The translations under genes were made by a program, and so were the position numbers. From NCBI GenBank assembly GCA_951406725.2, contig OX597815.1:66836001-66900000 (forward strand): DNA of 64,000 bases, written 5' to 3'. Within the stretch, counting starts at the first letter, position 1. Each line of letters begins with the position of its first letter. Below are positions 1 to 64,000 of this stretch, in pieces. Origin of the DNA: Octopus vulgaris. Lineage: Eukaryota. A model generated the notes under the pieces. That model saw only the letters and a list, made by a program, of their open reading frames with translations. It was not told the DNA's origin and made no database searches.

Positions 1-1038
1 AACTACAGTATTAGAGCAGTTTAGTTCATCTTTCTAACAATGCAGGTGTTACTAACATTTTAGTTGCATTTAGTCACATTTGTAATTCTCCTTTTTGTTA
101 AAACATTGCAAACTGCTGTTTATATATATATATATATATAGATTATATGTATATATATATATATATATACATATATATTAAAAGGTAAGCAGATTTAGTG
201 GTTATAGTAACCGACTTAGGGATAAAATATCCATATTTACTATCGGTATCAGTTACCCGTGTTATCTCTGGGCATGTGTATGCAGGCACACTATGCTTAT
301 AGAGTACAGGTAACAGCAGAATAAACAAAAGTTTATCAGGAATCAAATTTAAATAATCAGAAAATAGAGAAAACTTTAGATCAGCAAACAAATCAATTGG
401 ACCATATCGGTAGCTTATTATTTAATACGAAACATGACATAACATTTATGTGACGTAACAATTCTTACAGCTGTTTCCGTTTCTGATGTCAGTCAGTGTC
501 TTGAAAGAATTGCGAAAATAATATTCTTCATCTTCATATATATATATGTGTGTGTGTGTGTGTGTCTGTGTCTGGGTGTCTCTTTGTCTTCACAACATAA
601 GTATCATCATCATCATACGCAGTGTCATTTATTTCCAATTTTCTGTGAAAAACACATTTGGTCATGGGAAAAATGTTACCATACTTGGAAACAGGTGAGG
701 GTTAAGAAAAAGGGCATCTGGCCATAGAAAAATTGCCTTGGCAAATTCTTTTCAGCATGGAAAAGTGGCCATTAAAATGATGATGATGATGATAATAATC
801 ATGACACATACACATAAACACACACATACATTCATGCAGGCATACATGAATACACACACACACACAAATATGTATTATGTAGGGATGTATGCATCATGTA
901 TATTTGTATGTATGTGTATATATATATATATATATATAAAGATATTCTTTTTCGTTTTTACTCTTTTTATTTGTTTCAGTCTGTGGCCATGCTGGATCAT
1001 TGCCTTAAAGGGTTTTTAGTCAAAAAAAAATCAACCCC

Positions 1039-1078
<40 letters not shown>

Positions 1079-1131
1079 GATAGATAGATCCCAATAAAAT
1101 TACATAACACACCATAGTGTATGTAGATTAA

Positions 1132-1537
1132 TCTCTTATTATAAAAGGCAGATTTTATCTGCCTCCCTTTGTCAGTTATAGAAATCTACAATATAGGATT
1201 TCTTCAATTACAATTTACTTAGCATTTTTAAGAGTAGAATGCATCGGGTTTTACCAGGTCCACTTTTTAAAATTTAAACTCCAATTAAGCAAAATTTACA
1301 GAAAACTCACATTCTGGTGTGTATGTCAAATGCTTTTCTTAATGTGTTTTACACTACACGCACACGCACACACACAGTGTGCAAGGAATAAAATGAAAGT
1401 AATTCACCTTTTGTAGTGAGTGACTCTTTCAGTCTGCCACTTCCTTTTTACACACATAGACACGCAAATATATAAATAAAATTGTAAGCTAATGTGCGTG
1501 TGTGTGAGTGTGTGTGTGCGTGTGTGTGTGTGTGAGG

Positions 1538-1594
<57 letters not shown>

Positions 1595-3256
1595 CGTGAG
1601 TGTGTGACAGGAAAGTATTTTAGGACGAATATAAGACCTATATCGGCGATGTTTCGCTTGTCGTAGCACACGTTTCCGTCGATTTCCGTAAAAAACTTAT
1701 TTTTTTACATAAGTAATGAGAGCGAAAGAGACTAAGAGAAAGCGATTGTATGACGAGGGAAGTTCTTTTGAAGTTACCGTGCATGGGACGCATTGATGTA
1801 CATGTGTGTGTGTGTGTGTGTTTGATGGAGTGTGGGAGACAGACAGTATGTTGTGTAAGTGAAGTGCTTCTGTTAGTGTGTGTGAAGAGACAGAGAGAGT
1901 AATGTGTGAAAGAGAGAGATAACTGAAATTTTTTACTCGGTTTATGTGTATATGTATGTATGCATGTATGTGTGTGTGTGTGTGTATGTATGTGTGTGTG
2001 TATGTATGTATGTATGTATGGCCGATTCAGTGTTTACATTTTTTACGGAAATCGACGGAAACGTGTGCTACGACAAGCGAAACATCGCCCCTATATCCAA
2101 GTAGCAGAAAGATCGCCCAAAAGTGTATATAGATATTTAAATGTATTTATATATTCATCTATACACAGATGTATGTATAATGTGTGTGTATATATTTCCA
2201 TACACGTAACCATTCACTCCGCACAAAGTTTTTTAGGACGAAAATAAGATCTAAAGTTATCTCTAAGTAGCACAGAGATCGCCCAAAAGTGTATATAGAT
2301 ATATAAATGTATTTATATATTCATCTATGCACACATGTATGTATAACGTGTGTGTATATATTTCCATAGAGGTAACCATTCACTCCATACAAAGTTTTTT
2401 AGGACGAAAATATTTATATATAAAAGAAAGGTTGTGTGTCTGTCTACTCCGATTTAGATTCCTAACTACTCCCACATTTTGCGATGCAGTTTAACCAAAA
2501 CCGGGTATCTTATAGTCGTGATTCATATCGAGCCCTTCTGGGTATTAGCGCGCGTCTACGATGAGTCTATGATTTTACAAATAATTTACCATCATTTTTT
2601 TCCATTTTAATGCATATTTTTTAAATAAACGGAAGTAACTCTCAAACTTCACACCAATATGCATGCTCATATGCGACGTAATATCACATCAGCAGCATTT
2701 CCTCACACCCTCCTTGCACTTGGCGAAGGCAAAATACCAGGGGATGAAAATGGTAATATTGCCATCGATTCCATTTGTACCATTGTTAAGACGCCTTCTG
2801 ATCTCAGAGATGCAGTGTTCCCAGATCTACAAGCTAATTATCAGAATATGGATTGGATTGGCAAAAAGGCTATACTGGCCCCGAGGAATAAAACTGTTCA
2901 CCATATTAATGATGAAATGCTAAAACTCATTCCTGGGGAAGTCTATGTATATCAGTCTATCGATACAACTCCTGACCCAGAGGACGTCATCAACTATCCA
3001 ATAGAGGTACTCAATTCCTTTGAGCACCCCGGACTACCACCACACTTTCTCAAACTTAAAGTTGGTGCCCCTATAATGCTCATCAGAAATTTGGTTCCCC
3101 CAAAACAATGCAATGGCACACGTTTGATCGTTAAGTCCTTATCTCCCACCGTAAGCTTATATCAATATTTGCCTGAATAATCATCATAATTCAGTGCAAT
3201 CATTAACAGTACTTTCAAGCAATTCAGCCCCGAGCAACGCCGGGCAATTCTGCTAG
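1132..3256 (+). mobile_element. Helitron (non-autonomous, internally deleted)
   Basis: 5' TC start (a|tctcttattataaaa), 3' GC hairpin cccg-agcaacgc-cggg followed by CTAG|t, A|T target, internal PIF1 helicase fragment. Confidence 0.85.
2659..3180 (+). pseudogene. Helitron RepHel PIF1-family helicase fragment
   Basis: Motifs AILAPRN, YPIEVLNS...PGLPPHFLKLKVGAPIMLIRNL and CNGTRL. Confidence 0.92.
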
Positions 3257-3361
3257 TTCTGTATAAGAAAGTGTTTCTAACCCTGTTCTAACATAATTCC
3301 AAGGTTTATAACCTTAGCTGTGGTGCAGTGAGAATTATGCAGATTCTGTCAGCCTGTCTGG

Positions 3362-3397
<36 letters not shown>

Positions 3398-3580
3398 GAG
3401 AGAGATGTTAGGTTCTATAGTATGTTGCATAGTTTTGATCTGGCATTAATTGCCAAAATCTACTCTGCCAGGTAATTTTATTTTGGATATTGATTAATTA
3501 AGAAAAAAAAATGGCCGGGTTTGAAATACTTTCTTATATAAAAATCAATATAGGTATACATACATACATACGTACGTACA

Positions 3581-3616
<36 letters not shown>

Positions 3617-3885
3617 TATGTATATGTATACATATAGGTATGTGTGTGAGTGTGTATATATATAACTGAGTTATTAGTGAGGGATTATCAATCTGGGCAA
3701 AAGACTTTATAAGCTTTCTGTTAGGTACACCAGGCTAACAATATTGTTTAGATTAGAAAAAAAAAACTCCCCATATTCTTGTGGCAGGATCCAAGGTTAT
3801 AATTTCTTACCATTCTGTATTGTAAATCCCTAGTTGTGTTCCAGTTACACATAAAAACAAGTAAATATACATACATACATACATA

Positions 3886-4113
3886 CACTCTATCCTTATT
3901 TACAGTACCATGGTACAATATATTTTCATCAATATCAAGGTACTTGCAGCATTCTTTGTGTGGGACAGGAGAGATAGTGAGAAATACATACATACGTATG
4001 TATGTATGTATGTATTTCTCACTATCTCTCCTGTCCCACACAAAGAATGCTGCAAGTACCTTGATATTGATGAAAATATATTGTACCATGGTACTGTAAA
4101 TAAGGATAGAGTG
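3886..4113. repeat. Perfect palindrome with 110-bp arms and 8-nt spacer
   Basis: 3886-3995 is the exact reverse complement of 4004-4113. The centre is (TACA)n/(TATG)n. Confidence 0.95.
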
Positions 4114-5713
4114 ACTTAAGAATATTACACTAGACTAAGAAAAATATGGCAGTCCGAACTCTCCTCTTACAACAAGACAATATCCTGCTATGCACTTGCA
4201 GTACTAATGCTGATTCCAGTATTTGGTATATTTGCCTGGTCTATAGTAGAAATCCACTCCATCAACAGTAAAACTGCAAAATTTTAACATCAACTGGAAA
4301 TCTCCACAAAAATAATGATATCAACAGGCTCTACCTAAGAAGGGATAAAGGAGGTAGGGGCTTTAGATCAATGAGATGGCCTTCAAATGTCACACAGTCT
4401 CTCCCAGACAACTTTTTCTGAGCAGCAGCTGCAAAATAAATACATTAATTTAATGCTGAAAAGTAAACAAAACGATATCCTACATATTGGAAGTGAGCTC
4501 CTCCACACTGGGGTCAATGTAATCGACTTAATCCCTTTGTCTGTCCTTGTTTGTTCCCTCTATGTTTAGCCCCTTGTGGGTAATAAAGAAATAAGAAAGT
4601 ACTGATGACCTTCTATACAACCCCAAATCAGCTGGACTAGCATACCTCAAAGAAAACCTGGAGTGAAACGCTCAGCATAGACCAAACATAGGTGTGTCTT
4701 TAGTAGATGTGAAGAGGATAGTAACATTGACATGAAGTGAAGCCTCTCTTGGACTTGTGACTGCTACATTACATCACACTTCGAAGAATATGCATGTCCC
4801 AAGATGCAACTGTAAATGTAGATCATGTTATACTTCTGTGGAAGATATCACACATGTGATTAGCAGCTGCCCAAAAATGTGATCAAGGTATTACCTTCCT
4901 ATGCAACATGACGTCACAAAAACAATATACAATGCCATTCAGAAAAGACTGTTCTGGAATAAATATAGAGAATCCACTTGTTATTGAATTCATACACAAA
5001 CACCAGCACAAGGAATATTGGTGGAACATTCCCATCAAAACATGTCAAGGGTAAGCATAACAGTTGGATATTATTGTTTGAAACTGACAAGAAAAAGTAT
5101 GTACTGTCACACAGGTCAGTTGTCCTGCTGATGTCAATACTGTAAATCCTCGAGTATAGTCCGCCCTCGAGTATAATACGCAGGGGATTTTTAGGGGGTC
5201 GTACCTCTGAAAAACCTAAACCTTGTGTATAATACGCATCCCTTCTCTAACTTGAGTCGTGCGTAATTAAGCCAGCAGCACCTAGTCGAACAAACACTTC
5301 CGCACATGCATAATATAATAATGGTGATGTTCCTAATTGTTATATGGGAATGTAAATATGTTTGCAAATTGTTTCTGTTACATGTTATTCTGTGTCCTGA
5401 ATACTTTTATTTTAATAAATAATGTTGCTTACTGCAAGTTATAGATGATTCTTCATTGCTCTCAGGCTTAGCTTAAGGTATTTTCGCGCCTGACATCACA
5501 AAATGCGTCTGAATAAACATTGCCAGACAGCAAATAGAGACTCGGACATTGTTTAGAAAATATTTTTCATTTTTAACCTCGTATATAGTATGCACTAGGG
5601 ATTTTGACCTTTAAATTTTGGGAAAAAAATGCAGATTATACTCAAAGATTTACGGTATCTCTTTGAAAATTAAAGAGACAGAGATAACTATGGACAAATG
5701 CTTTGAAACTTCC
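4016..5713 (+). mobile_element. Degenerate RLE-type non-LTR retrotransposon (R4/Dong-like), 5'-truncated and interrupted
   Basis: Decayed reading gives KYLDIDE...EYYTRLRKIWQSELSSYNK, RLYLRRDKGGRG, the CCHC knuckle CRSC...EDITHVISSC, EYWWNIPI and SCPADVN|ISLKIKE across the MITE. A SINE tail is inserted near 4510-4598. Confidence 0.8.
5140..5655. mobile_element. pogo/Tigger-type MITE
   Basis: TIRs CTGTAAATCCTCGAGTATA and TATACTCAAAGATTTACGG with TA duplication. Removing it restores the LINE reading D-V-N-I-S-L. Confidence 0.85.
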
Positions 5714-6568
5714 AGGTTTCACAAAATACTGTTGTTTCTTGCAACTGACAGACATTATTTGGAATCAAACTGGCAGACAAGAACATCATACCAGCCAGGA
5801 CTGTCTAGTGTCAAGAATACACCTCTTTTAGATCCATGTAAAGTCCTATTGCTTCCTTTGTACATAAACCTTGGACTGATGAAACAGGTTGTAAAGATAC
5901 TTGGGAAGAGAAATACCAGTGGGTTTGATCATATTGTAGAAAAGTATCCCAAAATCACACAGGCGAAGTTGAAAGAGAGTATCTTTGTCGGACCCCAAAT
6001 TAGAGAACTCAAAGATGTCAACTTCAAGACAACACTGGATGAACTGGAATTGCCTGCCTGGAATGCTTTACAATTGGATCTGTGAAAATTTCTTGGGAAA
6101 CAAGAAGGTAATGGACTACAAGGATGGTATCGAGAATCTTCTGAAATGTTACTCAGCAATGGGTTGTCACATGTCACTGAATGCTCACTTCTTGGACTCC
6201 CATCTGGATTTCTACATAGGCAACCTTGGAGCAGTGTCTGATGAACATAGTGAAAGATTTCACCAAGACATTAGTGCTATGGAGAAACGGTACCAAGGCT
6301 TCTGGAATGGTAGTATGCTGGCTGACTACTGCTGAACACTTTACCCCGATCAACCAGATCAGGAACACTGCAGGAAATCTAAAGCACAATGTTTCTAACT
6401 CTGTTGTTCTAACTTTGTTTGTTTTGTGTGACTCATTTTTTATGTATTCACTCTTTGTAGAATGATACTGATGATTTTTAACTCAATAAACTCATTTACT
6501 TTCTAAAAATAATACATCCTTATTTATTATGTTGATGACTTCATATATACAAATATGTAAATATTTGC

Positions 6569-7646
6569 ATTTATTACACACATGTGAATGAGAACACTTT
6601 GAGATATTTTTGGTATCTAACATATGTCAGATACTGTGAGTGCTGCTTCTGATTGGTCAATCCATGGTGATGACCCGAAGTCACGGTGACGGCACTACTT
6701 TTGTCATTCATAAGTTACAACTAAACTTCATTCATTACTTTCATGAGCAGGTAGAATGTAGCCATGTAATTAAACAAACATACTATCTTTTTTATACCAG
6801 ATATCACTTAAAGTCATATACACATAAAATATAAATATTTCTGGTGGTAATTCAATTTTTTGTTGCCCAAAAAATCACAACATATTTCATCTGCTTGTCG
6901 ATACTCTTGCAGTGCAGGTAGATCTATCAACAAGATGGCTACTGTTGTCGATATCAAGGTGAATGATTTTGTTAAGATTGATGGTAAAGATGGGGGAAGA
7001 GTATTATCTGTTGTTCAACCTCTTGGAACATACAGAATGTTCAAAGTGAAGATCAATACTGGCCAAGTTCGACATATTGCTGGATACAGGTTAACAAAGG
7101 TACCTGAAACAGTATCATCGATGAGTGGATTGTCATCGAACCCTAGATCTAACATCCCTGATGAGGTGTACAATGAACTTCTACGTGACGATTTGCTACT
7201 CAAAAACAGGTTTGAGTATTATTAAAGTTATTGAAGATTCAATCTGTGTTATGTATTTCTTGAACGTGAACTTGAATGTTAACAAAATGTTAAACAGTCA
7301 TCAGTTATCAGTCATTTCACCTGAAAACTTAGCGCTATAAAGTCGGACTATCTTCCTGCGGCATGACATCTTTTACAGGTACACATTGTGACGTCACTGA
7401 CGTGAAATCAAACTGTATTCATGCGCGCTTCAACACGATGTGAAGAATTTAGTTATTGGGTTAATAAAATATGGTCGTTTATTTGTGTGTAATAAATAAA
7501 ATACCAAACTCATTCCCTGTGGATACCGTATTTATTACAACTCGTGGCTTGTAAACGTATCTAACTCGCTTTCGCTCGTTAGATACGTTTACAAGCCACT
7601 CATAATAAATACAGTATCCATAGGGAACTCATTTGGTATTCTCTAT
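6569..7646 (+). mobile_element. CryptonV-like non-autonomous element nested in the Chapaev3 3' region
   Basis: 14-bp inverted repeat at 6569-6582 and 7484-7497, ttctgattgg near the left end, and a ~140-bp terminal hairpin (7500-7640) centred on aactcgctttcgctcgtt. Confidence 0.6.
6935..7225 (+). CDS. Uncharacterised 96-aa ORF or first exon inside the Crypton-like element
   Basis: ATG in good context (aagATGg), non-repetitive protein-like sequence with a beta-strand pattern, possible splice donor cag|gtttga near 7209. Confidence 0.45.
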   Translation: MATVVDIKVNDFVKIDGKDGGRVLSVVQPLGTYRMFKVKINTGQVRHIAGYRLTKVPETVSSMSGLSSNPRSNIPDEVYNELLRDDLLLKNRFEYY

Positions 7647-8820
7647 GTATCTACTGAAAAACTGATACGTGCTGCATACAAATGGAATGAAATTTTGAAA
7701 TCAGCATGAAAAATTAGTCTATAAAGTTGGTTTGCATTCATAATGAGTGTAATATATTTAATTTTGTTGACCAGTATAATCTTTGAAATCACAATAGTCT
7801 ACACTTAGCAACTACCTTATCTTGGTAGAACCTCACTGAAGTCATCCCCCACCCCCCCACCCCACCCCCTCACCCCCACCAACCCCTGAATATTGCTGTC
7901 TCAAGTCCTAGGACTCATAGGGCCAGTCACTCAGTTTCCGTGATGAGTAAATGACTAAGATTACAGTATTCCCTCTTGAATAGGATGCTAATTTATTTTA
8001 GGGTTTACTTATATATAGCTGCATGAACTGGAGCAATGTGAAATGAAGTGTTTTGCTTAAGAACATAACAGACTGCCTGATCCGGGAATTGAAATCACAA
8101 TCTTGTGATTGTGAGAACATCACCCTAACCAACAGACTACATGCCTTCACCTCTCACTAGAATAGTTGGTTTAAAATGATTATATGCTTCTCATTATGCA
8201 TTTGTGTATTTGTGCTCTCACAAAGTAAGTCTACCATCTATATTGGAAAGTAACAGAGAAAAAGAGCACAAAAAATAACAAACAAAGTAAAAGAAAGAAA
8301 CGAAACAAAAACATATGATGCACTCTGCATGAAAAACAATTGTATTCGATGAAGCATGAATTCTACTTGCATGAGAACCTGACTGCTCTAATTCCTATGA
8401 TTAGAAAGAATATCTTACAGATCTTTCTCTTCTATTGCTCAATTTTCACTCTTCACATAATTTTTTTAATATAGATCACTGTAACCCTTTGGTTACCATT
8501 TTTTTGTTAAAATACATTGCCATTGTTTCAATGAATTTTGGAAATGAAGAACTTAGTAAAAATAACCCTTTCATTTTAATGATTGTCATTCGAGCATAAA
8601 TTAACATGGCATTTTGGTGGAATGTTTTAATTTAGTTAATGTAGATCACTTTAACCCTTTTCTTATAACAGTTCTGTTGAAATTCACTGTCTTTGTTGCA
8701 ACTAATTTTGAAATTAATGAAGACTTTAGTAAAATAACTGATCAAAGCTTTGCAAGTGGATTTGATAGACAGAAACTGAAAGAGGTCCTTGTGTGTGTAT
8801 GTGTGTGTGTGTGTGTGTGT

Positions 8821-9838
8821 TGTTACGTACCACCTGCTGTCACTCAAACTCCTTCGGAACCCGAGACCCTACCAAGTCAAGCGACGACAATTGCACCGGC
8901 CCAGTCGAACGGAGAATTCGCCACACAGAAAGAGAGGACTCGGTGGGGGAGGTGGCAGCGAACTCGAAACGGCGACCGGAGAGAACAACAACAACAACAG
9001 CAGGAACAGATACAGAAAGACGGCGGAAGGCAATTGGCTTACATTTAAAAACAGTTTATAACAATCATTACAACATCAGATACATCAAAGAAAATACATG
9101 CAAGAAAACAACAAAATCAAAGCATGCAGATACAACACTGTCCGGAGACAACAGTTCAAATCAAATAATGTTCACGATACAGTTCAGAGACAAATCAGTT
9201 CACTTCACAATACAGTTCAATGTTCAAATCACATTAAAGTCTTTCTCTTTCTTTTTCTTTTCAACAACTCATTTCTTTTCTTCCTCTTTTCCTTAATTCA
9301 CAGTTCTTTCTCTTTTTTTTAACACATCAATTCTTTTTTTCTTTAACACCTCTTTTTAACACAATTCACATCAAAACATAAACAACACATACCATTTCAA
9401 CTCCTACTATAATAGCCATGCCTTCTATCCGCCGTAATCCCTCTTTCGCTCTCAATCCTCTGTGTATGTCTTTCTCAACCTCTCATCCTCTCACTGTCTG
9501 TCTGTCTTTCTCAACGATGTAGTTGCCTTCGCCATCGCCACCTTCTTGGCTGACCGTCCGTATCACTCCTGTCTCTCGCCAAAACTGCCCCGTTGCCAAC
9601 TGCCGATTCGCTCTGTTCCCGACTGACGACTGACTGACAAACTCCCAGCGCGTCGCATTTTAAGGGGTGGTTTCTCGAACTTTCCCTGACCGGAACAAGG
9701 GCAGAGGTCTCTTCCAAAACATAAATCTCTCCAGAAAATGGCAGAACAAAAGGCAATAACTTTATACCCCAGACTTTAAGACTACAAACCAGCAAAAGTG
9801 GGTCAAAGCACTCTGTTTCCGAACTGACCTCCATATCA
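8821..9838 (-). mobile_element. Probable solo LTR (~1.0 kb)
   Basis: TG...CA termini (tgttacg...catatca), GC/CpG-rich relative to flanks, TATA-like ccccttaaaa on the minus strand, lies between (TG)n and (TA)n. Confidence 0.6.
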
Positions 9839-9911
9839 ATATATATATATATATATACATATACATACATACATATAAATACATACACACACACATACAT
9901 CTATATGTGCT

Positions 9912-9947
<36 letters not shown>

Positions 9948-10051
9948 CATATAAATACATACACACACACATACATCCATATGTGCTTGTATATATGCGT
10001 ATATATATATATGTACGTATATATATATATACACACACACACATACACATC

Positions 10052-10432
10052 TATAGTGACACCATCTTGGAAATCTCCAACATGCATGCACAGAGTTGGA
10101 TTCTTCCGGGAGGCCTGCCGGAAGTTCCTTCATGTGCATGCGCAGAAAACTAGCAGCAGCGAATTTTCCATCGTATCGTCCTCTCGAATGCTGGCAGCCG
10201 AACAGGACAGTCGTGTTTTAGCACCTCTCTCAAGCTGCGACCTCGTGGCATTTCTCTGCTATGCTTGAACAGACAGGATTTGGCTCACTCCACTTGACTA
10301 CTGTGACAAGCTCCTAGGCTGCCGATTCGCCCCGAAAGAAGAATGTATATATTGCGAATCCAGAAATAAAATATTTATGCTGTTGAAGTTAATCGGAAGT
10401 CTTGGCTCTTTCCAGCTGTGAGGTGTCTATCA
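10052..10432 (+). mobile_element. Possible solo LTR
   Basis: Imperfect terminal IR tatagtgacacc / ggtgtctatca, AATAAA near 10365, CpG-rich. Confidence 0.45.
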
Positions 10433-11040
10433 TTGACAAGGCCAAATTAGGCCAAAGTCACATGATCTGGTAGTTCTGGCAGCAGAAGAATCAGTGATTG
10501 CCTGCCACTGGTGTTAGCTATGATGTGCTTTTATACACCAAATAACCATATGAGAGTTTTCCCTCTTGGTAAATATCACCATATTTGTGTGTTCCACCAC
10601 AGCATCCAATTTTAAGTGGTGAATATTTTACCTTTTGGTATTAATATAACCTGTGTCACCCTACTTATTTATATATATATATTTGCATATTATATAAATA
10701 TTGCATGTGTGTGTGCGTGTATGTGTGTGTGTGTGCGTGTGTGTGTGTGTGTGTGTGCGTGTGTGTGTATATACAGGGTTGCTGGCGCCCTGAGCAAGAT
10801 GAACTTTGGCATGTACAAGCTGACGGTTGTAGAAATTTCCTTATCTTTGTCACGCCCTCTTTGTGGTCATGCTGGAGCACTGCTTTCAAGATTTTTTTAG
10901 TTGAAAAAATTGACTCTAGAATTTATTTCTTAAGCCTTGTACTTATTCTGTTGGTCTCTTTTACTGAACTGCTAAGCTATGGAACGTAAATACACCAACA
11001 TCAATTGTCAAGCAGTAATGGTGGTGGTGGTGGAGAAAGC

Positions 11041-11123
<83 letters not shown>

Positions 11124-11128
<5 letters not shown>

Positions 11129-11446
11129 TAGAAAAACCACCTTTTATCAATTCAAAATCTAGAAAATTACATATAATAGAAATATTAAATATAAGATAAA
11201 AATAATATACCAATGATTAAGTAATGTGCAAAATAATAAATAAAATGTATATATTTGGTAGAATAATTACACGTGTTTCCTGGCTATATTTAAGAAATGA
11301 TTATAGTAAAAATATTAGTAGTAGTAGTAAAATCACTTCAATATAAATATAGCCGCTCATCAGGTTAAAAATAGCTACAATAGTAAAATAATTAATTAAT
11401 AAATATACGTAAATAATCTTTTAAAATATAAATATATTCTTTAAAA

Positions 11447-11481
<35 letters not shown>

Positions 11482-12150
11482 ATATATATATATATATACA
11501 AGATACTAATTATACATTAAGTGAAAACTAAATACAACACGTTAAACTACATACATTGATTCAGATTAATATATTTATTTAATAAATATCCAAATACCCA
11601 TTAAGCAATTAATACTAAAACCTTAAAATTAATTAATATACACAATGCTATTACAAGCCATAAATACTGGAATCAAAATAAGAAATGGTTGAAATATAGA
11701 CACACTCATTAAATAAACTAACTATATAATTAATATATATGTAGTATCTATAAATTTAATATATCACTCAATAATAAAGTTGACCAAAATATCAATTAAT
11801 ATAAAACATAATTTACTTAAATGTAATACTACTTAATAAATATACCACCTAATTATTAAATAATGTATTGTCTAACAAAATTAATTCTCAAATTAAATTA
11901 TATGTAATACGTTAGATCCCTTTATAAAAAAATTATAATTAATCATTCTAAATAAATAGATATAATAATTAATAACTATCATAACTTATAACTATCAATA
12001 TATATAAAAATGATAATATTTCAACAACAATAATAATAACAATAATAATAACAATAACAAACAAACCCAATGTAATTCAAAAGCTAAATGATATTTATAA
12101 GCAAAAACCATTACTTAGCTTATTATTATTGTTATTGAAATATCATTTAT
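11124..12150 (-). mobile_element. AT-rich non-coding Penelope-like remnant between (TA)n tracts
   Basis: Carries a hammerhead motif and a terminal inverted duplication (about 12008-12038 vs 12120-12148). Confidence 0.55.
11264..11368 (-). ncRNA. Hammerhead ribozyme motif (type I, long helix II)
   Basis: CTGATGA-gc-GGCTATATTTA...TAAATATAGCC-ag-GAAAC-ACGT-GTA. Confidence 0.6.
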
Positions 12151-15100
12151 ATATATATATAAATTGAGGCAGAAATGCTCTTCCTGTCATCAACCTTCAT
12201 CTGTTTTCAAATCAAGTGATATTACCCCGTGACAAACATGTTATTCACAGAAGGCTATGAAAGAACATCTCACACACACACACACATTTATTATTACATA
12301 TAAATTCTTGTTGAGGAAATAAAGCTTAAGAACTTCAATATTCTTATGTCTAAAAGACATGCAATATAAATAATCTTTCCAGCTGTAAGCACAAGGCTTA
12401 AATTTTGGTGCTGGTGGGGTTGATTTCATCATCACCACTTCTTGACTGGTACTTATTTCCTCAACCCATAAAGGATGAAAGGCAAAGTCTACCAAAGCAG
12501 AGTTTGAACTCAAAACGTCAAGGCAGACAATAAATTCCAATAACCATTTTGACTGGTGTACTAACAATTCTGCCAGCTCACTGCCTATACAATAATATAA
12601 ATAATGGCAGCAAATAGATAATGAACACTTTTTTTACCATATTGGGAAATTTTACCATTTTCCCAATCAATATACCAAATTTATTCATACTTAGGATGAT
12701 TCTCTTCTTGACAATCTCAGCATTCAATCACTGCATTTGTAAATAAATGATCAAACCATTTGTTAATATTCAGTTTCCAGGTCAATGGAAAAGTAAAATT
12801 TCTGGTGAACTGAATCAGTAAACCAATTCTGATTCCAAAGTGAAATCAGTTCTTTAAATTTTTGAAAGTGTGATGGAACAGTAAGTTTAGAAGTACACCA
12901 GATTGAATCACATCAGAATAAGTAGTTTTGTTCCTCTGCGTTCTGAGTTTGAATTTATGCTACCCATTGATTCGATGAATATGTTATTAAAGCACTAATT
13001 TTCAGCCAAATACCCTTCCCTTATATGTTTTTCAAGTAAGGGATCAAAAGGATCATTTATTTTACAGGTTTTTGAACATGAGACGCTGATAAAGGAAATA
13101 ACAAGAGAAACATCACTTGTAGCTTGGCAATTTTTGGAGAGACATATATGTAAACAAACACACACACACACACATATGCATGCACTCACATACATGCACA
13201 CATGTGCACATACAGACACACATGCATGCGCACACACACACACATGCATACACACATAATACATCCATCCATACATACATATATATATATATATAAATAT
13301 ACACACACACACATATATATGTATATATATATATATAGACACACACACATATGTGTATATGTCTATGTATGTATATATTATATTAAGAGTCAGTTGGGGT
13401 CAGTTTTGTCTTTCACTCCCAGATTCAATAAATTAAGCATCGGTCAAGTACTGGACTCTAATTCAGTCCTTTGTGACCTTGCATGAATAAAATCAATACC
13501 CAGTCAGATTGATATACAGTTTAGTCAGCAATTTCATTATGGAGTTGTTCTTTCTTTTTTTCTATTTGCTTTGTTGCCAAGTCTATGTTTTCCCCGACAC
13601 AACACCATGCCAATAATGAGATGTGACCATCCAGTTGGGAAACCTATATTTTATTCACACAGTCACTGCAACTACTGTAAGAAACATCTATAGTTAAATA
13701 TTAAATATATAACTGTCACATTTAACTGCAGGAGTTTGTATCTTATTGCTAAAGGTGAAGTGTGTTATTTATTTCACACTATCACCTACCTACCTACATA
13801 CCCATTGATTCTTGATTCTCTGTCCCTATCTTCTTTTATAATCCACCTGTCCCTATTCTCTCTTTATCCACTTTCTTGCATCATGAATGCACACCTTGAT
13901 ACCTTATTGCCATCATCCTTTCTCCCTTTCCAGCTGGGGTAGTCATGTATCTCCTCTACTACAAGACATCTATCTCTGTTGCTCTATTCTCCTTTAGCCT
14001 CTCATCACCTGGCATAAAGTAACCACCTTCAATGTAATATCCCAACTTAGTTGGTGGTGGTGGGGGGGCTTCTCTTATGAGTTACTTGGTGACTTCACTA
14101 GTACTGGTGCCATATAAAGAGTATCCAATACATTCTGTAAAGTGGTTGGCGTTAGGAAGGGCATCCAGCTGTAGAAATCATGCCAAAGCAGACACTGGAG
14201 CTTAATGCAGACCTCCGGCTCATCAGATCCTGTTGAACCGTACAATTCAAACTTGGAACGGGTGAAATGGGCCGCTCCTTTCCCGATCAGAGGTGGCTGT
14301 ATATTGCAGCCATTGCGACGTGACAAATGCACGGTGCCAAGTGGGCCACAGTTCAATGATTGAATAATGTAAAAGAAAGTAAGAAGGAAAGAATATCTCC
14401 ACACTACATTTCCCAGTTTATCCTTTTTCTAAGACAGTAGGCTGTGGTTTGAAGTAGATTTTGATGCTATCTCCTGCAGAACAAGCCACCATGTGAGAGC
14501 TGGTCTCTCATTTGTTTCTTATATTTCTACTTGCTTACTTTTGTTGGCACACCTTTCTCTGAAAATCTATCCTTACTGACAGAATCTCTGTGAGAAAATT
14601 TTCAAAACAGAACAAAATTATTTTGAGTCATCTAGTGGTGGTGATGGTAGTTGTTCTTTTTAGTGTGGTGGTGAGGATAGTGGTGATAATGATGGTGATG
14701 GTTGTGGTGGTGGTGTTGGTTTTGGTGGTGGTTGTGGTAGTGATGGAATTCTCTCAATGTTCAAGGGTGCTGTGAATTTTTTTGGTTGGGGAGAGGGGTT
14801 TATCAGATATACATGAGCCCTTCCTTGGTTATTCAACTCTAATCTGATGTACTAGTTGAACCCTCTTCCTCTCTTTTAAGTTCTGCACATTGATAAAGAG
14901 AAGAGTGATTCAGAAGAGGAACATGAGTGCTTGGCACTCTTTCATTGCTTGCACAATGAGAAAATATGTTTGCCTTTATTTCAAAACCTATAATATTAAC
15001 CTTTTAATCATTCAGATTACTCTGTCAAACACTTTTATTTATTTGCATTGTTTCAAGTTAATTATGCATTATCTCAGAGCTTTGAGATTTCGATGATGTG

Positions 15101-16387
15101 ATTGCTTATCTTAAAATAACATTGTAGGATATGCGTGAGATGTCAGTCTGGTCTGTTTAAGCATAAAACAGGCAGAATATTGGGCCAGATATGCTAAAGA
15201 GTTAATATAAGTATGAGATTGATTTTCTAGAACTTTTGATTTCAAAGCCTTTCAAGATTTCTGATTTTTCTGACCAAGGTTGGTCACTTTGGTCAACACT
15301 AAATTCAACAAATATTAAATTTATTTAAATGATTAAATGAAATACATTTATCTGTACATTAGTATAAATGTAAATTATTGTGGATTATAAGAGGTTTTCA
15401 GGCCATCAGTGCCCAGGAAGTTGGTGTTGTACCTATATATGCTTGTACAATCATATTTAACCAGTTTGTGTACAGTCAGACATATGAAGACCTTTCACTG
15501 CAGAAATAGTCATGGGAAAAATTTCTTAGACTTTGTATATGAAAATATTCAACTAGGAATGACATCATTGGATTATAGAACAATTGCATTTCTGTGTCAT
15601 TACACTTCATCAGCTACACATACTAAACCAGTCTTTCACAGTCCTGTAAGAATGCTATGATGGCCTTATTCATAACCTAATGGTGTGTTTTCACATATAG
15701 TATCTATGAGGACAATTTTCTACTGAGACTATTTCCATAGTGAAAGGTCTTCCTATGTCTGGGTGTAAATGAATGTCAAATATGATTACACAGACATATA
15801 TTTCATTCAAAGCTGTTTCATATATTGCTAGTTAGTATTAATTTCTTAGACTAATGCCAATTATTATAAGGATGAGGGGCAGAATTACAACTCATGTTAT
15901 AGTTACAGATTTTATTTATGATACTGTGGCGACAAAAAACAAAAACAAAAAAAATCCAGCCCTAGCCTGATGAAATTTTAATTCAGGCTCTGGAGCCATA
16001 AACTTATATTGCACGGTGCTTAGTTTAGCATGATACTAGTTTAGTCACACCCATTACCATTTGTAATCATTATCATGGTTTTAATGTTAATTTTTCCATT
16101 CTTATATGAGTCAGATGGAATTAATTGAGACAGATTTTCTAAGGTCAGGTGCAATTCCTGTTGCCAACTTTTATCTGTTTCCAGGCAAAGTAGTATATAT
16201 ATACTCTTGGAGTGGTTGGCATTAGGAAGGGCATCAAGCTGTAGAAACTATGCCAAATCAAAACTGGAAGCTGGTGCAGGCCTCTGGCTTACCAGTTCCA
16301 GTGAAACTGTCTAAACCATGCCAGCATGGAAAGTGGATATTAAATGATGATGATAATAATGATGATGATGATGATGATATATATATA

Positions 16388-17345
16388 TCATCATCGTTTA
16401 GCGTCCGCTTTCCATGCTAGCATGGGTTGGATGGTTCAACTGGGGTCTGGGAAGCCAGAAGGCTGCACCAGGCCCAGTCTGATCTGGCAATGTTTCTACG
16501 GCTGGATGCCCTTCCTAACGCCAACCACTCCATGAATGTAGTGGGTGCTTTTTATGTGCCACCGGCACGAGGCCAGTCGGGGTGGTGCTGGCAACGGCCA
16601 CGTTCGGATGGTTCTCTTACGTGCCACCGGCACTGGTATCTCAGCTGCAATTTCCATTGATCGATTTTGATTCTGATTTCTGATTCTGATTCTCACTTGC
16701 CTCAAGTAGAGTTTTGCGTCCCAAGAAGGGAAGGTATGCATAAGTGGACTGGCTACATCCCGTGTAGAAGGCCACGGGTTATGGTCTCACTTGTGCTGCT
16801 GGGTCTTCCCACGCACAGCATACTTCCAGAGGTCTCGGTCTCTAGTCATTTCCTCAGTGAGACCTAAAGTTCAAAGGTCATGCTTCACCACCTCGTCCCA
16901 GATTTTCCTGGGTCTGCCTCTTCCACAGGTTCCCTCAACCGCTAGGGTGTGGCGCTTTTTCACACAACTATCTTCATCCATTCTTGCCACATGACCATAC
17001 CAGTGCAAACGTCTCTCTTGCACACCACATCTGATGCTTCTTAGGTCCAGCTTTTCTCTCAAGGTACTTACACTCTGTCGAGTATGAACACTGACATTAC
17101 ACATCCATTGGAGCATACTGGCTTCATTTCTTGCGAGCTTACGCATATCCTCAGCTGTCACGGCCCATGTTTCACTGCTATGTAGCATGGCTGTTCGTAC
17201 ACACGCGTCATACAGTCTGCCTTTTACTCTGAGCGAGAGGCCTTTTGTCACCAGCAGAGGTAAGAGCTCTCTGAACTTTGCCCAAGCTATTCTTACTGTA
17301 GCAGTTACACTTTCAGCACAACCACCCCCGCTACTGACTTGGTCA
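16388..17345 (-). mobile_element. RTE-clade LINE 3' fragment
   Basis: C-terminus KGRLYDACVRTAMLHSSETW...RRLHWYGHVARM...GRGRPRKIW, 3' UTR and (GAT)n tail. Same family as 23593-26008. Confidence 0.92.
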
Positions 17346-17383
<38 letters not shown>

Positions 17384-18315
17384 CAGGATTTGTAAAGTTT
17401 CATTGATAGAGCATTGGTGGGCCTGGTGTTATATCAGAAGTCATTTGCCAAAGGTAGCATGGAGTGGGATGAGACCTCAAGACCATGTGGTTGGGAAGCA
17501 AACTATTCAACTATTTAACTACACAGTCACACAGTTACAAATTTGTTTTTCTGTTTGGGAAGTTGACAGATAATAAAATATCATTCTACAAAAGCAATCA
17601 ATATATAGGAAAAAACAACTTTAAATTGATCTTTAAGCTTCAAAATGTCGAGGTTGGCCAAATGTCTGGTAGAAAGTATCTTCCAAAATATATTATTATT
17701 AGTATTAGTATTGCTATGTTTTGTTATTCTTAACATCAATAAATATAGAATCAACTGGAACAGAAAAATCAATTGATTGTCATTATTCTAATGAGTAGCT
17801 ACAGAATAAAGTGATTTTTACTTCATGATTTCAAGACTGGAAGATACTTGAGGTAGCAGAAATGTTAAATTGATCTTGGTTAGTTTTGATGATAAAGATT
17901 CACTTGTTTGTATTCCAGACATATGACACCTTAAATGTAACCCTCAGGTAGAATCAGTGAAACACAGTATTTTTCAGTCATAGGTACAAGCCATCCAGTA
18001 GGGTTTTGCACAGTTTCATTTGCATTATATTTGATGTTTGTAGTCAGTTCAACATCTCATTGTTCAGAGTTCAAATATCTTTCATCCCTACTGAGGTTGA
18101 TAAATACCTGTAATACACTGGATCAATGTAGTTAGCAAAATTAAGTTAACTAAATCACTGGTGGTGATATAAATAACCTTTGGGACTCTTGCTCCAGTAT
18201 AGCCTCATTCCAATGACTGAAACTGGAAAAGAATATAAAAATGTAGCATTATTGACTCACCCAAATAAATTTAGCACATTAAATATGGGATAGGTCACAA
18301 TATATGGTATAAGTA

Positions 18316-19556
18316 TCAGGTTATTATGAATGAAATGACTGATTTTGAACTGAAAGTTTATTTTACTTTATCTCAACAAAAAGGAAGGGCATCAAGCTGT
18401 AGAAACCATGCTAAATCAAAACTGGAAGCACCTAAATTATCAACATTATTTTGCCATTTTATTGGTAGCTTATTTATTCCAGCAGCGAAGAATTCTGGAG
18501 AGCAAGGGGTGATGAAATTACAAAAGGTTGATTTTGCATTTTCTTCAGATTTGAAGTTTTTTCCTTGCAAAAGGTTGTCTAATGCCTGGAAAATGTGATA
18601 GTTGGTTGGTGCAAGGTCTAGTGAATATGGTGGATGACTGAATGCTTCCAAGTTCAGTTCCTGTAATTTGAGTAGTGTTCTTTGTGTAATGTGGTCAAGT
18701 ATTGTCTTGCAAGAGAATTGGCCTGTCTCTATAGACCAATCTCAGTTTCTTAATTGCAAGTTCTCTCATCATTTCATTCATTTGGTTGATGTATACATCT
18801 GCTGTAATTGACTTACCAGATCTCATGAACCTGTAATGGACGTCACCAGCACTGGACCACCAAACAGACACCATTAGCATTTTTGGTGAATATTTTTTTT
18901 TGCTATTATTGAAAAGAATCCATTTTTCATCACAAATAACAATACGATGCAAAAATGGTTTGCTTTTATGCTGTGACAGTTAAAGAACAGCAAATTTCAA
19001 GATGACGTGTCATTTGATGCTTGTCCAGTTTGCGTGGTACCCACATGTCCAGCTTCTTTACTTTACTGATTTGTTTCAGATGGTCCAATACAGATGGAAT
19101 CAAAACATCAAACCTTGCTGCTAACTCACACATAGTTTGAGATGTATCTGCTTCCATTACAGTTTCCAGCTCATCATTATCCACCTTGGTCTCCGGTCTA
19201 CCATGGGGCTGATTTTCAAGTGTAAAATCACCAGACCGGAACTTCTCAAACCATTGACGTATAGTTAGTTCATTCGTCACATCTTCACCAACCACCTCAT
19301 TGATGTTTCAAGCTGTCTGGGATGCATTGATTCCATGACGGAACTCATATTCATGAACAACAGGAATTTTGGGTTCACAAAAATTAATTGACAAAACTTA
19401 CAATATAATCAGACACCATAAATCGCATTGCGAAAAGTGATGATGTAACTCTTCAATGTTGTAAAACAAAGAATTATCAGCATGAAACATTAGAGTTAAC
19501 GACTGTCAAACTTGGTGCATAAATAAAAATTGGACATTTCATTCTTAATGATCTGA
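18316..19556 (-). mobile_element. Mariner transposon, decayed
   Basis: ~30-bp TIRs with TA duplications. Motifs WVPR, ICDEKW, LLQDN and HPPYSLDLAP spread across frameshifted ORFs. Confidence 0.93.
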
Positions 19557-20153
19557 TATATACATATACATGTATGTGTATGTGTGTTATGTCAGGTCAC
19601 AGTTGAGTGCTACTGGTAGCGTTCTCATCATCTGGCCTCTAACCCTTTGCACATCTATTTTTTCTTCCTCCAAATACTTTATCTCATTCTGTCTCCTCTT
19701 TTAATTTTCTTTCATCTAATGAAGGACTAGTATCTGAAACATCAAGGTGCTCTTTTAAAGTGTTTAATACCACATTTATTAAGACTTATCTCTCCCTTGT
19801 TGTCTGCTTCCTTCTTATGTCCATTACTTTCATTATGTAAATTTATTATGGTACATGGCTTAGTGGTAAGTGTATTCGGGTTATGATCATAAGGTCATGA
19901 GTTCAATTCTTGGTGGTGTGTTGTTTCCTTGAGCAAGACACTGTATTTCATGCTTCTTTAGTCCATTCAGCTGGCAAAATTGAGTTGAATCTGTAATTTA
20001 AAGGTCTCTTTGAGAACTACATTAAGAGTATGCATGTTTATGGAGTTCTCGGTCACTTGCTATTAGTTTCCTGAGCAGGCTGTTACTTTGATTAAATCAA
20101 GTGGAATACTCATTGTAACTGATGGAGTGCCAGTATATATACTAGAAGAGTAC

Positions 20154-20240
20154 TGACAGGGACTTCGAGGTTTCAGCCTACTAGTCTTTATTAGACAATC
20201 TGATGAAGGCAAGAAGGCTGAAATTTCAAAGTCACAGTCA
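20154..20240. ncRNA. Back-to-back pair of minimal hammerhead-like motifs
   Basis: Plus strand CTGATGA-AGGC-aagaag-GCT-GAAAT-TTC; minus strand CTAATAA-AGAC-tagta-GGCT-GAAAC-CTC. The whole unit is an imperfect palindrome. Confidence 0.45.
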
Positions 20241-20539
20241 ACACTCTACTTGTAAAGGTATAACTACTCTACAAAAAGTATTGAGTAATTCTTCAGTTTA
20301 TTGTAAAATTGTATTTATTGTAATTAAAAATTATATATCATTGTCATCATTTAATGTCCATTGTGGTGCTGGCATGGGCTGGACAGTTTGATTGGAGCTG
20401 GTAAGGCCAGGGGCCACATCAGGTTCTGGCATTGTTTCTACAGTTGGATGCCCTTCCTAACACCAACTATTCCACAGAGTGTAGTGGGTGTATTTTATGT
20501 GGCACCAGCACCAGTGCTTTATATATGTATATGCATATA

Positions 20540-20809
20540 TAACCCTAACCATTACCCTAAACCCAAAGTCCAAACACGAACCATAGCCCTAACACTAACC
20601 TAAGGCTAACTCCAACCCCAAACCCCGAAACTCAAATAATGAAACCATAAATCCTAACTCTAATCCCAAACCCTAAGCTTAATGCAAATGCTAACTGCAA
20701 CCCTAACCTTAATCATAAAGCTAAACCTAACCCCTATCCTAAACCTAAGTCCAAATCTTAACCTTAACCCTAAACCCTAACCCCAAACACAAAACCTTTA
20801 AACCCTAAC
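20540..20809. repeat. Degenerate (CCCTAA)n telomere-like repeat
   Basis: Repeated aaccct/ccctaa variants. Confidence 0.8.
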
Positions 20810-21220
20810 TTGAGCCATGTAACCACACATGTGCTTCTCTGACTTTTTCCTTCTCTCTCTCTGATGAAGAGCCATACTCAAAACTTTATAATCCTGCTCT
20901 TTTTTCCATCTTATACTGACTATCAACCTAATACATTCCATGTGTACATCCTTTTGATTTTTGTTATTTTTCAATTTTGAATTGCCTATATAATATCATC
21001 ATCATTTAATGTCTGTTGTCCATGCTGGCATGGGTTGACGGTTTGACTGGGCTGGCACGCTGCACCTGACTGCAGTCTGATTTGGCATAGTTTTCTATGG
21101 CTGGATGTCCTTCCTAATGCCAATCACTCCAAGAGTGTAAGGGTGGTTTTATGTGCCAATTTACGTGACACCGGTATCTGCCATGGCTGTGATTTTGCTT
21201 GGTTTGAGGAGTCAGCCCAC

Positions 21221-21586
21221 AAGCATGGCTGTGTGGTAAGAAGCTTGGTTCCAGGTTCAGTCCCACTGCGTGGCACCTGGGCAAGTATCTTCAACTATAG
21301 CTTCAGGCTGACCAAAGCCTTGTGAGTGGATTTGGTAAACAGAAACTGAAAAGAAGCCCGACGTGTGAATATATATATATATGTATGTATCTGTGTCTTT
21401 GTGTCTGCGTTTGTCCCCACCATCACCACTCAACAACCAGTGTGGGTGTGTTTACATCTCTGTAACTTATCAGTTCAGCAAAAGCAGACAATAGAATAAG
21501 TCCTGGGGTTGGTTTGTCCAAGTAAAACCCTTCAAGGTGGTGCTCTAGCACGGCTACAGTCAAATGACCGAAACAAATAAAAGAAT
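21221..21586 (+). mobile_element. tRNA-derived SINE (representative of a very abundant family)
   Basis: Head gcatggctgtgtggtaag...ggttcagtccc, central gggcaagt...ctatagc, tail cagtcaaatgaccgaaac. Many copies, e.g. 27445-27805, 40531-41032, 46630-47037 and 51277-51740. Confidence 0.85.
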
Positions 21587-22571
21587 AATATATATATATA
21601 TATGTTGAATGGTCAGCAGCTGACCATTCAACATACTACTGTCATGGCACTCTCACATTCTTCTCCCTTTTTCCCCTTCCCAACCAAGAATTCACAATGA
21701 CCTTGAACCCACAAGAGAGACAGAGACAGGCAGAAACAAGGAAAATGCCACTTGTATTTGAGCACTGTACAAATATTCTTTTAAAAAAACTTTTCTTTTA
21801 ATTTTTCTAAATTTAATTGTTTAATTGTTACAGTTGAAAAAGTCTCAATGACTGAAACTGGTAGTGAAATGATTTTTATAAAATTATTTTAGCATTTTCT
21901 ATCTTGACTTTTTTTTCCATATATATATATAATGGTTATATGGTTGAGAATTTTAATTTGCAACCATGTATGTTCAGGCTTGATCCTACTATACAAGCTC
22001 TCCAAGAAAACAATGTATCCTAACCAATGCCTGGTGAATGAAATTTGGTACAGACAGAAACTGTGCAGAAGCTTGTCATGTGTGTGTATATGTCTAATAT
22101 GATACAACATAATTAAAAGAGGATACTAGTGAACGAAACATTTATAGGTTAAGTTGATGCATTTTCCATGATGTTACATGAGAAGTAATACCCCAGATAA
22201 TATTTCACCAAGTAAACATATACATCATTATGATGACAAATACAAGTGGGTGTATTTGGTTATATTTGTAATTGTTTGCAGTTTTTGGACCTCAGACAGT
22301 TTAATGACCTTTTGTGCAACACTTGTTTATTCTGTATATTTTAAACACAGAATTTTTACATGTTTCTTGGATGAGCCAGAAGAAAATGAACAGCATTGTC
22401 TGCTTCCAGACAACTTGCTACATAATGTTTATCGTTTCCAAAGATCAGGTATCAATTTCATGGTATTTATAAAAGTAATTTATAAATGCAGTTACATATA
22501 CATACATAAATGTATATGTATGTATATATTTATGCTTTATTTTTGTCAAGTTATATATAAAAACAATTTAA

Positions 22572-22792
22572 CCCTGTAGCATTCAGATTACTGTGTCAAA
22601 TTTAATACTTGCTAATTTGCATTGTTTTGAATTAATCATGCATTATTCTGCAACTTTGAGATTTCTATGATGAGATTGTATATTTTTAGAATGACATTGT
22701 AGGGTAGGTGTAAGATGCCAGGTTCTGACAGTTTGAACATTAAACAAGTAGAATATTTGGGGCTGGATATGGCTGGTTTAAATGCTAAAGGG
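22572..22792. mobile_element. Second TTAA MITE family (other copies at about 15000-15201 and 49092-49264)
   Basis: ttaaccc(t)ttagcattcagattac...aaatgctaaagggttaa-like ends are shared by three copies. Confidence 0.75.
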
Positions 22793-23592
22793 CTAATATT
22801 AAATAAAAGGATCACTCAATTCTTTTTAGTAGAGTATGTTTATTAAACTTTTACAAGTTAAAAGTTAAGTGTCTTCATTAGACTGATGATGATGAGCAAA
22901 CCAAAATTTCGAAGTCACTGTCAATCTTTTTCTTGTAAAAGTTAATACATACACATGTATATATCTACATATGTACTTACACAGGACATTTGGTATACAG
23001 TAGAGACACTGTTGTTAAAATTTCATGTCCCCACTAAGTAATCCAGCTCTCATATGTCTATAGCAATGAAAACAAAATACAAGTAGTGTAGACCTTTGAC
23101 TTTGTCTCAATTGAAATTCCATGCTGAGACCATAAACATACATCCTATTTTCTAAATGCATCACTGTCTTCATTTGGAGGGAGATTTCATCCTCAAGCAT
23201 ATTTGTCATGTTTAGTAGTTTAAAAAACAAATTTATCCATAACCTGCAATTTCTGTTCATACACATTTGACACAGATGCTGCAGTGAGCAACATGATTGC
23301 AGTCATCAGCATACAACAATTTGTGAATTAGCGATGAAAACAACAGCTTTGTTCTACCAAGCAGTCTTATATTCAACATCCCACTTATTTGATATCTGAT
23401 GTAGACCCTGTGTAAATAATCCTTAAAAGTCATAGCAAAGTATAATGCAAACGAAGTTGGTACTGGTATATCCCCTTGCTTAACATTTTACAACTAAAAT
23501 TGGATCAAAGAGCTTATCACCCACATGCTTTTATTCCATCAAAATTAATGAGGACATTTCCCCAGAATGTTCCACAAAGCATTTCTATTCTC

Positions 23593-26008
23593 AATTTGCC
23601 AATGTCCAGCGACATGAGGACCAAAGAACTGAGGTATTTCGTATTGCTAGACAGTGTGTGAGAGAAAATAGTGATGTTACAGGAGAGAAATGTGTTCGCA
23701 TGGATGATGGAGCACTTGCTTTTAATGTTGGTGAAAAGAAAGAGGCTTGGAGAAGCCATTATGAAAGACTGCTGAATGTGGAGAATGAATGGGAGGAGGA
23801 GAGCCTGCCAAATGTTGACCCAGTAGAGGGACCAGCTATCCAAATAGACAGCTCCCTTGTAGTTAAGGCAATTAAGGATATGAAACCAGGTAAAGCCCCC
23901 GGCCCATCAGGTATCACTGCTGAGATGCTTAAAACAGCTGGTTATGTGGGCTATGGCCTAGTCACCCGTATTGTTAACCAGGTAGTTCACAATGGAGTCA
24001 TACCCAATGACTGGCGTAGCAGCACCATAGTCAACTGCTACAAGGGTAAGGGTGATGCTCTAGACAGAAATAACTACAGGGGTATTAAACTGTTGGATCA
24101 GGTGATGAAGGTCACAGAGAGGGTCATAACCCATCTCATTAGGGAGAGAATTTGCTTAGATGAGATGCAGTTCGGTTTTGTGCCGGGTAGAAGCACCACT
24201 GATGCTATATTCCTGGTCCGACAACTGCAGGAGAAGTACCTAGCTAAAGATAAACCCCTCTACATAGCTTTTGTGGACTTGGAGAAAGCCTTTGACAGGG
24301 TTCCCCGATCCCTTATCTGGTGGTCGATGCGGAAACTGGAGATTGACGAATGGCTAACAAGGGCTGTACAGGCTCTATACAGAGAGGCTGTCAGCAAGGT
24401 TAGGATTGGCAACGAATATAGTGAAGAATTCCGGGTAGAAGTAGGTGTACACCAGGGCTCAGCCCTCAGTCCCCTTTTATTCATCATAGTCCTCCAGGCA
24501 ATAACAGAGGAATTCAAAACAGGTTGCCCCTGGGAGCTCCTCTATGCTGATGACGTGGCCCTCATAGCAGAATCACTACAGGAACTAAAAAAGAAATTTC
24601 GGGTGTGGAAACAAGGGTTAGAATCAAAGGGGCTTAGAGTAAATGTAGCGAAGACCAAAGTTATAGTATGCAGAAAGGCGAACTCAGCACACACCCCATC
24701 GGGCAGGTGGCCCTGTTCGACGTGTAGGTAGAAACTCCATAAGATACACCCAGTGTAAGCTATGGATGCATAAGAGGTGCAGCAACATCAAAGGGAAATT
24801 AACTGATAAGATAGCTTTCATGTGCGGCAGATGCACAGGGTCAATAGACACCACAAATACTCAGAAAACAAATTCCATCACACTCCAGGGGGAGAAACTA
24901 GAAGTAGTTGATAGTTTCTGCTACCTGGGTGACTAAGTTAGTAGTGGGGGTGGATGCTCAGAGAGTGTCACCACTAGAATACGAATAGCCTGGGCAAAGT
25001 TTAGAAAGCTCCTACCCCTACTGGCGACAAAGGGTCTCTCACTCAGAGTGAAAGGTAGATTGTATGATGCACGTGTGCGAACTGCCATGCTTCACGGCAG
25101 TGAAACATGGGCCGTGACTGCAGAGGACATGCGTAGACTTGAAAGAAATGAAGCTAGCATGATCCGCTGGATGTGTAATGTCAGTGTGAATGCATGACAG
25201 AGTGTAAGCACCGAGAGAAATGCTAGGCATAAGAAGCATCAGATGCGGTGTGCAAGAGCGACGCTTGCGATGGTATGGTCATGTACTGCGGATGGATGAG
25301 GAGAGATGTGTGAAGAAGTGTCACTCCAGGAAGACATGGGATGAGGTAGTCAAGCATGACCTCAGAGCGTTGGGCCTCACTGAGGCAATGGTGAAGGACC
25401 GAGATCTCTGGAGATGTGCTGTGACTACTAAAACCCGGGATGCTTCCGGCACCAGTTCCGCATAGCCCCTGCCCAAAGTACCTTGGATCCCGGAACATCT
25501 CGCTGTGCTTGAGGAGACCTGTTGAGTCAAGTGCATGTACATGAACATCAAACCAAATATCAATGGAAACAGTAGTTGTGATACCATAAAAAGCACCATC
25601 CGTACGTGGCCGTTGCCAGTGCCGCCTCGACTGGCTTCTGTGCCGGTGGCACATAAAAAGCACCATCCGAACGTGACCGATGCCAACTCCGCCTCGAATG
25701 GCTTCTGTGCCGGTGGCACATAAAAAGCACCATCCGAACGTGGCCAATGCCAGCCCCGCCTCGACTGGCTTCTGTGCCGGTGGCACATAAAAAGCACCAA
25801 CCGATCGTAGCTGGTGCCAGACCCCTCTGCAGGTGGCACGTAAAAAGCACCCACTACACTCGCGGAGTGGTTGGCGTTAGGAAGGGCATCCTGCTGTAGA
25901 AACACTGCCAGATCAGACTGGAGCAGCCTCTGGCTCCCCAGACCCCGGTCGAACCATCCAACCTGTGCTAGCGCGGAAAACGGACATTAAATGATGATGA
26001 TGATGATG
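23593..26008 (+). mobile_element. RTE-clade LINE, 5'-truncated, RT ORF at 23658-24731
   Basis: Motifs KAPGPSG, NYRGIKLL, QFGF, FVDLEKAFDRV, GVHQGSALSP and LYADD. Stops and frameshifts downstream, (GAT)n tail, possible aattt TSD. Confidence 0.96.
25587..25852 (+). repeat. 67-bp tandem repeat in the RTE 3' UTR
   Basis: taaaaagcacc recurs at 25587, 25654, 25721, 25788 and 25841. Confidence 0.92.
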
Positions 26009-29000
26009 AATTTAAAAATCTTAAACAGACTTGATACAGGTCCATCTTCTGCCCAATGCCATTTTCCCTGTACTAATAGAAAAGATATCTGTTTTCCTGC
26101 CATTTCTGAAACTACACTGAGACCTAAGGAGGACCTTACCAGTGATGTCCGTCTAGCATGATCCTACACAACACCTTGCCTACAACAGAAAGATATTCTA
26201 TGGTCATTTCAACAGTTCTGTTTCCCTTTATAGAGAACATCTTTCCAATCATTTGAGACATTCCCTTCCATCCAAACTTTTTGCGTTAATTTAGATGTTG
26301 AATCAGGCTTTCACTTCCACATTTCAAGATGTCAGCTCAGAGACCATCTGTCCCAGAAAATTTTCCACCATCTAGCTTTTTTTACATTTTCAACTTCTTG
26401 AATGGAAGGACTTTCTACCTTATGTTCTTTTATGGGCATACGGGAAATCAAGCCAGTATGCTCATTATCAACCTGAGATTATTTAAAAGTTTGTTAGTGT
26501 TCTTACCACCTGACAAAACTATCTTTAGGGGTCTCTGAGCAGTTCTTTGGAAGTCAGTACTCAGAGAAATAACAGATGATTATGGCCCTTAAACTTCACA
26601 GCAAGCTATACAGAAGTTTTGTATTGTTGGAGTTAGATGCAGATTGTTCCACTTTATTCCCCCACTAAATATCCTATATGTCACGATGCCCATGCTGTAC
26701 CTTACATTGGTGTGTTTCACCTCCCAGTACATTCTTATGCAGTTCTGGTTCTCCACCAAGGATTTTTCATAAATGCTACATTCTTTTTCATTTAATAGTA
26801 TCTGAATTTCCTCATTTTCATTAAACTGATTTTGATGTTTTCTTCCCACTAAACCCACATCTTTGCAAATGCCATACAGATATTTTAAACTCTTCCCAGG
26901 AGTCAGAAATAAACGTTCACTCTTTTCACCAACACCATAATAACATCATTTAATTTCTCTGGAATGTTTACAGCATTGGATCTTTGGGTTTTATAACAAA
27001 GCTTCACCTTTGCATACATACTTATAAACACAATCTCTAATCACGACATACTATTTTCACTCTAGTGCACTTACCTATACATTCACTTTTTTCTGCTCCT
27101 CTATCTTAAGTATTCACCTTGAACCATGACCACATCTCTCTCTCTTTCCAGATGAGCAAGACATGCATTTACCCCTTCAGCAAGACACCTGATTTTATCC
27201 CTCAATACTATACCTTACTCTGTCTTGTCTTGCAAGTACTTGTTGATTTCAGACCGGATGCCACACACACAAAAAGCACTTGATACACTCTGAAAAGGAT
27301 AGCATTAGAAAGGACACATAACTATAGAAACCATGCCAAAGTAGACACTGGAACTTGGGGCATTTCTGTAGCTTGTTTGTTCACGTTGAACTGTCCAAGC
27401 CATGCCAGCATGGAAAAAGTGACATCAAATGACAATATATATATTTCGTTTACTTATTTCAGTTGAAGAAATCAACTCCAGGACTTATTCTTTGTAAGCC
27501 TGGTACTTATTCTACCTGTCTCTTTTGCTGAACTGCTAAGTTTCAGGGATGTAAACACACCAATATTGGTTGTCAAGCAACAGTGGGTGGATTGACACAC
27601 ACATTATATATATATATATATACATACACACACACACACACATGATGGGCTTCTTTCAGTTTTTGTCTACCAAAACCACTCACAAGAATTTGGTTGGCCT
27701 GATGTTATAGTAGAAAACACTTGCCCAAGGTACCACACAGTGGGACTGAAGCCAAGCCAGAACCATGTAGTGGGGAAGCAAGCTTCCTACCACAGCAATG
27801 CCTGCACAAATATATATATATAATGAAGGAGAATGGAGTGAGCAAGCCTATCTCATTGATTTACAACTGTTTCATCAAAAATCAATCTCACGAGCGTTGC
27901 TTTATTATACAATAATATATGCAACCATTGAGGGGAAGACATAAAAATCAAAGATGAATTCTTCAGAATCATGGATGAAAGTTATTTGTTGTGGACACTT
28001 GAGTTAACAATAATTTATATCAAGTTAGGTGTGTTTAAATGGTTACATTTACGTATTACAAGCCAAACAAAACAAGCTTTCGTTTTATTTGACAAGTCAA
28101 GAAGGGTGAATCGAAAAAGGAAGAGCTTTTGGTTTCAAATATTTTTCTTGCCTTGTCAACTCAAACTAGGATTTTTTTTTTTTTTGGCTTGCAAAATGTA
28201 ACCCTTTAAACAATTCCAGCTTGATATAGGTATATATTATTGTGAACTCAAGTGTTCACAGCAAATAATTTTCATTTATGATTCTTCAGAATCAATCTTT
28301 AATTTTGTGTGACACCTCATGTATCAATAGTTGCGTATATTACTGCATAATATAGCAGTGCTCATGAGATCAATCTTTGAATTAACAATTGTAGATCAAT
28401 GAAATAAAGACTTGCTTAACCCATTCTTCTTAGTTATAATTATAGAAACTGGATATTTGTGGACCTTCAGGCATATATTTGATATAAGAAACAATCTTCA
28501 GATTACTGTCTAATAGCTGTCCTTGTGGAAGAGCTTAATAGGGTAAACTCCAGAGTTAACACCCAAATGAAATTACTATATATATATTAAATATACACAT
28601 ATCAGCTTCCTTCAATTTTCCATCTGCCTAGTCCATTCACAAAGCTTTGGCAAAATAAATTTGCTCAAGGTGCTACATGGTAGAATTGATCTTGAAATCA
28701 TGTGGTTGGGAAGCAATCTACACTTATTATTTTGTTATATAAATAAAAAATCCCAGTATTTAGCACAATTACACTGGCTGTGAACTTAAGTTGTTGGCCA
28801 AGAGACCACATGGCCACACATTCAAATTTTGCTGCAGCCATTGTGTTGTGTACCTGGATAGAGAAGGAATAAAGCTTACTACTTGGTAACTGAATTTTAC
28901 TTAGACATCACAGGAAAGACATCCAGCCATAGAAAAAATCTGTTTCAAGAAACTCCATCTGACCCATGCAAGCATGGAAAAATAGATGTTATGACACTGA

Positions 29001-30889
29001 TAACCACAGGTAAGAGGCTAAGCAGAAGAAACAGTTGTAAAACCCTTGCTTCTCAGTCATTAACCAAGTTTGTGGAAAGCCATACCACCTTGATAGGATG
29101 AAAAAAATTGTTAAAAGAAAACAGATAATAAAATCATTACAATATCTATTCATTCTTAACGTTCTGGCAGATTCAAATGTGAATATTTGCAAAACACTGC
29201 ATTGTCTCTGAGACCCCTTACACTGGTGAATGATGTTTGCTATAAACACACATCATCTAAAGGGAGGAGGCAATCTACAATGACATACACAATGCAAAAA
29301 CAACAACAATGATAAGATATTTACATTTGAATCTTTCACAACATAAGGATAGGTATTGTTATTGTTTGGATTTTTGCTGTTCTACATGCACCCATAAATT
29401 TTTATTGGCTTAGCATACATCAGCATGCATCTGCAACTAATCTGTTGGTTAATTTCTATAAACAAAAGATTGCACATTTGTAAGATTCATCAGTCTGGCA
29501 GGGTAGCTTTGACTGAGGAGAGACATAAAGCAGTTGAAATACTAGTGTTTCAAAGTTCATTTACACTGGTGAATTAGGTGTGTTATGGACAAACATCAAA
29601 ATAGAAGTGGTGTTCTCTGGTGGTGAAAAATACAGCAATCAGATATTTAAATTTGGATCTGCCAGAACATATTAAGAATGGGTATACTATTGCTTGTATT
29701 CTTGCTGTTTTGCATATATCCCATGAAATAAAATCTTTACCAAAAACAGCTCTTTACTTTTATTTTACAGAGCAACAGCTGGATTTATAATTAATATACT
29801 ACAGTAATCAAAATATATTCACACCACAGTACTTCAACCTATTTAGTTTGTTTTCTCTCCATTTTTGGGTTAAACGAATACATATTGGAACATTGTTTTA
29901 AAGCTGAATGCCTCTGTCACTAATTTACTTATTTTTCAAGTAAGGTTGTTTTCATTTCACTTGTTTTTGAAAGCACAGAACTACCAGACAATTTGTTAAC
30001 ATGGAAATGTCAAAAAATATAACCAACCTTGGCCCAGTGATTTTCATATGAAACACACAATGTAAGCATTTATAGAGAACATCATAATCATTTCAACATC
30101 CACTTTTCCATACCTGCATGGGTTGGATGGAGTTTATTAAAATAGATTTCTCTAAGGCCAGAGATGTTTTCATGGAAGATTAGAATTGAAGGACACTGCT
30201 CGCATGACAAGAATACCTATTTACAACTATCACATGATGTCAAGACAAGAAGATACAAACACACGATGGGTTCACAGTCCCACTGTGGGCAGGTGTCTTC
30301 TCCTATAGTCACAAATGGATTTGGTAGATAGAAACTCACATTTGTGTGTGTGTGTCCTTATCTTGACATTACATGTTGATTGTAAATAAGCACCATCATA
30401 CAAGTGAGGTTGTTCACTATCAGTCCTCCGTGAAAATCATGTTTGGCCATAAAGAAATATAACCTTGCGTGGAAACATCTGCTTCAACAAGTTCTGCTTG
30501 ACCCATTGCAAACATGAAATGGATGTCAAAACAATGATGTTGATGATGAACTCCAAAATTTCATTATTTGCTAACAAGCAAGTGTGAAAGCTGAAATTTT
30601 AAAAGTCACATGAAGCTATTCAACTGTAGCGATAACCTTACTCCATTCATTAACAATGTTTGTAGTTAGGTCACACTAAAAACTAAAACTCAAATTAGCT
30701 GATAAACCACATTTTCCTGTATTGTGTTTTTATTTTGTTTTATTTTAGTATATTATTATTATTTGTTTTAGAAAACAACATTTTTGCCATCTCATCAAAA
30801 AAAAAAAATTTTTTAAGTCCAACACTCCTCTTTGAACCCCTAACTTTTTTCTTTTTTTTTTTGTAAATTTGTTGAAATATTAGCATAGA

Positions 30890-31405
30890 TCTCTTAGAAA
30901 TGTATGTTGTATTTATTCATTTTTATTTTCTCACAGTAGCTGTTGGTTTGCTTGGGGGCAGAACTGAAGTTTGTAGACAAAGCATGCAAACTCACTCTAG
31001 ATTCCAAGCTTTAGAATGAGAACTCTATAATTCTTTTGAGTTGATAAATAAAAAAAATAAAAAAGCTGATAAACAAGAGAAATGATATACTAAAACGACT
31101 TCACCGTTCTCTTGTTGGACATGTACATAGAAACAATCTTACACACACATGCATACATATATATGACAGTGATGAACACTGCATTTGGTGAATAAATATT
31201 CTTTTTTTGAGGATTAACAATGCTACTAATGGTTTCATGCAAAACATTTTACAATTTTTCAAATGGTCTACCTAAGAATGTTGGATGAGACTATCTTCAT
31301 AAAGAGGTCAATTATCAACATTCTTAAGTGGAGCTCTCAAAACATTGCAGAACTTTCTGCATGAAATCTTCGGTAGAATAATTAATCTACTACAAATAAA
31401 AAATA

Positions 31406-31444
<39 letters not shown>

Positions 31445-32287
31445 AAATACCTACACTGGCTTTCACAGTTTGCAATCTATATCTGGTTGCTGATAAATCT
31501 AGAAACAAACTCAAGATGAAAAAAAATATTGAGATTGGATCAGATGTCTTGAAAATTTCTTTAAAAAAACGAAAATAAAAAACAGGAATAAAAAAAAAAA
31601 TCAAACCAAGACTCACACATACATGTTAAGTAAACGGGAGAAAATTTCCTACTTAGAATTTTAAATATGTATTATAATTTAGAAAACAAAAACTAAAACT
31701 TGGATCAAACAAGAAGAACAGAAAGCTGAAAATCTTATGAATTTTACACTTATTTAAAAAAAAAGGCATATAAATAAACATTTGCAGAAAAACTACACGT
31801 TGTGTCTGTTATTGAGAGATTAAAGCTAAATGGATATATGTGTGTGTGTGAGTGTTTATGTGCGTATTACAAAGAAAAACTCAAGTTTTAGCACACAGCA
31901 TAAGCAAAGAATTACACTGAATGCATCAGAGTTCCGTCACAATCTGTCAGTGTTTTTTAGAGGCCTATGTTGGCACCACTATTACCATTTCATTCTTTCC
32001 TCTTCAGGAACAGCAGTGTATATAAAGAATGCAATAAAAATAATCCCTTGCCCATGATAATCCCTTGCCTGCAATTTTTTTTGTTTTTATTTTTTTTCAG
32101 CTTGAGTAAATCTGTTACCTCCAGAAGGAAAAAAAAAGTTTTCTAATTTATTTTTTTTGCTCAGTCTCACAGCTTAAAATCTGGAGGAAAGAATGGCATA
32201 AGTTTTGGTTTACGGGTGTAGCAACATGTTGAAAGTGTTTGTGCCAGTGTCTATGTTTGTGTTTGTATGCATGCATTTTAGTGGTGT
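30890..32287 (-). other. Probable MOB1 3' UTR
   Basis: U-rich, SINE-free stretch after the stop codon. Minus-strand AATAAA at 32086-32091, 30922-30927 and 30912-30917. The true end is unknown. Confidence 0.4.
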
Positions 32288-32529
32288 TTATCTTTCTTTA
32301 CTGGTTAGTTTGTCTATAAGTTCCTGCAGTGGAGCAAGTTCACGACGGTCTATCAAGTTAAATTCCTGGACAAAGAATATGAAGTGCTTGAACGATGTGT
32401 TTAAGTGGGCTTCTTCACTCAACTGCACCACTTCCCTGAAATGTTGGTGATAAATATGTGCATACACTCGGAACAAGCGTTTCAGAATAGTTTTTGCTAT
32501 TGACAAAAAATTCTTTGGGAATGGTACAC
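32288..32529 (-). CDS. MOB1: MOB kinase activator 1, last coding exon (242 bp including stop)
   Basis: Encodes (G)VPFPKNFLSIAKTILKRLFRVYAHIYHQHF...LQELIDKLTSKER*. Acceptor ttacag. With a 14-nt first exon the CDS totals 651 nt (216 aa). Confidence 0.97.
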
Positions 32530-34435
32530 CTGTAAGAAGAAGGAAAGAAGTGACATTAACAATAATCTATAAGAGGTTAAGTGACTTTTAGACTTTTGAT
32601 TAACAGGATAAGGTTTCAAATTTCAGTTTAATGATGAAAACTATTTCAATTAATGGATTAAGTGACTGGTATTATGAGTACCTTTGTGCTATTGGTAATC
32701 TTAGTTTACACATCGAAGACAACTTTTAAATAAAATAAAAAAAAAATATATCATCACTCTTATTCTGCTACTCTTCAGCCTCATTGGTTACTCAAACTAT
32801 CTCCACTAACCCTGTCCAATCACTACAGTTGCCACGTACTATTCTCTGCTTCTCTTACTTATCCACTCAACATTTGTTCTTCATTCATTATTTTCACCCT
32901 CTACCCTCTCTCCATCTATCACTGTTCCAAACACTCTTACAATTTCAACTCATCCGCACTCCCTGGTTCTTCTGTTTCAACTTCTACTCACCTCATATCT
33001 TAAGTGTTATTCTCAGCTCCATCCTGATCACTCACCCTCTCTTCTAAAATGTAGGTAGCCATGTAGCTTCTTTACAAGAAAATTGTTCTGCTTTGGCTCC
33101 TTCCCTCATATTTTAACCCCTCATCTAGCTGCCTCTATTGGGGATTTGTAGTTGTACGAGCTGCATGGCAGTTTCATTAGTGCTGGTGGTATGAAAAAAG
33201 TATACATTGTGAAGTCCTAGTTTCCATGGCTGGATGCTCTCCCTAATGTCAAAATGGAACATGATACAGTCCTTGGACTGGTTGAATCCTGTCAAAACAT
33301 CCAACATATATCAGCATGGAATATAGATGTCAAATGATAAGATCATGTCCATTTCCAAACAGTTGACAATCTTTGACTTATCATTTGTAGCCTTCTATTT
33401 TCTCTTCCCCTAATATACTCCACCTCCCACTTTAAATTTGCTTGATGCACTTAACAAAGAAGCTCAACACTGTCACTTAAATTGCTAAAAATAGCAGCTA
33501 AATCTACCTGAAATTGTCTGAAATAAAGAAAGAACATTGATAATGAAGTCATAGATATATCCCCCACCAATCACCACCAAGGAATGGTTGTATCTGGAAA
33601 GACTGATTCTAGGTCTGCTGTTTCATAGTTGACCAGGGGTTATGCAACAGCACAAACCTCCAACACCTCTGTAACTATATCTTTCCAACAATCCCTTCAA
33701 CTTCTAACCCACATTATAAAAGAGCCTAAAAAAATGCTAAAGGCACTACAACACATCCTAATAACAATTTAACATAAAATACAAAACATTACATATATTT
33801 TGATGCCTAATTTAAGTGAAAATAATTAGTGAATCATCATCATCATCATCAACACCATTGTTGTTTTAACACCCACTGTTTTGTATGGTTGCATAGGATG
33901 GGTAGAGTTTAATGAGGTAGATTTTCTATAGTTCAAGTCCCTTCCTGTTTCCAAGCAAGGTAATATTTTCCCATGACTAGACATATTTTTCCAGATTAAC
34001 ATCACTTGTTGACTGTGAGACTCATCTACAACAGGCATGTAATGTCAAGTAAATGCAAACACACAAAACAGTTTCTGTCTACCAAGGTTTTGGTCAGCTT
34101 GGGGCCATAGTAAAAGAGAAGATACTTGCCCAAGGTGCCATGCAGGACTAAACCTGAGACCACGTGGTTGGAAAGCAAACTTCTTAACCACATATCGATG
34201 CCTGTGCCTTAATAAAATTAAAATGAAATAAATGAGGTATGTAAGGTCGTTTGTTGAACTAATTTATTTAGATCCATACAAGAAGACATTTTTCATATGG
34301 TTATTAATTCTGGTTAGGTTCTCAAAAGATTTTATTATTTTTTTTTACATCAAACATCATTGTTTAATGTCTACCTTCCATGCTGGCATGGGTGGGAATA
34401 ACAATTCTTATTGATAGAAGATGTAAATGATTTAC

Positions 34436-34663
34436 CTATTTTAGATGGAAATAATGTTTCATCATCTAACTGGTCTTGCACCCAGGTCATCAGATAATCA
34501 ATATATTTGGGGGCTGAGCACTTGATTGGTTTTTTCACAGTCTGACCATCAGCCCAGTGGTACTCGTATTTTGGCCCGGCAGACATTACTGCACAACTCT
34601 CTTCTGTGCAAAATTCTGTGATTGTTCCATATAGCATGTTAATTTGATTAAAGAAATCAACAG
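34436..34663 (-). CDS. MOB1: MOB kinase activator 1, coding exon 3 (228 bp)
   Basis: Encodes (T)VDFFNQINMLYGTITEFCTEESCAVMSAGPKYEYHWADG...DETLFPSKI(G). Acceptor tttcag, donor gtaaat; splice phases join correctly to both neighbouring exons. Confidence 0.97.
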
Positions 34664-35958
34664 CTGAAATTTAAAAAGAAGCAAGAGTTAGAATTAAGCA
34701 TTTAAAACAACAATCACCACCATCATCATCATCATCATTCAACAAACATATTCCATACTGGCGCACATTGGATGCTTTGAGATGGATCTGAAGACTGCTT
34801 CATGCTCCAATAGTTGCTTTGACATGGTTTCTATTACTGAATATCTTTCTCAATGCCAACCACTTTACAGCATGTCACTATGCAGCCTGCAAGACTAAGA
34901 CCCTCTTCAACTAAATGGGAATTATAGTAGAGAAGATGGCAGCTTTATGTTATGGGATGGTGAGGAGATAAAGTAGTGAGATATGTAGCCAGAATACAAC
35001 AGGTTTCTTGCAGCAAGGGGAAAGGGAACTAGCTTCACAGTTACATTGTAAAAGAGAGGGTGGGAGTAGCTGGGGTGAATCTGGAGAAAGATAAAAATGG
35101 TGATGAGGTGTAAGGGTGAATCCTTGAGATAGGAAGAGAGTAAAAGTAAGTGGGGATAGAACAGGAAGTGCGAGAGGGTAGAGGTTGCAAGAGTGTATGG
35201 GAGTGTGAGGAATGGTTAGAAACAGAGAATGAGTAAGAGAGGGAGTATAGTGAAGAAAAAAAAGGGTGAGGTATGATAAGCAAGCAGGGAAGTGTAGGTG
35301 ACAACTGTAGAAATTGGGTAGGGTTGAGAGGTGACCAGTGATTGACAGTAGAGAAAAGGGGAATGGAGCAGTTGAATAGTAATAATAATAGGAAAGGTTT
35401 TGAATTTTGGTATAAAGCCAGCAATTTAAGATTACATGGACCTCATTTTTCAACTGACACCAGCATTCAAACTCAGAAAAAAGCTGGAAAAAATGCTGCT
35501 AAGCATTTTGTCTAGCATGGTTATGATTCTGCCAGCTTGCTGCCTTAATAATAATGGTGGTGACGAAACAGGAGACAGAGGGGTGGTGGTGGTGAACAGG
35601 AGGTGTGGATGTGTAGGTTAAAAAACATTACAAAATATTAATGTCAAGATGAAATCTTACCTTACATTCCAAAGTTTGTGTGTGTGTATGTGTAATAGAA
35701 TCTCTTATCAAAGATGATATATAAGTGTTCAGCTTTTGCTGAACAACCCACACAAATAATTTGTTTATAGTGATCAAATGTATGCACTGCACATAAGCTT
35801 ACTCCAAACTCATGTTGCCCAAACAGGTGCATGATGTACAACACATAAGGTACCGAAGTAACCCCAGAGCAACCAGGGATGAAGTGTTTTGCTGAAGAAC
35901 ACATTGAACCAACTGGGTATATGATCAGGAGTGCAACACCCAAACCACTATGTACTCA

Positions 35959-37672
35959 TTATATATATACACATATACATATATCATATATACATACATA
36001 TACATATATACATACATACACATATATACATACATATATATATATATACATACACATATATACATACATATATATATATATACATACACATATATACATA
36101 CATATATATATATATACATACACATATATACATACATATATATATATATACATACACATATATACATACATATATATATATATATACATACACATATATA
36201 CATACATATATATATATATATACATACACATATATACATACATATATATATATATACATATACATATATATATACATACATATATACATACATATATATA
36301 TATATATACATATATATATACATACACATATATACATACATATATATATATATATACATACACATATATACATACATATATATATACATACACATATATA
36401 CATACATATATATATACATACACATATATACATACACATATATACATACATATATATATACATACATATATATATATATACATACACATATATACATACA
36501 CATATATACATACATATATATATATATACATACACATATATACATACATATATATATATATACATACATATATATATATATACATACACATATATACATA
36601 CATATATATATATATACATACATATATATATATATACATACACATATATACATACATATATATATATACATATATATATATACATATATATATATACATA
36701 TATATATATATACATACACATATATACATACATATATATATACACACATACATATATATACACATACACATATACATACACATACACATATACATATATA
36801 CATACATACACATATACATACATATACATATATATACACATACACATATACATATATATATACACATACACATACATATACACATATATATATACACATA
36901 CACATACATATACACATATATATATACACATACACATACATATATACACATACACATACATATACACATATATATATACACATACACATATACATATATA
37001 TACACATACATATATATATACACATATATATATATATATACACACATACATATATATATATACACATACATATATATATACATATATATATACACATACA
37101 TATATATATATATACACATACATATATATATACACATACATATATATACACATACATATATATATACACATACATATATATATACACATACATATATATA
37201 TATATACACATACATATATATATATATACACATACATATATATATATATACACATACATATATATATACACATACATATATATATATATACACATACATA
37301 TATATATATATATACACACACATATATATATATATACACACATACATATATATATACACATACATATATATATATACACATACATATATACACATACATA
37401 TATATATACACATACATATATATATACACATACATATATACACATACATATATACACATACATATATATATACACATACATATACATACATATATATACA
37501 CATATATATATACACACATATATATATATACACATATATACATACACACACATATATATATATACACACATATATACATATACACACATATATACATATA
37601 TATACACATATATACATATACACATATATACACATATATACATATACACATATATATACAAACATATATACG

Positions 37673-37720
<48 letters not shown>
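35959..37720. repeat. ~1.76-kb compound (TA)/(CA)/(TACA) microsatellite
   Basis: Almost pure alternating purine-pyrimidine tract inside a MOB1 intron. Confidence 0.98.
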
Positions 37721-37725
<5 letters not shown>

Positions 37726-38394
37726 TCTGAAATGCAAAAAGTTTGTCTGGTTTTGGCATTGAGAACGGGTTAAAGGCCAATAGATCCTGTTGGATTGACT
37801 CCAAAATTTACAGGGACATGTAAAATGAGGTGAGGATGCGAGTGGGCTAGGTTAGAAATCCCCATCTTAAAAGGTGTCGTTGCTAGGGCCAAAAACGCAC
37901 ACTTTGACAAGTCTACTCTCATTCTTTTATGTGTCTGTCTTTCTCCATCTCTCACTCTCTTTCCTCCCTTCCTTTCACCTTCTCTCTATAATGTTTCACA
38001 GCGTTCTATTATCTGCCTGTCTTCCTCCATTCCTTTCACTTTCTCTCTATAACGTCGTTTGATAGCGTCTACTATCTTTCCTCTGCCGCCTTTCGTCAGC
38101 GCTGTCACTCTCTCTCTCTCTCTATGTCTGTCTGCTTTCATAGAGAGAATTAGCATCACCACCTTGCAACCTCTACCCTCTCGCACTTCCTGTTCTATCC
38201 CCACTCACTTTTACTCTCTTCCTATCTTGAGGATCCACCCTGACACCTCACCACCACCACACAATCATGAGAATCTTTCTCTTAAAACAAATCATCTTTA
38301 GGTTTCAAAATATTTCATTTTTCAGCCCTCTCTTTCAGATATCACCTTTTCTTCCTCGATCTCTCTCTTTTCCCCCTTCCCTCCACTTCTCTCT

Positions 38395-40530
38395 GCAATT
38401 AATCTTGAAATTCTAACCGAGGCTTCCGCGCTTCTGGACTGGCGATCCCTGATGATGTTGTCCTCAGTTGACGAACTATGGTCATCCCTCAAAGCATATG
38501 TAATCTGTTTGACTGACCAGGCAGTTCCCGTTGGGCTTCCCAAGAGGAAGAAACACAAGCCCTGGGTGACGAAGAAGGTTAAACGAGAACGTCGACTCAG
38601 AGATATTGCTTGGGCTGAATTCAAAAATCTGGATTCGACTGCAGCTTTTGAGGTGTACAAAACTCAACGAGACCGAGCCGTGAAAATTGAAAAGAAAGAA
38701 CGCTTCAGTTATGAATACAAAATCGTGGCAAATGCCAGTAGCAATCCAAAAACCTTCTTTGTCCATGTCCAGCGGAATTCCCGCTTGAACAACCAGATTG
38801 CAACGTTGGTAGACTCAACAGGCGTATCGATTGAGGACCCTTATCAACAGAGTCAATTATTTGCCGAGGCTTTTTCAACTATTTTCAAACAAGATGATGG
38901 TCGTGAACCCCCTCCATTTGATAGATCGGTACCTCCAATGCTTCGATTGGTCATCACGCGGGACAAAGTCAAACGTGTTATTCAAGGCCTCGATGTCAAC
39001 AAGGGTCACGGCCCTGACGGCATACACCCACGGGTTATCAAAGCGTTGGCTCCGGTCATCTGCGAGCCCTTAACACGACTATTCAATATGTCATTGGCGA
39101 CGGGTGTTATACCTGCAGACTGGAGAACAGCGATAATCTGCCCAATTTTCAAGAAGGAGTCGCGAAGACCCGCTTAACTACCGACCGGTTTCCCTTACAT
39201 CAATAATCAGCAAGATGTTCGAAACCATCCTTAAAAAAAGTATGATGCTCCACCTCCTAAACACAGCCTCTATCTCTGATTCCCAACACGGCTTCGTGCC
39301 GAAGAGATCATGCTTGACCAACTTACTAGTAATGGAAGAATTGGTGACGCGCATCCTCGATGATAGTGATGCTGTTGACATCGCTTTATTGGACTTTGCC
39401 AAAGCTTTTGACTCGGTAAACCACCGCCTATTACTTGTCAAGCTTCAAGCATATAGTTTCCATCCGGATATTGTACGATGGGTTGGTGCCTTCCTCTCAG
39501 ATCGCTCCTTCCAAGTCCAAGTTAATGGTTTGCAGTCCAACGTCTCCAGTGCGAGCAGTGGCGTGCCTCAAGGTTCAGTGCTTGGGCCCTTGTTGTTCTT
39601 AGTCTTCATAAATGACTTGCCCGACGACCTCACGCAACACACCCTTCTATTTGCCGACGATATCAAACTGGTCGCTCCTCGCGGTAATATAGAGGATCTT
39701 CGTCGATGCCTCCACCAAATTTGGAAGTGGTCTAACGATTGGGACCTGTGTCTGAACGTGTCAAAGTGCTGTCATCTGCCTGTCGGCTCTACTCCTGCAA
39801 CTCAACTTGATTTCGAGCCGGGTCGTCTGCTGCCGGAGAGGACCGATCAGGTAAAGGACCTGGGTATCTTGGTGGATTCCTCCTTTTCGCCTTCGGCCCA
39901 GTGCGTCCATGCTGCCAACAAAGCACGCGGAATTCTGTTCTTGATTCGACGGTCATTCGGAATGCTCACGGCAGCCATATTCCTACCACTCTATGTCACG
40001 CTGGTGAGACCCATATTGGAGTATGGGATTCAAGCCTCTTCTCCTTATCTCCTCAAAGTCATACAGCATCTCGAAAGAGTCCAGAAGCTGGCTACCCGCA
40101 TGGTTCATGGTCTCAAAAATTTGTCCTACGAAGAAAGGCTGAGGACGCTCGACCTTTATTCTCTTGAAAAACGCCGCCGCCATGGTGATCTCATTCTCGC
40201 CCACAACATCATAAGCGGAAAGTGTAACCTCTCGAAAGAGCTGTTCTTCATTCCTGCTCCAGAGCGTCGGCTGCGGGGTCATTCCGAAAAGCTCTACCTG
40301 CGACGATTTCATCTCAATCGAAGGAGAGGAGCTTTCTCCGTCCGGGTTGCGGATCCGTGGAACAAGCTGCCAGACGAGATGGTGAAGATGCCGACGACCG
40401 CTTTGTTCAAAGCCTCCCTGGACCTCAAGTGGCCTGAACTCTTTACATGAACACCACCCTGTACTTAACTCCATGTCCCCCTACATGGCCTTGCTAATTG
40501 CTTTTGAGCCAAATTAACTAACTAACTAAC
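38395..40530 (+). mobile_element. CR1-group LINE, 5'-truncated and young (ORF2 parts 38452-39177 and 39215-40450)
   Basis: Motifs GPDGIHPR, NYRPVSL, QHGF, LDFAKAFDSV, GVPQGSVLGP, LFADD, RHGDLI and WNKLP. One frameshift near 39157 and a (CTAA)n tail. Confidence 0.95.
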
Positions 40531-40745
40531 CCCCAGGAATTATTCTTTGTAAGCCTAGTACTTATTCTATCGGTCTCTTTTGCCAAACCGCTAAGCTACA
40601 GGGACGTAAACACACCAGCATTGGTTGTCAAGCGATGTTAAGGGACAAACACAGACACACAAACATATACACACACACATATATATATGTTGGATCGTTA
40701 GCCCCTACACGCAATTTTTTTCTCTCCTTGTTTCTTTTCTGTATA

Positions 40746-40783
40746 TCTTTCTGTCGAAGAGCATAGGCTTGAAACGTAAAAGA
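40746..40783 (+). ncRNA. Minimal hammerhead-like motif
   Basis: TCTTT-CTGTCGA-a-GAGC-atag-GCTT-GAAAC-GTA-AAAGA. Helices I and II pair; the core has T in place of the conserved A of CTGA. Confidence 0.5.
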
Positions 40784-41729
40784 CTTGTTTTATTTCTATT
40801 CCTGAGGACCATACTAATACATAATTTGTTTGTACTCCACCTGCCTTCGTCTTTTGTTTATTTTCATAAATGTGCAACGGGTTTCTTTCAGTTTCTGTCT
40901 ACCAAATCCACTACAAGTCTTTGGTCGGCTTGAGGCTATAGTAGAAGACACTTTCCCAAGGTGCCAGGCAGTGGGACTGAACCCGGAACCATGTGGTTTA
41001 TAAGCAAGCTACTTACTACACAGCCACTCCTACGTTAAATGATAATGATGTTAACACATAAGAAGTTTCAATTAAAACTTTACTGCAAGTTTTATTCACT
41101 TGTTTCTTATTTATGCCCCACTCTGATCCCCCACTGCCCTGAAAGACAGCACTAAACCAAAACTATGTCACTTCAGCTCAGCTGCATTTATTAGAAGTGA
41201 AACCCTGTGATATAAAAATACTATGATTTAAAATTTTAATATTTTAAAATTTGTTGCCTGTTCAAAGTTATTATTCATCTATTTACTTTAATATTTACTT
41301 ATATAGAAGGGAGTTCCTGTTATTTTTACAGCTGAGAATCCCTTTCTCCCATTAATGGTTCATCCAAGGGGAAAGGGAGTGAGAGAGAGAGGGGGGGGGA
41401 GAGAGAAGAGAAAGACAGTTTTATTTAGGGAGCTAAAGTGTGTTTATATTGAACTACAAAAACATCGTTGTAATCTGTCAAGTGAGACAAATGGCAGTGT
41501 GGTTGAGACTAAAACCATGCAGCTTCCTGTCTTTCAGCAGTCTGTTGCTTTGTGTGTGTGTTTAGATGCATGGTTAAGAAGTTTGCTTTCTGACTATATA
41601 GTCCTAGGTTTAGTCCCATTGCACAGTGTCTTGGGTACTATAGTCTTCTATTATAGCCCTGGATCAACCAAAGTGAATTTAGTAGATGGAAATGTAAAGA
41701 AGCCTGTCGCATATATATATAAAAACATG

Positions 41730-42061
41730 ATTAATCAATATAGGGTGGCAAAAAAAAATTTTGTAGAATTCTTTTGCCACCAGCGGCCTAGTAGGAAAAA
41801 ATTAAATAGTCATAAACCATTTTTACGTTCAACATCACAATCAAGGAACGGCCATAATAGGCCATTCACCCACTAGAAATAACAGCCAAAAGCTTTAACC
41901 GCAAAATAACATTAATACCGTAAACCAGGAGAAAATTGAAAAATTGAAAAAAGTTTTTCAATTTTCTCCTGGTTTACGGTATTAATGTTATTTTGCGGTT
42001 AAAGCTTTTGGCTGTTATTTCTAGTGGGTGAATGGCCTATTATGGCCGTTCCTTGATTGTG
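41730..42061. mobile_element. Hairpin-ended insertion with 15-bp TSD; contains a perfect palindrome at 41834-42063
   Basis: atatataaaaacatg is duplicated at 41715-41729 and 42062-42076. Arms are 41834-41943 and 41954-42063. Confidence 0.8.
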
Positions 42062-42819
42062 ATATATAAAAACATGCATATTTATGTATGTATATATGTA
42101 CCGTTGTCTCAACATGACATGGTAATTGTAAATGAGCATTACCATCATACAAAAGATGTTCATTTCTAGTCTTCTGTAGAAAACCTATATATATTTGGGA
42201 AGTTTTCTTTTTGCAACAAAATCTGCTTTCACTCACTGTATATATCTTATTTACACAAAGCTTTCAAAAAAATAATTTGTTCATTTTCACTTTCAAATAG
42301 GGATCTTGAAACATAGTTCCTGTCTTGATAGATTGTCAAAAAAGATGCTGCACCTCACCTCTTTACACTCTCCAGCCTTTCAATTGTTATTGCTTGCTAT
42401 ATAAAGTACAAACTAGACAGTAGAATAATAATAATGATAAAAAAAAAAAGAATATGTAAATGGATCTTTCAAGAGGTGGTAGGTCAGCATCATTTTCAGT
42501 AACCGGATGAGATACATGTTTATCTAGAATACATGCCAGCACATATATTTGTATATTTACTGATTATCTACTACTGCTCTATATATATATAATCTGCAAC
42601 ACGTAATCACGGGGGTGTAAGTTCAAGTCTCATAGCTGGCCGCCAACACTTTTTCTGTAAAATAGGGGTAGTTTATCCTGTTCAGGTTATATTATTAGCA
42701 CTAGCATACGTTTGAGAATAAAAAAAAAAAATCACTTCTTTAACATTCTAAGACATCTCAATGCTTCTTAAAGCAAACTTCGTTCATTTGTTTGTTTACT
42801 TTCATCGTAATTTGAATTC

Positions 42820-42850
<31 letters not shown>

Positions 42851-42981
42851 ATATGACAGACAGAAAGAGATAGAATCAAGATAATAGTGTGGAGTGGCAG
42901 TAAAAACAAGTACAAGACAAAACATTGAAATTAAAATGAGAGAAGAAGCTGAGAAGAGTTATGTGGCTTGAGGCTACTTAC

Positions 42982-43148
42982 TATTGACAGCAACCCATTC
43001 ATTAAGGTCTTCACCTTCAGGTAGTAGCACAGCCATACGCAAGTTGCCACTACCCAAAGTGGCAGCAGCATGTTTCATCAAATCATACTGATGTGTACCT
43101 TCTGGAATGTTCTTCTTTGGCTTGAAAGTTTTGTTGTTTCGGCCTCCA
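42982..43148 (-). CDS. MOB1: MOB kinase activator 1, coding exon 2 (167 bp)
   Basis: Encodes GGRNNKTFKPKKNIPEGTHQYDLMKHAAATLGSGNLRMAVLLPEGEDLNEWVAVN, including the T12/T35 phosphosite contexts. Acceptor ttccag and donor gtaagt flank it. Confidence 0.97.
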
Positions 43149-44591
43149 CTGGAATGAGAGAAAAACAATAACATTTACTGTCACAGCTCACAAATTCCTC
43201 GTTCCATCCCCATTGTCATCTGACTGAAGAAATGCAATATTGCATCTCATTGTTGAATAGCAGATATAACATGGGGATCTATGACAATATGGCAGTTTAG
43301 CAACCATATGAATTACTTAGAATATCTACACTTACACAGCTGAAATCCAATCTACAAAATTATTTCAGACCACCAGAACATCAGTCATGGTTACACCAAT
43401 GCTTACACTATGATGTTATCATGAATGAAGTCTACAAAGCCATCATGTTTTGGACTAAACAATGTACTACGAGTTGCTGATAAAGATTACCTGGGCAGGA
43501 AGTGCAGAAAGAAAGAGAGCAAGAGGCTGTCAAAAAGGTTTATGAACTGATGGTATCAAAGAAAAGACTGGAAACAAGAGCCTGATTGATTGTTTACATG
43601 TAGCACAACACAGAGGGAACTGGAGAGTCTTGGTAAGCTAACTCCTGGACATGACAAGCACCTGGCAGATGATGATTTTATATAAAGTGGCAGTTGTATA
43701 TGAGGCTTGTCACAATGAAAAGAGTACAAGAGTAGTTAAATACTAAGTCAGTACAGTGTATTAATATTTCAAGTTTAGGAATCCAACATATACTACTCCT
43801 GAGTTTCTCATTGATGGAGGTTCCCAGGTAAAAGATTATTGCTTCTAGCAAGTAACAGTGTGTATTAATTACATAGCATTTAGTTTGTGAACCTGAAATT
43901 TACCTATTTATCTGTCTATAAATGTAAGTATAAGTATATATGGGCCTGCATGTAACTTGAAGAGGAAGTGCAGAACTCATAACCTTTTAGGCATTCCTTG
44001 ATTGGCTACTTTATGAATCATCAACAGTTCAATTAAATTGTAATCACAGTAACCTCACTTCCACATGAATAAGACAAGGTCATCAAATGGAATAGCAAAA
44101 GATAATTTGCTGTTGGGGGAAATAGAAGTGTCATCACCATTGTTTTCCATGCTGACATGAGTTGGACAGTTTGACAGATGGCCAGCCAGGGAGCTGTCCA
44201 GACTCCAGTTGTCTGTTGTGGATGCTTCTTGCTTGCCATTGGCACAGGTATATTTATGCAGCACCAGCACCTGTAAAGGTCAAGCTTGAAGGTATGGATG
44301 ACAATGAATTTACTTAGCTTGATGCATCTGTTCAAGTACAGCAAATCGCCACAACTTCTAGTCTCGTCATTTTCTCAGTCAGGTGCAGCACAAATTATTT
44401 CAGAACTCACCGATTAAATGAAAACTCCAATGTTTAGCCTATCTTTGGCTTAATTAAAATATTCAGAAAGGAAAATTAAATATATGTATTATAAATAGCT
44501 GCTGCTTTTAAAAATATGTTCTAATTTTGAAGTCACAGGATTTTATTTAATGTCTATTTGGTAATGAATATGTTTAACCCCCAAACCTTTC

Positions 44592-44633
<42 letters not shown>

Positions 44634-44778
44634 TATATACATACATACATACTTATAGTAATGAGTGGCCATTCTTTACCCTGCTGACTTGGTCCTCAGT
44701 AAAGATATTGGAGTGTAAGTTCAAATCATTTGAACACTACTAAGTGTTTTCTACATTGCCATTCTCTTGATCTCATTT

Positions 44779-44823
<45 letters not shown>

Positions 44824-44824
44824 A

Positions 44825-45935
44825 TTAGGGTGTTTAGAAAGTAATTTCATTTTACCAGAAATTAATGCAAACTATGTTCATCTGAATAGTTTTAAGCAAG
44901 AATGTAATCACCATCGTTTTCAATGACAGCAACCCAATGGGAAAGTAACTTTTTTATGCCATTCAAAGAAACCAATTTCTTTTCTGGAAAAAAGTCTGAA
45001 AGACATTTCAACTTTCTCACTTTCCTGAATGTTTTGCTTCTTATAAAAGATTCTAGTAATTGAAACCAATGGAAATCTGTAAGTTCTAAGTAAGGTGAGT
45101 ATGTAGAAGAATTTCTTATCCTAATGATCTTATTTTTTTCTTGGGTTTGTGGCCATGCATTGTCATGCTGGAGAATAACACTTCTGTTTACCAAAGCTGG
45201 TTGCTTTTGATGTAATTTTTCATTTATACAATCAAGTCGTTGGCAGTAGATATCTGCATTGATGGTCGTTCCATGTTCCAGTAGCTCATAATGGATAATA
45301 CCTTTCGTGACCCAAACACAGAGCAAGGATTTTTGTGGACAGAATTCTAGATTTGGTGTTGGCACTGCCCCCTCATATGATAACCATTGCCTTCTTTGTT
45401 TTCTGTTGTGATGAAAAACCCATTTTACATCACCTGTAGCAATCCACTGCAGCAACGACAGAATGTTATTCCTGGATAGAAGATTGCTGCAGATGGTGGA
45501 ACATTATTCAGTCTCTGGTGCTTTGACATGGATCTGATACAATAGTCTCATTCAAAAGGTTGTCATTCAGAGTGGGTCATCTTCCAGAGCAAGGCTTGTC
45601 GGATATATCACAATCATCAACTTTAAGCCTTTTAAACCACAGCTGACATGTACAAGCTTTCACTGCATCTGGATACACTTCACAAATGTTTATTATTACT
45701 TCTGTAGTGGTACTTTTCTTTTGAAACTCATACCGCAAGCAGTGGTGAATATGTTGTTTCATAAAGTTCTTATCCTCCACGGGGTTAATTACTGAAATAA
45801 CTATGAACGACACACTGTGGGATAGAAATGATATACTATTTCTAGATCTCACTCATCTGGCCTTGGCTCTGATGTGGTTGTTTGGTTCATATTTCATTGC
45901 TGTGAAAAAATGCAATTACTTTCCGAAGACCCTAA
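44825..45935 (-). mobile_element. Mariner transposon, decayed (second family)
   Basis: TIRs ttagggtgtttagaaagtaatt / aattactttccgaagaccctaa. Motifs TGDVKW, LQHDNA and YSPYLELTDF, plus an HTH-region ORF at 45577-45852. Confidence 0.92.
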
Positions 45936-45949
45936 TATCTATATATGTA

Positions 45950-45989
<40 letters not shown>

Positions 45990-47569
45990 CAACTCCATCA
46001 TTTTAATACGCCAAATGTTAAATATACATTCACCAATGTAACTATTATCATTTGTATGGCATCTTAAAATATTTACAATTTTTTAAAACAGTTTCCTTTC
46101 ACTGTACCAACAAATATATATTTATTAAGTCATTTATATTCTAAGACCACAAAGTTATCTCCTGCATTAGCTTTGAGACAAAAACTCATGAATACTTCTC
46201 TCTCACTCTGTATATTTGATTCTACTTTAGTTTTGCAATGTTCTAAATATGATCACAAAAGTTTTCACGTAACAAAAAAACTATCTTTGGTACACCTTCA
46301 ACTAAATATTACAAATCATTAACTGATTAATTATTCAGCATACATTATACATAGATTAAATAATAAAACTCTTAATTCCAGTGTTTAATTATTGTAAAGG
46401 TGGTGAATTGGTGGAATGATTACATCATTGGACAAAATCACACAAGGTATTTCTTCCTGCTCTTTAGATTCTGAATTCAAATCTTTTAGGTCAACTTTGC
46501 CTTTCATCCTTGCAAGGAGGTTATCAAAATGCCAGATAAGTACTGGTATCAATTGCACTCTCTCCACAAAATGCTAGCCTTGAGCTTGAATTAGAAACAA
46601 CTTTCCAATAGTAATATCCAATAGTCTTATCTTTTTACTTTTTATTTGTTTTAGTTATGGGACAGTGGCTGTGCTAAAGCACTGCCTTGAAGAATTTTAG
46701 TTGAATAACTCAACACCAGTACATACACTTTTAAACCTGGTACTTATTCTACAAGATTGTTTGCTCAACTAAAGTTACAGAGTGGGGACAAACAAACCAA
46801 CAGTGGTTGCCAAGCAGTGTGTGGGGGTACTGTCTGTCTGTCTCTCTCTCTCATACACACAAATAGTTGTGTGCACACATAACAGACTTTCACTTTCTGT
46901 CCACCAAATACACTAACAAGATATTATTTGGACCAAGGCTATAGTAGAAAACATTTGCCCAAGTTGTTGCATAGTGAGACTGAACCAAAAACACGTGGTT
47001 GCATAATAAGCTTCTTAACTACACAGCCAAGCCTGCACTTATATATCAGGTCTGTCTCTCTTGAAGAAATTCTACCTGCAATCTTTCATTAAATTCTGTT
47101 TAAAACTAGCAACACTATTGAATCACCTGACACTTGTAGTTTTCAGTCTTCATTATTCATGCATCATCTACTGGCTATGAAGTCCTTTTGGTCAGCGTAC
47201 CTGAGGTTCTACTGTACATTTTGTGTACTTATAGCTTGCTTTGTGAGCACAACAAAGAAAAATTCTTGAACACTATGCTACAAAAATATCCTGAGAAAAT
47301 TCAGTTTTGAGCACAGTATTTGCACGTCATAGACATCAGCTCATCATAAAATACGAGTTTATGATAGGTATCCATTGTAAGACAGACAAGTTCTGAGTAA
47401 AATATATATAAGTACAAAATGTCCATAATTTTCATGATTTTTTTCTCTCTGAGTAAAATTCTTATCTGCCTGGTAAACATGTCACCTTTACAAATCCACT
47501 AACCTTAATTAAGAATTAGATTCCAAATGTTAAGAGGTAGCTGATAGTTAAATCAAAATGAGGTACACT

Positions 47570-47990
47570 GACTAAAGAATTAAGGAGCTGGACAACTAAT
47601 TACAAAGATACAAATTAAAATCCTCCTCCAGCAAGAAAATGTAATACTAATTTCAACAGGAAGTGAGATGGAGTGTTACAGAAAGACACTTTTCATTCTA
47701 TATACAAAAAATATGGAGAATGTTAGGAAAGAAATTGTTTAGAAGCCAATTGTTAAAAGTGTGGAAAATGAGGTGGTTTGGTTATGTAACACAATACTGA
47801 GACATCTCAAGATGAATATTGGTCATGAATGAACAGTCTATGGTGAAAAAGGTAAAAGAAGAGATGGAATGGGTAAGCAATATCATGGTGGAGAACATGA
47901 CGTTGGCTGACATATGGGGAAGATAGAAGGATTAAGTTGTGTACCAACAGTCACCCTACCACAGGGATTTTATTTGATTGAAGATATATA
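47570..47990 (+). mobile_element. Highly decayed LINE 3' coding remnant (RTE-like)
   Basis: Reads ESWT...EMECYRKTLFI and KMRWFGYV. Confidence 0.5.
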
Positions 47991-50900
47991 TTGTGGGTTG
48001 GTTAATTCACATTCACAAATAGAATAAGCCCAGTAATGTCTTATTTTCTCTGCAATCTAAGGTAATTTAAACTGAGCAGTGGTAATTTGTGACTTAAATT
48101 TCATAGTCATAAGCTACAGGCCAACTACAGACAGCATAAGAGACCTAACAAGGTGCTACGCAGTAGAATATAATTTACAACCACACAGTTGCAAGGTAAA
48201 TGTTCTTTACCACAGAGCTATGCACCTTAGCACTGGATGTTTGAATTGATTGCTGCTCAATTACTGTCTCGTTTGGTAACATCTCTGTCACCCAAGAATA
48301 GAAATCTGTTCTCACTGCTGCTCTACCCAGCTTCTGATATTTACCACACACATACAACTCTGGTGACAGAAGCCATCATGCTGATAAGCAAGTCAGTTCT
48401 CTCCATTCAAGACAGATTCAGTTCTTTCAAAATAAGAACCAGATCAGTTTAAGAACAGCCTATACCCTAGTGCTGTATGCATTCTCAGCAGTTGATAACC
48501 CATAAAGCTACAATTAACATATTAGTTTCTATTAACTGTACTATAAACTTGTGTATCTGAGCACAACCAAACCCCATTTCAATACATATACCATGATACT
48601 GAATATTATAAATTCTTACCATACCTTCTCTAACATAAGTTCAAACTATCTCTGGACACTTCTATTTCTGGATATGGAATAGACAACATTTATAAAAGGT
48701 TAGTGACATTAGTTCACTGGCTGAAATCCTAATATTTCACCATCATCATAATCATCATTTTAATATCCACTTTTCCATACTTGCATAGGTCAGATGGAAT
48801 TTATTGAGAAAGATTTTTTACAGCCAGATACCCTTCCTGTTGCTAACCCCCAGGTTTTTCTTTGGCCAGACATGAAAGCTTTCAGTTTCTGTCCACTAAG
48901 GCTTTGGTTAGCCCCAGGGCTATAGTAGAGGACACTTGCCTAAGGTGCTATGCAGTGGGACTGAACTCAAAACCGTATGCTTGGGAAGCAAACTACTCAA
49001 CCATACAGTCATGCCTGCACCTATAGACTTAATGTCCGTATTTAGTAATCTTAAAATTTAAGTCTGTTCTTCAGTTCCTCCTCAAATTAACTCTTTAGCC
49101 TTTAAATTACTGCCAAATGTAATGCTTATTTATTTACATTGTTTTGAATTTATCACACATTATCTTGTAACATTGAGATTTAAATGATGTGAATGTATAT
49201 TTTTAGAATGATATTGTAGAGTAGGTGTGAGAAGCCAGATCTGGCTGGATTAAATGCTAAAGGGTTGTATTAGCCTAATTAATTGTATTAATTAGCTATA
49301 TGTTTCATAGATAACACTTTATTTCAGGTCACACAACAGCTGATGTTATCCCAATCAATATTTTAGACTTACTTAGGAGTATATCAAGCAAGTCATTTTT
49401 CAGACCAGATAATTTTAGAACAGTTGTTTTGTTAAGGGACAGTAAAGCTTTTTATAGCAATAGGAGAAACAATCAATAAAAAAAATAGTAAAACATGGAA
49501 GTAGTTTCTAACAAAGAAGAGCTAGTAATTTAAACTCTACCCAGCTAATATGGAAATAAATGGTCTTTCCTCTATGAATGTTAGGTTGTAGCTAAAAAAA
49601 AGTTATCACATGAAGTTCCAACCTCATGACCTTCCTAACTTCTTTTACTTGTTTCAGTCACTGCCATGCAGGGAGTAGTGCTTCAATACTTATTTTTAAA
49701 GTTTGGTTTCTTTTACAGGGACATAAACCAACAGCAATGGTGATGAGAGACAGAGACAAACATGTATGAGGGACATTTACATGGTTTCTGTCTAGCAAAT
49801 TCACTCACATGGTACTGGCCAACCCATGATTAGAGTAGACACTTGTACAAGTGCTACACAGTGGGACAGAACCTGAAACCGTGTTGTTGCAAAGTAAGCT
49901 TTTTAACTCAGTATATTTTTATAACGTTCACTTGTAGGCTGGAGTGTAGATATGATGGTGTATTGTGTAGTTGATATTGTCTGAAAAGAATTTACAAATA
50001 GAAGTATATGTGCAGGCATGGCTTTGTAGTCAAGTTTGCTTCTCAACCATGTGGTTTCAGGTGAGCAGGGTTAGTCAAACAAATTGACACAAACAAGCTA
50101 ACACTAGTTATCAAGCAGTGAAGAAAGGGGCAAACATATATGACAAGCTTCCACACAGTTTCTGTCTACTAAATTCACTCATAAGGAATTGGTTGGTCTG
50201 AGGTTATAGTAGAAGACACTTGCCCAAGGTGTTGTATGATGAGACTGAATCTGAAACATGATTGCAAAGTGGACTTGTTAACCACATAGCCAAACCAGCA
50301 CCTAGCTTCTCAACCAGTCACATTTTAGTTGCTTTTTTTTTATAGAGAGATAGAAAAAAAAAAAAGCCCTGATATTTTGCTCTATTGATCAGTAATGATA
50401 TTCTGAGGTTTTGGCAGGACTCCTAACTTGTATTGAAACACCATTAATAGTCATCCAGTCTTCCATACAATTTACTAAATAATAATTAATGATAACAACA
50501 ACAACAAAAGGACTTTTGACATCCCTTCCCAAATGCAGTTACCATTAATCCTAATATTTTCCTGTTCAAGGCAGGGGTTCACTGAGCCAGTAACTTGCTA
50601 TTCTTCACTGGTTTTTCCCTCCATTATTTACTTTTGCTTCAGCAGCAATCACTGTGCATGCAATGCATACATGTCATCCATGAAAGAGCACGGTACACAG
50701 TCGACATATTACTTGATTAAATGAGTGGCTGGTTAGTCAGAATATTAAACTTGCACAGACTTGAAGTTTTGGTCTGAATGTTACGAATACATACAAAAAT
50801 GATTTACATTATTACTCTGATGCAAGAGTTTCTACTAATGTTTTTAAGGCAAACAAGCATGGCAATGTTTCCTGCAAGTTTTGAAAATCATTTTAACATT

Positions 50901-51525
50901 CCAATACTTGTAGGCTACTCCCCTCTGTGTATTTCAAATAACCTGAACCTCATAGAAACAAACATTAAAAACAACATACCATCGGTTCTATTTTCATCTC
51001 CAAATTTTGCAGAAGCTGTTGTATGTAGAAAAATTTTTAATATTGCTTTTACAATAAGAAGTAAACTTAAAATATGATACAAAAGGCAAATAGCAAAACA
51101 ATAACTTGTTGGCCTCATCTTTTACTTGTTTCAGCCATTGGACTGCAATCATCGTGGGGAATTGCCTTGAAAGGTTTAGTTAAACAAATCAACTCCAGTA
51201 CTTAATTTAAAGTCTGGTACTTATTCTTACAGTGTCAATAGCTGAACTGCTAAGTTACAGGAATGTAAACAAATAGGTGCAGGCATGGCTGTGTGGTAAG
51301 AATCTTAGTTCTCAACCACATGGTTCTGGGTTCAGTCCCACTGCAAGGAACCTTGGGCAAGTGTCCTCTACTATAATCTTGGGCTGACCAAAGCCTTGTG
51401 AGTAGATTTGGTAGATGGAAACTGAAAGAAGCTTGAGTAACTATATAAAATTTTGTTGTAATAATTACTGCTTTATATTTTTAGAATGTGCTGCTTTCTG
51501 ATATATGTTTTTTTTATTAACTGAC

Positions 51526-51560
<35 letters not shown>

Positions 51561-54495
51561 CCCGACAACCAGTGCTGGTGTGTTTGTGTCCCCATAACTT
51601 AGTGATTAGGCAAAAGAGACCGATAGAATAAGTACCACTTCTTAAAAAAGAAAAGTATTGGGATCGATTCATTTGCCTAATTATTCAAGGCAGTACCCCA
51701 GCATAGCCGCAGTTTAATGAGTGAAACAAGCTAAGGATAAAATCAAAACTGATTGCTAAGTGGTGGTGGGGACAAGCACAAACACAAAACCACTCACAAA
51801 GCATTGATCATCTGGTATTATAGTAAAAGATACTTGCCCAAGGCGCTACTCAGTGGGACTGAACTAGAAACCATCTGGTTGTCAAGTAAGCTTCTAATCA
51901 CACAGCTATGTCTGCACCTATAACCACACAGCCAGGCCAGTCAACCCCCTCCCACCAAAAAAACTCCCAACAAACAAACAAGTAAACAAAAATCGTATTG
52001 ATATTTTATTTTAATGGCCTTCTTTATAGTTCAAAAGTGAAAATATTTTCAAATAATTAAATCATTTTGTTCTTCAAATTTGATGATGCTTTCTCTAAGA
52101 AAGAAAGTATATTAGAAATTTTAGAAACTAAAACAAAGGTTTTAAGAAGGCAGATAGAACAATGCCATACCGCTATAAGAAAAAGAATCAAGTTTTCTCT
52201 TTCAATAAAAGTAACAACAAAGATCAGACACTAGCATTGGATTTTGATGCATGATTATAGTATAGAACATGACATATTTTTGCTTTCAAATATATATTGA
52301 TAAACTGTGTATATCCAAGGAGGACTTTTGTTGAATAAGCTTAGCAACCAATTTTAAAAGCACTGGGAATATCTACTGATCTACTGTATTATGCTTACAT
52401 TTTTCTTCATAGCAACTGGACAGATACAACCCAAACAGCTTAATAATGTGAATCAATAAAGAGGATTATTAATATCATGAAAAAAATTGACCTAATCTTT
52501 TCCATTAGAAATATTATAGAGCGATAACTTAATATTAATGAATATACATATGATATATATATAATAACAACAATAATCCTTGGATGGAATTTATAAACAT
52601 TTATTGCATCGCTACACATGTTTCCATGAATCACAACTCTTAAGATCACAGTATGTATTTCTGGGATGATTACAGTGTGGACCATAATATGGGGGCATCT
52701 GGTTGATCATGATGATTGTATATTCAAAACATTTCCCAATAAACAAATTTAAAAAATGTGATACAGGCATAGCTGTGTGGTTATGAAGTTTGCTTTCTAA
52801 CTACATGGTTTTGAGTTCAGCACTACTGTGTGGTACCTTAGGCAAGTTTCTCCTACCTTCTACTTTAGATCTGGATGGATCAAAGTTGATCTGATAGACA
52901 GGAACTGAAAGAAACTCAGTGTTTGTGTAAGTGTGTGTATGCATGTTTCCTAGTCTTGACACTGCTTGTTTGACAGTGACACACATTCACAACAATTATA
53001 CAGTGCTATTCATTATTTCCAATAATCAGGACACTACTTCAATAAAACTCCATCTGACCCATGCCAGCATGAAAAAGTGGACCTTGGAATGATGACAACA
53101 ATGATATAGGTAGATTTTAAAAATATTTTTAGCAAGAGATTTAACTCATTAATTAGGACCTTTTCAGTTTCTACAAACATCCTTCTGAGGAAGTCTTATA
53201 GTATAACTACTTACAATGTAGTGATATTTCATGTTGTCATGGTTATTTACTTTCAGACAAATAGATTTAAATGATTGGTATAGAGGGGAGGAGGAGGTGT
53301 GAGATATTCATTTCTATGCAACAGGAGCCATTTATTGAAGTAGTATAGATTTGAAGATCATTTTACAATGCTGCCTATGCAATAAAGACACACACAATTA
53401 AAAAGAGATTTTAAGATTAATAGCAGTGTTTTAATTCTGAGTAAAATCAGTGAAGCAAAAATTATTTGGTACAAATCATAGTTCAATAATAATATGGGAG
53501 AAGATGTGTGTGTGTGTGTGTGTACATACACACACATTGTGATAGTCTATGCTCTAATTTTATAGAGTTCTTCAAGCACAGATAATTATAATTAATGAAC
53601 AGAAAAAACTTAAAGAAATAAAGCAAAAATAAAAAAAAATAATTTAGATTTAGATTTTAGCTAAATTTAATACTCTTGAGGTTTTGGAAGATGAGTAGCT
53701 GAAGGATATAAGATGTTCACATCATATTCTGATTAACCACTGCCAAACAGTCTTGTATTCTTAGGCAAGGCACATTACTCTACCTTCAACTATAAATAGA
53801 TATTGTCTGACTGTTGAGTAAAGGTTAGTATCAGAAAACTAAACATCTGCATAAACACAATAATTCCACCCATACTTACTGATGTAGCAAACAAATTTAA
53901 TGTGATACACTTGCATATAGAATTTTGAGGTGCAGCCATGGCTGTGTGGTTAAAAAGATTACTTTGGAACCACATGGTTTGGGTTCAGTTTCACTGTGTG
54001 GCAACTTGTGCATGACAGCCCCAAGTTGGCTAACAGATGGAAACTATAAAGAAGCCAGATGTATCCGCCCGTCCATATCTTTGACATTTGCATGCTGATT
54101 GTAGACGAAGTCTTTGTTCATAAAAACAAAAAAAAAAAAACCTATACCATTTGCCTGCAATCTTCTATGAAAACATGACCAGTTGTAGCTGTTTCTGTTC
54201 AAAAGACTAGAAGGCATATTAACCATGATTACAAACAGGTGATAGGAAGAACATGCAGCCATAGAAAATCTACTGCAACAAGTTTCATTTGACCCATGCA
54301 AGCATGTGAAAATGATGATAATGATAAACTAATAACAGTAAATGACTGTGCATACTAGGCTTGATGATAGGTAAAAAAGTAAAAGAACACAACACACATT
54401 GAGAAAGAATCACAGAGACTGAGAAAGAGGGGAGGGAGTGATGTCAAAATAGTTATGAGAGGAGTTACACAAATGAGAAATTTGTTTCATTTTAA

Positions 54496-55554
54496 CCCTT
54501 TCGTTACTATATTTCTGACCAAAATACACCCCTCATGAGTTTCAATTAAATTCTAAAATAATCATGAATCTAGGCTTGTTTCATTAAATAACTAACTTTT
54601 TTACTTATCAACATATTAATGTGATATTTGGAACATAATTAAAGAAAGGGTTTTTAATCAATTCTATTTCATAACTTTTGTCTCAAAGTGACTTTAATTA
54701 CAGGTAAATCCAAGTAAATTGAGCAAAAGGTAAAAATATTAAAATTTTGTTTAAACATCACCATAGAAAATGAATCATCAGCTAATATTCAAATGGGTAT
54801 GCAACAAAATTTTGATAAAGAAGAATTGTGCACATCACTATATCATCAGTTGAATTTAATGCACAACAGGTGTACCATAAAGGTGGAATAAACTGAAATA
54901 TTGGAATCCACCGTAAGTTTGACCGAACTAAAGAAATCGGTCAAAAAATAATATACGGCCCTGGTTATGGTATGGAAGTGATAAATTCCAGACCACATCG
55001 TTCCCTAGGCCATGCTGACTAACATTATTTTCCCTGTATAAAAACTAAATCCACGCAGTACCCAGTATTTGCTTCACAAATTTTCCGAAATTTGATCCCC
55101 CATTTTGTGTTTGTTTACATTCTGCGTAAGTTTGTTTCCGCATTGATCGCTTCAAACAACTTCCAGACCACATCATACCCTAAGCCATGCTGACTAACAT
55201 TAGTTTCCCTGTATAAAAACTAAATCCACAACAGTACCCAGTATTTGTTTCACAAATTTTCCAATTCGGAATCAATGCTTGATAACATGAAACTCCTATC
55301 TATTTTCAAAGTTGAAGAAAAATCGATGCCGAAAAAATGTGGAAAAAAATCTCCCAAAATTCAGGGAATTAAAATTACACGTCGATCTTAGTACAAAACT
55401 GTAGATGAACTGTTTACGAAGCATAATCACGTGTTTTCACGAATGTACTAAAGAGATTTGCTCTGATATTCTCATTTAAATATGAATAGGTAAATTCGGG
55501 CGGGTTTGGTCACATTAACCAAAATTTTTTTCGGGCGGTTTGGTAACGAAAGGG
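54496..55554. mobile_element. piggyBac-type non-autonomous element
   Basis: TTAA|CCCTTTCGTTAC...GTAACGAAAGGG|TTAA, with an internal ~100-bp direct repeat (about 54986-55085 and 55161-55262). Confidence 0.9.
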
Positions 55555-56958
55555 TTAAGGTAAATATTTTTCTTTTGAAAATTATATTTATTTTATAATT
55601 TTGATAAAAGTTAAATTATAATCGTTGTATGTATAACATATTTCCTGATATTACCCATGGTGGCAAAAGTATGCTTCTAAAGTTACCCATCATATGATGG
55701 GTAACACTAATAATAGAATGAAAACAAACACAACTTTAAAAAATAAAATACAAGTTGGGCTATTGTAAGCAAAGTTTTGCATTATGGTCATTAAAAGAAG
55801 ACAAGAGGAATGACTATAATGTAATAGTTCAAGAGAGTATTGTAGTTGAACGTATGTTTGGGGAGATGCTAGGACAAAGATAATTTTTTCTGGTTTAATA
55901 GTACTAAATGAAAGAGTGTGGCCTTATTGCTCTCATGATTCTAAGATTGTGGTTTGATTCCTGGGCTGGGCAGTGTATTGTGTTCTTGAGCAAAACATTT
56001 CAATTCATGTTGTTCCAGTTCATTCAGCTGTAAATGAATTTCAGCAATAGCTGGGATGTTGATCCTGTGACTGACTGGAGTCCCATTCAGGAGGGAGTGT
56101 TGTAATCTTAGTCATTTATATGCTGTGGAAACCAGGCTGAGCTCTGGCCTTATGAGTACGAGGATTCAAGACAGACCAAATCTAAGTAAGTTTAATACTA
56201 ATAGGTTTATTTCCATATGTATTTGGTTTGTGTGTCCCCCCTATCTGTATATGCAAGTAGTGTGAGTAGTGTTCTATGTAAGTGCAAAACCTATTTCTGA
56301 GACTTTTTCTCAAAGTTAAAGTAAATATAGTTATAAAGATTATCCCCAAACTAAGAAGTTCAGGCAACTTACAGAATTCTAAGCAAGTTCTATAATGGAA
56401 TGAGATAATATTTGTTCAAGATCTTCACTACAAAACTATATAAGAGTAACTAGAAAATGAATCAGTGTCTAAAAGATATTTAAACTGAAGTTTGATCAAG
56501 GTTCACATGTTGACAAACTAGTTCTAAATAGAACAAAAATTTTATTTTTATAAATCAAATACAAATGAGAGAGAGAGAAAGAAATAGAGAGATTGATTGA
56601 TTGATTGATTCAGAGTATTAATATAACAGTGTTGGAAGTGAAGGTGATAGGTCACTAGTTGATAAAGTTAGATAGATTATCCTTGACAATGGCACACACA
56701 ATGTAGCTTATATAAAATAGGGTTAATCATTAGAACAATTGAAGAGTTGAACCTAGATCTGAAGTACATTGTTTAAGGGCAATGAAAGAGACACCCTTAA
56801 AACTGGAGAAGTTTTTAGTCTTGGTGACTAATCTGTGTGTACTTAATAGTAGACAAGTGGAATGGAGGAGCATGTGTGTGTGTGTGTATTATATGAAGCT
56901 AAAAAAAGGTAGAAGTCTCCTTATAGAGACATCTTTGACACAGAATGGTGATCATTAA

Positions 56959-57179
56959 CCCTTTTGTTACCAACCCGGCTGAAACCGGCTCTGGCTCTGT
57001 TGTACAAATGTCTTGTTTTCTTAATGTTTCAATTAAAATCTTCCACCAAACCTTATTCACAATTTATGTTCCTGATACAAGCTTAATGATAACTAAGTTA
57101 TTTTACTAAATTCTTTGTTATATTTAAAGTAATTGAAAGAAATACAGAACATCTCAAAATAAATAAAGTAACGAAAGGA
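56959..57179. mobile_element. piggyBac-type MITE (~220 bp)
   Basis: TTAA TSD and the same TIR as the element at 54496. Confidence 0.9.
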
Positions 57180-57642
57180 TTAAGAGGGTCCTACAAAGAA
57201 GGTGGAGACCCTTTCAGCAAATAATCTAGAACATCAGATAATTTGCAAGCTGCACATTGCAGGAAGGTGTCTCGTTTATTATATCTTTAGCTTTTACTTG
57301 TTTTAGTTTCTGAACTGTGGTCATGCAGGGGCATCACCTTCAGGGATTTAGTCAAACAAATTGACTTCAATACTAATCTTTACATCTGGTGTATTTGTAA
57401 TATGTATACACACACATTCAAACTATCAGTCCCTTTTGCCAAACTGTTAGGTTACATGGATGTAAACAAACCAACATCAGCTATCAAGTGATGATCTCTC
57501 TCTCTCTCTCACACACACTTATCTATGTATATATGACAAATTTCCAGTTTCTGGCCTGGGAATATAGTTGAAGACACTTGCTCAATTTGATGTGAAGTGG
57601 GAATGAACTTGAAACCATGTGGTTGCAAAATGAGTTTCTTAA

Positions 57643-57862
57643 CCCTTTCGTTACCAACCCAGCTGAAACCGGCTCTGGTTCTGAGTACAAATGTCTTGTT
57701 TTCATAAGTTTTGAATTAAAATCTTCCACCAAACCTCAGTCACAATTGATGTTCCTAACACTAGCTGAATGATAACTAAGATATTTTACTAAATTCTTTG
57801 TTATATTTAAAATTAATTCAAAGAAACACAGAGCATCTCAAAATAAATAAGTAACGAAAGGG
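57643..57862. mobile_element. piggyBac-type MITE (~220 bp) inserted into a SINE head
   Basis: TTAA|CCCTTTCGTTAC...GTAACGAAAGGG|TTAA; highly similar to 56959-57179. Confidence 0.92.
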
Positions 57863-57938
57863 TTAAACAATCATGCTTGTACCTTATTAATTTTCTTCCT
57901 AAAAACCTCCAGCTTGGTTATTTTTTTATTTTTTTTTT

Positions 57939-58154
57939 GTACTTGTTTCAGTCATTTGACTGCGGCCATGCTGGAGCACCGCCTTTTAGAGTGGTGAAAG
58001 AGTACAGCAGGGATCACCACCTCCTGCTGGAGCCTCGTGGAGCTTTTAGGTGTTTTTTCGCCCAATAAACACACACAACGCCCGGTCTGGGAATCGAAAC
58101 CGCAATCCTCCGACCGCAAGTCCGCTGCCCTAACCACTAGGCCATTGCGCCTCC
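57939..58154 (-). mobile_element. Young tRNA-derived SINE
   Basis: ggaggcgcaatggcctagtgg (A box) and ggtttcgattccc (B box), CpGs retained, shared tail cagtcaaatgactgaaac. Confidence 0.85.
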
Positions 58155-60897
58155 AAATTATTAATTAGATATTAACATAATCAACTGTCCCTATTTTTTT
58201 TTTTAAACTTCTTATTACACATTACTGCAATATAGATAAGGTCAACTAATGATGCATTCTCTGATTGTCTGATTTACTATTTTAAAACTATAAAACCAGA
58301 AATATATAATATTGATTAGATTAATATGGCATGCTAAATATACTTTCCTTACTACAACAGACAATTTTTTCCTTATAATCACTTGCTCGGTTCTCAAGTG
58401 ATTAAAATATTCATTTGTATTACCCAGTACCTCATAATGTCACTGTCCAAAGTTTATTACAACAGCTAGGGTTTTAATTTTCTAAATGTATTCAGAGCTC
58501 TCCCAATTAAGTAACCACATGGTTCTGGGTTCAGTCCCTCTGCATGGTGTCTTGGGCAAGTGTCTCCCACTATAGTCACAGCCTTGTGAGTGGATTTGGT
58601 AGACAGAAACTGAAAAGAAGCCCATCATGTATATGTCTATATTTGTGTGTGTCTTTTCTTTTTAAGCCTGGTATTTATTTTACTGGTCTCTTTTGTCAAA
58701 CTGCTAAGTTATGGGGACATAAACATACCGGCTTTGGTTGTCAAGTGGCGGGTGGGAGAAACACAAAGACACACACATGCATAAATACAAACTAAACACA
58801 TGGGCTACTTTCAGTTTTTGTCAACCAAATCCATACACATATCCGCCCGAGGCTATAGAAGACACTTGCCCAAGAGGCACACAGTGAGACTGAACTCAGA
58901 ACCATGTGGTTGGGAAGCAAACTTTTTAACACAAAGTCAAGCCTGCACATATGGAAATGAAAAAAAAATCCAAATCTTTTTAATAAAATTTAAATTGAAT
59001 TGAATGAGATATTAAATATGCATGCCTGATCACTGAACAACAGGAATTTTTAATAAATTAGATGCACATTTGACAAAAACTTTTGCTGAATTTTTGTATC
59101 TCCAATGAGAAGCTGGTTAAACCAGTCTCAGTTATAATTATTAAAGACAGAACTAATTCAATTTAAATGTGCCCCAAAGCTAAGAATTAAGGATATTTTA
59201 TAAAATTTATAGAAGACAAGCTTCAACACTCAATCACATCTCCATTACCAAAGAAGTATAATTTATTATATTTACAGGAGTCAGCTCTCAATGTGCAATT
59301 CAACCCCTGCCCTCTATCACAGCTAAAATTTGTGAAATGATTAACCGAAACTCCCTAAATATTCAAACCACCATGTTCCAGAATGGCCTTAGCCATGATG
59401 GTTAAATCAAAGTAAAGAACCTAAGTATCTATGCATGCACTTGATCTGCAGGAATTAACAACCAAATCCTCCCACTGAGAGAGAGAAAAAGAAGGTTGGT
59501 GGTGGTGCAAGCATGGCTGTGTGGTTAAGTCTCGTATTTTTTGTATTCATTGACATTGATATTTTTATGCATTCTTTCTTTTTTTACTTCCATAATATTG
59601 TAACCCATATGATAATAATTATTATAATTTCACCTATGGTGAAATTTAGCATGGTGGAATTTACTGGTCACCCAGCTCTTTTACTATAGCCCCGGGACAG
59701 CCAGTGCCATATGAGAGGATTTGGTACATTAAACTCTTCTATCCTTGAAGAGATGATTCATTTGTTATTTTGTTGTTTAGGAACTAAACCTCTATTACTA
59801 GCAAAAAAAGAAGAAGAAAAAACAGAGGGGGGGGAATAAAAAGAGAATAAAGTCAAGATGGTCCATTCTTGTAAGAGAAACAAATATTAAAATATTGATG
59901 ATGATGGATAACAACAACAATTTAGGCATAAAACCAAACACTTTTAAGAGAGGGGATGTACCATCAATCCCAGTATTTGACTGGTATTTTATTTTAACCT
60001 TGAAAGAATGAAAAGCATAGCTGAAACAAGTACAGCAATGCATTTTTTCTGACACTAATGATTCTACCAGCAACAATAATAATAATAGGATGTTACATTC
60101 AACAAATGGTGACATGAAAAATCAGCACCATTGTTGAATTACTGATGGTTTGGAATTAGATTACACATAAACTGAAAAGCTAAATTCATTTTCAAGTTAT
60201 GCAACATAATTTCCATGTCCATATAAGCCATTGATCTTTACATGCTCACAGTGGTATTAATGAATAACTGAAATGGTTTTGAGTTGAAGATTGTACAGGA
60301 GTAGTGTCTAGAACTTACAAGACGACAGAATGAAATAGCTACATATCATCTCTTAGTAATTGATGTTAATGTAGTAACTTAAAACATCCATTTAAGGAGG
60401 CAAAAAAAACTACAATATTGTTTTCAAATTTTGGTACAAGGCCAGGGAATTTCAGAGAAGTTGATTAGATTGACTCCAGTGCTCAACTGATACTTATTTC
60501 ATTGACCTTGAGAAGATGAAAGGCAAAACTGATCTCAGCAGAATTTAAACTGAGAATGTGAAGACAGATGAAATAGTAAGCATTTTGCCTTTTATGCTAA
60601 TGGTCCGGCTAGCTTGCTGCTTTACAAAAAGGCTGTAATATCAAGATAACAGGTGGGGAGCTGACAAAATGAGTGCCATTTCTTCCAGCTCTTTACATTT
60701 TGAGTCCAAATCCCACTGAAATCAACTTTGCCTTTCATCCCTGTGAGGTTGATAAAATAAAGTACCATCAAACCAGGGCTGATGTAATGAACTTGACCCT
60801 CATCTCAAAACTGTTGGCTTTGAACCCAGCAGAGAGTATGTTGTGATCTTGGTGATATATGTATATATGTGTATGTGTATGTGTGTGTGTGTGTGTG

Positions 60898-61217
60898 AGA
60901 AGGCGCTTATCTTAGTGGTTAGGGCATTTGGCTCACAATAGTAATGTCATGAGTTCAATTCCTGGCGACGCATTGTGTCCTTGAGCAAGACACTTTGTCA
61001 TGTTGCTCCAGTCCACTCAGCTAGCAAAAATGAGTTGTACCCGGTTTTCCATGGACCGGCCTTGTCACACTGTGTCACGCTGAATCTTTCTGAGAACTAC
61101 GTTAGGGGTACATGTGTCTGTGGAGTACTCAGCCACTTGCACGTTAATTTCTCGAGCAAGCTGTTCCATTGATCGTATCAGCTGGGACCCTCGTCGTCGT
61201 AACCGACGGAGTGCTCA
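60898..61217 (+). mobile_element. tRNA-derived SINE (related copies at about 19850-20133 and 55915-56170)
   Basis: A/B boxes followed by the conserved domain tgtgtccttgagcaagacact. Confidence 0.8.
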
Positions 61218-61302
61218 GAGAGAGAGAATATATAAGTAATAAAAATCAGTTCTATATTAAGAGATGAGGAATTATGTACATCATTTACATTCGTTTGTTG
61301 TT

Positions 61303-61348
61303 AACACAACGTTTTGGCTGATATACCCTCCAGCCTTCTTCAGGTGTC
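61303..61348 (-). ncRNA. Hammerhead ribozyme motif in pLTR (core G mutated)
   Basis: GACAC-CTGAAGA-a-GGCTG-gagggtatat-CAGCC-AAAAC-GTT-GTGTT. Confidence 0.6.
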
Positions 61349-61549
61349 TTGAGGAAATTTCGAACCTGGGTTCTCATTCCTAAGGTATTTTTCGATATTA
61401 TTATTATTATTACTATTGTTAGTGTTCAGGTCACTGCTTGGAATCGAACTCGGAATCATGGGGTTAGTAGTTTGCCCTCTTAACCACTATGCCATATGCC
61501 TGTGGGCAATTATGGAGTGAATTTTAGGGCTTATAAATCTAATATATTT

Positions 61550-62020
61550 CTATCCTTCCTTAATACCCATTCCCATATGCTGCTCATATCTGCACTCGGT
61601 CTGCTTAGGATGTTGTTGTGTCCTAGCATATGTGCTGCTGCTTTTTAGTTTTCGTATTTTCCAGTGGTGTTCTCTGTCTATTATTTTAACTTCATCCCAC
61701 AGGGGCAGGTGGTCTCCATTTATCCATACATGATCAGCTATACCCAATTTATCAATATCTCCTCATATCACAGCTTTGCGATGTTTGTCTACCCTTATTT
61801 TGAGGGGGCGGCATGTTTCACCTTTGTATAACCTACCACAGCTGCATGGGATGGAGTACACGCAGTCTTTGGTCATATTCTCTTCTATTGGTGGTTTTAT
61901 TTGAAGGAGATACTTGCGAAGTGTTGTATTACTCTTGAATACTGTCCTGATGTCATATGGGTCGCATATCTTTTGTATCTTTTCGGAGAGTCCTTTCACA
62001 TAGGGTAGACAGACTGTGGA
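61550..62020 (-). pseudogene. Penelope GIY-YIG endonuclease fragment
   Basis: Reads LPYVKGLSEKI...CVYSIPCSCGRLYKGETCRPLKIRVDKH...IADHVW. Confidence 0.92.
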
Positions 62021-62111
62021 CAGATATGAGCAGCATATGGGAACCGGTATTAAGGATGGATAAAAATATATTAGATTTATAAGCCCTAAAATTCACCCCA
62101 TAATTGCCCAC

Positions 62112-62184
62112 GGGCATATGGCATAGTGGTTAAGAGCGTGGCCTACTAACCCCAAGATTCTGAGTTTGATTCCAAGCAGTGACC
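62112..62184 (+). promoter_or_regulatory. tRNA-like Pol III internal promoter in pLTR (mirror copy at about 61429-61500, minus strand)
   Basis: A box TGGCATAGTGG; B box GTTTGATTCC (GTTCGATTCC in the mirror copy); tRNA-like spacing. Confidence 0.65.
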
Positions 62185-62195
62185 TGAACACTAAC

Positions 62196-62226
<31 letters not shown>

Positions 62227-62269
62227 TCAAAAAATACCTTAGGAATGAGAACCCAGGTTTGCAATTTCC

Positions 62270-62305
62270 CTGAAGAAGGCTGCAGGGTATATCAGCCGAA
62301 ACGTT
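62270..62305 (+). ncRNA. Hammerhead ribozyme core in the second pLTR (helix I arms missing)
   Basis: CTGAAGA-a-GGCTG-cagggtatat-CAGCC-GAAAC-GTT. Confidence 0.6.
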
Positions 62306-64000
62306 AACAACAAACAAGAGTAGGACAAATATTCGTTGACTGTAAATAATGTAATAAAAATCAATATTTTAGAAATAAGGGTATGACAGTAAATATAACT
62401 AGAGTACAAAATCTACAAATGCAAGCATTGTATAAAATAACTTTTATATTGAGTTAGTTGAAACAGCCACTTATGTCAATATGACACGAATACAGAATAA
62501 ACAGAAACTAGTGAGGCATTAATTTATTGTTAGTTAATAAATAGCTGAACTAAAACATGTCAGGCTCAAAATAAGAATTATCATTGCCAGAAGTGGCTTT
62601 TGTTTTATTTTTACTATGTTGCAAAAAGTTGAAGAATATCAATATTACATAAGTTTTGGACAAGTAAAACATCATACTGGTAAGGGATAATTGAAAACCA
62701 ATATATAAATTTACAGGTAAATAATTTGAATTATACACACATTATATATATATATATATATATACATATGCACATACCAGTTTTCAAGTGGACAAAGTAG
62801 ATCAAAATTTTACCAGTGAATCAAGTGTGGTTATCTTCAGAAGCAAACAATATTTAAAAATTTGTCAAGAAAAAAAAGGCATCATTTTTGATATCTGACA
62901 AGTAAATCTGAATAATTATGAAAGTAAGCAAAAAGTTTTATCCTTCTATGTTAATTTATTCTGGTTCTTATTACACAAAAGTGGAAGCAAAAACCATATA
63001 GAATGAATAAAAAGACTGCATTATACAATATATGGTCTCTGGTTTGAAATATTTCCAGTAAAATAAGAGCAGAGATGATAGTCTTAAATCCGAGACTTTC
63101 ACTATTTAAAACCGTAAAAAAGTTAATTGCTTATTAATTAGTGTATAGGAAACTAATCTAAATAGTAGATGTATGCATCAAACTCTTTTGAGATTGTGAA
63201 ATTTAAAAGGAAAAACAGAATTATAAATTAAAAAATAAATAAAATAAGGAGGGATTGATTGATGTTCAGTGTCTGTATGTAAAATATGGACAGACAGTAT
63301 TCCGGAAGACTGAAGTTAAAGGAAAGAATTGAGTAAAGTATTTAGAGTAAGGTCTAGGAAGTAAGAAAAGGAAGGTGAGGTAGAGCAGAGAAACTGGTAG
63401 GACAAGTGAATGTGAGTGGTAACAGTAGGAGTGGTGGCTATTGTAATAGCAATAAGGAGTAACAAAACATCTGAAAGTTAATGGTTGAATCTTTGCCAAT
63501 CAGTCAAATAAATGGTCTTCTTTTGATTCAGTCTTGAATGTTAAATGTGTGAAGTAACACATTCTTATACATAGATGTGAGAATACTCTAGTGTTGGTCT
63601 ATCTGAGGTTTGTAGTGCATTAGCAACTGATCAGGACTGCGGTATTTTTTGGTACCAAGTAGGAATCCTTGTATTTGAGATGTAGTTTTGGTAATGTTAT
63701 ATCATGATGCAAAGATAATCTAAAGGTTTCTGTTTATGGATTTGTGAACTGGTTATGTTATATGTAGATTGGAAGTTACTGGGTGTCTTTACTGGTGCTG
63801 ATGGCATTAAGGGTATCCAGCCACGGAAGCCACACCAAAGCTGACATTGGGCTTGATATAGCTCTGAGGCTTGCCGGATCCTGTCAAACCAGCTAACCCA
63901 TGAAAGCATGAAAAACTGATGTTAAATAATTAAAAATAGTTTTTTTTCCCTGAACAGTTTACTGTTTATTTTAATCAAGGATTAAAGAGATACAATCACT

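Follow-up and report, generated by a model that had tools for sequence, protein, structure and literature searches.

A tRNA-derived cassette in the end repeats of an octopus Penelope/Poseidon-type retrotransposon: a candidate Pol III promoter for a coding element

We describe an abundant Penelope/Poseidon-type retrotransposon of the octopus, whose end repeats carry a tRNA-derived cassette ahead of an (AAT)n tract and a minimal hammerhead ribozyme. On balance, this cassette is likely to be the element's own Pol III promoter for a long, mostly uncut mRNA, with the short copies of the family as run-off products. A more ambitious version of this reading is quite possible, though we would stop short of calling it probable: the family would be an autonomous coding retrotransposon with a 2.9-kb Pol III mRNA made from a captured tRNA promoter and translated uncapped, a design reached separately in the lineage of a distant relative (L311), and its thousands of SINE-like run-off cDNAs would map the start of the transcript.

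The copy in the window and its family

The stretch of DNA analysed here (the window) comprises 64,000 nucleotides from Octopus vulgaris. The element at 61249-62350 is a broken, truncated and dead copy of a 2.7-kb retrotransposon, and it consists of two arms in opposite orientation with a mean column identity of 89% (Table 1). In each arm the 73-nt cassette begins about 30 nt past the ORF stop and is followed by (AAT)n, the hammerhead core lying 85-86 nt past the cassette end. The initial annotation had read a tRNA-like A/B-box cassette, an AAT tract and a hammerhead in both inverted pseudo-LTRs: this layout is borne out in each arm, but it had missed that both hammerheads are damaged and that the B box of the right arm is changed.

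Table 1. Features of the Penelope/Poseidon-type copy and its flanks (window positions)
Feature	Position	Strand	Details
Target-site duplication, left	61236..61248	+	13 bp, identical to 62351-62363
PLE tail, left arm only: first ~40 nt of the next unit's body	61249..61288	-	95% to family-body positions 1-43; tandem junctions
Left-arm hammerhead of minimal type I, with stem I, the core, an extra A, a 5-bp stem II and a palindromic ACGU	61303..61348	-	A replaces core G12, predicted to be inactive; cut site predicted after 61308
ATG 5' of the left hammerhead	61375..61377	-	Family frame continues via ribozyme and tail into the next unit's ORF
(AAT)n tract, left arm	61397..61420	-	
tRNA-derived cassette, left arm	61429..61501	-	A box 61484-61494 and B box 61440-61451, both intact
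Cassette start: short palindrome with a 6-7-nt leader	61497..61508	-	Putative RNA 5' end and fold-back point of the family
3' end of PLE ORF, GIY-YIG endonuclease region	61531..62023	-	CVYSI at 61850-61864; 92% to family majority sequence; one premature stop, one frameshift; ORF stop at 61531-61533
Second arm, inverted: end of the ORF, then cassette, (AAT)n and hammerhead, without a tail	62010..62350	+	
tRNA-derived cassette, right arm	62112..62184	+	A box 62119-62129; B box 62162-62173 with C-to-T change
(AAT)n tract, right arm	62193..62225	+	
Hammerhead core and stem II, right arm	62270..62305	+	Both stem I strands deleted; predicted inactive
Target-site duplication, right	62351..62363	+	13 bp, direct repeat of the left copy

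Elsewhere the window holds other repeats: an open frame of 203 codons (44892-45503, minus strand), which we take to resemble the C-terminal part of a mariner transposase; a MITE-like pair of about 220 bp with inverted ends, its members about 91% alike (56955-57170 and 57639-57870); and another SINE-like family with many copies in both orientations (51275-51433, 52757-52916, 58513-58621, 58882-58952 and more).

A 25-nt hammerhead pattern of the family has 6590 exact matches in the 2.8-Gb genome, its reversed control having none. The family repeat was found in 20 sequencing runs from 9 studies with six organism codes, the 20 listed runs including no RNA run, and a fragment of the family protein is 70% identical to one annotated in Octopus sinensis. 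The majority sequence, which was made from fetched copies with windowed polishing, measures 2713 nt and has a single ORF of 798 open codons with the motifs YVDD (at 499) and VYSIP/LYKGE (at 690/700). The family matches the Pfam RVT_1 domain (E 2e-10); GIY-YIG was not detected by Pfam on the broken pieces from the window, and a relative at 46% carries the source name GIY-YIG endonuclease. The family thereby presents the organization of a PLE: a single ORF with an RT followed by a C-terminal GIY-YIG domain, and partial-tandem or inverted pseudo-LTRs with a 30-40-bp tail. Direct upstream repeats are present in the copies L072, L078, L083, L090, L092 and L093, which identifies the tail as the beginning of the following unit; an inverted part is seen in 59 of 90 insertions taken from the first 100 of the 6590 listed hammerhead matches. 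The ORF, repeats, tail and ribozyme would place the family in the Penelope/Poseidon type, the clade being named from domain order and published descriptions. In the majority sequence, a frame is open from an ATG about 18 nt past (AAT)n, via the ribozyme and the tail, into the ORF; hence, the start codon would lie 5' of the cut site. Looking for further hammerhead families, or querying with a distant PLE protein, brought up this same family almost exclusively; no cassette-free sister family was found that could act as an in-genome control.

The tRNA-derived cassette and the 5' ends of copies

Within the cassette, the A box lies at tRNA position 8 and is followed by a B box at tRNA-like spacing; both boxes are perfect in the majority sequence. 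Compared with 35 tRNA genes of the genome it scores 63, where 300 shuffles reach at most 48, and a tRNA profile matches it with 21.3 bits (E 7e-6). The best match among these 35 genes, which sample part of the isotypes, is tRNA-Arg(TCT), with 52 of 75 positions identical. By its boxes, their spacing and its tRNA ancestry, the cassette is a predicted type 2 Pol III promoter. It has no cloverleaf fold, and single-strand folds were no better than those of shuffles. ARAGORN and Rfam called neither a hammerhead nor a tRNA in the window, in better copies or in L311.

Copies found via endonuclease DNA alone show the cassette, whole or partial, in 24 of 29 cases other than the window copy; the five exceptions are two with a deletion reaching the ribozyme, two palindrome-to-(AAT)n joins and one that ends earlier. 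When 40 arms were picked on coding sequence and aligned through to the hammerhead, the cassette was full in 31 (one of which, L088, is a misalignment), partial in nine and absent in none. In these 40 long arms the A box is kept in 30, the B box in 15 and both in only 12. Conversely, among the first 30 listed matches to a cassette pattern, 27 run on into the hammerhead part and 25 are missing the upstream ORF end. The cassette is thus family-wide and not a free SINE; its wide presence and its linkage to the hammerhead part exclude a one-off SINE insertion, the outcome that the initial annotation had singled out for a check against the family consensus, and uphold its view that the cassette predates the insertion in the window.

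Past the ORF stop of L037 and L056 the palindrome is joined straight to (AAT)n and the cassette is missing; either the cassette was deleted there, or the joins preserve the site as it was prior to its arrival. Another element often follows the (AAT)n tract, as in L037, L046, L106, L108, L109 and L119 (SINE heads and, in L037, coding sequence that we take to resemble an R4/Dong-type LINE), so that the tract serves as an insertion target.

A comparable arrangement is found in L311, a distant metagenome PLE (38% protein identity) and one of 18 control loci with a hammerhead-like motif. Its 3' repeat (L311:2820-3025) follows the order of the octopus family: an A box, a B box 44 nt on, AAT triplets and then a minimal hammerhead, with an ATG directly ahead of it. 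The head scores 55 against the same tRNAs (shuffles at most 49), and an A and B box pair arises in 0.08% of shuffled 280-nt stretches. The tandem units of L311 are identical across 2055 nt, as befits a young element.

The 5' ends were mapped for 97 of the first 100 listed hammerhead matches, which amount to 90 insertions with a few segmental duplicates retained. Among the 57 insertions that reach the cassette, 45 end between -30 and +20 relative to its first base (30 of these between -10 and +5), and the other 12 extend further upstream. Upstream of -100 the rate is 12% per 50 nt (36 ends in 291 arm-windows of 50 nt). The ends cluster at -7..+5, the outer edge of the cluster being 13-14 nt before the A box, with a hairpin at the same spot as a confounding factor. 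At type 2 promoters Pol III starts 12-20 nt before the A box. Genome-wide counts of exact 24-mers show the same step, with 3293 at the cassette start and 914 at 40 nt upstream; after a rough correction for divergence, these correspond to about 8500 and 2100 copies. One copy, L078, has its 5' end at the cassette and carries the 5' part of the ORF.

The Poseidon RT of Anolis carolinensis is reported to start inside the ORF and to copy uncut RNA to its 5' end (PMC11167929); in the simplest reading, the peak marks an RNA 5' end about 13-14 nt before the A box. Trimming by RNase P as the origin of the peak was ranked low, since many ends keep the 6-7-nt leader and the acceptor stem is lost.

The short copies could in principle be a lineage of their own. 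Alleles at +63, +171 and +240 are, however, common to 96 short and 48 long arms, in sets not selected by likeness to the window, and none is private to the short ones. With both subfamily alleles in short as well as long arms, the two classes of copies have their sources in common. An apparent allele difference between short and long copies disappeared in the sets that were not picked by window likeness. Shared alleles and a head lying inside a coding element are not what is seen in an independent tRNA SINE lineage.

The proposed transcript and competing readings

The mechanism that we propose takes a partial-tandem element as its source. Pol III would start 6-7 nt ahead of the cassette in the upstream repeat and would transcribe the (AAT)n tract, the first ATG, a hammerhead left mostly uncut and an ORF free of TTTT; the product would be translated in a presumably cap-independent manner. 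The encoded RT would begin internally, about 120-150 nt into the ORF, as for Anolis Poseidon, and would copy back to the RNA 5' end, which would account for the abundant copies of 270-300 nt with their start at the cassette. These short copies would often be folded back at the palindrome of the cassette start, and longer copies, such as that at 61249-62350, would require a longer or jumped template. The initial annotation suggested that, in tandem copies, one unit could drive the next element, which agrees with the open frame, the absence of TTTT and the peak of 5' ends.

The sense strand of the majority sequence has no TTTT in its 2713 nt. Synonymous shuffles predict 2.7 (P(0)=0.035) and codon-order shuffles 3.1 (P 0.022), while an order-2 Markov model predicts 1.4 (P=0.24); individual family copies have 25 such runs in 54 kb. 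For comparison, 16 other PLE ORFs (at least 1200 nt long, from 78 metagenome loci, near-duplicates removed) have 97 runs in 29.4 kb against 87 expected, and one of the 16 has none. This one is L337, the closest relative fetched (48% over residues 134-542), in which 2.1 kb of ORF (L337:1724-3865) are without TTTT and the T-rich 3' UTR has no tRNA cassette. Given the Markov estimate and a TTTT-free relative that is devoid of the cassette, we take the lack of TTTT as a supporting argument rather than a strong one.

RNA-seq reads came from three runs of one study, about 6% of each mapped onto the copy L051 (7769-10972 reads each). They are equal in both directions, in libraries that are possibly unstranded; their depth doubles at the cassette start in parallel to the genomic copy profile, fold-back joints placed at the cassette start are frequent, and the three runs show no pile-up of read starts or ends on L051. 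Passive transcription of embedded copies would give such a pattern, which is evidence neither for nor against a Pol III RNA. An excess of A>G and T>C in the reads was considered as RNA editing and rejected, as CpG decay of the reference copy yields the same pattern.

The most serious competitor of a Pol III mRNA, though in our judgement an unlikely one, is that the cassette is a fossil short SINE (a tRNA head with an AAT tail) in the 3' UTR of the founder, transcribed by Pol II or read-through, and that the ends arise by cDNA fold-back at the palindrome. The head with its (AAT)n does resemble a simple SINE, and the ORF of L337 is free of TTTT without any cassette. Moreover, of the 24-nt cDNA hairpins within the 1 kb examined, the strongest (-4.6 kcal) is located at the cassette start; an inverted part is present in 35 of the 45 insertions that end at this point, and fold-back joints are frequent in the reads; fold-back can therefore add to the peak. 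Yet, insertions without an inverted part also end at the cassette start (10 of 13), and three upstream hairpins of -3.6 to -3.7 kcal have no end peak (4/33, 1/28 and 1/11). A fossil is also at odds with the perfect A and B boxes of the majority sequence and with the same layout in L311, and the head was not seen as a separate free family, given the 27 of 30 listed matches that are linked to the hammerhead part.

A still less probable option is that Pol III makes only short cassette RNAs of 260-400 nt, up to the first T-run, so that the element would have a built-in SINE mobilised by Penelope while its mRNA comes from another promoter. Such RNAs would agree with the roughly 3:1 ratio of short to long copies at the cassette, with the first T-run about 260 nt past the cassette start in both window arms and with the usual shortness of Pol III elements (PMC10886601). 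The only two TTTT runs in the 2.8-kb unit of L311 are 70 and 190 nt past the hammerhead, and this position soon after the ribozyme suits short RNAs too. (One of these two runs sits in a perfect hairpin like the histone stem-loop.) Against short RNAs, no allele is private to the short copies, a tandem source has no TTTT at which Pol III would halt, and L078 extends from the cassette into the ORF; furthermore, the Anolis Poseidon RT is reported to need the first 172 nt of the ORF (PMC11167929), whereas the short copies end at about 120-150 nt.

The ribozyme bears on a third alternative. A minimal type I hammerhead of the PLE kind is recognized by a CUGANGA/GAAA/NUH core, an extra base after A9, the G10.1-C11.1 pair, a palindromic 15.2-16.2 and stems I and II. 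The family majority sequence has all of these: its core is complete, stems I and II have 5 bp each and helix III is palindromic; the minimal PLE architecture assigned in the initial annotation therefore holds at the level of the family, but in neither window arm. Among 87 copies unselected for the ribozyme, 37 have an intact core and 25 retain the core, the stems and the ACGU palindrome; N7, the free position, is the site of the sole substitution polymorphism that is not of the CpG kind (58 T, 29 A), and both of its forms leave the frame open. Three nucleotides at the predicted cut site are missing, in frame, in 16-18 of the 87 copies, and a second count found short cut-site junctions in 12 of 96, in both subfamilies (window site 62298-62305); this loss may have been left by cleavage followed by rejoining, or may reflect slippage within a stretch rich in GT.

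The intact ribozymes, the confinement of change to N7 and the cut-site losses would all suit a Pol III transcript that self-cleaves to a ~190-nt RNA, a product envisaged by the initial annotation, or circularises in the manner of Sm-alpha or retrozymes, but we regard this as very improbable: the ribozyme has no helix III of its own, monomers of this minimal form were uncleaved and dimers poorly cleaved in vitro (PMC4209133), the main RT substrate of Anolis Poseidon is the uncut RNA (PMC11167929), family copies span the cut site and hold the uncut junction with 50-85 nt beyond, head-to-tail arrays are nearly absent (one close same-strand pair and six inverted pairs among the first 100 of the 6590 listed hammerheads), the three RNA-seq runs lack a read-end pile-up, and a cut would detach the first ATG from the ORF. 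Cleavage to a ~190-nt RNA may occur, but such an RNA is not the template behind the copies.

Relation to known elements and biological meaning

The octopus family is like the Penelope/Poseidon PLEs, such as Poseidon of Anolis (PMC11167929) and Penelope of Drosophila virilis (PMC2377424), in its single ORF with RT and C-terminal GIY-YIG, its partial-tandem and inverted repeats, tail, minimal hammerhead and start codon 5' of the cut, its 3' ends about 120-150 nt into the ORF and the expected location of a promoter in the repeat. Unlike in the published descriptions of these elements, a tRNA-derived A/B-box cassette and (AAT)n stand at the start of the octopus repeat: the mapped promoter of Penelope is described as internal, LINE-like and TATA-less, with a downstream promoter element and an intron (PMC2377424).

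The succession of a Pol III promoter and a type I hammerhead, with an upstream unit driving the next, is shared with the schistosome Sm-alpha and Sj-alpha repeats, which are reviewed as non-coding tandem repeats with a ribozyme shown to cleave (PMC6765202). The octopus unit, in contrast, is the end repeat of a coding element, its copies are dispersed or inverted and its ribozyme is of the minimal, dimer-dependent form. Animal non-LTR retrozymes are likewise short type I hammerhead units related to PLE repeats (PMC7229834; bioRxiv 10.64898/2026.07.22.740005); they are defined by head-to-tail arrays and circular RNA, whereas such non-coding arrays are nearly absent in the octopus family. With a single close same-strand pair among the first 100 of the 6590 listed hammerheads, and with short copies that share the alleles of the long ones, the derivation of a retrozyme-like SINE lineage suggested in the initial annotation finds no support here. 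A route from PLEs to retrozymes has already been argued in a 2026 preprint (bioRxiv 10.64898/2026.07.22.740005), in which a word search found none of 'tRNA', 'promoter' and 'pol III'.

A Pol III promoter derived from a small RNA and located in a terminal repeat, possibly acquired via SINE insertion, is also described for Cassandra, Helenus and Ajax (TRIMp3; PMC10886601). These are non-coding LTR elements of at most 1.3 kb, the coding partners of which are assumed to be transcribed by Pol II (PMC10886601), whereas the octopus family is itself coding. Ribozyme-aided cap-independent translation has been reported in viruses (PMC13725137); a cut in the octopus PLE, however, would remove the first ATG from the ORF. 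A literature search, with the repeat databases (Repbase, Dfam, SINEBase), subscription papers and supplements outside its scope, returned no report of a tRNA promoter in a PLE repeat.

The short form may already count among the octopus SINEs, such as OK, OR1 and OR2; a literature search on these names found nothing.

The usual view is that Pol III is confined to non-coding elements of small size and that coding retrotransposons depend on Pol II or a host promoter. If the reading favoured here is true, the octopus PLE, which is coding and would be driven by a tRNA promoter, provides a natural example of a Pol III RNA that is long, uncapped and translated. Two open questions on PLEs, namely how a repeat drives the next unit and what role a ribozyme has inside the start of an ORF, would become testable on a 300-nt fragment. 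The family would also show that a SINE-shaped repeat can arise within its own coding partner, and annotators may therefore list such repeats as separate SINEs.
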